Source of the DNA: an uncultured Staphylococcaceae bacterium
Lineage (GTDB): Bacteria; Bacillota_I; Bacilli_A; ML615J-28; CAG-313
DNA length: 64,000 bases
Direction of reading: 5' to 3'
NCBI GenBank assembly: GCA_964507405.1
Contig: CAZDPJ010000003.1
Coordinates: 1,729 to 65,728, forward strand
In this document: positions 1 to 64,000 of the stretch, in pieces
Layout of the letters: every line of letters begins with the position of its first letter
Numbering within the stretch: the stretch's first letter is position 1
The notes under the pieces: model-generated
Seen by the model: only the letters and a program-made list of their open reading frames with translations
Told to the model about the DNA's origin: nothing
Databases searched by the model: none
Position numbers and translations under genes: made by a program

Positions 1-2
1 AA

Positions 3-2069
3 TTGGAACTTTCAACAAGTTATGCGGGATTTAGCTTTAATGAAGATAATCCTGTTACTATTGTTTCTAAAAATACAATAAATAAGCCTGATCCAAAAGC
101 TGTCTATGTAACAGGTATTAAAGCAGAAGGTGGTATACCAATTTATTTTGGTGAATATAGTGATACAGATAGCTATAATGAATATACAATCGATGATGGT
201 GGACTAGATTTTAATAAACCCGGAACTTATACAATTACTTATACATATAAAAAAGACCCAATGGTAAATGCAACTCTTAAAGTAAAAGTAGTTGAATCAA
301 GTCACGAATTTATTGTTAAAACTTTTAATAAAGATTTATTAACTATCAATTATGTTTATGATGGATTAGAAAGTGTAAAAGATATTTACCCTACTGACAG
401 ATTCATTACAGTTTCAGTAACACTTAAGACAGGTCAAGCTTTTGATGGCTGGTATTTAATGGATGAAAAAGGCGAAATTACTGATACTAAGGTAAGCAAT
501 AAACGAATTTATTCATTTAATATGCCTAATAAAGATTACCGCCTTTGTGCTGTCTCCAAAGCTGGTGATTACTGCTCTTTTAAAACAACAAGTGGTGGTA
601 AAATCTTAGATGAAGATAATAATATATTTGTTCCAGATTATTGGAGATATGAATATTATATTTTACCAGGTTCAACAAAAACTCTAAAAGCTCAAGCTTT
701 AGAAGGATATAAGTTTGCGGGATGGTACCGTGATGATAAGATGTTTTCCGATTCTGAAGTTATCAAATATAAACATGAAGGAATCTTTGATTATGTTGAA
801 GCAAGATTTATACCAGAAATTAAAGCGATTGAGGTTAGTGCCGAAAGTGCAAATTATGCAGGTTTTGTTAATGGAGTATTACAATATGCAATAGGTGATA
901 GTGTTCCTAACTATAAAGATTTTAATGTATATGGTATTTTAGGTGATGAATCAAAAGTATATTTAAGTTATACATACTATAAAGTTGATGATAGTAATGT
1001 TGATTTAACTAAAGTTGGTAAATATACAATTACTTATACATATGAATATGATGAATCATTTATTGATACTTTAACAATTGAAGTAATGGACGCATCTAAT
1101 ATAAATATTTCATTTGAAAATTCAATTTCTTATCTATCTCATAAATTTAATGGTAAAGCATCATTCATTTCTCTTAATGATATTGTTATTAATGATAAAC
1201 GTTTAGTTGATTTAACTTGTAGTACAATTAAAGACAAAATTTCTTATAAATGGATTAATAAATTAAATAATGAAGTAATTAACACAAATGATAATGATGT
1301 TACAATTAATGGTGTTAAAGTAAATAATTTTGGCCCTGAAAACTATAAACGTACAATTGGCCATGAAATAGTAGGTCCAGTTGTTGCTGGAGAATATAAG
1401 TTTGTTTTATCATATGATGGAAAAGAAGAACTATCAGTTGATGTAACAATAACTAAAACTTCATTTAAACGAATTACTTCAAGTGACGAATTTAGAACAA
1501 ATGAAGGTTCTTCCTGGATTAATTTTGAATTATATTATTATACAATAGTTGGAGTTGTTGGTGATGAATTATATATTATGGAGATGCCATCTATTGGTGT
1601 TGATAATGTTGAAGTAGCAGCAAGATTAGTTACTAAAGAAGCAAATGGTAATTTAAACTTAGGTGAAGGTTTTGACTTTATATTCGCGAATGTTAAATAT
1701 TTATTTGGAGAAGATAGTACTTATACTGAATTTATGACAGGATATTATGGTTCATATGTCGATAAATCATCAAATAGTAGTTCAACTGGATTATTTGGAA
1801 CTCCTTATATTTATAGAACTGGTTATACTTCAGTTAGTGGTGGTAATATTTATCGTCAATATGGCAATAAAATAGTTTATGGTAATAAAACTGAATTTGC
1901 AGGTGATGGTAGTGTAAAAATTTATTGTCCTAATAGAAGCGAAACTATAAATGATTCTTTACGTTTAGTAAAAGATAATGATAAATATGTATTTACAAGC
2001 GTTCCTGCTGATACTGATAACCGTCAATCATACCCAATTTACATTTATCAAAGTATTTTAGAAAAGTAA
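3..2069 (+). CDS. Large surface/secreted protein with bacterial Ig-like and InlB B-repeat-like modules (5'-truncated by window edge)
   Basis: The frame is open from the window start. Repeated 'G.YTITYTY' Ig-like segments (KPGTYTITYTY, KVGKYTITYTY) and 'F.GWY' repeats (FDGWY, FAGWY) are typical of Flg_new/InlB B-repeats. Confidence 0.55.
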   Translation: MELSTSYAGFSFNEDNPVTIVSKNTINKPDPKAVYVTGIKAEGGIPIYFGEYSDTDSYNEYTIDDGGLDFNKPGTYTITYTYKKDPMVNATLKVKVVESSHEFIVKTFNKDLLTINYVYDGLESVKDIYPTDRFITVSVTLKTGQAFDGWYLMDEKGEITDTKVSNKRIYSFNMPNKDYRLCAVSKAGDYCSFKTTSGGKILDEDNNIFVPDYWRYEYYILPGSTKTLKAQALEGYKFAGWYRDDKMFSDSEVIKYKHEGIFDYVEARFIPEIKAIEVSAESANYAGFVNGVLQYAIGDSVPNYKDFNVYGILGDESKVYLSYTYYKVDDSNVDLTKVGKYTITYTYEYDESFIDTLTIEVMDASNINISFENSISYLSHKFNGKASFISLNDIVINDKRLVDLTCSTIKDKISYKWINKLNNEVINTNDNDVTINGVKVNNFGPENYKRTIGHEIVGPVVAGEYKFVLSYDGKEELSVDVTITKTSFKRITSSDEFRTNEGSSWINFELYYYTIVGVVGDELYIMEMPSIGVDNVEVAARLVTKEANGNLNLGEGFDFIFANVKYLFGEDSTYTEFMTGYYGSYVDKSSNSSSTGLFGTPYIYRTGYTSVSGGNIYRQYGNKIVYGNKTEFAGDGSVKIYCPNRSETINDSLRLVKDNDKYVFTSVPADTDNRQSYPIYIYQSILEK

Positions 2070-2075
2070 ATCTCT

Positions 2076-2105
2076 AAAAGCTAGTTATTTTGACTAGCTT
2101 TTTTT
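2076..2105 (+). terminator. Intrinsic terminator
   Basis: Hairpin AAAAGCTAGTT-attt-TGACTAGCTTTT followed by a T-run, right after the stop at 2069. Confidence 0.8.
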
Positions 2106-2114
2106 AATTTTCGT

Positions 2115-2143
2115 TCATATTTTTATCCTTTTATACATAAATT
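2115..2143 (+). promoter_or_regulatory. Sigma-E-like (mother-cell) promoter of spoIVA
   Basis: TCATATT (2115-2121) and CATAAATT (2136-2143), with 16 nt between ATA and CATA. This fits the B. subtilis sigma-E consensus ATA-N16-18-CATAnnnT. Confidence 0.6.
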
Positions 2144-2164
2144 TAGATAGAAGGAGATTTTAAT

Positions 2165-3640
2165 ATGAGTGAGAATATTATTCGTGAAGTAGTAACTCGC
2201 ACCAATGGCGAGATGTATTTGGGTATTGTCGGCCCAGTAAGAAGTGGCAAGAGTACTTTTATTCGTAAATTTATGGAATTAAAGGTGTTACCATTTATTA
2301 AAGATGAAGAAACTTATAAAAAAGTAAATGATGAATTACCTCAAAGTGGTGAGGGAAAAACGATTATGACGGTGGAACCAAAGTTTGTTCCAAGTAATCA
2401 AATGACAATCGAAATAGAAGAAAACCTAAACTTAAGCATTAGATTAGTTGATTGTGTCGGTTATGTAATTCCTAATGCAAAAGGATATTTAAACGAAGAT
2501 GGCACAAATAGACTTGTTCAAACACCATGGTTTAGTGAACCTATTCCTTTTGGTGATGCTGCGGGAATAGGAACTCGTAAAGTAATTGAATCACATTCAA
2601 ATATTGGCGTTTTATTATCTAGTGATGGAAGCTTTGGTGAATTTAATAGGGAAGATTATGAAAAAATAGAAGAAAAGATGGTTCTAGAATTAAAGGAATT
2701 AGATAAACCATTTGTCTTGGTTATTAATACAACAAGTCCATATAGTGAAGAAACAAAAGAACTTGTAGCTAACTTAAAAACAAAATATGAAGTTTCAGTG
2801 ATTGCGTTAGATATTAAAAATCTTAAAAATGAAGATATTGATTTTGTATTAAAAGAAGCTTTAAGTGAATTTGATATTTCAGAGTTAAATATTGGAATTC
2901 CTTCGTGGGTTAATACCTTAGATGATGATTTAACATTTAAACAGCAGTTTACAGATTTAATTAAGGAAACATCGGGTAATTATCGAAAAATGAAGGATGT
3001 ATATCGAATTGTTGACTCTCTTAATTCTTCAAATTTATTTAAAAATATTGAAATATCGAATATTGATGCGGGTAGCGGAGTCGTAGATTTAGATTTATCA
3101 ATTGATGATGAGATTTATAATGAAGTTATTAATGAAATACTTGGTTTTAAAGTTAAAGATAAAGGAGAACTTATTAGTACTCTCCAAAAATTTAAAAATG
3201 CTAAAAAAGTATATGATAAAGTAGGCTCATTAGATAAAGTATATCAAGTAGGTTATGATTTAACATTACCATCTATTAAAGATTTAGTCCTTGATGAACC
3301 AGAACTTTTAAAACAAGGTAATCGATATGGGATTAAATTAAAAGCAAAAGGTTCAGCAATTCTTCTAACAAAGGTTGACATAGATTCAACATTTGAACCG
3401 ATAATTGGTGATTTAGAACAATCTACTGCCCTTGTTGAACATATGAAAGAAAGTTATATTAATAATCCTTCTGAAATATGGAATAGTGAAATATTTGGTC
3501 GTAAACTTGGTGATGTAATTAATGATGGAATTAGAATTAAAATATCACAAGTACCTGAAGTCGTGCTTGATAAATATGCGAAAGGAATTTCCAAAGTTAT
3601 TAATAATGGTAAAGGAAATATAATTGCAATTATTATTTAA
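2165..3640 (+). CDS. spoIVA: Stage IV sporulation protein A (coat morphogenetic ATPase)
   Basis: 491 aa. Motifs IGIVGPVRSGKSTFIRKF, DELPQSGEGKTIMTVEPKFVP, LVDCVGY, TPWF and GTRKVI are SpoIVA signatures. Followed by the HU gene, as in B. subtilis. Confidence 0.97.
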   Translation: MSENIIREVVTRTNGEMYLGIVGPVRSGKSTFIRKFMELKVLPFIKDEETYKKVNDELPQSGEGKTIMTVEPKFVPSNQMTIEIEENLNLSIRLVDCVGYVIPNAKGYLNEDGTNRLVQTPWFSEPIPFGDAAGIGTRKVIESHSNIGVLLSSDGSFGEFNREDYEKIEEKMVLELKELDKPFVLVINTTSPYSEETKELVANLKTKYEVSVIALDIKNLKNEDIDFVLKEALSEFDISELNIGIPSWVNTLDDDLTFKQQFTDLIKETSGNYRKMKDVYRIVDSLNSSNLFKNIEISNIDAGSGVVDLDLSIDDEIYNEVINEILGFKVKDKGELISTLQKFKNAKKVYDKVGSLDKVYQVGYDLTLPSIKDLVLDEPELLKQGNRYGIKLKAKGSAILLTKVDIDSTFEPIIGDLEQSTALVEHMKESYINNPSEIWNSEIFGRKLGDVINDGIRIKISQVPEVVLDKYAKGISKVINNGKGNIIAIII

Positions 3641-3672
3641 AATTAGTATTTAGAAAAAAATGCTAAAAAGAC

Positions 3673-3701
3673 TTGCTTTTTTTGCGGTTTTGTGGTATAA
3701 T
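3673..3701 (+). promoter_or_regulatory. Sigma-A promoter of HU gene
   Basis: TTGCTT-N17-TATAAT with an extended -10 TG. Confidence 0.7.
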
Positions 3702-3716
3702 ATTTGTGGTGATAGT

Positions 3717-3989
3717 ATGACGAAAAGCGAGTTAATTAAAGAAGTTCATCGACAAAATGACTATAATTATGTCGAAATTGAAACAATTATAAATCAAACA
3801 TTTGAAACAATTATGAAAGCTTTATCAACAGAAGATAAGGTTGTTATTAGTGGCTTTGGTACTTTTGAAAAATACTATCAAGAAGGCTATAATGGAATTA
3901 ATCCTGCAACTGGATCTAAATTATTTGTTGAAGGTAATTATAAAATTAGATTTAATGCAAGTAAAAAACTTAAATCAATGATGAAATAA
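3717..3989 (+). CDS. hup: HU family DNA-binding protein
   Basis: MTKSELI...VVISGFGTF...GINPATG...IRFNASKKLK. Start moved to ATG 3717, downstream of the promoter. Confidence 0.9.
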   Translation: MTKSELIKEVHRQNDYNYVEIETIINQTFETIMKALSTEDKVVISGFGTFEKYYQEGYNGINPATGSKLFVEGNYKIRFNASKKLKSMMK

Positions 3990-4028
3990 AAAAATGTAGA
4001 CATATTTTTGATGTCTACATTTATTTTT
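3990..4028. terminator. Bidirectional intrinsic terminator
   Basis: ATGTAGACAT-N7-ATGTCTACAT stem with an A-run on the left and a T-rich run on the right, between convergent genes. Confidence 0.8.
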
Positions 4029-4060
4029 TATTTATTATTTAATTTAATATTTATTTAGCC

Positions 4061-5065
4061 TTATAGTCCTAAAAACATTAGTAATATGGTTGCGATAACG
4101 CCAATAAAGTTATAAGCAGAATGTACTAAGATTGTATCCCAAATATTATATTTAGAACGTTTATAAATATAACCTAAGGCAATACCAGAAGCAAAGTATG
4201 AAACAAAGTTAAGTAATTCCATTATAATATTTGCGTAACTTACTCCCTCAACATTATTAGCTATATCCATCATGATATTTAAAACGGATTCTACAGTATG
4301 GATTGAACCAAAAATAGCTCCACTTAAAATTACAATAAACATTCCTTTTTTCTTAGAAAGGTTAAAGAAACATTTTCTAAAGATTAACTCTTCAAGTACA
4401 GGTGCAAGTATTGTAGTCATGATGATGATAACAATCATTGGATAAATTCCACTTGAAAGTAAATCATTAATGGCAGATTGATTGCCTGATGTGGTTGATA
4501 TATCTTTAAATTCTGGTAATGTTTTTAGCATGTTTGTTACTATTTCAATAAATATACTAGATGCATAACTTGCACCATAAAGAATAGCAAGGCCTATACC
4601 AAAATTTTTCCAAAAACTTCCTGGTGTTTTAACAGCTTCTTTGAAATCGTTTTTTAAATATCTACTTAAGAGAGGAACAGCCACAACAAGAACTATTAAA
4701 TATATAACTACATTCATTGTCGCAAGGAAATTGTAGTAGATATTAGGAAAATTTTCAAGTAAATAGTCTGATAAGTCAACACCTTCAGGTATGACAATAT
4801 TATTTATCTTAAGTACTACGCCTAAAGAAATACTAGATAAAATTGATACTAAGAAGTAAAAAATAAAGAAATAAACACAAATTGAAATAATACTTACTGT
4901 TTTAGTTTTAGTATCTATCATAGATACAGTTTCATTTATTTCTTCTACATATTGAGTTTCACTTGTTGCGTTTTCTTTGAATTCATTTCTTTCTAATTCT
5001 TGACCACAAAATACACAAAACTTACTATTTTCATCATTTTGATGTCCACAATATTTACATGTCAT
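4061..5065 (-). CDS. CPBP (CAAX protease/Abi family) intramembrane metalloprotease with N-terminal zinc ribbon
   Basis: N-terminal CKYCG...CVFCG; motifs PVLEELIFR, FGSIH and HSAYN; multiple TM segments. Confidence 0.88.
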   Translation of the reverse strand: MTCKYCGHQNDENSKFCVFCGQELERNEFKENATSETQYVEEINETVSMIDTKTKTVSIISICVYFFIFYFLVSILSSISLGVVLKINNIVIPEGVDLSDYLLENFPNIYYNFLATMNVVIYLIVLVVAVPLLSRYLKNDFKEAVKTPGSFWKNFGIGLAILYGASYASSIFIEIVTNMLKTLPEFKDISTTSGNQSAINDLLSSGIYPMIVIIIMTTILAPVLEELIFRKCFFNLSKKKGMFIVILSGAIFGSIHTVESVLNIMMDIANNVEGVSYANIIMELLNFVSYFASGIALGYIYKRSKYNIWDTILVHSAYNFIGVIATILLMFLGL

Positions 5066-5193
5066 ATTTTTATCTCCTATTTATTTTTCTTTTTATCATT
5101 ATATCAAATATTTAATAAAAAAGCAATAAAATCATACTATCTAGGAATATTTTTAGCTTCTAGTTAATATTATATACCAAGGAGATAGATGAA

Positions 5194-6069
5194 ATGAAGA
5201 AAAAAATTATTGTTATTAGTATTTTAGTTATTTTAATTATTACTTTATTATTGATTCCAAAAGATATTTATAAGAAAATCTTTAATAAAGAAGAAAACAA
5301 TGATAATTTAGAACCTACTATTAGCCTAGAATATCAAACTATGTATGTTAAAGATTCTAATAATCAATTAGTAGGAATCGAAGTAGGCGTAGAAAAACTA
5401 CTTGATGACGTAGTAATGAGAAAATGGGAATTACTTACAAGTAAAAGTGATTTATTACCTAATGGTTTTTCATCACCAGTAAATAAAAATACTACTTTAT
5501 ATTCACATGTTATTGAAAATGATAAACTATATTTAGATGTTAGTGAAGATTTTGCATCATCTGACGGTAGAATTACCCTTGAATCATTAGCTTGGAATTT
5601 TTGCGATGATGCAGTTACCGAAGTAGTAGTGAAAGTAAATGATAAGATCTGTGATAAAGTAAATGAGTATTGTTTTAAAAGTATTAGTAAAAAGCTTGGT
5701 ACTAACTTTGTTTTTGAAGCAAAAGATTTATTTAGTTCTAATTATTTAACGGTAGTATATCATGAAAATGATATGATTAAACCTGTTACTTATTTTTATG
5801 ATGATAATAAAAATGTATATGATTATACTATTTCAAAAATATTTATAAATAGTAAAGAATTATCCGAACTAGTTATTTCTAAAGCATATACATATAAAAT
5901 TCAAGATACAAGTCTTGAAATAAATATTAATTATGAAGGAAGCTTAAATGAAGATCTTGTTAATACCATTATTGAAACTTCAAAACTTAATTTTAATTTA
6001 AGTAGTTTAGTTGTTAATGGTAGTCAAACTGTAATTCTTCAAAAATCATTTATTGGTGATAAAGCGTAG
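5194..6069 (+). CDS. GerMN-domain (GerM-like) membrane-anchored protein
   Basis: N-terminal anchor, then 'MYVKDSNNQLV...LLPNGFSSPVNKNT...LYLDVSEDF...LESLAWNF', resembling GerMN. It precedes the RdgB-family gene, echoing B. subtilis gerM-rph-ysnA. Confidence 0.55.
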   Translation: MKKKIIVISILVILIITLLLIPKDIYKKIFNKEENNDNLEPTISLEYQTMYVKDSNNQLVGIEVGVEKLLDDVVMRKWELLTSKSDLLPNGFSSPVNKNTTLYSHVIENDKLYLDVSEDFASSDGRITLESLAWNFCDDAVTEVVVKVNDKICDKVNEYCFKSISKKLGTNFVFEAKDLFSSNYLTVVYHENDMIKPVTYFYDDNKNVYDYTISKIFINSKELSELVISKAYTYKIQDTSLEININYEGSLNEDLVNTIIETSKLNFNLSSLVVNGSQTVILQKSFIGDKA

Positions 6070-6141
6070 TAACTTTAGATTTTCTAAAGTTATTACCTTT
6101 TATTTTTTATTAAATTATGTTAAACTATTGTAGGTGATAAA

Positions 6142-6753
6142 ATGAAAATATTATTAGGAACAAATAATAAACATAAAGTTATTGAATTAGAAAATATTAT
6201 CAAAGAGTTTAATTTAAATATTGAATTATATTCCCTAAATGATATGAAGGAAAAACTTGATGAACCAGTTGAAGATGGTAATTCGTATTATGAAAATGCA
6301 TTAATTAAAGCTAAATATTATTATGAAAAATATCAAATCCCTGTTATCGCTGACGATGCAGGGTTAGAAGTATATGCACTTAATAATCGACCGGGTATTT
6401 TTTCAGCTCGATATGCAAGTGATGGTGTAAGCCATGCTTCTTCAAAAGATAATCGTTTGAAAATATTAAATGAATTAAAAGACATTAACGATCGAAGAGC
6501 TTGTTTTAGATGTGAAGTTGTTTATTATGATGGTAATTTAATTTATTCAGGTATCGGGATTATGGAAGGAGAAATAATGAATTATGAAGATGGAAATAAT
6601 GGGTTTGGATATGATTCCATCTTTTTTCTTCCAAAATATAATTCAACAGTTGCCAGATTATCAGAAGAAGAAAAAAATAAGATTAGTCATCGTCATCACG
6701 CAATGGAGGCGTTAATTGCTAATTTGACAAAAAATATTAACTTTTCATCATAA
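6142..6753 (+). CDS. rdgB: Non-canonical purine NTP (XTP/dITP) pyrophosphatase, RdgB/HAM1 family
   Basis: GTNNKHK, ADDAGL, RPGIFSARY, GFGYD and SHR motifs. Confidence 0.93.
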   Translation: MKILLGTNNKHKVIELENIIKEFNLNIELYSLNDMKEKLDEPVEDGNSYYENALIKAKYYYEKYQIPVIADDAGLEVYALNNRPGIFSARYASDGVSHASSKDNRLKILNELKDINDRRACFRCEVVYYDGNLIYSGIGIMEGEIMNYEDGNNGFGYDSIFFLPKYNSTVARLSEEEKNKISHRHHAMEALIANLTKNINFSS

Positions 6754-6832
6754 ATAAGCATTAGAATTGCAAATTTTTATAAAAAATGATATAATATCTA
6801 TGAATTTATGGTGCGAAAGGAGGGACCAAAGA

Positions 6833-7012
6833 ATGCCAAAGACTATCGTTAGAGAAAACGACACATTAGATGAAGCTTTAAAAAGATTTAAACGTGACGT
6901 TTCTAGATCCGGTACCCTTGTTGAAGCACGTAAGCGTCAACATTATATGAAACCTAGCGATGTACGTAAAGAAAAAAGACGTGCAGCACGTAAAGCAGGT
7001 AATCGTCACTAA
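6833..7012 (+). CDS. rpsU: 30S ribosomal protein S21
   Basis: [21 protein letters not shown]...[12 protein letters not shown]; RBS AAAGGAGG before ATG 6833. Confidence 0.96.
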
Positions 7013-7085
7013 TTTCTAGCTTATATCAAGATTAGCTCTAACTTTATTGTAAAGGTTAGGGTTTTTATTTTAAATGGGAGGTATT

Positions 7086-8882
7086 ATGAAAAAAGTTGTT
7101 AAATTGTTTTTTGTAGTTTTATGCTTTATGCTTATATGTGGTTGTAAGGATGAAAAAGAAGAAAATAATTCATATTATACAATTACTTTTGCTTATGGTG
7201 ATGGAACGATAATTAGTGAAGAAAAGCTATATGAAGATAAGGGTTTAACTTATCCAATAATAAATGAAGAAGTTGGCTATAATTATAATTGGGGAACATC
7301 CCTTGATGAAATAAATAACGCTAAACAATCAATGTATGTTATTTGTTATAAAACCGAAGCTAAAAAAATTACTAAATATATGATTGATAATGAAGTTATT
7401 TTAGAAAAAGAAGGTACTTACTTTAAAGAAGTATCAGAACCTAGTATATCCAAGATTTATACAAATTATCATTGGAATAAATCTTTAACAAAAGTTGAAG
7501 ATACATATTATGAAGTTTATGATTTAGAATATGAATATGCAACTTTCAATGTTAAGTATTATTATAATGATACGCTAGTTGAACTATATCCTAATACATT
7601 TAAGTATGGTACAAGCATTACTCTTCCTTCATATGAAATTGAAGGTAAACATTTTATTGGTTGGTTTGCTAGCGATATTTCATTATATCGTTATACTGAA
7701 ATAAGTGAAGATACGAGTCATGATGTAATTTTATATGCAAGATTTCAAGATTCTAAAAATAATAATCCCCTATTATTAGGTGATTACACATACTTAATAA
7801 GTGAGCTTAAAATAAATAAGAATTCAACATATTCTAATGCGGCAACATATAATCCTATTATTCCTTCATCTGCACCTCAAGGCGCAACAAATTATGAATG
7901 GAGTAGTTTAACACCGGATACTATTGATATTAGTATTTATTCATCTTTAAAAGCAAGAAAACTTGGTTATGGTATGATTCAAGGAGTAAATAAAAATGAC
8001 CCTAATATTGTTATTAAAGGAGTAATCAAAATTACATCAGATGGAATGAGTATAGTTGATATTGATGAGGCAAATACTATAAATTTATGTAAAGTCACAT
8101 TTGTTGACAAAGATAATAATGTATTATTAGAACAACATATACTTAAAGGGGGCAATGTTATCCCCCCAATTCCTCCAAAATATGATGGACTTGCATTTAA
8201 TGGTTGGGATAATGTTTTATATAATATAAATGAAGATATAATTATTAAAGCAACATATGTTGAAGGAAAAAATGATTTTGTTGGTAAAAAAGTAGCTATT
8301 ATCGGTGATAGTATTTCTACTTATTATGGACTTGTACCTAGTGGATTTGCGACATTCTATCCATATCCAACATCCAATATTTTTGATTATCATGATTGCT
8401 GGTGGATGAAAACAATAGATAAACTAGGCGCAGGGTTATTTGTTAATAATTCATATTCAGGTAGTTGTGTAGCAACAAATACTGCTTCATCAAGCACTAA
8501 TGATGATCGTTTATCTCAACTCGTAATAAATGGTGAAAAACCAGATGTTATTATTATTTATATGGGTTCTAATGATGTTCATTCGGGATCATTTACTCCA
8601 TCTACTTTTAAGTCAGCATATAATACAATGCTTAGAAAAGTAAAGACTTTATGTCCAGATGCATTAATTATAACTTGTACACTTCCTACTAGTACTTTCT
8701 ATAGTTCTGATAATCAAACAATTTATAATAATGTTATAAAAGAATGTAGTGGAATTTATAATGCGAAAGTAGTTGATTTAGCAGATGTTGATATTTCTAA
8801 ATCACTTGTTGATTCAGCTCATCCTCAAAAAGAAGGAATGGAATTAATTAGTAAAAAAATTATTGAAGAACTTTTATCCTAA
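7086..8882 (+). CDS. Lipoprotein with InlB B-repeat-like modules and C-terminal SGNH/GDSL hydrolase
   Basis: Lipobox-like LICG-C after a basic/hydrophobic leader; FIGWF and FNGWD repeats; SGNH blocks GDSIS, SYSG, GSND and DSAHP. Confidence 0.75.
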   Translation: MKKVVKLFFVVLCFMLICGCKDEKEENNSYYTITFAYGDGTIISEEKLYEDKGLTYPIINEEVGYNYNWGTSLDEINNAKQSMYVICYKTEAKKITKYMIDNEVILEKEGTYFKEVSEPSISKIYTNYHWNKSLTKVEDTYYEVYDLEYEYATFNVKYYYNDTLVELYPNTFKYGTSITLPSYEIEGKHFIGWFASDISLYRYTEISEDTSHDVILYARFQDSKNNNPLLLGDYTYLISELKINKNSTYSNAATYNPIIPSSAPQGATNYEWSSLTPDTIDISIYSSLKARKLGYGMIQGVNKNDPNIVIKGVIKITSDGMSIVDIDEANTINLCKVTFVDKDNNVLLEQHILKGGNVIPPIPPKYDGLAFNGWDNVLYNINEDIIIKATYVEGKNDFVGKKVAIIGDSISTYYGLVPSGFATFYPYPTSNIFDYHDCWWMKTIDKLGAGLFVNNSYSGSCVATNTASSSTNDDRLSQLVINGEKPDVIIIYMGSNDVHSGSFTPSTFKSAYNTMLRKVKTLCPDALIITCTLPTSTFYSSDNQTIYNNVIKECSGIYNAKVVDLADVDISKSLVDSAHPQKEGMELISKKIIEELLS

Positions 8883-8887
8883 AATTA

Positions 8888-8918
8888 AAGTATTTTTAAT
8901 ATGGCTATTACATATAAT
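8888..8918 (+). promoter_or_regulatory. Sigma-E-like promoter of yqfC-yqfD
   Basis: GTATT -35-like element and CATATAAT (8911-8918) -10 at sigma-E spacing. Confidence 0.45.
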
Positions 8919-8932
8919 GTAATGGTGGTTTA

Positions 8933-9142
8933 ATGAAAAAAATAGCTTTATATAAAACAAAGTTAATAATTTATAATAAACATAAATTAATAATAGAAAA
9001 TTATAACCAAGTTATTAAATATGATACTAATGAAATAATTGTTGATTGTTATGAAATTAAAGGTTCTAATTTATCGATATTATTAATGGATGAATTAAAT
9101 ATAATAATTATAGGAAATGATTATGAAATTAGAATTATCTAA
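8933..9142 (+). CDS. YabP/YqfC family sporulation protein
   Basis: 69 aa; 'LIIENYNQVIKYDTNEI...IKGSNLSI...DELNIIIIG' matches the family pattern; directly upstream of yqfD, as in B. subtilis. Confidence 0.7.
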   Translation: MKKIALYKTKLIIYNKHKLIIENYNQVIKYDTNEIIVDCYEIKGSNLSILLMDELNIIIIGNDYEIRII

Positions 9143-10274
9143 ATATCTTTCTATTTATCGTTTTAATGTTAAAGTTAAATATAATGATTTTTTAAAAATA
9201 AATCATATTAAAATGAAAAATATAAGAAGAAGTGATGATTATATATTCTTTAATACTAATAAAATGGGAATTATAAAAATTAATTCAATTGATTTAGAGG
9301 GAATTATTATTATTGATATTTATAAAAAGATATTTAAACTTATTTTCATTAAACATTTACCGGTAACTTTAAGTTTAGTTTTAATATTTACAATTTTTCT
9401 TATTAGTGGCAGTTATGTTCGTGATATTTGCTTTGATAATGAAGCTGATTATAATTATGAAGTATATGAATCGGTCCGAAGTCATTTAGTAAAAAAAGGA
9501 ATCTATTATAAATTAGATATTAATTTAAATGATTTAAATCGAACCTTAAGAAATACTTATCAACAATATGCTTATATTGGAGTTAAAAAGTCTGGGTCTA
9601 AAATTATTATAGAACTAAGCAATTATGAAACTCCAATTATTGATAATGATTCTTTAAATGACCCTGGCGATATTATTTCTAAATATGATAGCTATATTGT
9701 TGGAATTGAATCTAAAAAAGGAGTTGTCCTTGTTACTACTAGTCAAAGTGTTAAAAAAGGTGACCTTTTAATTAGTGGAAATATTAATTATAAATTTAAT
9801 ATTAATGATTATTCTAAACTTGTGAAAGCAAATGGAATTATTCTTGGAGAGGTTGCTGAATACATATCATATGTTATTAAAAAAGAACAACTTGGTTATG
9901 TTTATAGTAGTAAGATTACAAAATATTGTGAACTATCTTTGTTTAATAAGATAATTGAGACTAAAAAAGTTAATCTAAATGATGGATATAAGAAAAAACA
10001 AACATTTATTAATTTTTTTAATTTCTTAAAAGTTAACAAGGTTAATGCATATTCAAAAGAAGAAACATTAATTAAATATAATCAAGATGATGCTTTAAAA
10101 TATGCAAAAAGTAAAGTATATTATGATTTTAATATAGAGCGAATAAGTGATAAGGAATGTGTTAAAGAAATTAATACTTTAAAAATAGATGAAACTGATG
10201 AAAAATTTACAATTTTATTTTTAGTTAAATCGATAAGAAATATTGGTGAATTTATTAAATATGAAAAAAAGTAG
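9123..10274 (+). CDS. yqfD: Sporulation protein YqfD (SpoIV family)
   Basis: One TM segment, then 'AYIGVKKSGSKIIIE', 'PGDIISKYDSYI...GVVLV...VKKGDLLISG' and 'VKANGII'. Confidence 0.85.
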   Translation: MKLELSKYLSIYRFNVKVKYNDFLKINHIKMKNIRRSDDYIFFNTNKMGIIKINSIDLEGIIIIDIYKKIFKLIFIKHLPVTLSLVLIFTIFLISGSYVRDICFDNEADYNYEVYESVRSHLVKKGIYYKLDINLNDLNRTLRNTYQQYAYIGVKKSGSKIIIELSNYETPIIDNDSLNDPGDIISKYDSYIVGIESKKGVVLVTTSQSVKKGDLLISGNINYKFNINDYSKLVKANGIILGEVAEYISYVIKKEQLGYVYSSKITKYCELSLFNKIIETKKVNLNDGYKKKQTFINFFNFLKVNKVNAYSKEETLIKYNQDDALKYAKSKVYYDFNIERISDKECVKEINTLKIDETDEKFTILFLVKSIRNIGEFIKYEKK

Positions 10275-10324
10275 GCAAATGAACCTGTTTGTTTTATACA
10301 AAAGGGTTAAAATTTACCTACTTT

Positions 10325-11429
10325 TTATTTATTAGATAATAATGCTTTTATAAGTTTATTAATATCGGTATTATCAATGGTAGAATTTAAATTTATATTT
10401 GTTGATGAATCAATATAGTATAAAACATTTCTTGAAGTATGACCTTTTGTTTTAAACAGTTTATTTGATATTTCTGAATTTTCATTAAAAGTTATTCCGC
10501 CTGTTTCATGGTCGGCGGTAACAATAATTGTATAGTTTGAATCTTTTAATAAAGAGGAAGCAACATTAATCGCTATATCAAAACTATTTAGATAATTAAT
10601 CATTTCAAATATATCGTTATTATGACTCATTTTATCAATATGAGCACCTTCTATCATTAGGAAATAACCATTTGGATATTTTGCCTCTAAAAAGTTAATT
10701 GCAAATCTAGTTAGGTCAACTAACTTTGGTTCTAGATTGGTAGAATTACTATTTCTTATTTTAGTAAATGAACCAATTATTTTATCATAGCTATTATTTA
10801 ATAAATTAAGGGAATTAGAAAAAAAGTAATTATTATTTCTAAAATCTTCTTGATATACTTTGTAAGTATCATATCCTGAACCTAGAAATATATCAATATT
10901 ACTTATTAATTGATTCTTAATAATTGTAGTAGTATCATTACGAGAAGTAGCATGACTACTAAAAGCAGAAGGAGTAGCCCCCGCAAGTGAATCGGTTGTT
11001 ATAATCCCCACCCCTTTATTTAGTGATTTTACATATTCACTAATTGTTTCTAACTTTTTGTTTTTATACATTGAAATATTCCCATTTTTAACTTTTATTC
11101 CCGTCGCAAGGGCGGTTGCTGAAGCGGCGCTATCGGTTGGTATGAATAATTCTTTAGAAAATGTTTTTACTTTTCCACTTTTAAAATTTGTAAAAAATAA
11201 CTTTTTATTTAAATATTTCTCTGTTACTTTTATATTGGTTTTCACCCATACCATCACCAATAAATAAAATTACTTTTTGACTTTTGTTAGTATAAATGTC
11301 ATAACTTTCTTTTGTAGTAAGGAAATGACGATAACATATAAAATTGATAATTATTAGTAAGTAAAAAATAAAAGTAATTATTAATAATTTTATAAGTAAT
11401 GTAATGCTGTTTATATTAATTTTTTTCAT
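10325..11429 (-). pseudogene. Alkaline phosphatase, split by a +1 frameshift near 11235
   Basis: The N-terminal ORF ends VILFIGDGMGEN. The second frame continues IKVTEK...TDSAASATALATG...MIEGAHIDKMSH...TADHETGG. Removing one A from AAC-CAA-TAT restores a single reading frame. Confidence 0.8.
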
Positions 11430-11530
11430 AACTAATTCACCTTTTTTTGTTAATAATATAACATTTATATAAACTATTTTCAATTTATGTGATTTAAGTA
11501 AAAAAACTAATAAATTTGTTTATAAGTTTC

Positions 11531-11559
11531 TTGACATTTTTAATATGATGTGGTAAAAT
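11531..11559 (+). promoter_or_regulatory. Sigma-A promoter of glyQS-dnaG-sigA operon
   Basis: TTGACA-N17-TAAAAT with extended TG. Confidence 0.85.
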
Positions 11560-11623
11560 AAATAGTTATGTAGAATGGCATTTTTTCACATATTTAATGC
11601 CAATGAAAGACGGTGGTTTTATT

Positions 11624-12988
11624 ATGACAATGGAAAAATTTGTGAATTATCTTAAACAATATGGTTTTGTTTATCAAGGTAGTGAAATTTATGGTGGTTT
11701 AGCTAACTCGTGGGATTTTGGTCCATTAGGAGTTGAGTTAAAAAACAATATTAAAAAAGCATGGTGGAAAGCATTTGTTCAAGATTCTCCTAATAATGTT
11801 GGACTTGACGCGGCTATCTTAATGAATCCTGAAACTTGGGTTGCAAGTGGTCATGTTGGTGGTTTTAGTGATCCTCTTGTTGATTGTAAATCATGTGGAA
11901 CAAGACATAGAGCCGATAAATTAATTGAAGATTTTACTAAAGGTGAAGTTACTGGTGATGGATGGGATAATGACAAATTATATAATTATTTAGTTGATAA
12001 TAAAGTTCCTTGTCCTGATTGTGGTAATACTAATTTTACACCTATTAGAAAGTTTAATTTAATGTTCCAAACTCATCAAGGTGTTCTTGATGATAGTAAG
12101 AGTCTTGTATATTTAAGGCCAGAAACTGCTCAAGGTATTTTTGTTAATTTTAAAAATGTCCAAAGAACATCACGTAAAAAAGTACCTTTTGGTATTGGCC
12201 AAATTGGTAAAAGTTTTAGAAATGAAATTACACCAGGTAACTTTATTTTTAGAATTCGTGAATTTGAACAAATGGAACTTGAATTTTTCTGTAAACCTGA
12301 TACTGATTTAGAATGGTTTGATTATTGGCGTAGTTATTGCCTTAACTTCTTAAAAAATATTGGTATTCGTGATGAACTAGTAAGAACAAGAGACCACGAT
12401 AAAGAAGAATTAAGTTTTTATTCTAAAGCAACTACGGATATTGAATTTAAATATTTCTTTGGTTGGGGTGAATTATGGGGTATTGCTGACAGAACTGACT
12501 ATGACCTTCGAGTTCATCAAGAACATTCAGGAGTAAACTTAGAATACTTAGATCCTGAAACTAATCAAAAGTATTTACCATATGTAGTTGAACCAAGTCT
12601 TGGTGTTGAAAGACTATTACTTGCGGTATTAACTAGTGCTTATGAAGAACAAGCATTAGAAGATGGCGATTCAAGAGAAGTCCTTCATTTAGATAAAAGA
12701 CTTGCTCCTGTCAAAGTTGCGGTACTTCCACTTGTTAATAAACTAAATGATAAAGCAACAGAAATCTATAATAAATTATCTAAAGAATTTGTTTGTGAAT
12801 TTGATACAAGTGGTAAGATCGGAAAAAGATATCGCCGACAAGATGCTATTGGTACACCATATTGTGTAACGGTTGACTTTGACACATTAGAAGATGAATC
12901 TGTTACTGTTCGTGATCGTGATTCAATGGAACAAGTACGTATAAAAATAGAAGATTTGATAGATTATATTAATAAAATGATAAAATAA
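11624..12988 (+). CDS. glyQS: Glycine--tRNA ligase (homodimeric alpha2 type)
   Basis: [52 protein letters not shown] and [14 protein letters not shown]. Start ATG 11624 preferred. Confidence 0.96.
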
Positions 12989-13013
12989 ATAAAAAAATGG
13001 AAAGGAGTATGCT

Positions 13014-14843
13014 ATGATACCTTATTCAATCACCAAAAAAGTAATTGATGCTACTGATATTGTGGAAGTAGTAAGTGAATATGTGAGTCTAAAGAAAAAA
13101 GGTAGTAGTTATTTTGGATTATGCCCTTTCCATGATGATAAAAATCCTTCAATGTCAGTAAGCGGTGAAAAAAAAGTATTTAATTGCTTTAGTTGTAATA
13201 CAAAAGGTAATGTTATTTACTTTGTTGCCAAACATGATAATTTAACAATGGAACAAGCAACCATAAAACTTGCTAAAAGAGCCGGCATTAAGATTGATGA
13301 AAATATTACTTTAGAAAATGATAAACAAACTAAATTATTTAATGTGATGAATGAAGCATACAACTTTTATCGTTTTTATTTACATAATAGCGATGAAGGA
13401 CAAGTTGCTTTAAAGTATTTAAGTAGTCGAGGAATAAATGAAGAAATTATTAGAACACATAAAATAGGACTTGCACCTAGTAAACAAGATTACTTACATC
13501 AAGCTCTTGATAAGAAGAATATTTCTAATATTGACCAAATAGAATTAGGGTTAGTTAAAGATGTAAGTGGTACGGTTCATGATATTTTTAGAAATCGTAT
13601 TATGTTTTCAATAACCAATGCTTCCGGTCAAATTGTTGGATTTAGTGGTAGAATTTATACTAAAAGTGATCAAGCCAAATATATAAATTCGACTGATAAT
13701 CAATTATTTCATAAAGGTGAAATATTGTATAATTATGATTTAGCATCACTAGATGCAAGAAAGAAAAATCAAATATTTGTCTTTGAAGGCTTTATGGATG
13801 TTATTGCTTGTGAAAAAGCAGGTATTAAAAATGCTGTTGCGACGATGGGTACCGCAATGACGAAAACCCATGTTGACATGCTTTTAAAATTAACTAAAAA
13901 TATTGTGTTATTCTTTGATGGAGATGAAGCGGGAATACATGCATTAAAACGTTCAACTTTAATGCTTGGTAATAGTAATATTATTCCTAATGCTGTACTG
14001 CTTCCTGATAATTTAGACCCAGATGAATATATTACTAAATATGGAGTTAACAAGTTTAATGAATTTGTTCTATCTCATACTCAAAATGCTTATTTAGTTT
14101 TATATAATCTTGCTTTTAAAGATGTTTATTTACAAGATTTAGCAAGCATCGAAAAGTTTAAAAATGAAATGATTGATTTAATTAATAAAACTAACTCTGA
14201 CGTTGTTAAGAATTATATTATTTCAAGACTTGTCCAAGATTTAAAAATAGATGAAGCAAGTCTAAGAAGTAAAATTCATAGTAATATACATGATGATAAT
14301 CCATATTTAGAAACTAAAGAAAATAAGGTAGATATTAAAAAGCCTAATATCATAAAAAAACAAGTTAGACTTTCAACAAGTGTTATTATGGCATATGATA
14401 CTATTATTAAACAGGCTATATATTCAAAAGAAGCCTTGAGTTTTGTTTTAGATGAAATGTCATTAAATGGGTTATTACGTTATCCTGGTAGTGAATTATC
14501 ACGTGAATATGATTTACTATATATAATTTGTGATTACTATAATAGTAATCCCGATAAAGAAGGCATGGGACCTATTGTCTTATGTGATATAATTAAAGAT
14601 AAACCTAATTCTTTAAAGTTTGTTAATGAATTAATTAATAATCGTTTTATATTAGCTGATAATTTACAAATGTTAAAGGATAGTATTATTGTAATAAATA
14701 ATTATTTTAAAAAACAAGATAATATTGCTTCATATAATGCGACTATATTATCAAAAACGGAAGAAGAACTAAAAAAGAATATGATTGAATTTATCGAAAT
14801 AAATAAATCCCATAAAAAAATAATAAAAGAGGAGGATATGTAA
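13014..14843 (+). CDS. dnaG: DNA primase
   Basis: Zinc finger [10 protein letters not shown]...CFSC; FRNRIMF; KYINS; TOPRIM EGFMDV and FFDGDEAG. Confidence 0.97.
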
Positions 14844-16108
14844 TGTTAGACGAATTACAATATAAAGAACAATTAGATGCAATGAAGGAATATGCCAAGA
14901 AAAAGCAATATATTTCATTAACTAAAATAAATGAAATACTTGATAATCCTTCTGAAGAACTAATGGATGATGTAGTTGAATATCTTGAAAGTTGCGATAT
15001 TGAAGTAACTAGAGATAGTGATGAAGTTCCGGATGAAGAATCTTTAATGATTGAAGAAGCTGATGATGATTTTGAAGCATTCATTGATGATGTTGAAAAT
15101 GATGAAGAATTAGAAGAATTAACGGCTGCTGTTGAAAGTGAAATTAAAGTATCTGATTTTGAAGATTTCGTTCCTAGTTCTCATCAAGCTGATGACCCTG
15201 TAAAAATGTATTTAAGAGACATTGGTCAAATTGAACTACTTACAATTACTCAAGAATCTGAATATGCAAGAACGGTTCAAGAAGGCATCATGTGTAAAGA
15301 AAAAATTGAAGCTTATCAACGTCAAGGAAAAGAAATTTCAAAAGAAGACATGGAAATGTTACAAGAAAAAATCAGAATGGGTGATGAAGCTCGAGATATT
15401 TTGATTGAATCCAATTTAAGACTTGTTGTTTCAATTGCTAAAAAGTATTTTGGTAGAGGTTTACCATTCCTTGATTTAATTCAAGAAGGTAATATGGGCT
15501 TAATTAAAGCGGTATATAAATTTGACCCTACCAAAGGATTTAAATTTTCAACATACGCTACTTGGTGGATTAGACAATCAATTACTCGTGCGATTGCTGA
15601 CCAAGGTCGTACAATTAGAATTCCAGTTCATATGGTTGAAACGATTAATAAACTTGGACGTACTACTAGAAGATTAACTCAAGAAAAACGTCGTGAACCA
15701 ACCCCAGAAGAAATAGCTGCGGAAATGAAAATATCTGTTGAGAAAGTTCAACAAATTCAACGAATTGCTCAAGAACCTATTTCTTTTGATTCAACTGTTG
15801 GTGAGGAAGATGATTCTAGTTTAGGTGATTTCATTGCTGATACAGAAGGACAAAATCCACTTGAATATACACAATATCAAATATATCGTGAAGAAATAGA
15901 TGCTGTTCTTCAAACTTTAACTCCACGTGAAGAAAAAGTAATAAGACTTCGTTATGGTCTTGATGATAATCATCCTCGAACTTTAGAAGAAGTTGGTCGT
16001 GTTTTTGATGTTACTCGTGAAAGAATTAGACAAATCGAAGCAAAGGCATTAAGACGTTTACGTCATCCTTCTCGTTTAAAGAGGCTTGAACGTCATCGTA
16101 CAAAATAA
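14843..16108 (+). CDS. rpoD: RNA polymerase primary sigma factor
   Basis: [42 protein letters not shown] and TLEEVG...[20 protein letters not shown]. Confidence 0.98.
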
Positions 16109-16767
16109 TGTTATCAATAAGACTAAAAGCAATTTATGATTTAATTGAAAAAGAAAGTAAAGTAGCCGATATCGGAACTGACCACGGTAATTTACTTTAT
16201 GAACTTGCTAAAAACGAAGTTATTTCATATGGAATTGGCGTCGAAAATAAAATTGGCCCATATAATGTTGCTAAAGAAAACTTACAATATTTTATCGATA
16301 CTGGAAAACTTTCACTTTCTTTAAGCGATGGTTTAAATGAAGTACCAAGTATGGTTGATACTGTTATTATAGCAGGAATGGGAGGAGAATTGATTTCAAA
16401 GATTATATTTGATAATTTGGATAAAGCAAGATGCTTTCATAAATTAATTCTTCAACCTAATAGTAAAATTTATGACTTGAGAAAAAAATTATCCGAAAAT
16501 CATTTTGATGTTATCGATGAATTAATTGTTTATGATAATCATAAGTTTTACGAAATAATATCTGTAAAATATAATCCTAATAGTTTGAAGTTATCCACAA
16601 AAGAGCTTATTTTTGGACCCAAACTTTTAAGTCATAAAACCCCTGTTTTTGTGGATAAGTGGCAAAAAAAATTAAATGAAATCAATACTATATTAGGCCA
16701 AAATTCAATAAATATTGATAATTTAAAGGAATTACAAAAATTAATTATGGAGGTACTTGATGAATAA
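16108..16767 (+). CDS. trmK: tRNA (adenine22-N1)-methyltransferase
   Basis: MLSIRL, ADIGTDHG, IAGMGGELI and LILQPN; conserved position after sigA. Confidence 0.93.
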   Translation: MLSIRLKAIYDLIEKESKVADIGTDHGNLLYELAKNEVISYGIGVENKIGPYNVAKENLQYFIDTGKLSLSLSDGLNEVPSMVDTVIIAGMGGELISKIIFDNLDKARCFHKLILQPNSKIYDLRKKLSENHFDVIDELIVYDNHKFYEIISVKYNPNSLKLSTKELIFGPKLLSHKTPVFVDKWQKKLNEINTILGQNSINIDNLKELQKLIMEVLDE

Positions 16768-17536
16768 AGTAAAAGATTTAGTTGATTTTTTAAAAGATAA
16801 GTATCCATTATATCTTGCAAGTAATTTTGATCAAGGTAAAGTTGGACTTCAATTTGGTAGTCTAAATAAAGCAGTAAAAACGGTAATGTTAGCTCTTGAT
16901 GGTTCAACTGAAGTAATTAAAGAAGTTATTGCAAATAATGTTGATTTACTTATTACTCATCATCCTTTTATGTTTAATCCTTTATATAATATGGATTATG
17001 ATAATCCTCTAATGGAAAAAATCATGCTTGTAATAAAAAATGATTTAAATGTTTTTTCGATGCATACGAATTTTGATGTAGCGATACATGGAATGAATGA
17101 AATATTATGTAATAAATTAGGTCTTACAAATATAAAAAGTGACCAATTACAAATTGATCAGAATGCATTTTTAAGATATGGTGATATTTCTCCACTTACA
17201 CTTGGTGAGTTAACGGAAAAAGTAAAAAAAGACTTTAATGAAAATACAGTTCGAATAGTTGGCAAAAAAGATAAATTAATAAAGAAAGTTGCAATTATTG
17301 GTGGAAGTGGTAGCTTTGAATTATATAAAGCAAAAAAAGCGGGATGTGATGCTTTTATCACTGGTGAAATCAAACATGATAAGGCCCTAGATGCTATCGA
17401 TTTAGATATTGCTTTAATTGAAGTAAGTCATAGTGTTGAAAGACTATATAAAGAAGAAGTATATAAAATATTAAATGGTGCTTTTCCAAATATTAATTTT
17501 ATTTTATCAACAAAGGATGTTAATCCTTTTAATTAA
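16760..17536 (+). CDS. Nif3-like dinuclear metal-centre protein (YqfO family)
   Basis: GLQFG, LITHHP, HTNFD, GGSG, ITGEIKHD and SHSVE motifs. Confidence 0.92.
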   Translation: MNKVKDLVDFLKDKYPLYLASNFDQGKVGLQFGSLNKAVKTVMLALDGSTEVIKEVIANNVDLLITHHPFMFNPLYNMDYDNPLMEKIMLVIKNDLNVFSMHTNFDVAIHGMNEILCNKLGLTNIKSDQLQIDQNAFLRYGDISPLTLGELTEKVKKDFNENTVRIVGKKDKLIKKVAIIGGSGSFELYKAKKAGCDAFITGEIKHDKALDAIDLDIALIEVSHSVERLYKEEVYKILNGAFPNINFILSTKDVNPFN

Positions 17537-17585
17537 ATTATTTATAAAAAAAAGAGGTAGTAAAACTACCTTCTTTTATTTTGCA

Positions 17586-17753
17586 TTATTTTTCAACGAT
17601 TGCGCCCATTGGACATGCTTCTTGACAAGCACCACAATCTACGCACTTGTCTTCATCAATTTGATAGATGTCGCCTTCTGAAATACATTCAACAGGACAT
17701 TCAGCCATACAAGTGCCACATGCGATACAACTTTCAGTAATTACTCTTGGCAT
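17586..17753 (-). CDS. 2[4Fe-4S] ferredoxin, 55 aa (absent from ORF track)
   Basis: Manual translation gives [55 protein letters not shown], with two CxxCxxCxxxCP motifs; RBS GGAGG upstream. Confidence 0.95.
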
Positions 17754-17905
17754 AGTTTGTTCCTCCGTTTAAAATTGATGCTTAAATTATAGTACAATAT
17801 TACTTTTTTTGCAAGAATAAAACAATAATTTCTTTCATTTAACTTGATTAAACAAAAAGATTTTGTTATAATAATTATAGATTGTTGAAGGGAGAACAAA
17901 ATAAT

Positions 17906-18133
17906 ATGTTAGATTGGTATTGGGTCTTAATTATCGGTATTGCATGCTTAATAGTTGGCTTTGTTATTGGATTTTTAGTGATTAGACATATCTTTAATAA
18001 ACAATTACAAGAAAATCCACCTATTAATCGCGATATGATTCGAGCTATGTTTATGGAAATGGGTCGTAAACCTTCTGAAAAAGATATAAATCGTGTTATG
18101 AATCGTATGGATCAATATAAAGATAAAAAATAG
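17906..18133 (+). CDS. yneF: YneF family small membrane protein
   Basis: TM helix followed by NPPINRDMIRAMFMEMGRKPSEKDI. Confidence 0.92.
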   Translation: MLDWYWVLIIGIACLIVGFVIGFLVIRHIFNKQLQENPPINRDMIRAMFMEMGRKPSEKDINRVMNRMDQYKDKK

Positions 18134-18142
18134 GAGTAACTC

Positions 18143-18781
18143 CTATTTTTTTTTGAATAATACAGTTTTATTTTCTTTATGATTAATTAGTCTTTTAATA
18201 TTTGGTATATGACTAATGTAAATTGCAATAAATACTAGTCCCATTACTGCTATAAAAACATAATCTAAGCTTCCACCTAGGGGAATGAAAGAGGCAATAA
18301 AAGCAGCAGTAGCCGCAGTTAATGAACTTAATGAAATATATTTTTTCCAAATAAACACTAATATAAAAACTAAAAGGGCGATTAAGAAGACAACAGGATT
18401 ATACGCAGCCACAATTCCAGCACAGCATGATACTCCTTTTCCTCCCCTAAATGAAGCAAATATTGGAAATAAATGTCCAATTAGTGCAGCAACACCATAA
18501 ATTAAAGGATGAATTTTTAGTACCATCCAGTCTAATGTATAGTCGAGTAAACCTATTCTGAATAATAAAATGACTAGTCCGGCTTTAGTTGCATCTAAAA
18601 TAAAAACAAGTAGGCCATATTTAAATCCCATAATTCTTAGAACATTCGTCGCACCCATGTTTTTGCTACCATAATCCCTAATGTCAATTCCTTTAAATAG
18701 CTTGCTTACAATTAAAGCCCAAGGAATTGAACCTAGCAAATATGATGCAATAAGTAGAAATATTGGTAGAATAATTCCCAT
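18143..18781 (-). CDS. plsY: Glycerol-3-phosphate acyltransferase PlsY
   Basis: SYLLGSIPW, GSKNMGATN, GHLFPIF and FRGGKGV; divergent from parE, as in Bacilli. Confidence 0.96.
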   Translation of the reverse strand: MGIILPIFLLIASYLLGSIPWALIVSKLFKGIDIRDYGSKNMGATNVLRIMGFKYGLLVFILDATKAGLVILLFRIGLLDYTLDWMVLKIHPLIYGVAALIGHLFPIFASFRGGKGVSCCAGIVAAYNPVVFLIALLVFILVFIWKKYISLSSLTAATAAFIASFIPLGGSLDYVFIAVMGLVFIAIYISHIPNIKRLINHKENKTVLFKKK

Positions 18782-19043
18782 TAATAACACCTCATCTTTA
18801 GTTTTCTTTCAAAGTATTATAGCATAAATTTTAGCTTATGTCATAAAAATTGCAAAATCTTGTTATATGATAAAAATTTATTATTTTCGATAAAATCTTC
18901 TATTTTTATTTAAAATAAATTATATTTTGACATAATCAAAATATTAAAAAGAATAAGTAAAATATGACTAAATTGATTATTTTACTTGCTTTTTTTTAAA
19001 ATTTATGGTAAAATAAGAATAAGAATATAGAAAGGGTGATAAT

Positions 19044-20996
19044 ATGGCAGATAATAAGAAAGCTCCGGTTTATGATGAGAGTTCCATCCAGGTCTTACAA
19101 GGATTAGAGGCAGTGCGTAAAAGACCGGGTATGTATATTGGTTCTACCGATTCTCGTGGCTTACATCATTTAGTTTGGGAAATAGTTGATAATGCTATCG
19201 ATGAAGCTTTATCAGGATATGGAAGTAAAATTATTGTTAATATACACCCTGATAATAGTGTTGAAGTAATAGATAATGGTCGTGGTATTCCTACTGGTAT
19301 TCACAAAACAGAAAAACTACCAACTCCACAAGTTATTTTTAATACGCTTCACTCTGGTGGTAAGTTTGATGCTAATGGTGGATATAAAGTATCTGGTGGT
19401 TTACATGGTGTTGGTTCGAGTGTTGTTAATGCTCTAAGTGAATGGTTAACAGTTACTATTCATCGTGATGGTAAAATCTATAATCAAACATTCCGTAATG
19501 GCGGTAAGAATATTGAAAAGCCTAAAAATTTAGGTGATACTCGTAGAACGGGTACAACTATTCATTTTAAACCAGATCCTAAGATTTTTTCTTCAACTAT
19601 TTTTGATTATAAAACAATTGCTAATCGTTTAAAAGAATCAGCATTCTTAATTAAAGGCTTACGTATTGAATTAAATGATTTAAGAAATGATAAAAGTGTT
19701 GTTTTTCATTATGAAAATGGAATTGTTGAATTTATTAAATCGCTTATTGAAAATAAAAAACCAATTCATGAACCAGTATTTTTTACAGGAACAGTATCTA
19801 ATATTTTAGTTGAAGTTGCAATTCAATATTGTAGTGAATTTTATGGTGAAAATATTGTATCATTTGTTAATAATATAAGAACAAGAGACGGTGGTACGCA
19901 TGAAGTAGGTTTTAAAACTGCTCTAACAAGAGCTTTTAATGAACATGCTAGAATGATTGGCTCTTTAAAAGATAAAGACCCTAATATTGAAGGCCCTTTA
20001 ATTAGACAAGGCTTAACCGCAATTATTTCAATTAGAGTTCCTGAGGATTTACTTCAATTTGAAGGACAAACTAAAAATAAACTAGGTACTCCTGAAGGTA
20101 AAAATGCGGTTGAACAAGTTGTTTATGAACAGTTCAAGTCATTTATGGCTGAAAATGGACAAATATCAAATACTTTAGTTAATAATGCTATTAAAGCAGT
20201 TAAAGCTCAAGAAGCTGCTCGTAAAGCAATTGATGATTATCGTCAAATAACAAAAAAAATTGCGAAACCTGCTAATTTAATTGGTAAATTAACTCCTGCT
20301 CAAGAAAGAGATCCTAGAATTAATGAATTATTCCTTGTTGAAGGTGACTCAGCAGGTGGCTCCGCAAAAAGTGGTAGGGACCGTAGTTTCCAAGCAATTC
20401 TTCCTTTACGTGGTAAAGTTTTAAATACAGCTAAAACAAGATTAGAAGAAGTAATGAAAAATGAAGAAATTGTTTCAATTATTAATGCTGTAGGGGCTGG
20501 ATTTGGTAAAGACTTTGATATTAGTAAATCTAATTATCGTCGTATCATTATTATGACCGATGCCGATACAGATGGTGCTCATATTCAAACATTATTATTA
20601 ACTTTCTTCTTTAGATATATGAAACCATTATTACAAAATGGTTATATCTATATTGCAACACCACCTCTATATAAAATTACTAGTAAGAATGGTATTGCTT
20701 ATGCTTGGACTGATGAAGAATTACGTGATAAGATTGGTAATTTAAAAAATGTTCAAATTCAACGTTATAAAGGTCTTGGTGAAATGAATGCTGAACAACT
20801 ATGGGAAACAACAATGGACCCTGCTAAACGTACATTAATTCAAGTTGAAATGGGTGATGAAGAAGACGCTGAGGCAAGAATGAATGTATTAATGGGCGAT
20901 GATGTTGAACCACGTCGTGCCTGGATTGAACAAAATGTTGTCTTTGATTATGAAGATGATGGTTTCACATTGGAGGATGTAGAAAGCGATGAATAG
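19044..20996 (+). CDS. parE: DNA topoisomerase IV subunit B
   Basis: [33 protein letters not shown] and QRYKGLGEM; plsY-parE-parC synteny. Confidence 0.9.
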
Positions 20997-23469
20997 TGGT
21001 AGAAGTAATATAACTAGTAAAATAAATCGTTTCGCTACAGAAACGGTGTTAAAAGAAAATTTTGAAAATATCATGGGTGACCGTTTTGGTAGATATTCAA
21101 AATATATCATCCAAGATCGTGCTTTACCGGATGTAAGAGATGGACTTAAACCTGTACAACGTCGTATTCTTTTCGCAATGTATAAGATTGGTTTATTTAA
21201 TAACAAGCCTCATAAAAAGAGTGCTCGTATTGTTGGTGATGTTATTGGTAAATATCATCCTCATGGTGATACTGCTGTTTATGATGCGATGGTAAGAATG
21301 TCACAAGAATTTAAAATCTTACTACCTTTAATCGATATGCACGGTAATAATGGTAGTATTGATGGTGACCCTGCCGCCGCAATGCGTTATACTGAGGCTA
21401 GACTTAGTAAATATGCGGAATTATTATTACAAGATTTAAATAAAAAGACAATTCCATTTATGCCTAACTTTGATGATGAAGAGTTAGAACCTGTCGTTTT
21501 ACCTGCTAAATTTCCAAATGTAATCGTTAATGGTGGTAATGGTATCTCAGCTGGTTATGCAACTGAAATTCCTCCTCATAATCCTGGCGAAATTTTAGAT
21601 GCATGTATTTTAAGACTTACTAATCCTAATTGTACATTAGATGAAATACTAAATATTGTTAAAGGACCTGACTTTCCTACTGGAGGTATTGTTCAAGGTA
21701 TTGATGGCTTAAAAAGTGCTTATAAAACTGGTCGTGGTAAAGTAATGATTAAAGCTAAAACGGAAATTGTTCAAAATAAGAATGATTATCGAATTATCAT
21801 TACCGAAATTCCTTATGAAGTTAACAAATCTGTATTATTAAAGAAAATGAGTGAAGTCATTGAATCTAAAAATGTTGATGGTGTTAAAGTAATTAGAGAT
21901 GAAACTGACCGTCAAGGTTTAAGAATTATCATTGACGTTAGAAAAGATGTAAATCCAGAAACTATTTTACAAGTATTATTTAAGTATACTGATTTACAAA
22001 TATCATATAACTTCAATATGGTTGTTATTAGTTATGGTAGACCAATGCAAATGGGATTATTAGATATCCTCGATTCTTACATTGCTCACCAAAAAGAAGT
22101 AATGACTAATCGTAGTAATTTTGATTTATTACGTGCTAAAAAACGTTTAGAAATAGTTGATGGTTTAATTTCAATGGTTTCTATTTTAGATTCTGTTATT
22201 GCGACCATTAGAAATTCCAAAAACAAAGCAGATGCGAAAGAAAATATTATTTCTAAATATGGCTTTACAGAAACACAGGCTGAAGCTATCGTTATGTTAC
22301 AATTATATCGTTTAACTAATACTGATATTTTTGCTTTAAAACAAGAACGAAGTGAACTTGAAAATCAAATTGTTAAACTTACAAAAATCTTAAGCAGTGA
22401 AAAATCTTTAGTTAAAGAAATAATTAAAGAAATGAATGAAACAAAAGAAATTATTAATGTAGAAAGAAAAACTCAAATCGAAGATGAAGTAGATGAAGTT
22501 GTTGTAAAAACTGAAGAAATTATTGCAAGTGAAGAAGTTATTTTAATTATTACTCATGATGGATATTTAAAACGTCTTAGTAAAAAAGCTTTTGCGGCAT
22601 CAACTGAACCTACTAAGTTAAAAGATGGTGACATTATTTCTGACATTTATAATGTAACTACAACTGATACTTTATTACAATTTACTAATTTAGGAAATTA
22701 TGTATTCTTACCAATTCATAAAATTCCTGAATGTAAACATAAAGATATTGGCTATAATGTTAGTACTTTGATTAATATGGATCCTAATGAAAAAATTATA
22801 TTCTCATATCCTGTTAGTGAATTTAGTGATAATAAGTTTGTTTTAATCGCAACTAGAAATGGACTTATTAAACGTATTCCTTTATCTAGCTTAAAAGTAA
22901 ATAGATATTCAAAAGTTCTACAAGCTACTAAACTTAAAGATGATGATATTGTTGTTAGTGCTGACATTGCGACTGGCGATGATGTAGAGGTTGTAATTGC
23001 AACTAAAGATGGCTTTATGAATAGATATGATGCATCAGAAATTAGTGTAATGGAAGCTGCTTCATTTGGTGTTAAATCAATTGAAATGAAGAGTCGTCCA
23101 TCAGATTATGTAGTAGGTGCTAAATATGTTAGAGATAAAGATATTTTATTATTATTAACTAACCGTGGTAATGTTAAACGCTTTAGACCTGAAGAAATTA
23201 ATAAAGGTAAAAAGAATCATGTTGGTAAAATGTATTTGAAAGTGGTTCGTTCTAATATGCATGAAGGACTTGCTTTAGATGTAATTCATGCGAAAAATGC
23301 AAATTCTGATTTAGCTAGTTACATTAGTTGTGAACAAGAATTTGTAGGAATTGATTATACTGTTTTACGAAAAGCAATTGCTGATAACGGAATGAAAATG
23401 GTACCACCAAGTGCTGGAAAACCAATTGAATTTGTAATTTGTCGAAATGATGCCGATTTAGAAGTATAA
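20989..23469 (+). CDS. parC: DNA topoisomerase IV subunit A
   Basis: [22 protein letters not shown] and catalytic AAAMRYTE. No GyrA-box (QRRGGKG) recognised in the CTD. Confidence 0.88.
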
Positions 23470-23569
23470 TGTAATATCGTGGCTAGTATCAGTCACGATA
23501 TTTTCTTATTTTAAATAGTTGAAATAAAGAATTAATTATGATATAATATTATAGTTGAGGTATAAGACT

Positions 23570-25618
23570 ATGTTTAAAATTGCAATTGACGGACCTGCTG
23601 GTGCAGGTAAATCTACTATTTCTAAATTACTTGCGGAAAAGCTGAAGTTTGAATACATTGATACAGGCGCAATGTATCGTGCGATAACTTTAAAGGCTAT
23701 TAATTTAGGAGTTGATCTTGAAAAAGAAGAAAGCTATTCTTTTTTAAATGATACATACTTAGATATTGAAAATGGTCGTGTTATTTTAGACCATCAGGAT
23801 GTAAGTAAAGAAATAAGATCAGTTGAAGTAACTAATCAAGTTTCTACTCCATCAAAAATTGGAGTTGTTAGAGAATTTTTAGTGAATTATCAAAGAAAAA
23901 TTAGTGAAGCTAAAAATGTGATTATGGATGGTAGAGATATTGGCACTGTGGTTTTACCAAATGCTAATTTAAAGGTATACCTTGATGCGACAGTTGAATG
24001 TCGTGCATATCGTAGAATGATTGAACGAAAAGAAAAAGGTGTTGAACTTTCTTTAAATGAAACTATTAATGAAATTAAAGTTAGAGATAATAAAGATTCA
24101 ACTAGAGCAATCAGTCCATTACGTATTGCCGATGATGCTGTTATAATCGATTCTTCAAACATGTCAATTGAAGAAGTAATTAATGAAATAATAAAATTAG
24201 TTATTGAAAGGGGCTTTAAAATTATGAGCAATGAAAAAATCTATGAAGGAAAAAAAGTAAGCGGACGCATTCTTAATGTTACTAAAGATGCAGTCTATTT
24301 AGAATTAAATGAAGGAGAAAAAGCTGTTATTTATCCTAATGACTTAGATGGCTATGTTGAAGGTCAAAAGTTAAGAGACTATTATAACGAAGGTCAAGAG
24401 TTTGAAGCCCAAGTTAAACAAATAGCAAAAGATCGCAAAACAGGCGAACCTCTATATATTTTATCAACAAAACTTGAAGCTGAAAAAGCTAAACTTGAAG
24501 TTTTTGAAGAATTAAAAGAAAAAGACGAAATAATTTCTGTTAAAGTTGTTAGAGTAACAAGAGCTGGTGCTGATGTTTCTTATCATGATTTAAAAGCATT
24601 TTTACCAATTAAAAATGTTGATTTAAATGAACAAGCATTAAGAGCATTACAAGGCCAAACTTTAGATGTAATTGTAACTTATGTAAATAAAGATAAAATG
24701 CAAGTACAAGTATCTAATACTCTTGCAATGAAAAAACAACACAGACTTGCTAAAGAAGCAGCACTTGCAGCACTTAATGTTGGTGATGTTGTTGAAGGTA
24801 CTGTTGTAGATGTTAAACCTTATGGAGCAATTCTAACTTTTAATGGTTTATCTGGATTACTACATGTTTCTGAAATGAGTCATAAAATGGTTAAAAATGC
24901 TGCTGATTTATATAAAGTTAATGATACTCAAAAGGTTAAAATCATTAAAATGGAAAATGATCGAATCAGTCTTTCTGTAAGAGCTTTAACTCCTCATCCT
25001 TGGGAAGTATTAAAAGAAAAATATCATGAAGGTGATGTATTTGAAGGTGTTGTATCTAAAGTTATTGAAGCAGGTTTAATTATTAAATTAACTGATGAAT
25101 ATTCAGGTTTAATGCCTCGCAGTGAATACTCATGGCTTGTTAATGAAAAATTAGATGGCAAATATAATGAAGGTGATACAATTAAAGTTCAAGTATTATC
25201 AATCGATGATAAGAAAAAACGTGTTAGCCTATCTCATCGTGCAACAGTTGAAAATAACTGGGCAACTATTAAAGTTAAAAAAGGTGATGTTATAAGTGTT
25301 ACAATCGCTACTATTGAAGAACGTGGTGCGAAAGTTAATTATTTAAACGTTACTGGATTTATGCCTATTAATGAAGTTACTTCTACTAAACGTGTTGGTA
25401 AAGTAGATGAAATGTATCCAATTGGTACTGTTGTTGAAGTTCAAGTATTAGATGTAGATCCTAGTCGTGCTAGATTATCAGTTAGTGCAAAAGCTTTAGA
25501 ACTAGCTAAAGAAAGAGCTGAGTTTGATAAGTATTATAAACAACAAGAAGAAGAAACACCTACATCAACTCTTGGTGATGTATTTAAAGATTTAGATTTA
25601 TTTAAGGAAGATAAATAA
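23570..25618 (+). CDS. Cytidylate kinase fused to five-S1-domain ribosomal protein S1-like protein
   Basis: N-terminal Cmk (IAIDGPAGAGKST, DTGAMYR, MDGRDIG, RDNKDSTR), in frame with five S1 repeats. An internal RBS and ATG sit at 24206-24226. Confidence 0.9.
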   Translation: MFKIAIDGPAGAGKSTISKLLAEKLKFEYIDTGAMYRAITLKAINLGVDLEKEESYSFLNDTYLDIENGRVILDHQDVSKEIRSVEVTNQVSTPSKIGVVREFLVNYQRKISEAKNVIMDGRDIGTVVLPNANLKVYLDATVECRAYRRMIERKEKGVELSLNETINEIKVRDNKDSTRAISPLRIADDAVIIDSSNMSIEEVINEIIKLVIERGFKIMSNEKIYEGKKVSGRILNVTKDAVYLELNEGEKAVIYPNDLDGYVEGQKLRDYYNEGQEFEAQVKQIAKDRKTGEPLYILSTKLEAEKAKLEVFEELKEKDEIISVKVVRVTRAGADVSYHDLKAFLPIKNVDLNEQALRALQGQTLDVIVTYVNKDKMQVQVSNTLAMKKQHRLAKEAALAALNVGDVVEGTVVDVKPYGAILTFNGLSGLLHVSEMSHKMVKNAADLYKVNDTQKVKIIKMENDRISLSVRALTPHPWEVLKEKYHEGDVFEGVVSKVIEAGLIIKLTDEYSGLMPRSEYSWLVNEKLDGKYNEGDTIKVQVLSIDDKKKRVSLSHRATVENNWATIKVKKGDVISVTIATIEERGAKVNYLNVTGFMPINEVTSTKRVGKVDEMYPIGTVVEVQVLDVDPSRARLSVSAKALELAKERAEFDKYYKQQEEETPTSTLGDVFKDLDLFKEDK

Positions 25619-26928
25619 TGAAAAGAGGAACGGTTGCCATAGTAGGTCGTCCTAATGTTGGTAAATCGAGTGTATTCAATCGTCTTGCCGGCCAAAAACT
25701 AGCAATTACTGATGATGTAAGTGGGATTACACGAGATCGTCTTTATTCTAAATGTGAATGGTTAGATCAAGAATTTGACTTAATTGATACTGGTGGAATA
25801 GAACTTTCGAATGTTCCATTTATGGAAGAAATTAGAGCTCAAGCCTCTCTTGCCATTGATGAATCTGATTTAATTATTTTTGTTGTTGATGGTAGAGTTG
25901 GTATTACTAAAGAAGATGAGGATGTGATGAACATCCTTCATCGTTCATCTAAACCTGTTGTTGTTGCTGCGAATAAAATAGATGATCTTAAATTCATGGA
26001 TAATGTGTATGAATTTTATAACTTAGGAGTTAGTGAGGTATTTGCTATAAGTGCTCTTCATGGAATTGGCTTTGGTGATATGTTAGATTATATAGTTTCT
26101 ATTTTGCCGGAAAAGAAATTAAAACGATATGATAATACTGTTGAGTTTTGTCTTATTGGTCAACCTAATGTTGGTAAAAGTTCTTTAACTAATGCAATTT
26201 TAGGAACTGAAAGAGTCATTGTAAGTAACATTCCTGGAACAACTCGTGATGCCATTGATACCCCATTTGTTAGAGATGGTCAAAATTATGTTGTTATTGA
26301 TACAGCTGGTATTAGAAAACAAGGCAAAATTTATGAGAATGCTGAAAAATATAGCGTCTTAAGAGCGATGAAAGCGATTGAAAGATCTAGCATTGTTTTA
26401 GTTGTATTAGATGGAACTAAGTCTGTTGAAGAACAAGATAAACGGATTGCTGGATTACCTGTAGAACAAAATAAAGCTGTGATTATTGTTGTAAATAAAT
26501 GGGATGCAGTTGTTAAAGATGAAAAATCAATGAAAGAATATGAGGAAAAAATCCGTTCTCAATTTGTTTTTCTAAATTATGCCCCTATAGCCTTTGTTTC
26601 TGCTCTTAAAAATGAAAGAGTGCATTTACTCTTTGACCAGATAAAACAAGTATATGAAAACTATGGTAGACGAGTTTCAACTAATATATTAAACGATGTA
26701 ATATTAGATGCTACTATTGCTAATCAAGCACCAATCTTTAATGGTGATAGATTAAGAATTATGTATGCTACGCAAGCTAGTTCATTCCCACCATCATTTG
26801 TCTTATTTGTTAATGATCCTAATTATCTTCATTTTTCTTATAAAAGATATTTAGAAAATAAGATTAGAGAAGCCTTTATTTTAGATGGTACTCCTATTCA
26901 ATTTATCTTAAGAAAGAGAGAAGAATAA
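25618..26928 (+). CDS. der: Ribosome biogenesis GTPase Der
   Basis: Two G domains: GRPNVGKSS/DTGG/NKID and GQPNVGKSS/DTAG/NKWD. Confidence 0.97.
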   Translation: MKRGTVAIVGRPNVGKSSVFNRLAGQKLAITDDVSGITRDRLYSKCEWLDQEFDLIDTGGIELSNVPFMEEIRAQASLAIDESDLIIFVVDGRVGITKEDEDVMNILHRSSKPVVVAANKIDDLKFMDNVYEFYNLGVSEVFAISALHGIGFGDMLDYIVSILPEKKLKRYDNTVEFCLIGQPNVGKSSLTNAILGTERVIVSNIPGTTRDAIDTPFVRDGQNYVVIDTAGIRKQGKIYENAEKYSVLRAMKAIERSSIVLVVLDGTKSVEEQDKRIAGLPVEQNKAVIIVVNKWDAVVKDEKSMKEYEEKIRSQFVFLNYAPIAFVSALKNERVHLLFDQIKQVYENYGRRVSTNILNDVILDATIANQAPIFNGDRLRIMYATQASSFPPSFVLFVNDPNYLHFSYKRYLENKIREAFILDGTPIQFILRKREE

Positions 26929-27926
26929 TGAAAAAACTTACAATAATTGGAGCCGGAAGTTGGGGTTTAGCTCTTGCTAATATATTATGTGAAAATAAAC
27001 ATCAAGTATTAATGTATGATTACTCGGTCGATACTGTAAATGAAATTAATAATTTTCATACAAGTAAAAAAATCCCTGGCGTTTTAATTGATAGTTCAAT
27101 AAAAGCAACTACTAATATTAATGAAGCAATTTCTTTTTCTGAATATATTGTTTTATCAGTTCCAACTAAAGTAATGAGAAGTGTACTTACTTCAATTTCT
27201 GAAGTAATTGATTCTCCAAAACTATTTATTAATACTAGCAAAGGACTTGAACCAGATACATTTAAAAGAATATCAGAAATTGTAAGTGAAATTATTCCAT
27301 CAAATTTTTTACGAGGATTTGTTGCTTTAACTGGACCAAGTCATGCTGAGGAAGTTATTGTTAAAATGCCTACGACGATTTGTTCTGTTAGTGATGATAA
27401 ATCTTTAGCGAATGAAGTTCAACATATATTTAGTAATCATACTAATTTTAGAGTATATACTGGTAATGATTTGAAAGGTTCTGAACTTTGTGCCGCAATT
27501 AAGAATGTTTATGCCATTGCCTCAGGTATGTTAGAGGGGCTTGGATTTGGTGATAATGCAAGAGCAGGACTTATCTCGAGAGCACTGGTTGAAATGCGAA
27601 GAATCGTTATCAAACTTGGTGCGAAAGAAGAAACTGTATTTGGCTTAACTGGAGTTGGTGATTTGATTGTCACTACTACTTCCCATCACTCAAGAAATTT
27701 CCAAGCCGGTGTTAAACTAGCAAGTGGTAAAAGTTTAGAAGAAACAATTTCATCTATGGATATGGTTGTAGAAGGTGCTCGAACTGCACTTGCTGTAAGC
27801 GAACTTGTCGATGAATTACACATTGAAGCCCCAATAATAAAAGCGGTCTATAGTGTTATATATTTAAAAAAACCAGTTAGTGATGCTGTTGCGGAACTAA
27901 TGATGCGTTCATATAAAGAAGAATAG
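26928..27926 (+). CDS. gpsA: NAD(P)H-dependent glycerol-3-phosphate dehydrogenase
   Basis: GAGSWG, TSKGLE, GPSHAEEV, KNVYAIASG, GDLIVT and SRN motifs. Confidence 0.96.
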   Translation: MKKLTIIGAGSWGLALANILCENKHQVLMYDYSVDTVNEINNFHTSKKIPGVLIDSSIKATTNINEAISFSEYIVLSVPTKVMRSVLTSISEVIDSPKLFINTSKGLEPDTFKRISEIVSEIIPSNFLRGFVALTGPSHAEEVIVKMPTTICSVSDDKSLANEVQHIFSNHTNFRVYTGNDLKGSELCAAIKNVYAIASGMLEGLGFGDNARAGLISRALVEMRRIVIKLGAKEETVFGLTGVGDLIVTTTSHHSRNFQAGVKLASGKSLEETISSMDMVVEGARTALAVSELVDELHIEAPIIKAVYSVIYLKKPVSDAVAELMMRSYKEE

Positions 27927-27992
27927 CAGGATTTTTTCCTGCTTTTTGTCAATATTTATAAACTTTTGCATATAATTAATTGAGGTGAAATA

Positions 27993-28232
27993 ATGAACAT
28001 TAATAAAGTAATGGGTTTTATTTCGGAAAATAACATAAAACCCGAAGAATTATTTGAACTTGTTGAAAAGGTAAGAACAATGGATTTATCAGATGAAGCA
28101 AGTATTAGAAAAGTAATTAAAGATGTATCAAAACTTGCTAATAAACCAGTAGATAAAGCACAAGAAAATAAAATTGTAAGGGAAATATTACAAAATGGAA
28201 TAAGTGATAATTTATTTAATTATTTAAATTAA
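27993..28232 (+). CDS. spoVIF: Stage VI sporulation protein F-like
   Basis: 79 aa; 'LSDEASIRKVIKDVSKLANKPVDKAQENKIVREI' follows the SpoVIF pattern; preceded by CATATAAT (27969-27976), a mother-cell-type -10. Confidence 0.7.
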   Translation: MNINKVMGFISENNIKPEELFELVEKVRTMDLSDEASIRKVIKDVSKLANKPVDKAQENKIVREILQNGISDNLFNYLN

Positions 28233-28322
28233 AAGACTTTTAAAAGTCTTTTTCTTTATTGTTGAAAATAATCAGAAAATGTGGTATACTATATAAAAAT
28301 AAATAGAAAAGAGTATGATATT

Positions 28323-30029
28323 ATGAAAGCATCAAAAATGTTAATAGCAACACTTAAAGAAGCTCCAAATGAAGCACAAATATCTAGTCATATTTTATTA
28401 ATTAGAGCTGGTATGATTAGAAAGCTTGTTGCTGGTGTATATAATTATTTACCAATTGGACTTAGAACATTAAATAAAATTGAAAATATTATTCGTGAAG
28501 AGATGGATGAAGCAGGTTCCCTAGAAATTCTTTCTTCAGCAATTCAACCGAAAGAACTATGGGTGGAATCTGGAAGATGGCAAAAATATGGTCCTGAATT
28601 AATTCGTTTTGTTGACCGCCATGAACGTGAATTTTGTCTTGGTCCTACTCATGAAGAAATCTTTACAGATTTAGTTAGAAATGAAATTAAGTCTCGTAAA
28701 AATCTGCCAATTAATATTTATCAAATTCAAACAAAATATCGTGATGAATTAAGACCTCGTTTCGGTTTAATGCGTGGGCGTGAATTTATTATGAAAGATG
28801 CTTATTCATTTGATCTTAATGAAGAAGGATTAGATGTTTCTTATAATAATATGTATAAAACATATGAACGTATTTTTAATAGATTAGGTTTAACATATAA
28901 AGTTGTTCTTGCTGATACAGGCGCAATAGGTGGAAATGGTTCACATCAATTTATGGCTTTAAGTGATATTGGTGAAAGTGATATTGTTTATTGTGATTGT
29001 GGCTATGCTGCTGACGAAGAAAAAGCAACTTCAAAGGTTGATGAATATAAAGTTGATGAAGAAATGAAAGAATTGACAAAAGTTCATACCCCACTTAAAA
29101 AGACAATTGAAGAAGTTAGTTCATTCTTAAATGTTACTTCTAAAGATGTTGTAAAGTCAATTGTTTATAAAGATCTTGCTCATGATAGTTTAGTAATGGC
29201 TCTTGTTCGTGGAGATAGAGAAGTAAATGATATTAAATTGATAAATGCTTTAAACATTGCTGAACATGAATTAGTGCTTGCAAATTATGACGATATAAAA
29301 AATATGGGGTCAGTTGAAGGCTTTGTTGGTCCAGTTGGAACAAGTATTAAAGTATTAATTGATAATGAAGTCGCAATTATGAAAAATATCATTGTTGGTT
29401 CTAATACTTGTGATTATCATTTAATTAATGTTAATTATAAAAGAGACTTTGATGGAGAAGTTGTTGAACTTAGAAAAGTTTCAGTATCAGATAAATGTCC
29501 TGTTTGTGGTAACCCTTTAAAAATGGAAAAAGGCATTGAAATTGGTCAAATATTTAAACTTGGAACAAAATATTCTAGTCCAATGAATTGTACTTATCAA
29601 AATGAATCAGGACAAAACGTACCTATGGTTATGGGATGCTATGGCATTGGCGTGACAAGAACAATGTCAAGTATCATTGAACAAAATCATGATCAATTTG
29701 GTATTTGTTGGCCACTTAATGTTGCACCATATCATGTGGTAATTGTTCCTATTAATTATAATGATGAAACAATGAAAAAAGTTTCTGACGAATTATATTC
29801 ATCATTTAAAAATAATAAAGTAGAAGTTATTTTAGATGATCGTGATGAAAGACCTGGATTTAAATTCAAAGATTGGGAGTTAATTGGTATTCCTTATATT
29901 ATTACTGTTGGTAAAAAAGCTGGTGAAAATATTGTTGAATTTAAAGAAAGAAAAACAATGATTAAAGAAGAAAAAGATATAAATGAAGTTCTAAGTATCG
30001 TTAGTGATGCTGTTAGGAACATAAAGTAA
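28323..30029 (+). CDS. proS: Proline--tRNA ligase (prokaryotic type with editing domain)
   Basis: LGPTHEE, YQIQTKYRDELRPRFGLMRGREF, GIEIGQIFKLG and MGCYGIG. Start ATG 28323 preferred. Confidence 0.97.
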   Translation: MKASKMLIATLKEAPNEAQISSHILLIRAGMIRKLVAGVYNYLPIGLRTLNKIENIIREEMDEAGSLEILSSAIQPKELWVESGRWQKYGPELIRFVDRHEREFCLGPTHEEIFTDLVRNEIKSRKNLPINIYQIQTKYRDELRPRFGLMRGREFIMKDAYSFDLNEEGLDVSYNNMYKTYERIFNRLGLTYKVVLADTGAIGGNGSHQFMALSDIGESDIVYCDCGYAADEEKATSKVDEYKVDEEMKELTKVHTPLKKTIEEVSSFLNVTSKDVVKSIVYKDLAHDSLVMALVRGDREVNDIKLINALNIAEHELVLANYDDIKNMGSVEGFVGPVGTSIKVLIDNEVAIMKNIIVGSNTCDYHLINVNYKRDFDGEVVELRKVSVSDKCPVCGNPLKMEKGIEIGQIFKLGTKYSSPMNCTYQNESGQNVPMVMGCYGIGVTRTMSSIIEQNHDQFGICWPLNVAPYHVVIVPINYNDETMKKVSDELYSSFKNNKVEVILDDRDERPGFKFKDWELIGIPYIITVGKKAGENIVEFKERKTMIKEEKDINEVLSIVSDAVRNIK

Positions 30030-30046
30030 AAAGGAGTGAAGAATAA

Positions 30047-31105
30047 ATGGATCCGCTGGTCCCTCTGCAAAATTTAATATTAACTAATACAACAAAGATT
30101 TATAGTTTTAGCATTTTAATCGTAGTATTACTTATTTTATCTGCTTTCTTTAGTGCTAGTGAAACTGCTCTTACTTGTTGTAATCGCGTAAGAATGAAAG
30201 TAAAAGCTGAAAATGGAAGTAAATCAGCAAAACTTGTAATGAAACTTCTGAGTATGTACGATAAATCATTAATTACTTTATTGATTGGCAATAATATTGT
30301 AAATGTCTCATCATCAGCTGTTGCTACTGTTATCTTTTTAATTGTTTTTAATAATAATAAAAATTTGGCATCGACTATATCAACAGTTGTAATGACTTTA
30401 TTAGTTTTATTTTTTGGTGAAGTAATTCCTAAAAATATGGCAAAAGAAAAAGCTGATAAATTTGCATTATTTTGTTGTTACCCTTTATTTTTCTTTCATG
30501 TAATATTTTTCCCTGTCATGCTAATATTTCATGGTTTATTATTACTTGTTAAAAAAATATTTAAATTTGATGATACTAAAAATACAATGACTGAAGATGA
30601 ATTTCAAGGAATTGTTGAAACCGTTGAAGAAGAAGGCGGTATTGACGAAGAAGAAAGTGATATAATTCAGGCTGCTGTTGATTTTGGTGATATTACTGTT
30701 AAATCAGTATTAACTCCAATTGATTATGTCGTAGCAATTGATGTAAAAAAAATGTCTAAACGTGAATTAATTGAATATATTAAAAATGTTGAATATTCTC
30801 GTATTCCAGTTTATGATGGTTCGTTAGATAACATTGTTGGTATTTTACATGTTAGAAAATGTTTAAAAAATATTATGAATACTAAAAGCTTTTCGATTAA
30901 ATCAGCTATTTCAGAACCTTTCTTTGTTCTAGATAATTGTAAACTTGATGATATGATTGATATTTTTAAATTACAAAAGAAACATTTAGCGATTGTTAAA
31001 GATGCAAATGAAAAGAATATTGGTATTGTATCAATGGAAGATGTTATCGAAGAGTTAGTTGGCGAACTTGAAGATGATGCTACTCCTCAAGGAGGTGCAA
31101 AATAA
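30047..31105 (+). CDS. Hemolysin/CNNM family CBS-domain membrane protein (paralog 1, no CorC domain evident)
   Basis: SAFFSASETA, TLLIGNN, FGEVIPK, YSRIPVY and MEDVIEELVGE; ends shortly after the CBS pair. Confidence 0.9.
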   Translation: MDPLVPLQNLILTNTTKIYSFSILIVVLLILSAFFSASETALTCCNRVRMKVKAENGSKSAKLVMKLLSMYDKSLITLLIGNNIVNVSSSAVATVIFLIVFNNNKNLASTISTVVMTLLVLFFGEVIPKNMAKEKADKFALFCCYPLFFFHVIFFPVMLIFHGLLLLVKKIFKFDDTKNTMTEDEFQGIVETVEEEGGIDEEESDIIQAAVDFGDITVKSVLTPIDYVVAIDVKKMSKRELIEYIKNVEYSRIPVYDGSLDNIVGILHVRKCLKNIMNTKSFSIKSAISEPFFVLDNCKLDDMIDIFKLQKKHLAIVKDANEKNIGIVSMEDVIEELVGELEDDATPQGGAK

Positions 31106-32364
31106 TGGAATTATATGAAATTTTTATGTTAATTGCGATTGGCGTTTTAATCATCTTTTCCGCATTTTTCTCTTCTTGTGAAATAGCTTATAATTCGGTT
31201 AGTAGAATTCGCTTAAAGAAAGATGCTGAAAATGGGAATAAACGCGCTTTATCGGCTATTAATATACTTGATAATTATTCAACTTTACTATCTACTGTTC
31301 TTGTTGGTAATAACTTAGTTAATATTTTAATATCTTCACTTGGAACTTTGATTGCTGTTGAACATTTTGTTGAAGACTTAGGTCCTGTCTTATCAACAGT
31401 TGTACTTACGGCTGTATTACTTATTTTTGGTGAGATTCTTCCCAAAACAGTTGGTAATACTTTCTCTCATTCATTATCTTTATTATATACAAAAATATAT
31501 AATTTCTTTAAAGTATTATTTTATCCATTAAGTTTTATTATTAATAAGATTGTCGGAACCGTTCTTAAAAATTATAAAACGGAAGATATATCTCCAACCG
31601 CAACTGATGAAGAATTAATCACAATTACGGAAGAACTTGAAGAAGAAGGAGTAATAGATGAGGATGATGCTTTATTAATTAAATCGGCAATTGATTTTTG
31701 TGATGTAACAGCTCATGAAATTATGATTCCGCGTGTTGATGTTTTCGCAATCGATATTGATGATTCAACTGAAGAAATATTAAATGATGAATTAATTTTT
31801 AAATATTCAAGAGTACCAGTTTATGAAGATACAATTGATAACATAATTGGCGTTTTAAACACAACTGATTTGATGAAAAAGGTATTAGCTCATGATGAAA
31901 TTAATATTAGAGAAATGCTAACACAACCTTATTATGTTCATAAAACTAAATCTATTTCGAATATTTTAACTGAACTTAAACATAATCATATGCATCTTGC
32001 TGTAATAATTGATGAATTTGGTGGTGTGATGGGAATTTTAACAATCGAAGATATTATTGAAGAATTAATTGGTGATGTATTTGATGAAATGGATGAAGTT
32101 GTACTAGATTATCAACAAATTAATGACCATACCTATACTGTTGATGGTGATATGAATATTTATGATTTCTTTGAACTTATTGACTATGATGATAAAGACT
32201 TCGAAGCAGACTATACAACAGTTGGTGGTTGGTGTACTGATATATTAGAGAAATTTCCTGAAGTTGGTGAGTCATTTAATTTTGATAATGTTTTAGTTAC
32301 AATTCTAAGTGTTGATAAGATGCGTGTTGAATCTGTAAAAGTGGAAATAATAAAAGAAGAATAA
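31105..32364 (+). CDS. Hemolysin/CNNM family CBS-domain membrane protein (paralog 2, with CorC_HlyC domain)
   Basis: SAFFSSCEIA, LVGNN, FGEILPK, YSRVPVY, DEFGG...TIEDIIEELIG and C-terminal YTTVGGW. Confidence 0.92.
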   Translation: MELYEIFMLIAIGVLIIFSAFFSSCEIAYNSVSRIRLKKDAENGNKRALSAINILDNYSTLLSTVLVGNNLVNILISSLGTLIAVEHFVEDLGPVLSTVVLTAVLLIFGEILPKTVGNTFSHSLSLLYTKIYNFFKVLFYPLSFIINKIVGTVLKNYKTEDISPTATDEELITITEELEEEGVIDEDDALLIKSAIDFCDVTAHEIMIPRVDVFAIDIDDSTEEILNDELIFKYSRVPVYEDTIDNIIGVLNTTDLMKKVLAHDEINIREMLTQPYYVHKTKSISNILTELKHNHMHLAVIIDEFGGVMGILTIEDIIEELIGDVFDEMDEVVLDYQQINDHTYTVDGDMNIYDFFELIDYDDKDFEADYTTVGGWCTDILEKFPEVGESFNFDNVLVTILSVDKMRVESVKVEIIKEE

Positions 32365-32411
32365 AAAAAGGTAATAGATAACTGTTTATACAGCGTTCTA
32401 TTACCTTTTTT
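32364..32411. terminator. Bidirectional intrinsic terminator with 20-nt loop
   Basis: AAAAAAGGTAATAG-loop-CTATTACCTTTTTT between convergent genes. Confidence 0.85.
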
Positions 32412-32943
32412 AATTATTATTTTCTTTTTTAAATAATGTAAAATCATTACAATTAATAACTCTTATTCCATAAACATTTGTTTTATAATCAACACTAATT
32501 ATTTCACATTCATTAATATACATAACGGTTTCCTTTGTTTCGGGAACAAAAACAATAACTTTAGTACTTTCTTTTTCATCATACTTCATAAATGAAGATA
32601 TACTTGATAAATATTTTTGATGAGGTTGTGCTTTACCAGGAGTAGGGCCTGCTCCATATTTTACTTCCCATGTAGTTTTGCTATTAATTTGAACTAAAGC
32701 ATAGCTAGGTATAGAAATAGTTTTAATTATGTATTTATGGTTATTTATTATTAAATCATAATCATAGATTGATGATGAACTTTTTTCAAAATGAAAATTA
32801 CCATATTCTTTTTCAAGAAATTCTTTTAACAAATGTTCAAATGAATTTCTTTGTTTTATTGGTCCAAAAATACTTATAAAAAATATTATTATAAATATAA
32901 TAGCGATTATTATTAAAAAATAAATCATATGTTTATCCTCCAT
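32410..32943 (-). CDS. Hypothetical membrane-anchored protein
   Basis: 177 aa with an N-terminal TM helix and a soluble domain; RBS GGAGG upstream. Confidence 0.7.
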   Translation of the reverse strand: MEDKHMIYFLIIIAIIFIIIFFISIFGPIKQRNSFEHLLKEFLEKEYGNFHFEKSSSSIYDYDLIINNHKYIIKTISIPSYALVQINSKTTWEVKYGAGPTPGKAQPHQKYLSSISSFMKYDEKESTKVIVFVPETKETVMYINECEIISVDYKTNVYGIRVINCNDFTLFKKENNN

Positions 32944-33032
32944 TAATTATTTTAACTTAAGTTTATCTTTTTTGCAAGACATTTGTCCTTTTAATCATTT
33001 TTAATTTTCATAATATAATAGGGGTGATAAAA

Positions 33033-33389
33033 ATGATTTTAATTATTGGTTCAATGGATAAAAGGCTACAACAATTTATTAAAAATAATAATTTTTCGGA
33101 AAAATTTCAAGTTATCAACAAAATGTGCAATATTAAAACAATAACTCAAAATGTAAAAGTAATTGTTCCTTTTCAAATTGTATTAAAAAATGGTATAGTA
33201 TCAAATACAGCAGTACATTTAGAAGAATTAATTATTTCATTAAATGTAGATAAAATAATTTATACTAATATATATAATAAGGAAGTAATGGACTATTTTA
33301 CTAGAGTATATAATGTAAAAACTGAATATTTAGATTTAAATAAATTTAATAAGTTAAATTTATTTCCCTTGCAAAAAAATGATAAATAA
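33033..33389 (+). CDS. Hypothetical protein
   Basis: RBS GGGGTGA before ATG 33033; open frame of 118 codons. Confidence 0.6.
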   Translation: MILIIGSMDKRLQQFIKNNNFSEKFQVINKMCNIKTITQNVKVIVPFQIVLKNGIVSNTAVHLEELIISLNVDKIIYTNIYNKEVMDYFTRVYNVKTEYLDLNKFNKLNLFPLQKNDK

Positions 33390-33437
33390 TGTATAATATA
33401 TAATTGAGAATTGATGATATCTCAGAAAGGATAACAT

Positions 33438-33812
33438 ATGAATAATTTATTATCTATTTTAACTAATATTGAATTTGGTATGAATGAGGCTTTAGGAATT
33501 ATAATCCTAGTAATTGCAATTGGTTTAGTTATATCAGAAATTCGCTCTAAAAAAGCAGGGGATTTATTAACTAATATTATTATAAGTTTATTATTATTTG
33601 GGGTTAGTATTTATAATTTAGTAAGTATTGGTTTTAAAGCAAGTTCAATAATTATTACTATTTGTTATGTTATTGTAATTATTCTTGCCATTATATACAC
33701 GGTTCTTTTAATCCTTCATTCTTTAAAATATAAAAAAGAAAGTAGTGAACTAGAAGAAGATAAAGAAACAAATGAAGAAATAATCGAAGACGATACTAAT
33801 CAAGAAAAATAA
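33438..33812 (+). CDS. Hypothetical membrane protein with acidic tail
   Basis: Three hydrophobic segments and an E/D-rich C-terminus; RBS AAAGGA. Confidence 0.7.
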   Translation: MNNLLSILTNIEFGMNEALGIIILVIAIGLVISEIRSKKAGDLLTNIIISLLLFGVSIYNLVSIGFKASSIIITICYVIVIILAIIYTVLLILHSLKYKKESSELEEDKETNEEIIEDDTNQEK

Positions 33813-33824
33813 AAGGAGCATATT

Positions 33825-35651
33825 ATGAGCATTGATTATCAATACTTAAAAGAAAGACAAAAATATATCCGTAATTTTTCGATCATTGCTCATATTGACC
33901 ATGGCAAAAGTACTTTAGCAGATCGAATCTTAGAAAAAACAAAAACTGTTGAATTAAGAGAAATGCGTGAACAATTGCTTGATAACATGGATTTAGAACG
34001 TGAAAGAGGAATTACAATTAAACTTAATGCGGTTGAACTTGAATATCATGCGAAAGATGGTAATACTTATTTATTTCATTTAATTGATACTCCTGGACAT
34101 GTTGACTTTACATATGAAGTGTCAAGATCACTTGCTTCATGTGAAGGTGCAGTTCTTGTTGTTGATGCTGCACAAGGAATTGAAGCGCAAACTCTTGCTA
34201 ATGTATATCTTGCAATTGATAATGATTTAGAAATTTTACCTTTAATTAATAAAATCGATCTTCCTTCAGCAAATCCTGAAGAAGTAAAAAGAGAAATTGA
34301 AGATGTTATTGGCCTTGATGCTAGTAATGCGGTTCTTGCAAGTGCGAAAGAAGGAATTGGTATTGATGAATTACTTGAACAAATAGTAGATATAGTTCCT
34401 TCCCCTAGTGGAGATCCATCTAGTCCTGTTCAGGCTTTAATTTTTGATTCTTATTATGACGCATATCGTGGTGTAATTCCATCAATTAGAGTTTTTAATG
34501 GGGTCATTAAAAAAGGTGACCATATTAAGATGATGGCAACTGGAGCAACATATGAAGTTTTAGAATGTGGTGTTAATACTCCTAAAGAGAAGAAAAAAGA
34601 TTTTTTAAGTGCTGGTGATGTTGGTTGGATTAGTGCTAGTATTAAAGATGTAAAAGATGTTCGGGTTGGTGATACAATTACGACTCTTGAACAACTAAGT
34701 AATGAAGCAATGCCTGGATATAGACAACTTAATTCAATGGTCTTTTGTGGATTATATCCTGTTGAAGCTAATCGTTATGATGATTTAAAAGAAGCCCTTG
34801 AAAAATTAAAATTAAATGATGCGGCACTTGTTTTTGAACCCGAAACATCACAAGCTCTTGGATTTGGTTTTAGAACGGGGTTCTTAGGACTTTTACATAT
34901 GGATGTAATCCAAGAACGCCTGGAAAGAGAATATAAATTAGATTTAATTGCGACAGCACCTAGTGTTGAATATCATGTATTATTGACTAATGGTGAAAAA
35001 ATAGTTGTTGATAATCCAAGTGCGTTACCTGATTTTACGAAAATTAAACATATTGAAGAACCATTTGTTCATGCAACTATTATGGTATCTAATGACTATG
35101 TTGGTAATGTTATGGAAATTTGTCAAAATAAACGTGGAATATTTGTTGGGATGGAATATATTAATGAAACAAGAGTTGTTTTAAAATATGACCTTCCTTT
35201 AACTGAAATTGTATATGATTTTTTTGATCGATTAAAATCGTCAACAAAAGGTTATGCATCATTTGACTATGAACTTGCTGATTACCGAGTTTCTAATCTT
35301 GTAAAGATGGATATTTTATTAAATGGTGATCGTGTTGATGCCTTAAGTGTTATTGTTCATCGTGATTTTGCTTATATTCGTGGTAAAAGTTTAGTTCAAA
35401 AATTAAGAAAACTAATTCCTCGTGAACAATTTGAAATTCCTGTTCAAGCAGCTATTAATGGAAAAATCATTGCTCGTGAAAATATTGCTGCTCTTCGTAA
35501 AGATGTTCTTGCTAAGTGCTATGGTGGTGACGTTTCACGTAAGAAGAAATTATTAGAAAAACAAAAAGAAGGTAAGAAAAGAATGAAACAAGTCGGTAGT
35601 GTAGAAATACCTCAAGAAGCCTTCTTAGCTGTTCTTAAAATTGATGAATAA
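33825..35651 (+). CDS. lepA: Elongation factor 4
   Basis: [37 protein letters not shown] and [11 protein letters not shown]. Confidence 0.98.
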
Positions 35652-35739
35652 TTAAAAAAGATAAGATGCTAGTCATTTTATCTTTTCATTTTACTTTATT
35701 TTGAACTTTAAATTTGTTATAATAAGAATGGTGAGTAAT

Positions 35740-36861
35740 ATGTTAGGATTATATATTCATATTCCATTTTGTAAGAAAATATGTAGTTATTGTGATTTTT
35801 ATAAAATGGTAGTTAGTGATAAATTTAAACAACAATATGTTAATTATTTGATTAAAGAAATAAACATTAGAAATATTTCTAAATATCAATTTGATACTAT
35901 TTATATTGGTGGTGGTACGCCAAGTAGTTTAAAACTATCTGATTTAGAATTATTACTTTCTAACATTACTTCAAAAATTGATATGAGTACTATTAAAGAA
36001 TTTACATTTGAAGTAAATCCTGAAGATGTATGTGAAGAATTAATTAGTCTCCTTGTAAAATACCAGGTTAACCGAATTAGTATGGGGATTGAAACTTTTT
36101 CTACAAAGATTGCTAAAATTCTAAATCGATGTTATCATTCATTTGATGAAATCAAAGAAAAAATAAATATTATAAAAAAGTATGGCATTAATAATATTAA
36201 TGGTGATTTAATTTATGCAGTAAACACTGAAACTTTAAATTTGGTTAAATCTGATTTAAGGCGTTTACTTAAACTTGGACTAACACATATTTCAACTTAT
36301 TCATTAATATTAGAAGAAAAGACTATTTTATATGAGAAATATAAGAAAAAAGAATTTGATTATATTGACGAAGAAACAGATGAAAAAATGTATAAAGAAA
36401 TAACTAGAATTCTTAAAAAAAATAATTTTATTCATTATGAAACTAGTAATTTTGCACTACCAAATTATGAAGCAATTCATAATTTGAAATACTGGAAAAA
36501 AGAAGAATATTTAGGAATAGGGGCTGGTTCTAGTTCTTATATTAATCATGAACGCTTTACTAATGTTAGAAATATAAAACTTTATTATGATGGCCTTGAT
36601 AATAATAATTTAAATATCATTGATACAAGTAAATTGTCTTTTGATGATGAAACAGATGAGTTTGTTATGTTAGGATTAAGAATGATGAAAGGACTTAATA
36701 AAGATAAATTTTTCAAATTATTTAATATTAGTTTAAAAGATAGATATCCTAATATTGGTAATTTAATTAGTGAGGGTTTACTTGTTGAAAATGAATCTTA
36801 TATTTATATTCCAGAAAAATATAGTTATATTGCAAATCATATAATAATAAAAATAATTTAA
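35740..36861 (+). CDS. hemW: Radical SAM heme chaperone HemW (HemN-like)
   Basis: LYIHIPFCKKICSYCDF, GGGTPS, HYETSNF and HNLKYW; lepA-hemW synteny. Confidence 0.92.
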   Translation: MLGLYIHIPFCKKICSYCDFYKMVVSDKFKQQYVNYLIKEINIRNISKYQFDTIYIGGGTPSSLKLSDLELLLSNITSKIDMSTIKEFTFEVNPEDVCEELISLLVKYQVNRISMGIETFSTKIAKILNRCYHSFDEIKEKINIIKKYGINNINGDLIYAVNTETLNLVKSDLRRLLKLGLTHISTYSLILEEKTILYEKYKKKEFDYIDEETDEKMYKEITRILKKNNFIHYETSNFALPNYEAIHNLKYWKKEEYLGIGAGSSSYINHERFTNVRNIKLYYDGLDNNNLNIIDTSKLSFDDETDEFVMLGLRMMKGLNKDKFFKLFNISLKDRYPNIGNLISEGLLVENESYIYIPEKYSYIANHIIIKII

Positions 36862-36871
36862 GGAGGATATT

Positions 36872-37771
36872 ATGGAAAATCTTGTCACTGAATATACATC
36901 TTATTTAGCAAGTGAAAAAATGAAAAGTCAAAATACCATAAAGTCATATCAAAGTGATTTACTAAATTATTTATATTATTTACAAAATGTAAAAAATATT
37001 GATGATATTAAAAATACTAATACATCAGATGTTTTAGATTATCTTACATATTTAAAAAAACTAGGATATTCTTCAACTTCAAGTTCGAGAAGTTTAAGTA
37101 CTTTAAAGTCTTTTTATAAGTTTTTAACCCTTGAACATTATATTAAACATAATCCAACGCTTACAATTAGTGCTCCTAAACTAGATAAAAAACTTCCAAC
37201 TGTGCTTTCAGTAGAAGAAGTACTAAAACTTTTAAATAGTTTAAATGATGATACACCATATAATGCAAGAAATAAAGCAATGATTGAAGTAATGTATGCG
37301 ACAGGACTTAGAGTAAGTGAACTTGTTAATCTAAAAATCAATCAATTACATTTGACAAGTAAAATGATTTCTACAACTGGTAAAGGAAGCAAAGAAAGAA
37401 TTGTTCCAATTAATGATTATGCGGCAAAGATACTTAGAGATTATATAGTTAAATATCGGGTTGAACTTGTTAAAAATAAAAAAGACAATAATTATTTATT
37501 CTTAAATAATCAAGGTGAGGCTTTATCAAGACAAAGTTTCTTTATTATATTAAAACGTCTTGCTAAAGAAGCTGGAATTGAAAAGGAAATTTCACCTCAT
37601 ACTTTAAGACATTCTTTCGCAACCCATTTACTTGAGGCAGGTACTGATTTAAGATATATTCAAGAAATGTTAGGACATGAAGATATATCAACAACCCAAA
37701 TTTATACCCACTTAAGTAAACAAAAAATTAAATCTGTTTATAATAAAGCACATCCAAGAGGAGATAAATAA
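36872..37771 (+). CDS. xerD: Site-specific tyrosine recombinase XerD (RipX-like)
   Basis: Catalytic set YATGLRVSEL, GKGSKER, HTLRHSFATH, LGH and TTQIYTH; adjacent to phosphopentomutase like B. subtilis ripX-drm. Confidence 0.9.
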   Translation: MENLVTEYTSYLASEKMKSQNTIKSYQSDLLNYLYYLQNVKNIDDIKNTNTSDVLDYLTYLKKLGYSSTSSSRSLSTLKSFYKFLTLEHYIKHNPTLTISAPKLDKKLPTVLSVEEVLKLLNSLNDDTPYNARNKAMIEVMYATGLRVSELVNLKINQLHLTSKMISTTGKGSKERIVPINDYAAKILRDYIVKYRVELVKNKKDNNYLFLNNQGEALSRQSFFIILKRLAKEAGIEKEISPHTLRHSFATHLLEAGTDLRYIQEMLGHEDISTTQIYTHLSKQKIKSVYNKAHPRGDK

Positions 37772-37772
37772 T

Positions 37773-38951
37773 ATGAAATTTAAAAGAGTATTTGTTATAG
37801 TTACTGATTCAATGGGAATTGGTGAAGCAAAAGACGCAGCTAAATTTAATGATATAGGAGCTAATACATTTAAGCATATTGCTGAAGGGAAATCATCTTT
37901 TAAAGTACCTAATTTAGAACAATTAGGAATAGGAAATATTTGTGAAAGCAAAATGGTAAAAAGTAATCCTAATTTAAAAGGCGTTGTTGCCAGACTTGAA
38001 GAAATTAGTAATGGGAAAGATACATTGACTGGACACTTTGAAATGATGGGATTAAAAGTTGAAAAGCCTTTTCCTTCATTTACAGATACTGGGTTTCCTA
38101 AGGAGTTAATTGATGCTCTTGAAAAATACAGTAAACGAAAAATGATTGGTAATATTGCAGCAAGTGGCACTGAAATTATTAAAGAATTAGGCGAGACTCA
38201 ACTAAAAACAGGTGCAATGATTATTTATACATCTGCTGATTCTGTGTTACAGCTTGCAGCCAATGAAGAAATAATCCCTTTAGAAGAACTTTATGATGTA
38301 TGTTCGTATGCTAGAAAAATAACTAAAGAAAATCCCGCATGGCAAGTTGGTAGAATTATTGCTCGACCATTTATTGGACAATCTAAAGAAACGTTTGTTC
38401 GAACAACTAATCGCCATGATTATGCTTTAAAACCATTCGATCGTACTGTTTTAAATTTCTTACAAGATAAGGGATATAGTGTAATATCAGTAGGTAAGAT
38501 TTATGATATTTTTGATGGCTATGGAATTGATGAATCTAACCGTACAACAAGTAATTGTGATGGAATGAATAAAACGATATCATTGCTTGAACGTGATTTT
38601 TCTGGTTTTTGCTTTACTAATTTAGTTGATTTTGATGCTTTATATGGTCATAGACGTGATTTAGATGGTTATCACAAAGCGATTGAGGAATTTGATAGTC
38701 AACTTGGCGAATTTATTAGTAAAATGAATGATGATGATTTGTTAATGGTTGTTTCAGATCATGGTAATGATCCAATTCATCATGGTACTGACCATACAAG
38801 AGAAGATGTTCCTCTATTAATTTATCATAATAATATCAAAGGTAAAAATTTAGGTACGCTTACATCTTTTGCTACAGTCGGAGCAACAATTTGCGATAAT
38901 TTTGAATGTGAAATGCCAAAAATTGGTAAATCTATATTAGGTGAACTATAA
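37773..38951 (+). CDS. deoB: Phosphopentomutase
   Basis: DSMGIG, GKDTLTGHFE, YTSADS, NLVDFD...GHRRD and DHGNDP...DHTRE. Confidence 0.96.
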   Translation: MKFKRVFVIVTDSMGIGEAKDAAKFNDIGANTFKHIAEGKSSFKVPNLEQLGIGNICESKMVKSNPNLKGVVARLEEISNGKDTLTGHFEMMGLKVEKPFPSFTDTGFPKELIDALEKYSKRKMIGNIAASGTEIIKELGETQLKTGAMIIYTSADSVLQLAANEEIIPLEELYDVCSYARKITKENPAWQVGRIIARPFIGQSKETFVRTTNRHDYALKPFDRTVLNFLQDKGYSVISVGKIYDIFDGYGIDESNRTTSNCDGMNKTISLLERDFSGFCFTNLVDFDALYGHRRDLDGYHKAIEEFDSQLGEFISKMNDDDLLMVVSDHGNDPIHHGTDHTREDVPLLIYHNNIKGKNLGTLTSFATVGATICDNFECEMPKIGKSILGEL

Positions 38952-39871
38952 TGAGAGAAAGAAAAGTATTAAAATTTAATGATAAGACTAAGATTGTTAC
39001 TTATTTATGGATGGATCCAATCCACCATAATGAAGGCACAATTGAAATATTTCATGGAATGGCTGAAAATATTTTAAGGTATAATGAATTTGCTGAATAT
39101 TTAGCTTCTAATGGTTTTATTGTTATTGGCCATGACCATTTTGTGCATGGGGAGTCAGCTACATCTATTGATGAAATTGGGGAAACACTTGATTATGACT
39201 TTATGGATGGAATAATTAAAGCAATGAAACTTGTTCGTGATGAATATGATGAATACTTTATAAATGGTAAACGATATTTATTTGCTCATTCGATGGGTTC
39301 AATGGCTTCACAAAGATATATTCAAAAATATCCTAATGATTTTGACAAAGTTATTTTGAGTGGTACTGATATTGGTGGTGGTAAATATAGACTTGCGAAA
39401 ATGATTATTAAACCATTTACAAGACACGACAAAATTAAATATTCTAATTTTGTCTTAAATCTTACAACTACTGGATTTAACAAAAAGTTTAAAAAGGATC
39501 ATCCACAATTTGGATGGTTAAGTATAAATAAAGAAAATATTCATGAATATATTGATAATCCTTATTGTGGTAAAGACTTTCCTACTAATTACTTTTACTC
39601 CCTTTCTAAAATGATGTGTGAAAATGTAAAATCCAAAAATTTAGATTCAATTAACAAGAATATTAAGATTTTGTTGTATTGTGGAAGAGAAGACCCTGTG
39701 AGTAATTTTGGTAAATCTATTATTAAATTATCTAAGCTATATAATAAACATCAAATTGATGCATCATTTAAAATAATAGATAATGCTCGACATGAGGTTC
39801 ATAATGAATCAATTGATATAAAACATAATATTTTTGATTTGATTATTGATTTTTATAAAAAAACTAACTAA
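38951..39871 (+). CDS. Alpha/beta hydrolase (lysophospholipase-like)
   Basis: FHGMAE, DHFVHG, nucleophile AHSMGS, DPV and RHEVHNE. Confidence 0.88.
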   Translation: MRERKVLKFNDKTKIVTYLWMDPIHHNEGTIEIFHGMAENILRYNEFAEYLASNGFIVIGHDHFVHGESATSIDEIGETLDYDFMDGIIKAMKLVRDEYDEYFINGKRYLFAHSMGSMASQRYIQKYPNDFDKVILSGTDIGGGKYRLAKMIIKPFTRHDKIKYSNFVLNLTTTGFNKKFKKDHPQFGWLSINKENIHEYIDNPYCGKDFPTNYFYSLSKMMCENVKSKNLDSINKNIKILLYCGREDPVSNFGKSIIKLSKLYNKHQIDASFKIIDNARHEVHNESIDIKHNIFDLIIDFYKKTN

Positions 39872-39917
39872 AATATGATTAAATAACCTCTTTTTATCTT
39901 CAAATTTAGGCCTTAAA

Positions 39918-40666
39918 ATAGGCCTTTTTTTGCGTTTTTTAATCTAAAATGAATAAATATCGATTTGCATATTTAAATCAAAAATAAGCCTAAAATAGCT
40001 TCATCTTATATACTTTATATAATATTTAATAATATAACAATACATATAATTAATCTATATTAAAATAAAATATAAAGGCAAAACAAGCGTAAATTTTAAA
40101 AGATTAATTAACAAATGATTAATTAAACAATAAGAATTAAAAATACAAAATATCCTTTAATTTTAGTTTCAAATAAAAAATATAAAAAATTAGACGCTTT
40201 AGACTTGATAATAACCCTTCTGTGAGCGTCTGAAAAATAAAAAGATGAATAATTCTAATTAAACTTTTTAAATCAGGGCATAACATAAAATATATAATAA
40301 TTGGATATTAGAATTATTTAAAAAAATAAAATATAATAATTATATAAGCCTTCCTAAAAAAGATGAAATTTAAAAAGACGCATAAACACTAATTAAGCTA
40401 TAAAGACAAATAGTAAAAAAAGTTATATTCTTAATTAATAGTAATAGCCCTTTTTATAAAGAGCGTAATATAAAAAGTTGAATAGTTGTTAATTAAGCTA
40501 TTATAAAATAAGATCTTTATTTTAGTGATTGATAGGCCTTTCTAGAGAGGATGAAAATTAAAAAGATGAATAATTACCAATTCAAATTTTGGTTTGGTAG
40601 TTACTAATAAATAAAAATGCCTAGTAAAAGATGAAAGATAAAATACTTGATAATTAGTAATCCACA
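39918..40666 (+). repeat. Left array of degenerate ~55-bp polar repeats
   Basis: Clear copies start at 40211 (1-nt gap), 40344, 40444, 40532 and 40612; weaker copies at 39918 and ~40072. All are on + and share ATAR(C/G)CC, TGAAA, TAAAAAG, GAATAATT and TAATT(C/A)AA blocks in one register. Confidence 0.8.
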
Positions 40667-40730
40667 TTGTATTTGTGTATAAGTATATGGAAAACATACT
40701 AGTTATCCACAATCAAAAAACTTATCAACG
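40658..40730. promoter_or_regulatory. DnaA-box cluster
   Basis: TAATCCACA 40658-40666 (1 mismatch), TGTGTATAA 40674-40682 (TTATACACA on -), TTATCCACA 40703-40711 (perfect) and TTATCAACG 40722-40730 (2 mismatches), versus consensus TTATNCACA. Confidence 0.65.
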
Positions 40731-40778
40731 TTTATAGTTTTTCATTGATTTATCTAGGTTTTACTTTGCTTTTTTATT

Positions 40779-40806
40779 GGTTAACATAATATATATTATA
40801 GGAAGT
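40779..40806 (-). other. dif: dif site (XerCD chromosome dimer resolution site)
   Basis: Minus strand ACTTCCTATAATATATATTATGTTAACC (28 bp) differs at only 2-3 positions from the recalled B. subtilis (ACTTCCTAGAATATATATTATGTAAACT) and S. aureus dif sites. It lies exactly where gene orientation converges. Confidence 0.93.
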
Positions 40807-41105
40807 AAAACACAGATAAGTAAAACATCGAAAATAAGAGATTAAATGCTTCAAATCATTAAAATGGAGTATTTATTTGTCGAATTCTACTTATTTTATT
40901 AAATAAACTAACTCATTTTAATAATCATGACTATATTTAAAAAGCTAAAATATGCAGTATTTTTAAAACATAATCTTATACTGTTAATTACTCAGAATTA
41001 GATAGAAAATTCAAAATACCCCTTTAAATCGCCTTTAGATTTAAAAATAATAAAACAAATGCATTTATTGGAATTTACTTCTTATTTTAAAGGTTATCTT
41101 TACAA

Positions 41106-41495
41106 TTTAAGTTAAATAATTATTCATTTATTAAATTTCATACGTTTAGAGTAGGGTTATAAACTACTAGTTATTAATATTATTGTAAAAGCTTATATTA
41201 GTAATTATGAATCTATTAAAATTCATGCGTTTAATGAAAGCTTATAATCTATTAATTATTAATAAATAAATAATCTAAATAATTGAATAGTAGTTATATA
41301 ATTAATATTATTTCAGAAGCTAATACTGTAGTTTATATATTTAATGTTTTAAAGTGCTAATCCATGTTAATTATAAATAATTAAATTTAAATTTAGTATA
41401 TTTTTATTTTAAACAATAAAAAAACCGGGATTTCTCCCAGTTTGAATTAGTAATTATTCGACTTTTTAATTTTCATCCGCTCACAGAACGGTTAT
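41106..41495 (-). repeat. Right array of degenerate ~55-bp polar repeats (inverted relative to left array)
   Basis: Minus-strand copies at 41495-41441, 41245-41191 and 41160-41106; weaker copies at 41336-41282 and starting 41097. Confidence 0.8.
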
Positions 41496-41500
41496 AAAGC

Positions 41501-42018
41501 CTATTTTTTCTTTTTAAATGAGTAGACAGTAAAAATTAATAATATTATGATTGGTATTATAAAATAAATTGTATTAAAAATAATACATGAATACCATGGT
41601 GCTGAATTACTTTGATCAGTAATCAATATGATAATTTCAATTATTGTTTTTATTAAAAAACTGGTTGTAACGAGTATTAAAGCACCTAATAATATAAATG
41701 GATGATGTTTCATCAATTTTACTACTTATTAGTAAATATGAAAATATAATTATTCCGATAAAACCAATAATTGCGATTATAATATCTAGTAAAAGTAACT
41801 TCTTCTTATTACTCGATATTTTTCTAAGTTGTAATAATTCATCTGAACTGATATTAAATAGATTACAAAGCATAATAATGTTATCAATATCAGGTAAACT
41901 TAAATTTGTTTCCAATTTTGATATAGTTTGACGTGAAAATATTTAGTTTATTTGCTAAATCTTCTTGAGTAAAATTATTTTGTTTTCTTAATTCTTTAAT
42001 TTTTTCACCGATTGTTAT
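41501..42018 (-). pseudogene. Decayed XRE-family HTH plus membrane-domain gene (start loss, frameshifts)
   Basis: RBS AGGAG is followed 7 nt later by ATA-ACA-ATC-GGT (likely ATG>ATA). Reads TIGEKIKELRKQNNFTQEDLANKLNI / frameshift / SRQTISKLETNLSLPD...FNISSDELL plus TM, then a second frame change into a small TM peptide (SAPWY). Confidence 0.75.
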
Positions 42019-42105
42019 ATTTAAACTCCTTTCGGGAATATTATATATCTTTATTTTAGAAAAATACATCAATTTTTGTTTATAATTACTATCTTTTTAG
42101 TTGCT

Positions 42106-42909
42106 TTATAATTCTATTTTATTAATTACATTAATTTCTAACTCATTTGCTAGGTCAAAAGCCTCTTTAGTTGCTTCATCATCCATATCTATAAAGAAGT
42201 GTGCATCATCATTTATGATTATTTTCGCATTCATTTCTTTAGCTAGTTTCCAAAACTCATATTTAGGGTAACTATAACTAATATGGTTGTCTAATGAGGT
42301 GAATATTTTCTTTTTTCGTTTACAGTTTCTAATACCATTGGCATTAATCTCTAAATATACGTTATATTGGATTGATGCCTTGATAATTTCTTTTGATATT
42401 TCTTTATAAGTATCATTCCATTGGATATTATTCCAAAAAAATAGATCAGGATGGGCTAATATTTTAAAATATCCTGTTTTCATTGCTTCTATAACAGTAT
42501 TTTTATAGCATATAATTGCATCTAAATCACAGTTTCTGTCATAAATACTATATATTTGATTATTATAAGGAATATAATGAGCACCAAGAACTAAATAATC
42601 AAGATCTTTAAGAAATAATTTATAGGTTTCATCCATTTCTTTAAAATATTCAATTTCTAGTGCTTTCAAAACTTTTATATTAGGATAAGCTTTTTTTGCC
42701 TCTTCTAATTGTGGCAAATATAGATTATAATATTCATCAAAGCTCATTCTTCGGCTAATGATTTTAGAATATATTTCATCGATTAATGGGCCATGATCAC
42801 TAATCCCAATTGTGTGATATCCTTTTTCATTTGCAATTTTAACATAATCTATTGCTCTGCCTTCAGCATGTTTACATAAATAAACATGAGTATGATAATT
42901 GCTATTCAT
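42106..42909 (-). CDS. PHP-family histidinol-phosphatase-like protein
   Basis: NYHTHVYLCKHA, GISDHGP, LEIEY, LAHPD, EINANG and INDDAH. Start 42909, just after the upstream stop. Confidence 0.88.
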   Translation of the reverse strand: MNSNYHTHVYLCKHAEGRAIDYVKIANEKGYHTIGISDHGPLIDEIYSKIISRRMSFDEYYNLYLPQLEEAKKAYPNIKVLKALEIEYFKEMDETYKLFLKDLDYLVLGAHYIPYNNQIYSIYDRNCDLDAIICYKNTVIEAMKTGYFKILAHPDLFFWNNIQWNDTYKEISKEIIKASIQYNVYLEINANGIRNCKRKKKIFTSLDNHISYSYPKYEFWKLAKEMNAKIIINDDAHFFIDMDDEATKEAFDLANELEINVINKIEL

Positions 42910-42910
42910 T

Positions 42911-43969
42911 TTATTTGTCATAATTTGTACCAAAGATGTTTTTAGGATCATCCTCATTAACAAGTTTAACCCATCTAGCACTTCTTCCCTTTCCTAATGG
43001 TTTAATATAGTTTTCATCTCTTAATTTAAATAATGCTCTGTTAATAGTGGAGTCACTGACATCAGGATGATAAATTCTAATATCTTCTTTTGAAAATGTT
43101 GAAGGAAGTGAAGCAATTGTTTGTTCAATACCATCACTTTTATGCATTCGTTTATCAAATGATTGTTCTTTTAATATATTTGTTAGCTCTTTATATGAAC
43201 TAATTATACAATCAAATACTAATTCCACAATACCGTTAAGTTGAAGATGGCTTGTTGGAAAATTAATAAAACTAAGTCTAATTTCATTATCAAAGTTTTC
43301 TTTATTTTTTAAGTATATTTCAAAAAAACCAATATATTTAAAAACATCAATTTCGGATCTTAATAACATATAATAGAGTTCAAGTAACCCCGCAAGTTCA
43401 TTATGGTCAGAAAATGGTTTCATTAATACGGTTTCTAAGTATGTAATTACTGCTAAATATATTTTTTCATATGTTTTTTTCGTAAAATTAATATGATAAT
43501 TTTCTAACATTTTTTCATATGATAATCTGATACTAATTGGTTTAGTTACTTTATTTCTAACTCCTAATAAATCATCATAGTTTCGATTAGTAAATTTATG
43601 AGAATTTTTTCCAAAAATACGGTTTAAGTAAGTTAAAATATCACTGCCATTAAATGTATGATTTAAGGCATCTTTTTGAATAATTCTAAGTACTTCTTTT
43701 AATTCAACAAGTATTTTTTCTTCTTGATTATTTGGATTAGATCCTTTGGTTATTATTAATCGCATCCTATTTTCGGAAATATTTAAATTTAATATTGAGG
43801 CTAGAATAAAAGTTTCTCTTTCTATATTTTGTTCAATTAAATAAAATTTAGAATCACCTAGTTCTTTATCAAAAGTTTGATTTTGTCCGATGTATTTATA
43901 TACTTCTAACATTTTATTTAAAATATTTGATGGAAGCATGTAATTTGTTAAAGCTTCATAATTATTCAT
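42911..43969 (-). CDS. Fic-like protein with degenerate catalytic motif and C-terminal winged helix
   Basis: KPFSDHNELAG occupies the HPFxDGNGRxxR position; the C-terminus 'FSKEDIRIYHPDVSDSTINRALFKLRDENYIKPLGKGRSARW' is wHTH-like. Confidence 0.65.
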   Translation of the reverse strand: MNNYEALTNYMLPSNILNKMLEVYKYIGQNQTFDKELGDSKFYLIEQNIERETFILASILNLNISENRMRLIITKGSNPNNQEEKILVELKEVLRIIQKDALNHTFNGSDILTYLNRIFGKNSHKFTNRNYDDLLGVRNKVTKPISIRLSYEKMLENYHINFTKKTYEKIYLAVITYLETVLMKPFSDHNELAGLLELYYMLLRSEIDVFKYIGFFEIYLKNKENFDNEIRLSFINFPTSHLQLNGIVELVFDCIISSYKELTNILKEQSFDKRMHKSDGIEQTIASLPSTFSKEDIRIYHPDVSDSTINRALFKLRDENYIKPLGKGRSARWVKLVNEDDPKNIFGTNYDK

Positions 43970-44041
43970 AATATCACCATTAATAATTATAACCCAAAAA
44001 CTAAAAAAAAGCAATAAAAAAGTAAACAGAAAACCTGTTTA

Positions 44042-44944
44042 CTAAATACCATTTGGATTTCGTTTACTTTTAAAGGTAAAAGGAACAATACCTATTGCGA
44101 TAAATGACATTAAACTATAAATTAAAATAGAGATAATTTTAATATGTCTAATATCTTCAGGAATAAATCTTGTTAAAACAAAACAAATTCCTACTAAGAA
44201 AAAGCCAATTAAAAATCTAATAAATTTTTTTATTAAAGGAATATCAGTACTAAAATTAATGAATTTATGTTCAATTAAAGTACCAAAACTAAATCCTAAT
44301 AATAATGCATATGATTTAATAAAATCATTTTCAGCACTCTTTAAGCAAATAAATGGGGTAAAGATTAATAAAGTAATAAAATAAATAATAAGGCGTTTAT
44401 TATAAAATTTATTAATTATAAAATAACTTAAACTTGCAATTATAATACCAATTAATAATCCCGTAATAACATCACTTGGAAAGTGAACTCCAAGATAAAG
44501 TCTTGAAATTGGAATTAAAATCATTAAGGAAATGCAAATTATTTTCATCCATTTATAATTATAATTTAACATTAAACTAGTATATAACGCTCCAGCATTT
44601 TGACTATGTCCACTAGGAAAACTAGAACCAGTGGCTGAATCATTTAATGATGAGTCTTTTAATTTTTGTAAATGTTCTTTTCCTTCATATTGAAAAGGTC
44701 TTTTAAAATTAAATAAACTCTTTAAAACGCCATTTATACATAATGATGTTAGGATGGCATACCACATCTTCTCCCCTTTTTCTTTATTAATACACCAATA
44801 AGTGATTCCGATTATACCAATTAAGATAACAGCACCACCCATTTGGCTAATTAAGTAGAAAAGAATGTTTAAGAATGAATTTCCAATTTTATAAAACCAT
44901 TCCATTATTGGCATTTCAAGTGGTTCAAAAAATACTAAAAACAT
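44042..44944 (-). CDS. PAP2 family membrane phosphatase
   Basis: K...RP, SFPSGH and SRLYLGVHFPSDV motifs; multiple TMs. Confidence 0.92.
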   Translation of the reverse strand: MFLVFFEPLEMPIMEWFYKIGNSFLNILFYLISQMGGAVILIGIIGITYWCINKEKGEKMWYAILTSLCINGVLKSLFNFKRPFQYEGKEHLQKLKDSSLNDSATGSSFPSGHSQNAGALYTSLMLNYNYKWMKIICISLMILIPISRLYLGVHFPSDVITGLLIGIIIASLSYFIINKFYNKRLIIYFITLLIFTPFICLKSAENDFIKSYALLLGFSFGTLIEHKFINFSTDIPLIKKFIRFLIGFFLVGICFVLTRFIPEDIRHIKIISILIYSLMSFIAIGIVPFTFKSKRNPNGI

Positions 44945-44946
44945 TA

Positions 44947-45717
44947 TTAATATACCCGGACGTTTCCAATCCGTTCTTTCTTAAGGATTTTACTTCGTTT
45001 AGCTAGATCATATAATTGTTTTACTTCATGAACAGTTAAACTACGTACTTCTCCTTCTTGTAAATCATTGATATTGATATTTCCAAATCTTACTCTTGTT
45101 AATTTCTTTACTTCATGACCAATTGAAGCAAACATTTCTTTTACTTGATGATACATGCCTTCTGTAATAGTAATACGAACAAGGGATGAGTTATTTTTAC
45201 GATCAATACTTTCAATTTCAACAATTGAGGGAAGAGTCATACGACCATTAATTTTAACACCTTTTTCTAGTTTTGTCAACTCTTCATTTGTTATAACTCC
45301 CTTAATTCTTGCTAGATATTCTTTTTGAATACCACTTGATGGACCGACCATTTGATTCATAAAATCACCATCATTAGTAAGCAATAAAACTCCTTTTGTG
45401 TCGTAGTCTAAGCGACCAACTGGAAATAATCTTGTATCTTTTAATTCTGCTGGTAAGATATCAATTACCGTTGTACGATTATGTTCATCATTACAAGTTG
45501 AGATTATACCACGAGGTTTATTCATTGCAAGATAAAGTTTTTGTACTCTAACTAACAATATATCATCAAGAGTTATTTCATCACGTGGTGATACTTTAAC
45601 GCCAAGTGAATCAACAACTACGCCATTTACTTTTACTCTACCTTCTAGAATTAGTTCTTCGGCTTTTCTTCTAGAAGCAATTCCGCTTTCAGCAATTCTT
45701 TTTTGTATCCTTTCCAT
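44947..45717 (-). CDS. rluB: 23S rRNA pseudouridine synthase B family
   Basis: MERIQKRIAESGIASRRKAE (S4 domain), PVGRLDYDT and EGMYHQVK; follows spmB as in B. subtilis. Confidence 0.92.
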   Translation of the reverse strand: MERIQKRIAESGIASRRKAEELILEGRVKVNGVVVDSLGVKVSPRDEITLDDILLVRVQKLYLAMNKPRGIISTCNDEHNRTTVIDILPAELKDTRLFPVGRLDYDTKGVLLLTNDGDFMNQMVGPSSGIQKEYLARIKGVITNEELTKLEKGVKINGRMTLPSIVEIESIDRKNNSSLVRITITEGMYHQVKEMFASIGHEVKKLTRVRFGNININDLQEGEVRSLTVHEVKQLYDLAKRSKILKKERIGNVRVY

Positions 45718-45838
45718 TTTTTCCTCCAAGAAAATATTAATTTTATTAAGTATATTATACCAAATTTGACATTTTTTTGCAATATAATTGTACATAATAT
45801 TTTTAGGAAAAAATTAGTTAAATTTATAGATTAAGCAA

Positions 45839-46336
45839 TTAATTTTTATAAAAAATATAACAGAGTATAAAAACAATTAAAAAAGTTAAAAAATCATTTA
45901 ATAATCCAATTTTTAAAGAATTTCCTACCTTATTCATTTTAATACTACCAAAATATAAGGCTATAATATAGATGGTCGTATCATTACATCCTTGAAGAAT
46001 AGATGCGACATTTCCAGATAAACTATCTACGCCATAACTTTCAAATACTTTAACCATCATCACCATTGCTGAACTATGAGAGATGGGTCTTAAAAATGCT
46101 TGAATAAAAAGTTCGGGAGCAAAAAAGGAATTTGGAAAGATATCTTTTATTAATTCAATTATGCCACTATTGACAAATACATTAATGGATATTATTAAAA
46201 TCATAATTGTAGGAAAGATATTTTTAATAGTACTGAAGTTTTGTTCAATACCTCTTTCAAAGGCATTAAAAGATTTCACTTTTTTTATTAATCCATATAT
46301 AACGATAAATAAAATATAAAAAACAATTAAAATCAT
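45839..46336 (-). CDS. spmB: Spore maturation protein B
   Basis: FNAFERG, LRPISHS and DTTIYIIALYFGS; dacB-spmA-spmB order. Confidence 0.88.
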   Translation of the reverse strand: MILIVFYILFIVIYGLIKKVKSFNAFERGIEQNFSTIKNIFPTIMILIISINVFVNSGIIELIKDIFPNSFFAPELFIQAFLRPISHSSAMVMMVKVFESYGVDSLSGNVASILQGCNDTTIYIIALYFGSIKMNKVGNSLKIGLLNDFLTFLIVFILCYIFYKN

Positions 46337-46923
46337 TTATGTTTCCTCTTATTTATAAAATAAAAAATACGATCTAAAATAATAGCCATTGTTGAAGATA
46401 TAATTGTACAAAGAATCATTAATGATATTAAAGAAATAGAATTATTTCCTTTATACATGGATCTAATACCAAGAATTGTAGTTGGAAATATGGTCAAAGA
46501 ACTAACATTCATAATGATAAAAGTAATCATACTTCTTGATGGTGATGATTTATTTGGATTTAATTTTTGTAATTCTTCAAAGGCTTTTAAGCCAAGTGGG
46601 GTTGCGGCTGAACCTAATCCTAATAAATTAGCAATTATATTTGAACAAATATATTCAAGCGCAAGATCATCTTCTTTTAATTCGGGATATAATTTTAATA
46701 AAGGTTTTTTAAAGATTTTAGTTAAATTTTTGATTAATCCGCTTTCTATTGCAATATTGAAAACACCACCCCAAAATAAAATAATTAAGCTAACATTAAA
46801 AAATATTTCAAAAGCTTCATTTGTTGAATTCATAATGATATTTCCCATATCATTTATCTTTCCTGTAAAGATACTAATAATTATACCAACGATTAATAAA
46901 GCGTTCCAAACATAATTAATCAT
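46333..46923 (-). CDS. spmA: Spore maturation protein A
   Basis: MINYVW, ANLLGLGSAATPLGLKAFEELQ and PTTILGIR. Confidence 0.95.
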   Translation of the reverse strand: MINYVWNALLIVGIIISIFTGKINDMGNIIMNSTNEAFEIFFNVSLIILFWGGVFNIAIESGLIKNLTKIFKKPLLKLYPELKEDDLALEYICSNIIANLLGLGSAATPLGLKAFEELQKLNPNKSSPSRSMITFIIMNVSSLTIFPTTILGIRSMYKGNNSISLISLMILCTIISSTMAIILDRIFYFINKRKHK

Positions 46924-46958
46924 CTTTTTTTCCTTTCAAACGCTCTGAGAACGGTTTT
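46904..46958 (-). repeat. Dispersed 55-bp repeat copy overlapping dacB end and spmA start
   Basis: AAAACCGTTC TCAGAGCGTT TGAAAGGAAA AAAGATGATT AATTA; 34 of the first 45 positions match the 41495 copy (hand count). Confidence 0.7.
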
Positions 46959-47836
46959 ATGACACTAATTTCATCAAAATATGAAGTAAAGCGTTTATTT
47001 TTAGTAAATAATGAATTATAAAAATATTGATGTACTTGCCAATCATTAGGACAATTAAATGTAACAACTACATAATATTCATCTTTATATTGATATAAAG
47101 TAACAAGTGTCCTTCCTGCTTTTTTAGTATATCCTGTTTTTCCACCAATTACATAATCATAAGTTTGAACAAGTTTATGTTTATGATGATAATACAAAGT
47201 ATGATTTTCAAGTTTTACAATTTTATTTTTAGTGCTTATTATTTCTAAAAATTTTTTATTTTTAATTCCATATGTTACAAGTTTTGCCATATCAAGTGCT
47301 GTTGTATAATTCTCATTTTCATCATCAAGTCCTGAAGGATTATTAAAGATTGAATTTGACATATTTACTTTTTTTGCTAGTTTGTTCATTAAATAAATAA
47401 AGTCTTGTTCATTATTCGTTAGACTAAGAGATAGTGCTTTTGCTGCATCATTTCCAGAGTTTAACATCAATCCATATAATAGGTCTTCTACTTTTATAAA
47501 ATCATTTACTTCTAAATATATTTTAGATCCTTCACAATTAATCATTTCCTTGGTTATTAAAACATACTCTTCGATATTAAAAAAATCAAGCACCGTAAGG
47601 CATGTCAATATTTTAGTAATTGAGGCCGGGAGTAGTGCTTGATTTATATTTTTTTGATAAAGTATTTCGAAATTAGAACAATTCATAAATATACATGCAT
47701 CAGCGTCTACAACATTTAAGTTATTTGTATTTACTATATTAATGTCATTACTAGTATAAACTTTAACTCTAATAATTGAGATTGCAAGCATGAGATATGC
47801 TAGTAATGATAAAATAAGTAATCCTTTAGTTTTCAA
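46916..47836 (-). CDS. dacB: D-alanyl-D-alanine carboxypeptidase (PBP5*-like)
   Basis: SxxK (ASITK), SGN (SGND) and KTG (GKTG); upstream of spmAB. Probable TTG start at 47836 after GGTGA. Confidence 0.9.
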   Translation of the reverse strand: MKTKGLLILSLLAYLMLAISIIRVKVYTSNDINIVNTNNLNVVDADACIFMNCSNFEILYQKNINQALLPASITKILTCLTVLDFFNIEEYVLITKEMINCEGSKIYLEVNDFIKVEDLLYGLMLNSGNDAAKALSLSLTNNEQDFIYLMNKLAKKVNMSNSIFNNPSGLDDENENYTTALDMAKLVTYGIKNKKFLEIISTKNKIVKLENHTLYYHHKHKLVQTYDYVIGGKTGYTKKAGRTLVTLYQYKDEYYVVVTFNCPNDWQVHQYFYNSLFTKNKRFTSYFDEISVIKPFSERLKGKKDD

Positions 47837-47892
47837 GCTTATCACCAATACATTATATTCATTAATGTTAAAAATATAATTAATTTTTAGAA

Positions 47893-47947
47893 TTTGAATG
47901 GATAAATTATCATAAAATTATTTTTCAAACGCTTATAGAAAAGTTTT
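47893..47947 (-). repeat. Dispersed 55-bp repeat copy
   Basis: AAAACTTTTC TATAAGCGTT TGAAAAATAA TTTTATGATA ATTTATCCAT TCAAA, starting 4 nt after the MATE stop codon. Confidence 0.65.
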
Positions 47948-47951
47948 ATTC

Positions 47952-49325
47952 TTATATTTTATACACTACATTCTTTATAACTTTATTCAACATTAATAAC
48001 GAAATTAAACAAGTAAGAAACTCAGATATCGGGAATGTCCACCATATTAAGTTAACAACATTAGTAGATTTTGAAAATAAAATAGAAATAGGAAAAACAA
48101 ATATAATTAGTCTTAATAACGCAGTAAAAAGAGGCTTAAACGGAAACCTTAATGCTTGAAAAACACCTTGGATTGCGACACTACACCCCATAAAGACATA
48201 ACCAAGAGAGGCTATTCTTGTTGCTTTTTCACAAACATCAATTAGTTCTACTGTTGATGAATTAGATATTGCGAATAACATAGATAAAGGTCTAGCTATT
48301 ATTTCAAAAATAAGGGTAATTATTATACATATAATAATTGAATCAAAAATCCCATATTTTATACATTCTAGTGACCTTGCTTTATTTTTTAATCCATAGT
48401 TAAAGGATAAAATGGTAATAATGGTATTAGATAATCCAAAACAGGAAAATAGAGCTATTTGTTGAATCTTATAATAGATTCCAAATGAACCAACTAAAAT
48501 AGTTGAATCTACTTTTGTACTTCCTAATATAATATTCATTCCAGCCATCATAATTGATAATAAACCCTGCATTAAAGCAGCTGAAATTCCTATTGAATAA
48601 ATTGCTTTAATAACATTAATATCTGGTTTAATATATTTAATATTACCTTTTATTTCCGAATTTTTAAAATAATGAAAATACATTGCAATAAACATTGAAA
48701 CGAATTGCCCAAGAACCGTCGCAATCGCAGCTCCTTCTACTTTTAAATTTAGAGGAAAAATAAAAATATAATCAAAGATAACATTTATTATAGCTCCAGA
48801 GATTTGAGAAATAGTTGAATAAAGTGATTTTCCAGTTGCTTGTAAAAATCTTTCATAAATCGTAAATCCTATTGAACCTAGACTGAAAATACAACAAATT
48901 GATAGATAGTTACTTCCCATACTTACTACTTTTTCGTTATTTGTAAATAAAGATATAAATGGTTTTGATAGAAATATACCAAAAATTAAAAAGACTAAAT
49001 AAATAATGATTCCTAGAAATATCCCATTTCCAGCTATTTTATTTACTTTTTCATTGTTTTTTTCACCTAAACTTTTTGATAATAATGAATTTAAACCAAC
49101 TCCGGTTCCAACACCAATTGCAATAATTAGAATTTGAATTGGAAAAGCATAAGTTAATGCTTCATTAGCAAGAGCTCCTACATCCTTAATATTGGCAACA
49201 AATATACTATCAACTACATTATATAAAGCTTGTAAAACCATTGAAATAATCATTGGTATTCCTATTTTTAATAATAGTTTTTTTATTTTTTCAGTTGCCA
49301 TAATATTTAATTTAACTTCTTCCAT
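47952..49325 (-). CDS. MATE family efflux transporter
   Basis: PMIISMVLQALYNVVDSIFV, FLQATGK, INVIFDYIFI and EGAAIATVLGQ; RBS AAGGAG before ATG 49325. Confidence 0.94.
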   Translation of the reverse strand: MEEVKLNIMATEKIKKLLLKIGIPMIISMVLQALYNVVDSIFVANIKDVGALANEALTYAFPIQILIIAIGVGTGVGLNSLLSKSLGEKNNEKVNKIAGNGIFLGIIIYLVFLIFGIFLSKPFISLFTNNEKVVSMGSNYLSICCIFSLGSIGFTIYERFLQATGKSLYSTISQISGAIINVIFDYIFIFPLNLKVEGAAIATVLGQFVSMFIAMYFHYFKNSEIKGNIKYIKPDINVIKAIYSIGISAALMQGLLSIMMAGMNIILGSTKVDSTILVGSFGIYYKIQQIALFSCFGLSNTIITILSFNYGLKNKARSLECIKYGIFDSIIICIIITLIFEIIARPLSMLFAISNSSTVELIDVCEKATRIASLGYVFMGCSVAIQGVFQALRFPFKPLFTALLRLIIFVFPISILFSKSTNVVNLIWWTFPISEFLTCLISLLMLNKVIKNVVYKI

Positions 49326-49344
49326 GTTTTTCTCCTTTTCTTTC

Positions 49345-49442
49345 AAAAAATAAAAAAACGTGCAAATCCAGGACAACTGGACTTACACATTTCTGTTACA
49401 CATTGACTTTATTATTTTATCATAATTTTTAATTTTTTGCAA
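49345..49442 (-). promoter_or_regulatory. Sigma-A promoter plus terminator-containing leader (candidate attenuator) of MATE gene
   Basis: TTGCAA-N17-TAAAAT (49442-49414), then a 12-bp stem GTGTAAGTCCAG/CTGGATTTGCAC with a U-run before the RBS. Confidence 0.6.
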
Positions 49443-49452
49443 ATTTTTAAAA

Positions 49453-50352
49453 TTAATTTTTTATAAAATCTCTAATAATTTTTTTAACTTCTTCAATTGT
49501 ATTATTAAAATTTTCGCGATCAATATCAATTATTTTAATGTTATTATGACGCTTAAACCATGTTATTTGCCTTTTAGCAAGATGTCTTGTATTTTTCTTA
49601 ATTTCATCTATACATGCTAATAGTTCTTGTTCACCATTTAAATATGGTATTAATTCTTTATAACCTATTGCTAGTGATGCTGTTTTACTAAGTTTTAATT
49701 TACTTAAGGCTTTTACTTCTTCAATTAATCCTTCTTCTATCATTAAATCTACTCTTTTATTTAAGTTATCATATAGTTTACTACGTTCTTCATTTAAAAA
49801 GATGATTAATGGTTCATAAACAAGGGTATTATTAAATTCATTTATTAATGAATTGGTACTTGCAAGTTCAATTGCTCTTAAAACTCTTTTACGATTATTA
49901 GGATGAATTTTAATTGCGGCATCTGTATTTAAAGATTTTAAAATCTGATGTAATTCTTCATTCGATAAATTAGCATATTGCTCTTCAGTACTATTGTTTC
50001 TACCTTCTTTTGTAAAATTATAATCATAAATGATACTATCAATATACAGACCACTACCACCAACAATTAGAGGAATTTTATTTTGTTTAGTAAATTCATT
50101 GATTAGATTTCTTACATTTTTTTGATATTCAGCTACAGAGTATTCCTCAGTCGGAAGTTTTATATCAAATAAATGATGAGGAATGTTTTCTTTTTCTTCT
50201 TCTTTTATTTTTGCTGTCAAAATATCCATACCTTTATATACTTGATATGCATCACCATTGATGATTTCTGTATTTAACATTTCCGCAATTTTGATTGATA
50301 ATTTTGTTTTGCCTGTTCCTGTTGGTCCTGTAATAATTATTACTTTTTCCAT
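49453..50352 (-). CDS. miaA: tRNA dimethylallyltransferase
   Basis: GPTGTGKT, DAYQVYKGMDI, GGSGLY, HPNN...RAIE and AKRQITWF. Confidence 0.96.
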   Translation of the reverse strand: MEKVIIITGPTGTGKTKLSIKIAEMLNTEIINGDAYQVYKGMDILTAKIKEEEKENIPHHLFDIKLPTEEYSVAEYQKNVRNLINEFTKQNKIPLIVGGSGLYIDSIIYDYNFTKEGRNNSTEEQYANLSNEELHQILKSLNTDAAIKIHPNNRKRVLRAIELASTNSLINEFNNTLVYEPLIIFLNEERSKLYDNLNKRVDLMIEEGLIEEVKALSKLKLSKTASLAIGYKELIPYLNGEQELLACIDEIKKNTRHLAKRQITWFKRHNNIKIIDIDRENFNNTIEEVKKIIRDFIKN

Positions 50353-52172
50353 TACATCACCCTTTTAAACATTTTTTCAAGTTCATATTTAGAAAATTGA
50401 ATAATGGTAGGTCTTCCATGAGGACAAGTGTAAGGCATTTGACAAGTATCAAGTTTTTCCATTAATGATTTTACTTCTTCTATAGTTATTTCCATATTAG
50501 CCTTAATTGATTTTTTACAACTTAATTTTTTAGCAAGACTATCTTGCATGATTTGTTTATTAACCATTTTATTATTTAATAAATACTCAATAATATCTCT
50601 TATATATGATTCTTCTTGACCTTTAGGTATCCAGAAAGGGATGCTTCTAACAAGAATTACATTATTACCAAATTGTTCAACTTTAATATGCATTCTTTCT
50701 AATTCGTTTGCTTTTTCCATAATTAGATTTATTTGACTAATATTATATTCTAGTTTTAATGGAATTAGTAACTCGTATGCTAAATTATTGCCTTCTTGGT
50801 ATAATTTCTTTTTAATGGTTTCATACATGTATCTTTCCATCCCCGCATGTTGATCTATTAAATATAATGTATTATTATTTTCCATTATTAAATATGTTTT
50901 ATTAAATTGACCAATATAATTAAGACTTTTAAAGAAATCATTTTCTTTTTCTTTTAGTAGGGGCTCTTCATATAATTCTTCTTCATTTAGATTATCATTA
51001 TAAATTTCATTTTTTTCTTCTTTTTTTACCTCTTTATTATACGGTTCAAACATGTCCCAGAGATTATCAAGATTATTTTCTACCTTATTTTTAGTTTCAT
51101 CTTCTGTAAAACGGGTTACAGGATCAAATAGAGTGGTTTTTGGTTCAATAACTTCATCAGCAGTTTGACTTGTTATTAACTCTTTTTTATTAAGAGATGA
51201 ATAAATAGTTTTCGAAATTAGTTGTTTTAATCGATATTCATCGGTAAATTTAATCTCAAGTTTAGAGGGATGAATATTAACATCTAATAAACCATAATCA
51301 CAAGTTATTTTTAGAATCGTTATCGGATACTTACCAATTGGAAGGATTGTTTGATAAGCATCACATACACTATATACTAGTGATTGGTTTTTAATAATTC
51401 TTCCATTGGCAATTAAAATGATGCCATTTTTATTTGAACGATTAATTGCATTACTTGTAGTATATCCTTCAATATGATATAGATCATTATCACCATTAAA
51501 TTCGATAATATTTTTTGCAACTTCTTTTCCAAATGTTTCACTTATGATTAATTCAATATTATCTTTGCCATCGGTTTGTAATAAAGTTTTATTATTATTA
51601 CTTAATGAAAAAGCAATATTGGGATAGGCAATGGCAAATTTATTAACAATTGATGTAATATTAGCAAGTTCAGTTGAATCAGAACTTAGATGCTTGAAGC
51701 GAGCTGGGGTATTATAGAATAAATCTTCAACCTCAATCTTAGTTCCAGATGTCATCGCACATGGAGTTTCATTTATAATTTTTCCATTTTTATAAGTATA
51801 ACTATAACCATTTAAATCAGTAGTTCCTGAAGATATTTTAAATAGAGAAACACTAGCAATTGAAGGCAGTGCTTCACCTCTAAAACCAAGGGATGAAATA
51901 TTAAATAAATCAGTTGATGTTTTAATTTTACTAGTTGCATTTCTTTTTAAGGCAATTGGTATTTCTTCTTTATCAATGCCATAACCATTATCAGTTATAG
52001 TTATTTTTTTTAAGCCTGAATCTATTAGTTCTATTTTTATTGATGAGGCTTGTGCATCGATACTATTTTCAACTAATTCTTTGACGACACTTGCGGGGCG
52101 TTCAACTACTTCTCCAGCCGCGATTAAATTTTTTAGTTCTTCAGATAATTCAATAATATGATTTTTAATCAT
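50352..52172 (-). CDS. mutL: DNA mismatch repair endonuclease MutL
   Basis: IAAGEVVERPASVVKELVENSID, GFRGEAL, DQHAGMER and CPHGRP. Confidence 0.97.
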   Translation of the reverse strand: MIKNHIIELSEELKNLIAAGEVVERPASVVKELVENSIDAQASSIKIELIDSGLKKITITDNGYGIDKEEIPIALKRNATSKIKTSTDLFNISSLGFRGEALPSIASVSLFKISSGTTDLNGYSYTYKNGKIINETPCAMTSGTKIEVEDLFYNTPARFKHLSSDSTELANITSIVNKFAIAYPNIAFSLSNNNKTLLQTDGKDNIELIISETFGKEVAKNIIEFNGDNDLYHIEGYTTSNAINRSNKNGIILIANGRIIKNQSLVYSVCDAYQTILPIGKYPITILKITCDYGLLDVNIHPSKLEIKFTDEYRLKQLISKTIYSSLNKKELITSQTADEVIEPKTTLFDPVTRFTEDETKNKVENNLDNLWDMFEPYNKEVKKEEKNEIYNDNLNEEELYEEPLLKEKENDFFKSLNYIGQFNKTYLIMENNNTLYLIDQHAGMERYMYETIKKKLYQEGNNLAYELLIPLKLEYNISQINLIMEKANELERMHIKVEQFGNNVILVRSIPFWIPKGQEESYIRDIIEYLLNNKMVNKQIMQDSLAKKLSCKKSIKANMEITIEEVKSLMEKLDTCQMPYTCPHGRPTIIQFSKYELEKMFKRVM

Positions 52173-54741
52173 TATTCTTCACCTTTTCTTTTAAATTAGA
52201 TAAAAATACAAGGGCTTCTAGTGGTTTCATATTATCTACATCGGCATTTAATAATTCATCTTTTAGTTCGATAAGTTCTTTACTTGTTTTATCAATAATA
52301 ATTGGTTTTTGATAATTATTAATAGATAAGGTTTCACTATCATATTTACTATTTTTCTCAAGTTTATCTAAAATATCTTTTGCACGAAGGGTAATTTCTA
52401 ATGGAATTTTAGCAAGACTTGCAACATTAATTCCGTAACTTTGATCGCTTGGTCCTTCAACTACTTTATGTAAGAAAACAAGGTCAGAAAGATCATTACC
52501 AGCTGTTGCTTCAACATGTACATTCTTTAAAAAAGGAAGGCTTTGACTAAGATTAGTTAATTCATGATAGTGGGTAGAAAATAATGTTTTACAACCTATA
52601 TTATTATGGAAATATTCAATAATGGCTTGAGCAAGACTCATTCCATCAAAAGTTGCGGTACCACGACCAACTTCGTCAAAGATGACAAGACTTCTTTCCG
52701 TTGCATTTTGAATAGCATCATTTACTTCCAGCATTTCTACCATAAATGTAGATTCTCCACTCATAATATTATCACTTGAACCAATTCTTGTAAATATTTG
52801 ATCAAAGACTGGTAATTTAGCTTGTTTTGCGGGGACAAAAGATCCAATTTGAGCCATTATGGCAATTAAAGCATTTTGTCGCATAAAGGTGCTTTTACCA
52901 CTCATATTAGGACCAGTGATTAAAAGAATTTTGGCATCATTATATAATACTAAATCATTTGGAACAAATTCATTGTTATTTACTGCCTCAATTACAGGGT
53001 GTCTTCCTTCTTTTACAATCATCTCATCATACATTGAGAATTCAGGTCTTACATAATTATTGCTTTTCGCAACATCACTTAGAGAAATTAACATGTCAAT
53101 TTCTGAAATTTTAGTTGCTAAAATTTGTAATTTAGAAGTATTTTCTTTACATATTTCTCTTAATTCATTAAATAGTTTAATTTCTAGTTCTATCGCCATT
53201 TCGCCAGATCTTAAAATTAAAGCTTCTCTTTCTTTTAATTCTTGTGTAATAAATCTTTCAGAATTAGATGTTGTTTGTTTTCTAATATAACCATATTCAT
53301 CTTTTATTTGATCTAAATATGATCTAGTAACTTCAATATAATATCCAAATACACGATTATATCCAACTTTTAATGTCTTAATTCCGGTTTTTTCTCTTTC
53401 TCTTAATTCAAGATTTAGTAAGTAATCTTTATTTGAAGATTCCACATTTCTAATATTATCTAATTCATCATTATATCCGTTTTTGATTACCCCTCCATCT
53501 TTAAGGATAAATCCTGCATTCTCATCAATTGCTTTAAATAAAGTTTTATGTAATTCTTCAAAATCATCAATTTCAATCCCTCTTTTATTTAAAGAATGTC
53601 CTTTCATTTTTGAAAGAATTAATTTTATATTGGGTAGTACTCCTAAGGATATACGAAGTTGTAATAAATCTTTTGGTGTTAAATTACCATAACTAATTCT
53701 ACCAACAATTCGTTCTAAGTCATATATTTCTTGTAATTGTTTTTTTAAATCATTTGTGTGTAAATAGTTCTTTTGTAATTCTTCAATGATGTCTAATCTT
53801 TCATTTATTTTCTTTAAATCCACTAGTGGATATAGTAAATTTTTCTTTAAGTATCTAGATCCCATTGCGGTTTGACAATGATCAAGGACTACAAATAAAT
53901 TATTTTTAAATCGATTTCCTTTATTTGTTTCAACTATTTCTAGATTTCTAATAGTACTTTCATTTAATCTTAAATAATCTTTATTTGTATATTCTTCAAA
54001 TGGTTTTAAATGAACAAGGACTCTCTTTTGGGTTTGAATTACATAATGTAATAATCTTTTAGCATTTTTACTTAAATCACTATTTAAATTACATAGTAGT
54101 GGGAGTAAATATTCATCTATATCTAAATCATCACTTAATGATGGTAAGATACCATAGTTTTTAGATAAGGTTTGAATTACTACTTTATTAAAATTAGTTG
54201 GAACAACTATTTCTTTAATTGATAACTTCAATAATTCACCATAAACTAGATCAATTGAATTAAGGACTGTAATTTTAGCCTCACCAGTTGATAATTCAAT
54301 ATAACTAAAAATAAAGTTATTATCTATTTTATCTAAACAACCTAAATAACTATTATTTTTTTCATCTAGATATTCAGTATCGACATTGGTACCTGGTGTA
54401 ACAATTTTTACGATATCACGTTTAACTAGTTTTTGTCCTTTAGGTTCTTCTAATTGTTCAACTATAGCTACTTTATAACCTTTCATTGATAGTTTTTCAA
54501 TATATCCGTTAACCGCATGATGAGGTACACCACACATTGGTACGCGGTCATTATTAGTTCCCGCATCTCGTCCTGTTAATACAATTTCTAATTCTCTACT
54601 TGCGACAAGAGCATCATTAAAGAACATTTCATAAAAGTCACCAAGTCTAAAGAAAACTAAAGTATCCGGATATTGTTCTTTAATTTCTAGATATTGTCTC
54701 ATCATTGGTGTGTATAAATTTTTGTCTATATTTTCGTACAT
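52165..54741 (-). CDS. mutS: DNA mismatch repair protein MutS
   Basis: TPMMRQY, RLGDFYEMF, TGPNMSGKST, STFMVEM, DEVGRGT and SYGINVA. Confidence 0.98.
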   Translation of the reverse strand: MYENIDKNLYTPMMRQYLEIKEQYPDTLVFFRLGDFYEMFFNDALVASRELEIVLTGRDAGTNNDRVPMCGVPHHAVNGYIEKLSMKGYKVAIVEQLEEPKGQKLVKRDIVKIVTPGTNVDTEYLDEKNNSYLGCLDKIDNNFIFSYIELSTGEAKITVLNSIDLVYGELLKLSIKEIVVPTNFNKVVIQTLSKNYGILPSLSDDLDIDEYLLPLLCNLNSDLSKNAKRLLHYVIQTQKRVLVHLKPFEEYTNKDYLRLNESTIRNLEIVETNKGNRFKNNLFVVLDHCQTAMGSRYLKKNLLYPLVDLKKINERLDIIEELQKNYLHTNDLKKQLQEIYDLERIVGRISYGNLTPKDLLQLRISLGVLPNIKLILSKMKGHSLNKRGIEIDDFEELHKTLFKAIDENAGFILKDGGVIKNGYNDELDNIRNVESSNKDYLLNLELREREKTGIKTLKVGYNRVFGYYIEVTRSYLDQIKDEYGYIRKQTTSNSERFITQELKEREALILRSGEMAIELEIKLFNELREICKENTSKLQILATKISEIDMLISLSDVAKSNNYVRPEFSMYDEMIVKEGRHPVIEAVNNNEFVPNDLVLYNDAKILLITGPNMSGKSTFMRQNALIAIMAQIGSFVPAKQAKLPVFDQIFTRIGSSDNIMSGESTFMVEMLEVNDAIQNATERSLVIFDEVGRGTATFDGMSLAQAIIEYFHNNIGCKTLFSTHYHELTNLSQSLPFLKNVHVEATAGNDLSDLVFLHKVVEGPSDQSYGINVASLAKIPLEITLRAKDILDKLEKNSKYDSETLSINNYQKPIIIDKTSKELIELKDELLNADVDNMKPLEALVFLSNLKEKVKNND

Positions 54742-54812
54742 AATAATCCACCTTTACAAAAATAGTTAAAGATATTTTATCACATTTTGTAAAAAAACGT
54801 ACAAAAAAAGCG

Positions 54813-54867
54813 TTTGAGATGAAAAATTATTCATTTTTTCAAACTCAAACGCTCTCAGAACGGTTTT
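54813..54867 (-). repeat. Dispersed 55-bp repeat copy forming a terminator-like hairpin
   Basis: AAAACCGTTC TGAGAGCGTT TGAGTTTGAA AAAATGAATA ATTTTTCATC TCAAA; overlaps the ECF S-component stop codon. Confidence 0.7.
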
Positions 54868-55564
54868 ATTTTTTAATGTTAGATAAAGTATAACTTGCGG
54901 GACTACCGATTAATCCACCAACAATAGCTTCAAAAATGCCATTGGTACCAACAATACCTAAAATTACAGTCAATAATACTTGATAATCCATCCCCGCAAT
55001 CAAGGCATATTGTTTACCCCATAAAAAGTAAGTTCCAAGTAATACTAAAAAAGTATTAGTTAAACTACCTAGTATTCCACCGATAAAATATATAAAAGCA
55101 TCTTTTCTTTTTAAACTATTCTTTGTAATTTCCGTAAAATATGTACCAAATAAAATAATTGTTAATTTATTTTCTTTAATTTTCTTTAAGGAATTAGATA
55201 CTAATCCAGAAACAACACCTGTTAAAATTCTTGGAACAAAACAAATAACTAAGGGCCAGTAACTACGATATTCATTTGTATATGCATTCCAAGGAGTAAA
55301 TAAGATTGCTGAAGCATTGGCAGAATCAATAAATGTCCACCAAATAAAACTAAATAAGCCAGCAAATAACCCAAGAATTGCGCCTGACTTAATGCCATAA
55401 GTCATACCAGCAATAATAACAGGAACCATTGCTAATGTTGCAACGACCGGACCAATTTGAATTGAACCAAGGAAAGGCACAAAACATACAATTGCTTCTA
55501 AAGCAATTAACATAGCTAGTCTTGTTAAGTTTTTGATTTGCATTGATCTTGTATTTTTTCTCAT
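54866..55564 (-). CDS. ECF transporter S component (PanT-like)
   Basis: PFLGSIQIGPVVATLAMVPVII, PRILTG, GSLTNTFLVL and GTNGIFEA. Confidence 0.82.
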   Translation of the reverse strand: MRKNTRSMQIKNLTRLAMLIALEAIVCFVPFLGSIQIGPVVATLAMVPVIIAGMTYGIKSGAILGLFAGLFSFIWWTFIDSANASAILFTPWNAYTNEYRSYWPLVICFVPRILTGVVSGLVSNSLKKIKENKLTIILFGTYFTEITKNSLKRKDAFIYFIGGILGSLTNTFLVLLGTYFLWGKQYALIAGMDYQVLLTVILGIVGTNGIFEAIVGGLIGSPASYTLSNIKK

Positions 55565-55571
55565 ATTCCAC

Positions 55572-56846
55572 CTATTCAAGCATTTCAAATTCATAACCTA
55601 AAATACAAACAGTATCACCATGTTTAACTCCTTGTTTTTTAAGTTCTGTTTCAACACCCATTTTACGAAGTTTTTGTGCAAAAATTCTTACATTACTTTC
55701 ATTATTGAAGTCAGTACGATCAAATAATTTTTTAATGGCTGGACCTTCAACATTGAAAACTCCAGAATCATCTTTTCTAATTGTAAATTCTTCACTTGGA
55801 GGAGTAAATTTATATTCAACTACTCCTTCTGAAATTTCTTCTAATTTTTCATTTTTCTTTACTTCATCTAATACATCAGCTATTTTATAAAGTACTTCGT
55901 CAAGATTTTGTTTGGTTATTGCGGAAATTGGAATAATATCTTTGTTAATTTCTTTTTCAAACTTCTTAAGATTTTCTTCACTTCCCGTTAAATCCATTTT
56001 ATTAGCAACAATAATTTCAGAACGCTTTAATAATTTATGGTCATATTCACCTAATTCTTTTCGTATAGCTAAATAATCTTCAACTGGATTTCTTCCTTCA
56101 ATTCCACTCATGTCAACGATATGAACAATTACTCTTGTTCTTTCAATATGTTTTAAAAATTGAATTCCAAGTCCAGCTCCTAAATGAGCTCCTTCAATTA
56201 GTCCTGGTAAATCAGCCATAATAAAGCTTCTACCATCTTTTACTCCAACAACTCCTAAATGAGGATTTAATGTTGTAAAATGATAATCAGCAATTTTTGG
56301 TGTTGCTTTAGAGACCATAGTAATTAGTGTACTTTTTCCGACACTTGGAAATCCAACAAGCCCTACATCAGCAAGAACTTTTAAATCTAATTGTAAGGTT
56401 AGTTCTTCTCCAGGCTCACCTTTTTCACAAATTTGAGGTGCAGTGTTTCTAGAATTAGCAAATGCGGCATTACCTTTTCCACCGCGTCCACCATGGGCAA
56501 CGATTACTTCTTGACCATGTTTTGTTATATCACCGATAATTGTACCAGTTTCAGCATTTATAATTGTAGTTCCAATTGGTACTTTAGCATATGCATTTTC
56601 ACCATCATGGCCAAACATATCTTTTTTCATACCTTTTTCACCACTAGTAGCTTTAATTTTTCTAGTGAATCTAAAGTCTAAAAGGGTAGTAAGTCCTTCT
56701 TCACCAACAAAGATAACATCGCCTCCACGGCCACCTTTACCACCAGATGGGCCACCCATATTAGCATATTTCTCATGTCTAAATGCAACAACACCATCTC
56801 CACCATTTCCAGCTTTTACTAGTACTTTTACACTATCAACAAACAT
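55572..56846 (-). CDS. obgE: GTPase ObgE
   Basis: GNGGDG...GGPSGG, GFPSVGKST, YHFTTL, DLPGLIEGA and NKMD. Confidence 0.98.
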   Translation of the reverse strand: MFVDSVKVLVKAGNGGDGVVAFRHEKYANMGGPSGGKGGRGGDVIFVGEEGLTTLLDFRFTRKIKATSGEKGMKKDMFGHDGENAYAKVPIGTTIINAETGTIIGDITKHGQEVIVAHGGRGGKGNAAFANSRNTAPQICEKGEPGEELTLQLDLKVLADVGLVGFPSVGKSTLITMVSKATPKIADYHFTTLNPHLGVVGVKDGRSFIMADLPGLIEGAHLGAGLGIQFLKHIERTRVIVHIVDMSGIEGRNPVEDYLAIRKELGEYDHKLLKRSEIIVANKMDLTGSEENLKKFEKEINKDIIPISAITKQNLDEVLYKIADVLDEVKKNEKLEEISEGVVEYKFTPPSEEFTIRKDDSGVFNVEGPAIKKLFDRTDFNNESNVRIFAQKLRKMGVETELKKQGVKHGDTVCILGYEFEMLE

Positions 56847-56908
56847 TGAAAACTCCTTTCTATAAAAAATATAAGCACTCGCTAATGCAAGTGCTTTATT
56901 TGTGGCAA

Positions 56909-57190
56909 TTATTCTACTGGGTAAACAGAAACTTGCTTCTTAGTCATACCCTTATGTTCGTATTTAACGATTCCGTCAATCATGCAGAATAATGTGTCAT
57001 CCTTACCAATACCAACGTTATTTCCAGGATGAACTTTTGTTCCTCTTTGACGATAAATAATCGAACCGGCAGTAGCGAATTGACCATCAGATAACTTTGC
57101 ACCTAAACGTTTAGAGCGAGAGTCACGACCATTCTTAGTTGAACTAACACCTTTTTTAGATGCGAAGAATTGCAAATTAAATCTTATCAT
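56909..57190 (-). CDS. rpmA: 50S ribosomal protein L27 with Prp-cleaved N-terminal extension
   Basis: [24 protein letters not shown]; RQRGT. Confidence 0.98.
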
Positions 57191-57194
57191 GATG

Positions 57195-57533
57195 CTACCT
57201 CCTATTTTCTTTTTTAATTTTTAAATGATTTGGGTAATTATCTGAAATCTCAAGTAATGATTCATATAAATTATCAACAACAATTTCAACAAAGTCTCTT
57301 GTATTATTGTCTATTTCCTCGATTATTTCAAAATGCATATACCCTTTTTCTTGATTTTCATTAAATAAAACTTTTTTATTAAGAAGTTTTATTAATAAAT
57401 TTAAAGAAGTAATTACCGTTGCTGAAATACCAGCACAAACAATATCAAGACCTTCTTCAGCATAATCAGCATGGCCAATTATTTCAAAGGTATTGAACAA
57501 ATTGTTTTCATAAACAAATTTAGCTTTCGTCAT
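57195..57533 (-). CDS. prp: Ribosomal-processing cysteine protease Prp (YsxB)
   Basis: GHADY...DIVCAGIS; lies between rplU and rpmA. Confidence 0.93.
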
Positions 57534-57534
57534 A

Positions 57535-57834
57535 TTATGCTTCAATTGATTTAATTAAAACTTTTGTGTAAGCTTGACGATGGCCTTGTTTTTTACGATA
57601 ATTTTTCTTTGCTTTCATCTTAAAAACAATAATTTTTTTGCTTTTTCCTTGTTTTTCAATTGTGCCAGTAACTTTAGCACCTTCAACAAGTGGAGTACCT
57701 ACTTTGTCGCCTACTAAAAGAACTTGATCAAAAACAACTTCTTGTCCAGCTTCGCCTTCTAGTTTTTCAACGAAAATAGTTTCACCTTCAGCAGCACGAT
57801 ATTGTTTACCGCCAGTGATAAAAATTGCGTACAT
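57535..57834 (-). CDS. rplU: 50S ribosomal protein L21
   Basis: [12 protein letters not shown] and [10 protein letters not shown]. Confidence 0.98.
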
Positions 57835-57860
57835 CTTTTTTACCTCCTATATAAAATATT

Positions 57861-57934
57861 AAGACACGCCATAGTGGTGACAAATAATTGTACTTTAATC
57901 TTAAACCAGTTTTGTGCGGTTGCAGACTCGCAAC
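57861..57934 (-). ncRNA. L21 leader (cis-regulatory RNA)
   Basis: ACCGCAC...GGTTTAAG...CACC..ATGGCGTGTCT resembles the recalled Bacillus L21_leader pattern. It lies downstream of promoter TTGCAA-N17-TATAAT (57969-57941) and upstream of rplU. Confidence 0.75.
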
Positions 57935-58015
57935 GCATATATTATACTCTATTTTGCTATTTTTTGCAAGAAATATAATAATTTTTTCAGTGCATTAATT
58001 TTAAAAGAAAAATTA

Positions 58016-58070
58016 ATAACCGTTCTAGAATCGTTTGAAATAAAAAAGTTTAGTAATTATTAATTTCAAA
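58016..58070 (+). repeat. Dispersed 55-bp repeat copy (opposite polarity to neighbours)
   Basis: ATAACCGTTC TAGAATCGTT TGAAATAAAA AAGTTTAGTA ATTATTAATT TCAAA. Confidence 0.7.
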
Positions 58071-58119
58071 TTTTAAAATTTATCAAAAAGAGCCCTCTTT
58101 ATAGAGGACTCAGGATTAT

Positions 58120-60741
<2,622 letters not shown>

Positions 60742-60872
60742 CTATAAATCTCCTTTTCTAATATTTTTGTTTCACAACAATTGATTATATCATAAACATG
60801 AAAATAAAGCAAATAAATAAAATTAATTTTTTTAATAAAAAAAGATAATGAATTATCTAAATTCATTATTCA

Positions 60873-61868
60873 CTATCTTTCTTTTATTATATTATTCATT
60901 TCAATTTCCGTTTTTATACCTAATTTATGATAATTTGCTTTTACTTCATCAATAATTAAAGCATCACAATATATTTTAAAATTAGAATTTAAATAAGTAA
61001 TTAAACAAATATTATTACCAGAATTAACAATATCAAATGTTTTAGGTAAACTTATACTGGTTAACATTTCACACTTAGCAAAACAATTATTACCAAGTTT
61101 CATTACTCCAAGTGGTAAGTCAACAATAGTAAGTTTATTACAATCATAAAAAGCTTCGTTTCCAATTTCTTTTAAATTAGATGATGAACTAAATTTAATT
61201 TCATTTAAATTAGAACAATTTTTAAAAGATAGATTACCTATTTTTTCAATATTATTATTTAATTCTAATTTTTCGATTGTTGAATTATTAATAAAAGCTT
61301 TATTATAGATAACTTTAACACTATCAATTAATTTGACAGTTTTATTTTCAGGTAAACTTAGACTATTTGGAAATTTTAATAAGACATCTTTATTCTTATT
61401 ATATAAAATACCATTTAAACTTGCATAAGTTTCATTATTGCTATCAACGATAATTCTAGTTAAACTTAGGGCTCCTTCAAATATATCCGTACCAAGGCTT
61501 GTATCATTTTTCATACTACCAATATAATTGATGTACTTTCCTATTTTAATCTCTTTTACTTTACGATAGTCAACAAATTGCTTATCAACACTTAGTAATT
61601 TAGTTACTTTGATATTATCGATTGTATCTGGGATTGTAATTGATGTTTCATTTTGACCTAATGTAGTGAGACCTAAAACATAATATGATACTTCATTTTC
61701 TTCTTTCACTAATTCTAAATTATAATAATTAGAATATTCTAAATATTCTTTATTAAGTAATTTATCTTTAGTATCTTCTTTATTGTTATGTATAATTACA
61801 ACAGTTAATAATACTCCAAAAATTACGATTAAAGTTGATATTATTATTAGAAAATTTCTTTTATTCAT
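60873..61868 (-). CDS. Membrane-anchored BspA-type leucine-rich repeat protein
   Basis: N-terminal TM; repeats 'I.IP..I', 'IGNLSFKNCSNL', 'IGNEAFYDCNKL' and 'LGNNCFAKCEML'. Confidence 0.82.
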   Translation of the reverse strand: MNKRNFLIIISTLIVIFGVLLTVVIIHNNKEDTKDKLLNKEYLEYSNYYNLELVKEENEVSYYVLGLTTLGQNETSITIPDTIDNIKVTKLLSVDKQFVDYRKVKEIKIGKYINYIGSMKNDTSLGTDIFEGALSLTRIIVDSNNETYASLNGILYNKNKDVLLKFPNSLSLPENKTVKLIDSVKVIYNKAFINNSTIEKLELNNNIEKIGNLSFKNCSNLNEIKFSSSSNLKEIGNEAFYDCNKLTIVDLPLGVMKLGNNCFAKCEMLTSISLPKTFDIVNSGNNICLITYLNSNFKIYCDALIIDEVKANYHKLGIKTEIEMNNIIKER

Positions 61869-61885
61869 TTTTATCACCATAGATA

Positions 61886-62525
61886 TTATACTTTATTTGT
61901 TATATTTTTTAAAGCAATTGAATAATAAAAATTCTTTAATTTTAATTTTTGTTTTATTTGATAATGATATTTTATCTGTTTAATTATTAAAAAAATAATA
62001 ATTATTAGGATCCCCATACTTTTAGTAAAAATATTAACAAGAACTAAAATAACAATTGAAAATATAGATGCTATTAATAATACATTATAACTATATTCTT
62101 CATCAAAAATGCTATTTAAAATGCTAAAATAAGTGCGATATCCATCAAGGGGATAGATAGGGAGTAAACTAAAGATAATCATCATATTATTAAAATTATA
62201 ATAGATATTATTAGTTACTTTAAATATATTAAAAAATATTAGTAAGATTATATTATTAGTAAGGCCTACCAAAATTAATTAATAACGCCTGGATTAATGA
62301 TTTATTTTCGGTTTCAATATCCATTAAACCTCCAATTAATGATAAATTAATACATTTAATTTTACCTTTAAAAACTTTTATAAAGATGATATGACCTAAC
62401 TCATGAAATAATAATATTAGAATAATAATACTAAAATCTTTAATAAAACCAGTAAATAAACATATAAAAGTATATAAAACTAAAGAAAAATGAACTTTAA
62501 CTTTTGGAATTTGTGTAGTAATCAT
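61886..62525 (-). pseudogene. spoIVFB: SpoIVFB-like M50 metalloprotease, split by +1 frameshift near 62267
   Basis: HELGH in the 5' ORF and LLPIYPLDG in the 3' ORF. Removing one A from GGT-A-GGC restores F-G-G-L-T-N continuity. Lies downstream of the spoIVFA-like gene. Confidence 0.78.
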
Positions 62526-63111
62526 AATATATTCCATCCTTCTCAATTTTTAAATCAAAAGTAAAACAATTTATTTTTTCATCATATCTAGATAATCCCA
62601 AGACATTATTATTACCTATATAACTATAAATATGATAATCGATAGATTCAACATTTAAATAAGTATAATTAAAGCCATCATATCCTTTAATTGTTACTTC
62701 ATATAAATTATCTTTATTTTTAATGATTTTAGTGACAATTCCATTTTCTAAATTATAAATGCCATCAAATCCATAATTATATACCGTATTTATTTTTGTA
62801 TCATTATTAAATAAAACTTCATCATATGTATTACTACTATATACTGTATCTTCAATATTTTCCGAAATAAAGCTTCCAAAATTACCATTAAATACTTTTG
62901 CAAGTTTTATAAAGTTAATGTTATCATTTAATAGAACATTTACTTTATTTAATTTAATATTGTCTAGCGAAATTAAAATAAATAAGATAAGTGATGATAA
63001 AAAGATTCTAATAAATAATTTATCAATATAATTTAATTTCTTTTTTTTCTCTTCTTCACTTATATATTTATCATTTTTATTTTTCTTAAAATCTAATAAC
63101 CTAGATTTCAT
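62497..63111 (-). CDS. SpoIVFA-like protein (degenerate M23 fold)
   Basis: Basic N-terminus, a TM 'FIRIFLSSLILF' and 'GIVTKI...YEVTIK...YLNVESI...YIGNNNVLG...FTFDL'. Sigma-E-like TTCTAAT-N-CATAATAT upstream; precedes spoIVFB. Confidence 0.6.
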   Translation of the reverse strand: MKSRLLDFKKNKNDKYISEEEKKKKLNYIDKLFIRIFLSSLILFILISLDNIKLNKVNVLLNDNINFIKLAKVFNGNFGSFISENIEDTVYSSNTYDEVLFNNDTKINTVYNYGFDGIYNLENGIVTKIIKNKDNLYEVTIKGYDGFNYTYLNVESIDYHIYSYIGNNNVLGLSRYDEKINCFTFDLKIEKDGIYYDYYTNSKS

Positions 63112-63148
63112 AATACCACCATAATATATTATGAAAAGTAATTATAAA

Positions 63149-63826
63149 TTAGAACAATTTTAAATGATTTAATTCCTTTTTCATGCTAAAATATTCTTCA
63201 CCAATTATAATGTGATCAAGAATTTTAAATTCAGTTAATTTCGATTGTTTAATTACGAGCTCAGTATATTTAATATCCTGCATACTTGGAGTTGGATCTC
63301 CACTTGGATGGTTGTGAATTAAGATAATAGCAAAAGCTGATAATTTATATGCCCATTTAAAGACTAGTTTACCATCAATAATGGTCGAATTAATAGTTCC
63401 TTTCGTCAGTAATTTACAACTAATTAGTCCTCCTTTCGCATCTAAATACATTGCATATAAGCATTCTTCTTTTTTACCAACAACTAATGGTTTAACAAAC
63501 CTGTATACCGCATCGGCTGATGTGATGTTTAGTTTTGGATTAGTTTTATAGTACGCTCTTTTACCAAGTTCAAAGGCCGATAAAAGAGTTATCGCTTTAG
63601 TTAAACCAATTCCATCAATTTTAGTTAATTCATTGACTGAATATGAAGATAGTTCAAATAGATTTGAAGCATCGGTTAATAATTTATAACTAATATTTAG
63701 CACACTTTCTTTTTTATTTCCCGTTCTAAGAATTATGGCAATAAGCTCCGCATCAGTTAACGTATCAATCCCTTTTTCGATGGCTTTTTCTCTAGGTTGG
63801 TCATTTTGTGGTAAATCCTTTAACAT
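63149..63826 (-). CDS. radC: RadC family JAB-domain protein
   Basis: QPREK, LTDAELIAIILRTG, IDGIGLTKA, HNHPSGDPTPS and LDHIII. Confidence 0.95.
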   Translation of the reverse strand: MLKDLPQNDQPREKAIEKGIDTLTDAELIAIILRTGNKKESVLNISYKLLTDASNLFELSSYSVNELTKIDGIGLTKAITLLSAFELGKRAYYKTNPKLNITSADAVYRFVKPLVVGKKEECLYAMYLDAKGGLISCKLLTKGTINSTIIDGKLVFKWAYKLSAFAIILIHNHPSGDPTPSMQDIKYTELVIKQSKLTEFKILDHIIIGEEYFSMKKELNHLKLF

Positions 63827-64000
63827 TCGGTGCCTCCTATTATAAAAAACTACTCATATCTAATAATACGAACTGAGTAGTTTTTATTTCATTATTTTTT
63901 TATTAAATTTTTAATATCACAGACTAAATAAAGACTTCCAATAAAGATGTTAAAATCATATTTATTAGTATTTAAATAATCGATAATTTCATTTAATGAA

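Follow-up and report, generated by a model that had tools for sequence, protein, structure and literature searches.

REP, BIME and REPIN elements, which occur in Proteobacteria and are associated with RAYTs, are short imperfect palindromes, or doublets of inverted boxes of about 25 bp, that form a hairpin. They lie at gene 3′ ends and operon junctions in either orientation, are often terminator-like, sometimes clustered, and have gyrase and IHF among the host proteins that bind them. The repeat family that we describe here is alike in build and placement, and shares terminal inverted repeats with MITEs. However, REP elements and REPINs number in the hundreds genome-wide, whereas here about 10–14 copies per genome all lie within tens of kb of dif. 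RAYT/Y1 is absent from most of our genomes, and tandem arrays stand directly beside dif.

To our knowledge, most bacteria have neither Tus nor RTP, and the organisation of the dif region in Firmicutes beyond B. subtilis is little known. In Tus-Ter and RTP-Ter, multiple asymmetric sites lie in the terminus, in mirror image around dif as the repeat does in the window's genus, and the ter sites of B. subtilis are likewise made of imperfect inverted repeats (PMC13220808). In contrast to these sites, our units are 55–72 bp long, lie at stop codons and form predicted terminators. Their mirror orientation is not kept across the family, and in one genome (G010) it conflicts with the switch in GC skew.

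The accessory DNA of cer and psi is about 180 bp long, lies on the XerC side only and binds PepA, ArgR and ArcA. Our locus resembles cer and psi in having conserved non-core DNA within a few hundred bp of the Xer core together with host-protein sites, the candidate here being a DnaA box whose distance from the XerD arm is fixed. Unlike at cer and psi, the repeats lie on both sides of the core, with array units 200–400 bp from dif and other copies up to 17–50 kb off.

Elements that are confined to the terminus and flank dif are also found in matS/MatP, XDS/XerD and the TrmBL2-bound flanks of Thermococcus kodakarensis. In T. kodakarensis the dif intergenic region is 1.9 kb long and its protein-bound flanks stall SMC; like ours, it is a large non-coding gap between convergent genes (PMC11840125). 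SMC unloading by XerD/XDS is cited in PMC11894783. Unlike these systems, our units have no XerD half-site and no significant A-tract phasing, and the element doubles as a predicted gene-end terminator. Lactobacillus delbrueckii ssp. bulgaricus carries very large inverted repeats at its terminus (38–76 kb, including dif; PMC5345009). Such an inverted duplication centred on the terminus and dif is a process that could put inverted copies on either side, but here the units are 55–72 bp and dif is single.

Two arrays of a repeat flank dif

The element family belongs to uncultured gut Bacilli ('Staphylococcus sp. CAG:324' / UMGS75-type MAGs). In the window, the whole stretch of 64,000 nucleotides that was analysed, a degenerate unit of about 55 bp is present in four to five copies on the + strand left of dif and in three copies on the − strand right of it:

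40211..40265, + strand: unit copy L1, left array (E 2e-12; box PWM 33.4 bits; box ATAACCCTTCTGTGAGCGTCTGAAA)
40344..40398, + strand: unit copy L2, left array, degenerate (E 9e-11; 23.4 bits)
40444..40498, + strand: unit copy L3, left array, degenerate (E 9e-10)
40532..40586, + strand: unit copy L4, nearest to dif in the left array (E 4e-13; 25.6 bits)
40612..40667, + strand: marginal fifth left copy, overlapping the start of the DnaA-box cluster and matched only by model R1
40658..40730, no strand given: cluster of DnaA-box-like sequences (TTATCCACA and the like), with the left array on one side and dif, XerD arm first, on the other
40779..40806, − strand: dif, the XerCD chromosome-dimer resolution site, perfect Firmicute-type (Bacillus-type), ACTTCCTATAATATATATTATGTTAACC; XerD arm toward the left array
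41106..41160, − strand: unit copy R3, right array (E 2e-8; 26.7 bits)
41192..41247, − strand: unit copy R2, right array, degenerate (E 1.5e-8)
41439..41497, − strand: unit copy R1, the best copy (E 3e-14; 34.9 bits)
41422..41443, − strand: separate GC-rich intrinsic terminator (CTGGGAGAAATCCCGG followed by T7), after R1 and at the expected place of R1's right arm

The first-pass annotation had described two inverted arrays of a polar repeat converging on dif, an observation that is partly confirmed and an interpretation that is partly supported. The + copies that it began at 40211, 40344, 40444 and 40532 and the − copies that it ended at 41495, 41245 and 41160 are all recovered by nhmmer (E 3e-14 to 2e-8), and the family scores far above chance. 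The likeness of the 40211 and 41495 copies holds, with 46 identical positions in a 56-column alignment. The perfect dif site does lie between the arrays at the strand switch, where genes converge and the sign of the GC skew changes at 40–42 kb (+0.18 before, −0.10 after). The copy at 40612 is marginal: model R1 was trained with this copy included, and a model built without it misses it. Unit length and register, said to be kept, are kept within units but not between them, where the spacing is irregular (85 to 250 bp). The supposed recurrence of A/T tracts every 10 bp or so is not significant, since the power at 10–11 bp was matched or exceeded in 114 of 200 dinucleotide shuffles, and A-tract phasing gives no support to the suggestion of an intrinsically bent scaffold.

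At every related locus dif is identical or nearly so, and one DnaA box about 45 bp from dif is conserved in position across the family. Copy R1 begins 5 nt past the stop (41501) of a decayed HTH-membrane gene. Weaker unit copies reach 17 kb right of dif.

Each unit makes up half of a palindrome

The whole element is an imperfect palindrome of about 72 bp, and the 55-bp unit corresponds to its left half, the better conserved of the two. The unit is thus not intrinsically one-directional, as its description as a polar unit had implied. Four parts make up the element: a 25-bp box (TAWAACCnTTCTnAGAGCGTTTGAAA), a run of A, an inner hairpin that is short and variable, and a degenerate, reverse-complemented box. 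This second box lies at a fixed offset of +48 downstream and not upstream (mean score 0.5 vs −8.5, Wilcoxon p 8e-11). Full palindromic copies are found in G015 and G024, and each box is itself partly dyad-symmetric (CCnTTCTnAGAnCGG).

RNAalifold returned no consensus structure from 116 aligned copies. Covariation in the box hairpin is weak, and the commonest pair at positions 9/20 is C-C. Folding energies do not differ between the sense and the antisense strand, and hence nothing points to a structured RNA specific to one strand. A scan of 39–42.5 kb against Rfam 15 (E<=10) gave chance-level matches only, none overlapping a unit. Two further readings were rejected: a promoter on the reverse strand (TTGAAT-N17-TTTAAT) is present in a few window copies only and is not a family consensus, and small peptides (MKIKK.. 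or MNNY..) are not conserved.

Copies lie at gene ends

Sense copies sit tightly against genes, with 19 of 28 beginning −8 to +6 nt from the upstream stop. A sense element provides the upstream gene with its stop codon, TAA, and the arms of the element form a predicted intrinsic terminator. With an antisense element, the predicted terminator is made up of the inner hairpin and a T-run, and the reverse-complemented box gives the next gene a Shine-Dalgarno-like GAGAAGGG/GGAGG. The dif gap lies between two convergent genes, an alpha/beta-hydrolase gene on the XerD-arm side and a PHP gene on the XerC-arm side, and each is capped by one element. Right of dif, dispersed copies follow the same habit:

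46909..46960, − strand: copy at the junction of dacB and spmA, where it encodes the C-terminus of DacB in frame (..IKPFSERLKGKKDD*) and gives the spmA start
47892..47949, − strand: copy between the stop of a MATE gene (47952) and dacB (28 bits; box PWM 26.1 bits)
54813..54869, − strand: copy ahead of mutS; the ECF-S gene uses its TAA as stop codon
58014..58071, + strand: copy antisense to the flanking − genes, just past the terminator of an 873-aa gene

The copy ahead of mutS forms a long terminator hairpin (AGAGCGTTTGAG...CTCAAACGCT followed by T7, dG −22) and is orthologous in all genomes of the window's genus (g1); ECF-S/mutS copies in general give folds of −16 to −22 kcal/mol followed by T7–8. 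At the dacB/spmA junction the 5′ box pairs with spmA codons (dG −10.7), and orthologues are found in G001, G002, G003, G005 and G006. The same junction holds a sense copy in the window and an antisense copy in G010, whose antisense copies have 8–12-bp hairpins and T-runs on the gene-sense strand. Besides the C-termini of DacB and PHP, the MutL linker also contains a unit-like segment in frame within coding sequence. The copy at 58014..58071 is 'wrongly' polar for the right replichore and has orthologues in G003 and G005. The array units, finally, are weak hairpins with AT-rich stems and poor T-runs.

The family is confined to the neighbourhood of dif

The repeat is not uniformly distributed over the chromosome. 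Searching the whole 1.51-Mb genome with nhmmer and the box PWM places all strong matches on the window's contig near dif, where they span about −1 to +50 kb of dif in the 1.5-Mb genome. Copies are densest directly on either side of dif. In relatives the copies are likewise confined to a single contig.

The family recurs at dif beyond the window. With a model built from the window copies, the family adjoins dif in most genomes of the same bacterial family, and the same model finds no convincing copies in the sister family. G008, G012, G021, G023, L040 and L041 carry weak or very degenerate copies only. The box sequence is kept across about 13 genera: it is about 65–80% identical between genera whose XerD proteins are 58–70% identical, while the other intergenic DNA of those genera does not align. 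Dif gaps from outside the family yielded marginal matches only (E>=0.04), and a search for plasmid or phage similarity of the repeat (an iteron or IMEX origin) gave no match.

Array structure varies from species to species in copy number and period. G004 has four near-identical 145-bp periods and G009 a 113-bp period, all of which points to recent amplification. In a compact clade (L040–L047) the dif gap is 610–820 bp long, with one element per flanking gene end and no arrays.

Mirror polarity is a property of one genus

The claim that the arrays are mirror images around dif holds for the window's genus, in which 37 copies follow the mirror polarity and 4 do not, but fails in other genera (26:18). 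In genus g1 the polarity coincides with gene sense (18:4). When the loci are oriented by xerD, the copy on the PHP side is '−' in 7 genomes and '+' in about 10. In G010, six or seven copies stand in the 'blocking' orientation on the way to dif, at distances of up to 21 kb from it. Nevertheless, the GC skew and the coding strand both switch at dif, so that copy orientation and GC skew switch about 21–27 kb apart. The suggestion of polar, Ter-like sites is not supported, given this lack of conserved orientation outside genus g1.

The absence of known fork-trap proteins is borne out more widely than had been claimed for the window: Pfam profiles for RTP (PF02334) and Tus (PF05472) score above cut-off in 0 of 41 genomes, with positive controls in B. 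subtilis and E. coli, respectively.

Origin and role of the element

To explain these arrays, we propose, with a probability of about 0.5, that a lineage-specific palindromic 3′-end or terminator element caps both convergent genes flanking dif and has been tandemly amplified there. The anatomy of the element, its abutment on stop codons, the terminator-forming copies, the restriction to the terminus and the lack of conserved polarity are direct observations. The history is conditional. In the window's genus both caps would stand in sense orientation, and their tandem amplification to four or five copies on the left and three on the right would have produced two arrays pointing at dif. The mirror image would then reflect convergent transcription at the terminus and local amplification, and not polar arrest of replication forks. 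The element would mainly serve to terminate or insulate transcription around dif, and it may have spread locally, via duplication or recombination near the terminus.

This proposal leaves several facts poorly accommodated. A terminator needs no fixed sequence, yet the box is conserved in sequence, and this conservation across genera with otherwise unalignable intergenic DNA points to a sequence-specific reader. A generic terminator role would not predict confinement to the neighbourhood of dif either. Furthermore, the array units are the weak hairpins with poor T-runs described above, and covariation in the box is weak. A family that is conserved across a bacterial family and found only near dif offers a handle on its reader, which could be RNA polymerase at terminators, SMC or a Xer accessory factor, or something new.

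We also consider, tentatively, that the paired 25-bp boxes are binding sites of a protein that marks a domain of 30–50 kb around dif without regard to polarity, terminator activity being secondary or exapted. Possible roles are an SMC roadblock or unloader, an anchor for the divisome or Topo IV, or a Xer accessory factor, in analogy to matS/MatP, XDS/XerD, the TrmBL2 sites of Thermococcus and cer/psi. A box preserved in about 13 genera despite the scrambling of neutral DNA, the partial dyad symmetry of each box, and copies that lie only near dif and most densely right beside it on both sides would all be expected of such sites. Published analogues are the dif region of T. kodakarensis (PMC11840125) and the unloading of SMC by XerD/XDS, as far as it is cited in PMC11894783, and an independent repeat family in the same layout is found in L086 (below). 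However, pure binding sites would not abut stop codons exactly or be used as stop, ribosome-binding site, terminator and coding sequence. The weak copies in several genera suggest that the sites are dispensable or evolve fast. The units lack a dif-like half-site, and a search for a candidate binding protein found none. The Fic-wHTH neighbour was rejected as cognate binder: its homologue adjoins dif also in lineages without the repeat, and it is therefore not specifically linked to the repeat.

A fuller version of this idea appears doubtful to us: the box would be the candidate site of an undescribed terminus-specific factor that defines a 30–50-kb 'dif domain', a zone of SMC stalling or unloading or an accessory zone for Xer/FtsK. 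Together with the conserved DnaA box and the XerD-arm flank it would form a nucleoprotein module, of which other lineages such as L086 would have evolved analogues with unrelated repeats. Should the box turn out to be bound by a protein, a group of abundant uncultured gut bacteria would possess a terminus marker of the matS/XDS kind.

Two known kinds of terminus site are rejected on their motifs. The XerD arm, with at most 1–2 mismatches, has no match in any unit and no enrichment near dif, and an identity with XerD half-sites or XDS is rejected on this ground, the XDS motif being taken from secondary descriptions. The first-pass annotation had also judged the unit unlike the translocase guides KOPS and SRS, correctly: the skewed frequent oligomer of this genome is GAAGAAG (637:52), which is absent from the unit. 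Such guides are motifs of 7–8 nt that recur throughout the genome with a strong bias to the leading strand. The 5′ part of the unit, reverse-complemented, reads GAGAAGGG and is similar to the SRS of B. subtilis, but this motif is rare and unskewed here (4:1), and the unit family is absent outside the terminus. KOPS/SRS guides are rejected on these grounds.

We consider it unlikely that the element is a relic of a non-autonomous MITE- or REPIN-type element with terminal inverted repeats of about 25 bp. Such an element would have favoured gene ends or terminators close to the terminus as insertion sites, for example in a replication-coupled manner at converging or stalled forks. Its copies would later have been domesticated as terminators, and tandem amplification would account for the arrays. 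This origin fits the terminal inverted repeats, the full palindromic copies, a junction filled in opposite orientations in different genera, the in-frame segments in DacB, PHP and MutL, and orientation runs in genus g1 that correlate with replication direction. But most genomes lack a Y1/RAYT transposase (PF01797 in 2 of 25 family genomes and in none of the window's genus). The family has no parent IS, no copies elsewhere in the genome and no similarity to plasmids or phages. Within the genus its dispersed copies are orthologous; they are old and degenerate, neither recent nor polymorphic, and insertion at the terminus only is without described precedent at this resolution. TA flanks are visible at copies, but are uninformative in DNA of 73% A+T.

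A polar fork trap, in which each unit binds an unidentified terminator protein and arrests forks one way as in Tus-Ter and RTP-Ter, is highly improbable: mirror symmetry in the window and its genus (37:4), multiple redundant sites densest at the centre and restriction to the terminus fit it, but the symmetry is missing in other genera (26:18), the opposed copies of G010 disagree with the skew and strand flip at dif, the unit is half a palindrome, Tus and RTP are absent from the 41 genomes, and copies abut stop codons and are predicted terminators in either orientation. A mirror layout around dif can come simply from convergent gene ends and tandem amplification. Since it can be obtained without a fork trap, it is not by itself evidence for one.

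A comparable layout exists outside the family. An unrelated Acholeplasmatales MAG (L086) carries a different repeat in the same inverted arrays around dif. That an independent repeat shows this layout may mean that dif itself is connected with the process or function behind it.

A Repeat Family Confined to the Terminus

The sign of the GC skew changes within a gene-free gap that contains dif and copies of a degenerate unit of about 55 bp:

39871-41637: gene-free gap, 1.77 kb, flanked by an alpha/beta-hydrolase gene (+) and a string of - strand genes
40779-40806 (-): perfect Firmicute-type dif, inside the gap
40211, 40344, 40444 and 40532 (+): four clear unit copies left of dif (repeat search, nhmmer)
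40612 (+): marginal copy left of dif
ends 41160, 41245 and 41495 (-): three unit copies right of dif (repeat search, nhmmer)
46909-46960 (-): weaker dispersed copy right of the arrays
47892-47949 (-): weaker dispersed copy right of the arrays
54813-54869 (-): weaker dispersed copy right of the arrays
58014-58071 (+): weaker dispersed copy right of the arrays

Repeat search and nhmmer confirm the family, with E-values from 3e-14 to 2e-8. The arrays described by the first-pass annotation are therefore upheld, except that one of its five left copies (40612) is marginal. The copies at 40211 and 41495 do share the 46 identities counted earlier by hand (46 of 56 aligned positions), while the proposed recurrence of A/T tracts about every 10 bp is not significant.

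Across the whole 1.51-Mb assembly, the unit's 25-bp box scores 23 bits or more only on the window's contig, from the arrays out to 17 kb beyond dif on the right and once more at 48 kb. The top match elsewhere reaches 16 bits. The strong match ~48 kb right of dif (contig C3:90409, +, 26.6 bits) lies outside the window and is 'wrongly' oriented for the right replichore.

We searched 40 related genomes with a sequence-only covariance model built from the copies in the window. At E<=0.01 it matches 24 of 24 other genomes of the window's family; about 19 of these carry several strong matches, and weak ones occur in G007, G008, G012, G014, G021 and G023. They are nearly always grouped on a single contig, and dif was found in every cluster fetched. 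The sister family yields four weak matches only. The repeat-bearing genomes are uncultured gut Bacilli MAGs, including 'Staphylococcus sp. CAG:324', 'uncultured Mollicutes UMGS75' and 'Bacilli bacterium HGM10607', with strict synteny: hemW-xerD-deoB-hydrolase -> dif <- PHP-FicwHTH-PAP2-rluB-spmB-spmA-dacB-..-miaA-mutL-mutS. Hence, the repeat family is real, lineage-specific and terminus-restricted.

The xerD-deoB ... dif ... Fic-wHTH order, with xerD 3-5 kb from dif, extends past the family to Acholeplasmatales and Anaeroplasmataceae MAGs. The loci L055, L061, L076, L083, L084, L086 and L088 have this order and lack the repeat.

A Palindromic Element at Gene Ends

The consensus of 116 copies reads TAnAACCnTTCTnAGAGCGtTTGAAA, an A-run (AAAAAG), aTGaAtAATTAtTcAt and cTCAAA. 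The reverse-complemented box recurs downstream at a fixed offset of +48, not upstream (Wilcoxon p 8e-11), and full palindromes of ~72-75 bp are well kept in two relatives (G015 and G024). The unit is half of a palindrome. Thus, the 'orientation' reported by a profile largely reflects whichever arm is better preserved.

Of 28 copies in the sense of the flanking genes, 19 start -8 to +6 nt from the stop codon of the gene upstream, which is thus the TAA of the element itself. Many dispersed gene-end copies form intrinsic terminators or precede them. The ECF-S/mutS copy folds as AGAGCGTTTGAG...CTCAAACGCT followed by T7 at -22 kcal/mol, its orthologues at -16 to -18 kcal/mol. Antisense copies (for example, in the relative G010) lie 0-50 nt past the upstream stop; their gene-sense strand carries, in order, a hairpin of 8-12 bp, a T-run, GAGAAGGG/GGAGG and the start codon of the following gene.

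The element has also become part of coding sequences. In the window and its genus it encodes the C-terminal end of DacB (..KPFSERLK..), and in G009 that of PHP (..AFLERLKK*). Within mutL there is a similar stretch:

51088-51119 (-): unit-like stretch AACCCGTTTTACAGAAGATGAAACTAAAAA, in frame in the MutL linker

This last stretch is stronger at the orthologous position in G001, G002, G003 and G006 (E down to 2e-8). At a related locus (L045:12040-12125) the hydrolase gene is gone and the element adjoins deoB, which ends in its TAA: a precise gene loss with the gene-end element retained.

In the compact clade L040-L047 the dif gap measures 610-820 bp; each of the two convergent genes that flank it has one element at its stop, and arrays are absent. 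Arrays of at least three copies occur in some genera, chiefly on the XerD-arm side. Copies repeat every 85-133 bp in the window, every 145 bp in G004 (copies near-identical), every 113 bp in G009 and about every 165 bp in G018. These species-specific periods indicate that the gene-end element was tandemly amplified, repeatedly. The best reading of the window's two converging arrays is that the elements capping two convergent genes were each amplified. The element is of the extragenic palindromic, terminator-forming kind; its confinement to the dif neighbourhood is unusual.

Alternative Explanations

A terminator role alone leaves two facts without explanation. The box is ~65-80% identical across genera, where other intergenic DNA is unalignable, and copies occur only around dif, both in the window's assembly and in related genomes. 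Array units by themselves are poor terminators, and the box hairpin shows little covariation. A non-polar binding site for a putative terminus factor would fit both facts, and is a serious rival that we nevertheless consider unlikely. A comparable inverted layout around dif, built from an unrelated repeat, favours it:

L086:13370-15460 (Acholeplasmatales MAG outside the family): ~45-bp repeat TTTCGAAAAACATCTAGTTATTAATACTAGAT, palindrome with a 7-bp stem (ATCTAGT..ACTAGAT)

Left of dif there are four + copies and right of it 2-3 inverted ones, in a non-coding gap of 2.3 kb that also holds TTATCCACA boxes. Published analogues exist. In Thermococcus, proteins bind the dif flanks, which stall SMC (PMC11840125). 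Lactobacillus bulgaricus has inverted duplications centred on the terminus (PMC5345009), alike in their inverted copies. XerD/XDS of B. subtilis is a further analogue.

The polar reading of the first-pass annotation (mirror-image sites forming a fork trap) is not supported. With all loci turned to the same xerD orientation, 15 of 17 genomes have a '+' copy closest to dif on the hydrolase (XerD-arm) side. On the PHP side the closest copy is '-' in one other genome besides the window's genus, and '+' in about ten. Over all copies with E<=1e-4, the window's genus follows the mirror-image rule 37:4, against 26:18 elsewhere; in that genus mirror polarity coincides with gene sense (18:4). The clearest exception is G010, where - strand genes as far as 21 kb to the right of dif have six or seven '+' copies among them, with two '-' copies beyond. 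Polar barriers would stop its right-hand fork ~21 kb short, and the skew should switch there, yet GC skew and gene strand flip at dif. At the dacB/spmA junction the copy is in sense orientation in the window but antisense in G010. As the annotation had stated for the window, Tus and RTP are missing: neither was found in 41 genomes, by searches that did detect their positive controls.

A KOPS/SRS-type translocase guide is rejected, since the dominant skewed oligomer of the window's genome is GAAGAAG (637 leading vs 52 lagging), whereas GAGAAGGG, similar to the reverse-complemented 5' end of the unit, is rare. Neither the units nor their surroundings contain XerD half-sites, the window's genus has no Y1/RAYT transposase, and we found no matching Rfam family and no plasmid or phage similarity.

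Other Features of the Terminus

GAAGAAG, the heptamer also reported for Lactococcus, and AGAAGAAG (246 vs 7) are the commonest of the strongly skewed oligomers; in this organism they are candidate motifs for orienting FtsK/SpoIIIE. Three further features lie beside dif:

40700-40778 (also dif gaps of L040-L054): DnaA box of TTATCCACA / TTATCAACA type, at a conserved distance of ~45 bp from dif's XerD arm
~40868-40935 (+; also aligned blocks of L040-L054): conserved promoter-like TTGaCa/TTGTCG-N17-TAAAAT/TAAATA, right of dif
41501-42072 (-): XRE-type HTH_19 gene with a transmembrane tail, split over three overlapping frames (41890-42072, 41637-41915, 41501-41716)

The HTH_19 gene, a pseudogene in decay, was inserted between PHP and dif; relatives lack it at this position. 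The DnaA box and a conserved flank, GGCTTTTTACTTATnTTTTTTA, which adjoins the XerD arm, are both kept across genera of the family and may form a Xer accessory region. After the promoter-like stretch comes a block that is conserved too, AAACTAACTCATTTT-N9-ATGAnTATATTTA, and most relatives have a GGCC...GGCC plus T-run terminator ~100-150 nt downstream. Going by this arrangement, which has no Rfam match, the three parts may constitute a putative small RNA gene.

Follow-up and report, generated by a model that had tools for sequence, protein, structure and literature searches.

DnaA, the initiator of replication, is also known to act as a transcription factor and to bind titration and reactivation loci, and Xer, dif and FtsK are familiar as the machinery of the end of the chromosome cycle. 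In the canonical dif/XerCD (CodV-RipX)/FtsK-SpoIIIE system, a 28-bp, single-copy site at the skew switch goes together with XerD, a second Xer protein and the gamma domain of FtsK, and it is FtsK that activates XerD. To our knowledge, the flanks of E. coli and Bacillus dif contain no conserved array of protein sites. Fixed-distance DNA beside a Xer core, to which proteins other than the recombinases bind and which governs the result of recombination, is a feature of the plasmid sites cer (ArgR/PepA) and psi (ArcA/PepA), which occupy about 180 bp. Their accessory sequences lie on the XerC side, and recombination there is made independent of FtsK.

Clusters of boxes of the TTATNCACA type also occur outside oriC at datA, DARS1 and DARS2 in E. 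coli and at the DBCs of B. subtilis, where they are thought to be bound by DnaA and so to influence the cycle of initiation. These loci are situated mid-replichore or in the half of the chromosome around the origin, contain more boxes or additional IHF or Fis sites, and are not known to show a fixed geometry to another site (in part after PMC4585315). At origins, the basal unwinding system involves two same-strand boxes, 0-3 bp apart, directed toward an AT-rich target (PMC8287927, PMC6669920), tandem boxes being the commonest arrangement in it (PMC8287927).

The locus dealt with here is in a window, the whole 64,000-nucleotide stretch of DNA that was analysed, from an uncultured bacterium. In contrast to datA, DARS and the DBCs, its boxes are few, at the terminus and locked to the XerD arm of dif. 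Unlike cer and psi, it is chromosomal, its boxes are of the DnaA type and on the XerD side, and an FtsK gamma domain is encoded. Compared with the basal unwinding system, no DnaA-trios are seen, the gap between boxes and target is ~40 rather than ~13 bp, and the target is a recombination site at the terminus. The contrast with canonical dif is confirmed by 40 named genomes of Bacillus, Priestia, Metabacillus and other close Bacillaceae genera, in which the flanks of the B. subtilis-type dif are free of such an array. Among the papers and reviews searched, on DnaA, dif, termination and replication, none linked DnaA boxes to dif, and there seems to be no earlier description of dif combined with a phased DnaA-box array.

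The dif site and its surroundings

The dif site (40779-40806, minus strand) is of the Firmicute type, 28 bp long with a 6-bp centre between arms of 11 bp each, and reads ACTTCCTATAA-TATATA-TTATGTTAACC on the minus strand and GGTTAACATAA-TATATA-TTATAGGAAGT on the plus strand. A genome-wide search (reverse complement ACTTCCTATAATATATATTATGTTAACC) yielded one copy in this genome, and a single copy was likewise found in 29 of the 41 relatives searched. Going by its resemblance to the dif sites of E. coli and B. subtilis, we take 40779-40789 to be the XerD-type arm, which is then the one facing the boxes. Near 41000 the GC skew goes from about +0.2 to about -0.15, with its maximum at dif, and gene orientations are convergent at ~41000; given this skew switch and the converging genes, the dif region is the terminus. 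A reading of the window made earlier from the sequence only had placed it there, and skew, gene orientation and the single copy of dif all uphold that placement. In ten complete genomes dif is ~180 degrees from dnaA.

The associated proteins are those expected of a chromosomal dif/XerCD system. The gene for XerD (36872-37771, plus strand; TIGR02225, 371 bits, above the curated cut-off) is 3 kb from dif on the box side, in the order lepA, hemW-like gene, xerD, deoB, hydrolase, dif. A second, XerC-like Xer protein (325 bits) and an FtsK gamma domain (G000:C4:77742-77921; 47.5 bits, above cut-off) are also encoded, and the site conforms to the chromosomal type in architecture, copy number and terminus location as well as in this complement of XerD, second Xer and FtsK gamma. 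The distance between xerD and dif is 2.4-4 kb in G001, G012, G025, G213 and G369 (Acholeplasma brassicae), and 59-85 kb in G206 and G244. When FtsK gamma domains of this genome and 27 others were scored, families with the boxes described below gave 46-82 bits and those without gave 86-106 bits. The low scores may reflect phylogeny, or altered reading of DNA or XerD by the translocase.

A T-rich run (40771-40778, plus strand) abuts the XerD arm and is present as well in the dif flanks of the 40 Bacillaceae. Outside it is a conserved spacer motif, AGGTTTTACTTTGC (40757-40770, plus strand), for which the consensus in the family is GGCTTWTTRCCT or GnnTTTTACYT at about -26 to -14, counting from the start of the dif core as for all offsets here; in other families GC-N5-7-TAG occupies this position. 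A perfect 9-bp inverted repeat, GTTTTACTT (40759-40767) and AAGTAAAAC (40803-40811), flanks dif, its right arm overlapping the outer XerC arm. As a general part of the module this inverted repeat, or inverted XerC-like half-site, was discarded, a copy at the same position being present in just 10 of 86 loci. To the right of dif, non-coding blocks are kept among genus relatives at 40866-40887 and on to ~40960, and comprise GGAGTATTTATTTGTCGAATTC (with a Spo0A-box-like TGTCGAA), AAATAAACTAACTCATTTTAA and CATGACTATATTTAAAAAG.

Arrays of a 55-bp repeat, a family-wide feature, converge on dif from both sides (40205-40675 and 41108-41502). In one genus (g7; L115, L116, L119) the innermost repeat (AAAAAGATGGATA...) directly adjoins the box at -59.

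The four boxes in this genome

Four 9-mers were scored against the DnaA-box consensus TTATNCACA, of which TTATCCACA is the canonical form: two are exact, one has a single mismatch and one has two. Box 1 (TAATCCACA, 40658-40666, plus strand, offset -124) is the one with a single mismatch, box 2 (TTATACACA, 40674-40682, minus strand, -108) is exact, box 3 (TTATCCACA, 40703-40711, plus strand, -79) is exact and canonical, and box 4 (TTATCAACG, 40722-40730, plus strand, -60), from which 48 bp remain to dif, has the two mismatches. The earlier reading had reported four box-like 9-mers before dif in this interval, and all are present where it put them. It was also correct, as alignment of the repeats supports, in taking box 1 to be the 3' end of the innermost copy, a degenerate one, of the 55-bp repeat; elsewhere in the array AATTCAAA or AATTAAAC is found at this place. 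No support was found for its further idea that the ends of the repeats represent degenerate DnaA boxes or the evolutionary source of such boxes. Only this copy reads CCACA; in genus relatives AATTCAAAT, AATTCGAAT or a like sequence closes the innermost repeat. The conserved boxes (-60 and -79/-80) lie outside the repeat.

The four are not of equal standing when relatives are considered. Box 2, whose orientation is against that of the conserved array, is without conservation in relatives. Box 3 is in a conserved -79/-80 register and is common to the genus relatives L021, L022 and L025. Box 4 is orthologous to the most conserved position of the family, at which relatives have TTATCAACA, TTATTAACA or TTATCCACA at -59/-60. 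A further site used by relatives, at -50, is empty in this genome.

From this genome by itself, the statistics of the boxes are suggestive, moderately unusual and not compelling. Exact boxes are not enriched, either in the window (5 against 5.1 expected) or genome-wide (71 against 53-86 in third-order Markov simulations), and the whole assembly contains 14 copies of the canonical TTATCCACA. Clustering is somewhat more distinctive. Two or more exact boxes within 100 bp occur at just 3 places in 1.51 Mb, namely oriC, the dif locus and a pair inside a gene. When each exact box counts 2 and each one-mismatch box counts 1 over a 120-bp span, 3 clusters reach at least 5, against 0-1 per simulated genome; the dif cluster has 3 boxes with no more than one mismatch within 120 bp.

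The window also contains two perfect TTATCCACA boxes, inverted and 59 bp apart (16591-16658), in a trmK-like gene downstream of dnaG-sigA. No conservation of this pair was found in 40 relatives, and it is probably fortuitous or recent.

Position, strand and phase among relatives

The dif sites of relatives were located by pattern search and their flanks read from the extracted loci. Among 70 order-level loci, plus-strand boxes with at most one mismatch number 53 at -60 to -41, 28 at -80 to -61 and 14 at -120 to -101. On the minus strand the same loci have none at -60 to -41, the background being 0-3 per 20-bp bin. With 20 class-level loci added, giving a set of 90, box starts are at -50, -59/-60, -69/-70, -79/-80, -91 and -112 to -115, a ~10-bp register amounting to one position per helical turn. 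A strong box at -64 to -44 is present in 63 of the 90 loci, compared with 1-8 of about 88 in five control windows, and the dif-adjacent cluster, for which conservation in relatives had been named as a check, is conserved in this sense. The boxes are on one strand and always on the side of the XerD arm. The intervening spacer differs in sequence among families and is constant in length to within 1 bp. The offsets of -50 and -59/-60 are likewise held within 1 bp across families, the fixed distance to the core that characterises a Xer accessory site of the cer/psi type.

Among complete genomes with dnaA on the plus strand at about position 400, dif is on the plus strand in G213 and G339 and on the minus strand in G369 (A. 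brassicae, PMC4221730). Since the replichore that carries it varies in this way, the array follows dif and not the direction of the fork. Judged from the aligned loci, conservation of position, strand and phase across dozens of genera cannot have come about by chance, and it supports the view that the terminus has in these boxes a genuine element of DnaA-box type, kept by selection and distinct from an origin.

The distribution was surveyed in a class sample of 401 genomes, in 237 of which dif was found; 134 of the listed 80-nt flanks were scored by family. A box at -64 to -44 is present in 26/26 genomes of family f13, 7/7 of f18, 20/20 of f19, 15/21 of f16, 7/8 of f4, 3/3 of f25 and 5/9 of f28, as against chance-level occurrence in f10 (0/4), f11 (0/5), f14 (0/3), f5 (1/11), f22 (1/5) and f6 (2/7). 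In the class sample the offsets show sharp maxima, with 60 boxes at -50 and 48 at -59/-58, and the commonest form is a tandem pair such as TTTTCCACATTATCCACA, TATCAACTTATCCACAC or TTATCAACATTATCAACA. The dif boxes of Acholeplasmataceae are often nnnCCCACAC, with 2-3 mismatches. As to identities, the G453 flank is identical to that of Acholeplasma equifetale, and G119 and G184 (Ca. Izimoplasma ZiA1) are Izemoplasmatales. On this distribution the module is characteristic of Acholeplasmataceae, Izemoplasmataceae, Anaeroplasmataceae and the uncultured order to which the window belongs.

When some 185,000 species genomes were scanned for exact occurrences of TTATCCACA-N25-55-TTWACATAATATACATTAT, 12 matches were obtained. 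Six are from Acholeplasmataceae, Izemoplasmatales and Anaeroplasmataceae, four are from Halodesulfovibrio and Desulfovibrionaceae, and two are single, the latter being, on a rough estimate, what chance would provide. The four from the different phylum (L256, L258, L259 and L262; Halodesulfovibrio and one uncultured Desulfovibrionaceae) have a tandem TGTTTCACAATTATCCACA at -52, 43 bp before the dif core, which is conserved among them although the spacer is divergent. In this exact scan, most Proteobacteria that share the dif core are without the module. Its absence there and from the 40 Bacillaceae genomes implies that it is no general requirement of Xer recombination. The dif flanks of family f6 have, in place of DnaA-type boxes, ATTGT(A/T)TAGTA at a distance of some 35-45 bp from the XerD arm, on its outer side; accessory sites of various kinds may generally be placed here, beside XerD.

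Probable occupant and proposed role of the array

The interpretation we favour, at about even odds, takes the four 9-mers as the form that a conserved dif-accessory module has in this genome, a module most likely bound by DnaA and physically coupled to XerD and FtsK. It is envisaged as a co-oriented array of DnaA-box-type sites, helically phased at ~10 bp. The array begins ~40 bp beyond the XerD arm and runs away from dif over 1 to about 7 turns of the helix, with the short conserved spacer motif between it and dif. DnaA would occupy the array as a cooperative oligomer on boxes some of which are weak; at origins, cooperative ATP-DnaA oligomers make use of weak, phased, co-oriented sites. The bound complex would then act physically on XerCD-dif, or on an FtsK-type translocase that reaches XerD from the array side. 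In one version the oligomer on the boxes gates or positions activation of XerD by FtsK, and in the other FtsK strips the DnaA oligomer off at division, and in either, DnaA occupancy would be linked to the final step of the chromosome cycle. Physical action on XerCD or FtsK is proposed because selection acts on the distance of the boxes from dif, on their strand and on the helical face they present to it, and the fixed strand, 10-bp register and constant spacer together are the signature to be expected of proteins that touch or share a face of the DNA. The gating or hand-off mechanism itself is speculative. Several features of the loci count against this interpretation as a whole or against DnaA in particular: here there is no box at -50 and the one at -60 departs from the consensus at two positions, the best-conserved dif boxes are often non-canonical (TTATCAACA, TTATTAACA), and the module is limited to certain clades. 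The divergent FtsK gamma domain of the box-positive families could likewise mean that the sites are read by another DNA-binding module, or could reflect phylogeny.

That DnaA is the binder is nonetheless likely, the consensus of the array being the DnaA box. This genome has a separate oriC at dnaA, on another contig (C6), with TTATCCAC[A/T] boxes upstream and downstream of the gene (C6:37490-37561 and 39028-39044), as the earlier reading had asked to see confirmed. The doublet TTATCCACTTATCCACA, a tandem same-strand pair, occurs twice in it. The oriC regions of relatives share their box vocabulary with the dif arrays (TTATCCACA, TTTTCCACA, TTACCCACA, tandem same-strand pairs included), and in many dif loci there is a perfect TTATCCACA or TTTTCCACA, the very sequence of the boxes at the oriC of that genome. 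Within the same genomes, position 6 tends to be C in oriC boxes and A in dif boxes.

In the principal competing explanation, the array is the site of some other protein, a clade-specific dif factor or a diverged FtsK gamma, and resembles a DnaA box without being one. A6 at dif against C6 at oriC would fit such a binder. What is best conserved in the dif boxes is ACA together with C or A at position 6, and positions 1-4 drift in Acholeplasmataceae (ATTC, ATAC, TTAA, ATCT); the module co-occurs, in a limited set of clades, with low-scoring FtsK gamma domains, and family f6 keeps its different motif, ATTGTWTAGTA, at similar distance. The perfect boxes shared with the cognate oriC, and the tandem same-strand pair at this genome's own origin, are hard to reconcile with such a protein, as is the same motif at the same distance in Halodesulfovibrio: a motif found in more than one phylum speaks for the universal DnaA rather than for a factor peculiar to one lineage, and another binder seems unlikely. 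A variant in which the boxes are guides of KOPS or SRS type for the translocase was rejected, TTATNCACA being too rare (just 71 copies) and its skew too weak, with the canonical TTATCCACA at 6:3 leading to lagging and the overall 39:17 mainly due to TTATTCACA. Less likely again is a free-standing titration or reactivation locus of the datA, DARS or DBC type, the copy number of which would double at the end of replication without contact with Xer or dif. A non-origin cluster of DnaA boxes, with additional outer boxes in many relatives, is what such a locus would look like, and a terminus position is a natural signal for the end of replication. Yet titration has no need of fixed strand, a 10-bp register or a spacer kept within 1 bp across families, for which reason it is the weaker part of the earlier reading, and where a dense, enriched locus with many boxes would be expected there are 3 boxes with at most one mismatch within 120 bp and genome counts of exact boxes that equal the null. 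The earlier proposal, that DnaA binding at the terminus couples completion of replication or dimer resolution to re-initiation, therefore survives in part: coupling to dimer resolution fits the fixed geometry to dif, and a datA- or DBC-like titration locus does not fit so few boxes.

Two further possibilities relate the boxes to initiation, of transcription or of replication. The boxes might be operators of a DnaA-regulated promoter, for instance a minus-strand one with its -10 element inside dif that reads leftward through them, and to this we give little credence. A candidate, TTTACT-18-TATAAT (minus strand, 40824-40795), does match at 10 of 12 positions with a perfect -10 TATAAT in dif, and GTAAA at +38 to +42 is retained in some genus relatives. 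The -10 element, though, comes with the dif sequence of the clade, the -35 is unconserved beyond the genus, promoter-like sites number 8 against 6.4 expected from shuffled sequence, and downstream there is no conserved ORF or RNA (the ORFs are just 20-56 aa, and there is no Rfam match), flanks beyond the module being unrelated between genera. A structured RNA was also considered and rejected, there being no Rfam match and the fold z-score of -2.9 (40650-40830) deriving from the unconserved inverted box pair and a hairpin that spans dif. Scarcely credible, finally, is that the array serves the terminus as a second origin of replication or is the vestige of one. Its tandem boxes, co-oriented and followed by an AT-rich stretch, do resemble the box part of the basal unwinding system (PMC8287927), but where an origin would have a GC-skew minimum beside dnaA and dnaN, this site has the skew maximum and convergent genes of a terminus, with dnaA on another contig, the true oriC there, and dif opposite dnaA in the ten complete genomes. 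DnaA-trios, which would be three or more NAN repeats some 13 bp beyond the boxes, were not seen by eye in the spacers of 110 loci, and for this and for the terminus location an origin or unwinding element was rejected.

For exact TTATNCACA the leading to lagging ratio over the whole genome is 39:17, mostly through TTATTCACA at 21:6, with C-rich relatives of the motif biased oppositely; the bias may be a coding effect. The strongly skewed words in this genome are purine-rich, GAAGAAG (653:48) being among the most skewed 7-mers. In Acholeplasmataceae and Izemoplasmataceae (L194-L208), AGAAGG, GAGAGG and GAAGAG are found just outside the box pair, at about -70 to -95. Purine-rich words that point at dif are candidate translocase guides of a KOPS- or SRS-like kind.

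As to the dif accessory module itself, a stronger form of the interpretation can be put forward tentatively, as a possibility rather than an expectation. An ATP-DnaA oligomer on the phased array would be an integral accessory factor of dimer resolution that either controls, or is displaced by, the FtsK-type translocase that activates XerD, and the same wiring would be in use in several phyla (Acholeplasmatales-related Bacilli and Halodesulfovibrio). Acholeplasma is a cultivable and tractable carrier of the module, and genetic tools are available for A. laidlawii (PMC10805103). That a DnaA-box array keeps one distance, one strand and one helical face with respect to the XerD arm, in many genera and at least two phyla, points to a physical link between DnaA and the Xer/dif/FtsK machinery. 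If so, the state of the initiator would be wired, at one composite site, to the final act of the chromosome cycle, and the site would provide a testable handle on how completion of replication and segregation reports back to the control of initiation, or the reverse.

Follow-up and report, generated by a model that had tools for sequence, protein, structure and literature searches.

What are the short palindromic repeats that stand at the 3' ends of genes on one side of the chromosomal dif site in the 64,000-nucleotide window, the whole stretch of DNA analyzed here? A sequence-only reading of three minus-strand copies had offered two models, namely replichore-polar sites resembling outlying Ter sites and a REP/MITE-like element that lands behind genes in the sense orientation. 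Our analysis indicates that the three copies neither stop replication forks nor belong to an ordinary mobile element spread over the whole genome. The best explanation, which we give about an even chance of being correct, is that they are REP/BIME-like cis-elements seeded from arrays at dif and kept by selection.

Architecture of the repeat

The repeat is a lineage-specific, asymmetric palindromic unit of 55-72 nt. It opens with a 5' arm (AACCSTTCTNNGAGCGTTTGA), which is followed by an A-run, a center of the form GAAT-AATTA-ATTC, an optional 3' arm (TCAAACGCT) with a T-run and, in some copies only, a terminal GGGTT. Many copies keep the 5' arm only, and the full-length ones form imperfect hairpin palindromes with predicted folds of -22 to -35 kcal/mol (one value being -34.9). 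The core AACCGTTCTNNGAGCGTTTGA has 6 matches in the window at up to 3 mismatches, against 0.00 expected from shuffles. The 5' end brings its own A-TAA-ACC, the TAA of which often serves as a stop codon or abuts one; its 3' complement is found at +60 to +64 in 17 of 58 copies versus ~7 expected, a pairing that is not significant in a permutation test. Positions that are invariant or nearly so fall in or beside the central AATTA, and for the majority of conserved positions there is no conserved pairing partner. This points to recognition of sequence rather than of structure, and the conserved blocks probably also bind a putative factor.

Copies in the window and their gene contexts

The copies listed in Table 1 were scored by a covariance-model scan with filters off, the training alignment of the model including two of the three copies cited previously and leaving out copy 1. 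All three lie where the sequence-only reading had placed them.

Table 1. Repeat copies and associated features in window coordinates (scores from the covariance model)
Feature	Coordinates	Strand	Remarks
Left array, four copies (40210..40594)	40210-40281, 40343-40396, 40443-40512, 40532-40594	+	54.7, 21.0, 14.5, 46.8 bits
dif site ACTTCCTATAATATATATTATGTTAACC	40779..40806	-	center of repeat distribution; GC-skew switch
Two further right-array copies (41090..41246)	41090-41161, 41175-41246	-	39.9 and 18.2 bits
Right-array copy	41438..41496	-	54.9 bits
Dispersed copy 1	46893..46959	-	43.3 bits; z -0.39, fold not special
Dispersed copy 2	47875..47948	-	35.5 bits; degenerate, 3 core mismatches; fold z -0.26
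MATE transporter gene	47952..49376	-	PF01554; species-specific insertion between miaA and dacB
Decayed copy in mutL linker coding region	51086..51118	-	7.6 bits alone; recognizable only by orthology
Dispersed copy 3, full length	54802..54868	-	50.7 bits
ECF transporter S-component (ECF-S) gene	54866..55594	-	PF12822; stop codon inside copy 3
Dispersed copy 4, opposite polarity	58015..58085	+	46.3 bits

Copy 1 encodes the last 14 codons of DacB (IKPFSERLKGKKDD, then the stop TAA at 46918-46916) and also holds the ribosome-binding site (AAAGGA) and ATG (46923-46921) of spmA; an orthologous copy occupies the dacB/spmA junction in 7/7 genomes of the genus. Copy 2 begins 4 nt past the stop TAA (47954-47952) of the MATE gene, ahead of the dacB promoter region, and is itself species-specific. 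The six congeners have neither the MATE gene nor copy 2 in that spacer, which instead contains an ordinary terminator; MATE orthologues located elsewhere have no repeat copy, and the closest homologue of this transporter (72% identity) comes from a sister-family genome. The mutL relic corresponds to copies of 22-38 bits at the same mutL codons (TVPTAFEFKK...LWDMF) in congeners. In copy 3 the TAA within ATAAAACC is the ECF-S stop codon (54868-54866), and its hairpin (54856-54806), followed by a U-run, lies upstream of mutS (start 54741); orthologues of this copy are found in the genus, in G017 and in G010. Copy 4 has the ppdK terminator (58111-58090) on one side and the promoter and leader of L21 on the other; it is antisense to its neighbors, points away from dif and shows no fold signal on either of the two strands examined. 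The right-array copy at 41438 begins 5 nt past the stop codon of a 71-aa ORF (TAG, 41503-41501) and leads into a terminator of its own (41443-41422).

The distances to stop codons reported earlier for the MATE gene, ECF-S and the 71-aa ORF are thus right, while copy 1 departs from the proposed placement at stop codons, as it lies in the end of dacB rather than at an intergenic stop. The enrichment at stops is modest only, with 6/13 independent junction contexts against ~2 expected by a rough estimate. In relatives, 11 of the 19 copies that lie behind a gene in sense orientation begin between -3 and +5 nt from the stop, and several copies lie within coding regions.

Confinement to the neighborhood of dif

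The GC skew of the window turns from positive to negative at ~40-41.5 kb, at dif, in agreement with the replichore assignment made earlier. The dif sites in the repeat clusters of 10 relatives are identical to this one or differ by 1 mismatch, and the home of the repeat is the non-coding island around them. A search of the whole assembly with nhmmer and the core pattern placed all significant copies on one contig, at 40.2-64.5 kb in window coordinates, and found no significant copy elsewhere in its 1.5 Mb (86% complete). In relatives the copies likewise fall within ~25-47 kb of dif, nearly all on one replichore, and in the near-complete genomes the covariance-model matches concentrate on the dif contig (G010 14/16, G015 10/10, G016 6/7, G005 10/12). 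Each of the five genera inspected in detail shows this confinement. In G029, a sister-family genome, dif is flanked by a homologous but diverged repeat, and G012 retains dif-flanking copies only. There are ~10-16 copies spanning ~2% of the chromosome, mostly on one side of dif. Across 185,579 species genomes the exact core occurs only in this group of uncultured gut bacteria, apart from chance-level singletons.

Orthology and the case for selection and local copying

The same gene junctions are occupied by orthologous copies across genomes and genera, and within the genus copies cluster by orthologous site. Identity among copies is 0.78-0.95 upstream of mutS and 0.64-0.80 near dif, whereas 4-fold degenerate sites are saturated (identity 0.35-0.45). 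The copies stay near consensus although such sites are saturated, and are probably kept by selection. Those in the coding regions of mutL, folC and dacB are maintained at the nucleotide level, the FolC copy showing no indel relative to a homologue without a copy. Six copies of G010 are mutual nearest neighbors (0.78-0.88) and adjoin lineage-specific gene insertions; they and the species-specific copy 2 speak for local copying.

Copies as probable REP/BIME-like elements

Under the favored reading, the dif arrays would be the source of the dispersed copies, which would have arisen by local copying or conversion without a transposase of their own and then been retained where useful. Copy 3 would serve as an intrinsic terminator, closing the ECF-S transcript before mutS. 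Its fold (-22.4 kcal/mol, z -5.63, 0/200 shuffles as good) is followed by U7, so that a stable hairpin and a U-run downstream of a stop codon give the predicted pattern of such a terminator; it is the only one of the three cited copies to fold better than shuffles. At its position G015 and G016 have ordinary terminators, and in G010 the antisense copies present, on the sense strand of the gene, an inner hairpin and T-run immediately past the stop codon. Copy 1 may have been absorbed as the DacB C-terminal tail together with the ribosome-binding site and start of spmA, and copy 2 could be a decaying arrival that replaced the ordinary terminator of miaA upon insertion of the MATE gene. Adjacency to stop codons would follow from the 5' A-TAA-ACC carried by the element and, the genome being compact, from its terminator-like position, and the common orientation in the window from the usefulness, behind co-directional genes, of a hairpin and U-run facing the transcript.

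The second of the earlier models is upheld in part: the repeat is palindromic, sits at gene ends and often supplies a TAA as or near the stop, but it is confined to ~25-47 kb of dif, and the proposed sense orientation is no rule, given copy 4 and the antisense copies of G010. The suggested mobilizing enzyme did not turn up either. Y1/RAYT transposases (PF01797) are absent from this genome and all six congeners and present in 3/25 relatives; in the assembly (86% complete) no copy adjoins a transposase or lies outside the terminus region, and no IS with matching ends was found. There is no clean pair of empty and filled sites, the only species-specific copy having arrived with a gene insertion, and hence target-site duplication could not be scored.

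Several known repeat families offer comparisons. The REP/BIME (REPIN) elements of Proteobacteria are likewise short imperfect palindromes, placed just past stop codons as many of the present copies are, single or clustered, with lineage-specific copy sets; they are bound by host proteins, and some act as terminators or mRNA-end structures. REPs number hundreds of copies chromosome-wide and are tied to the RAYT (Y1) transposase, whereas the few copies described here show no dispersal over the whole chromosome and no such transposase, and some lie in coding sequence. The MITEs known as Correia elements (Neisseria) and RUP/BOX (Streptococcus) are non-autonomous inverted-repeat elements at junctions, exapted as terminators, promoters or processing sites, a description that may fit the present repeat as well, but they are genome-wide, with target duplications and IS partners with matching ends, none of which is seen here. 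Rickettsia palindromic elements resemble the repeat in being tolerated in frame, as in the DacB tail, the MutL linker and FolC; they differ in being clear insertions scattered over the genome, unlike the indel-free FolC copy. Several observations count against the REP/BIME-like reading besides the missing mobilizing enzyme and empty/filled pairs: a selfish or terminator repeat leaves the order-wide confinement to dif without a reason, and it does not explain the regular spacing of ~3.5 kb or the copies kept in the mutL, folC and dacB coding regions. The better-than-shuffled fold of one cited copy alone, the lack of a consensus structure or significant stem covariation, and the signs of recognition by sequence weigh against it too.

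Alternative explanations

That the dispersed copies are polar replication-fork barriers, outlying Ter sites backing a fork trap of two inverted arrays, is very improbable. The arrays of this genus are indeed inverted and converge on dif, and 3/4 dispersed copies (4/5 with the mutL relic) share the right-array polarity noted earlier, a bias that is not significant alone. Against this, copy 4, missed by the sequence-only reading, has the opposite polarity, and its antisense orientation is conserved in relatives holding a copy at that junction; six intergenic copies of G010 on that replichore, antisense to co-directional genes, are likewise directed away from dif; G010, G015, G016 and G029 have their dif-flanking copies in direct rather than inverted arrangement; outliers are one-sided only; and searches of this genome found no RTP or Tus (PF02334, PF05472; positive controls B. 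subtilis and E. coli). Each junction has its own fixed polarity, which is set neither by replichore nor by transcription. The likeness to Ter/RTP of B. subtilis and Ter/Tus of E. coli, opposed groups of sites around the terminus, holds in this one genus only, and the repeat differs from both in its non-conserved polarity, one-sided sites and absence of RTP/Tus from this genome. Another reading is a structured RNA on the sense strand (an attenuator, processing site or mRNA stabilizer), in which AACCGUUCU and CUCAAACGCU would compete to pair with AGAGCGUUUGAG. Such alternative pairings are visible in the sequence, some stems have G-U wobble on the sense strand only, and most copies of the genus are in sense orientation; yet RNAalifold returns no consensus structure, stem covariation is not significant in permutation tests, Rfam gives no hit to any copy at its gathering score or at E<=1, shuffled sequences fold as well as two of the three cited copies, and antisense and array copies occur where there is no obvious transcript, which makes the idea unlikely. 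We judge equally doubtful that the repeats are neutral wreckage of an extinct MITE surviving near the terminus by chance. Degenerate copies do exist (copy 2, the mutL relic), and this genome and its genus yielded no transposase, but orthologous copies remain near consensus despite saturated 4-fold sites, and chance survival sits poorly with confinement to dif in five genera and the diverged form at dif in a sister family.

The main rival to the REP/BIME-like reading is a possible, if tentative, one: the copies may be a series of binding sites marking the terminus domain, with a putative DNA-binding factor reading the blocks A-ACC, TGAAA and GAnT-AAtTA. Sites would be stacked beside dif and then repeat every ~3.5 kb over the final 25-47 kb of one replichore, occupying coding sequence where spacer is lacking, with terminator and ribosome-binding uses secondary; the role could be like that of matS/MatP or XerD/XDS, in SMC unloading, decatenation, or Xer/FtsK control. 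In its favor are the confinement to dif in every genome checked, the diverged homologue at dif in G029, as expected under site-protein co-evolution, and the survival of the dif-flanking copies alone in G012. Spacing is regular in G003 (CV 0.16, P<1e-4) and, at P ~0.01-0.02, in G001, G006, G015 and the first ten copies of G010. Further, in-coding copies in mutL, folC and dacB are kept at the nucleotide level, conservation is of sequence and not of pairing, and the L21-upstream copy is under purifying selection although foldless on either strand and downstream of ppdK's terminator. On the other side, no candidate protein is singled out, the neighboring Fic-wHTH gene being uninformative because it is present in 41/41 genomes tested; the spacing test is post hoc, with P=0.07 in this genome and P=0.34 in G010 with the last copy included; the dispersed copies are dispensable in G012; orientation differs between sites and genera; and lineage-specific bursts with degenerate copies resemble a repeat more than a site set. 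The matS site is a 13-bp symmetric sequence spread over ~800 kb, and XDS resemble dif half-sites. Both matS/MatP of E. coli and XerD/XDS of B. subtilis comprise small sets of sequence-specific sites restricted to the terminus, some within genes (see also the review PMC11894783). The repeat is similarly a small, terminus-restricted set with some intragenic members, but it is ~55 nt long and asymmetric, covers ~2% of the chromosome, largely to one side of dif, and its binding protein is putative. Somewhat more tentatively still, it could represent an undescribed terminus-marking system of this order of gut Bacilli: a co-evolving ~55-nt element that flanks dif, recurs at ~3.5-kb intervals and is read by a putative protein that would govern the final steps of the chromosome cycle.

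Biological implications

REP-type and MITE-type repeats usually occur throughout a genome. A selected repeat held to ~2% of the chromosome around dif would imply either a link between its copying and the termination of replication or the resolution of dimers, or membership in a protein-site organizer of the terminus. The latter would place such a system in Firmicute relatives that have no known MatP-type organizer and, in this genome, no RTP. The repeat also furnishes clean examples of the exaptation of non-coding elements, one as a predicted terminator and one as the C-terminal tail of a protein, with the ribosome-binding site of spmA supplied by a copy in either orientation.

Distribution of the repeat around the replication terminus

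The sequence comes from uncultured Bacilli of the human gut. The assembly comprises 1.51 Mb in 70 contigs at 27% G+C; the window corresponds to C3:1729-65728, and its genes read in the standard code; short contigs of 45-61% G+C (C37, C38, C48, C52, C54, C55 and others) are probably binning contaminants. The GC skew changes from positive to negative at about 40-41.5 kb, the genes converge there, and a 28-bp dif site (ACTTCCTATAATATATATTATGTTAACC) lies in the same interval, which identifies the region as the replication terminus and bears out the replichore assignment assumed by the sequence-only reading. Gene order around dif is conserved across the family: XerD-like, DeoB and Hydrolase_4 on one side and, on the other, PHP, Fic/wHTH, PAP2, RluB, SpmB, SpmA, DacB, MiaA, MutL, MutS, Obg, L27, Prp, L21 and PpdK in that order, with FolC further out. 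Located 3 kb to the left of dif, the gene for the XerD-like tyrosine recombinase (Phage_integrase and SAM_1 domains) is followed by the phosphopentomutase gene deoB, a linkage that is kept in both the family and its sister family and matches the ripX-drm arrangement of B. subtilis.

Several other features were seen near dif in this genome and its relatives. Two DnaA-box-like motifs, TTATCCACA at about 40703 and TAATCCACA at about 40659, are some 70-120 bp away from dif, and in the dif island of the sister-family genome G029 there are two TTATCCACTTCT motifs in inverted orientation to each other. ORF fragments in different frames are present between the right array and PHP; they have no Pfam match, are absent at that position in congeners and appear to be what is left of a disrupted gene for an HTH/XRE-type membrane protein. 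In another sister-family genome, G037 (L058:15375-15674), a 111-nt stretch including dif has a second copy, 72% identical, 189 nt upstream, and this may be the remnant of a dif-integrated element.

With up to 3 mismatches allowed, the 21-nt core of the repeat (AACCGTTCTNNGAGCGTTTGA) matches the window 6 times, the expected number being 0.00. A sequence-only covariance model, trained on 51 intergenic copies from 12 genomes and applied to the entire window with filtering disabled, recovered exactly 11 significant copies, with nothing above noise in positions 1-40000 (see table). The sequence-only reading had placed three minus-strand dispersed copies correctly and the observation was real, but it overlooked the gene context of the copy at 46959 and missed the copy at 58015, which is as strong as the others, has the opposite polarity and is situated with the ppdK terminator on one side and the promoter and leader of L21 on the other. 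A decayed copy in the mutL linker would not be recognizable without its counterparts in congeners, which score 22-38 bits and occupy the same codons. A core-like match with 4 mismatches around 49868, in the coding sequence for the KRVLRAIE motif of MiaA, recurs in several genomes and was treated as a false positive.

Repeat copies and associated features of the window
Feature	Position	Strand	Remarks
XerD-like recombinase gene	36872-37771	+	
Left-of-dif array copies	40210, 40343, 40443, 40532	+	covariance model
DnaA-box-like motifs	40650-40715		
dif site	40779-40806	-	
Right-of-dif array copies	41161, 41246, 41496	-	covariance model
ORF fragments	41501-42072	-	
Fic-wHTH gene	42911-44014		
Dispersed copies	46959, 47948, 54868	-	covariance model
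MATE gene	47952-49376	-	
miaA	49453-50352		
Decayed copy in mutL linker	51086-51118		
Dispersed copy	58015-58085	+	covariance model, 46.3 bits

Searches of the whole assembly with nhmmer profiles and the core pattern placed every significant match on contig C3, at 40.2-64.5 kb in window coordinates. The outermost copy (C3:66165-66225, about 440-500 nt past the window end) lies within folC; this stretch translates as RAFEIKY/TAEIKKM, has orthologues in G003, G005 and G015, and shows no indel relative to a homologue without the repeat, so that an in-frame insertion was rejected. Of 41 related genomes 24 contain the core; it is in every member of the genus and in most of the family but nearly absent from the sister family, and a reversed control pattern gave near zero. 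In each genome that was examined closely the matches cluster on a single contig and surround a dif that is identical or differs at 1 position. In near-complete assemblies the dif contig carries most matches to the covariance model (G010 14/16, G015 10/10, G016 6/7, G005 10/12), all of them within 47 kb of dif and nearly all on the PHP to PpdK side. A search of 185,579 species genomes for the exact core found it only in this group and in about ten scattered singletons, approximately the chance expectation. One relative with the same gene order, G012, has only two copies, both flanking dif, and the dispersed copies are therefore dispensable. The dif island looks like the home of the repeat family. 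In the sister-family genome G029 a unit that has diverged but is clearly homologous (ATAAGCCTTnTnTGAGAAGATTATCTTTTTAAAGATGGTTAATTATC) is present in five copies, on one strand and on both sides of dif; a dif-flanking repeat is thus order-wide, with its sequence changing between families.

Sequence and predicted structure of the repeat

The unit is an asymmetric palindrome of about 70 nt, of which the 55 bp described earlier are the better-preserved portion; it consists of a 5' arm (AACCSTTCTNNGAGCGTTTGA), an A-run, a GAAT-AATTA-ATTC center and a 3' arm (TCAAACGCT) that is often followed by a T-run. Some copies also end in GGGTT, which pairs with the 5' AACCC, and the best-folding full-length copy has a predicted energy of -34.9 kcal/mol. 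Of 58 copies, 17 carry the complement of the 5' end at +60 to +64, where about 7 would be expected. RNAalifold on 51 intergenic copies gave no consensus structure; permutation tests of covariation were not significant for the inner stem (p=0.063) or the terminal stem (p=0.48), although the near-identity of the 5' ends leaves the latter test little power. Most of the invariant or near-invariant positions (A-ACC, T, A, TGA, T-AA-T), some of them in or beside the central AATTA, are without a conserved pairing partner, and structure alone does not explain the conservation of the repeat.

No copy matched an Rfam family at the gathering score or at E<=1. By eye, the dif/Xer half-sites share only TAACC with the repeat, and resemblance to LexA, cre, Fur, Spo0A and CodY boxes was unconvincing. 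The repeat lacks at least one defining feature of each of the REP/REPIN, MITE, Ter and Rfam families, and we found no published description of such a repeat in the literature.

Gene junctions occupied by the repeat

The stop-codon distances quoted in the sequence-only reading are all correct, and Pfam agrees with the MatE, ECF_trnsprt and Peptidase_S11 assignments: the repeat starts 4 nt after the MATE stop (47954-47952), the ECF-S stop (54868-54866) is the TAA within the repeat's ATAAAACC, and a TAG (41503-41501) lies 5 nt ahead of the copy at 41496. Of 19 sense copies downstream of a gene, 11 start between -3 and +5 nt from the stop; counted by independent junction contexts the figure is 6/13 against about 2 expected, a rough estimate from spacer lengths. 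The element supplies or abuts stop codons so often because of its own 5' A-TAA-ACC. The antisense copies of G010 abut stops with their other end, so that the inner hairpin and T-run face the transcript.

The dispersed copies differ in what they appear to do at their junctions. The copy at 54868 forms a hairpin of -22.4 kcal/mol (z -5.63, with 0/200 shuffles as good) followed by U7; in the genus, G017 and G010 an orthologous copy precedes mutS, irrespective of the upstream gene, and G015 and G016, which do not have it, have ordinary intrinsic terminators at that place. It is probably a functional terminator that would insulate mutSL. The copy at 46959 does not follow a gene but is inside the end of dacB, in the dacB-spmA overlap, in 7/7 genomes of the genus; it codes for the last 14 residues of DacB (IKPFSERLKGKKDD*) and carries the AAAGGA and ATG of spmA. 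Its fold is no better than shuffles (z -0.39), and it is absorbed into coding and translation-start sequence. At the same junction in G010 (C14, about 124.7 kb) an antisense copy gives spmA its Shine-Dalgarno sequence and start through the core reverse complement GAGGAGGGTTTATG; the sense core AACCCTCCT resembles the anti-SD sequence.

The copy at 47948 is the most degenerate (3 core mismatches, z -0.26, nearest family member at 0.69 identity) and is species-specific. The adjacent MATE gene, inserted between miaA and dacB, is likewise specific to this species: six congeners have no MATE gene in that spacer, and an ordinary terminator there precedes the dacB promoter box that is also present here. 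The MATE gene has its best homologue, at 72% identity, in a genome of the sister family, the best in a congener being 67% identical and at another locus, which suggests horizontal acquisition. MATE orthologues elsewhere, including the 72%-identical one, have no repeat downstream; an attC-like mobile cassette of MATE gene and repeat was therefore rejected, and the copy at 47948 arose in place.

Polarity, spacing and possible function

The sequence-only reading had offered two models, replichore-polar sites like outlying Ter sites and a REP/MITE-like element landing at gene 3' ends in sense orientation; given confinement to dif and junction-specific polarity, neither fits as stated. In the genus, copies near dif do point toward dif in sense orientation. 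The copy upstream of L21 is antisense wherever present (5/6 congeners, G015 and G016), as is the copy within an LRR gene, and six intergenic copies of G010, on the same replichore among co-directional genes, are antisense and point away from dif. At the dacB/spmA junction the copy is sense in the genus but antisense in G010, and in G010, G015, G016 and G029 the copies that flank dif form direct, not inverted, repeats. These mixed orientations indicate that polarity belongs to each junction, and not to replichore or transcription. Polar fork-barrier sites are thus not supported, and searches of this genome for RTP and Tus found neither encoded. The L21-upstream and G010 copies likewise break the sense-orientation rule of the second model, and the lack of copies outside the terminus region goes against dispersal over the genome. 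Searches for Y1/RAYT transposases were negative in this genome and its genus, and no transposase was found beside repeat copies.

A further alternative is that the copies form a matS/XDS-like series of putative binding sites for a terminus factor. Copies are spaced more evenly than random, with gaps of 2.6-4.2 kb in G003 (CV 0.16, P<1e-4) and mean gaps near 3.5 kb in G001, G006, G015 and the first ten copies of G010 (P about 0.01-0.02); values are P=0.07 for this genome and P=0.34 for G010 with its last outlier, and the test is post hoc on genomes that, within one genus, share sites. The mean of about 3.5 kb recurs in three genera despite different inserted genes (G003:C1 55-80 kb, G010:C14 107-140 kb, G015:C6 41-75 kb), and several copies that keep the series are inside coding sequence (mutL, folC, dacB). 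Together with the conservation of sequence rather than structure, these observations keep a protein-binding terminus-domain role alive, though we rank it second and consider it less likely than not. Co-occurrence was uninformative for Fic-wHTH as the binding protein, the gene being present in 41/41 genomes; the sister family has the diverged repeat too.

Pairwise comparison within the genus gives identities of 0.35-0.45 at 4-fold degenerate sites (about 500 per pair), which amounts to saturation, whereas orthologous copies retain identities of 0.78-0.95 upstream of mutS, 0.64-0.80 near dif and 0.60-0.69 upstream of L21; the copies are therefore held by selection or continuing homogenization. 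There are signs of local copying, in that the six G010 copies are mutual nearest neighbors (0.78-0.88) and adjoin lineage-specific gene insertions; the copies of the genus group by orthologous site. The reading we rank first, with about an even chance of being right, is that of a REP/BIME-like cis-element at home in the dif island, whose dispersed copies would have been seeded locally and then kept by selection for local uses. This REP/BIME-like reading and a series of binding sites are not mutually exclusive.
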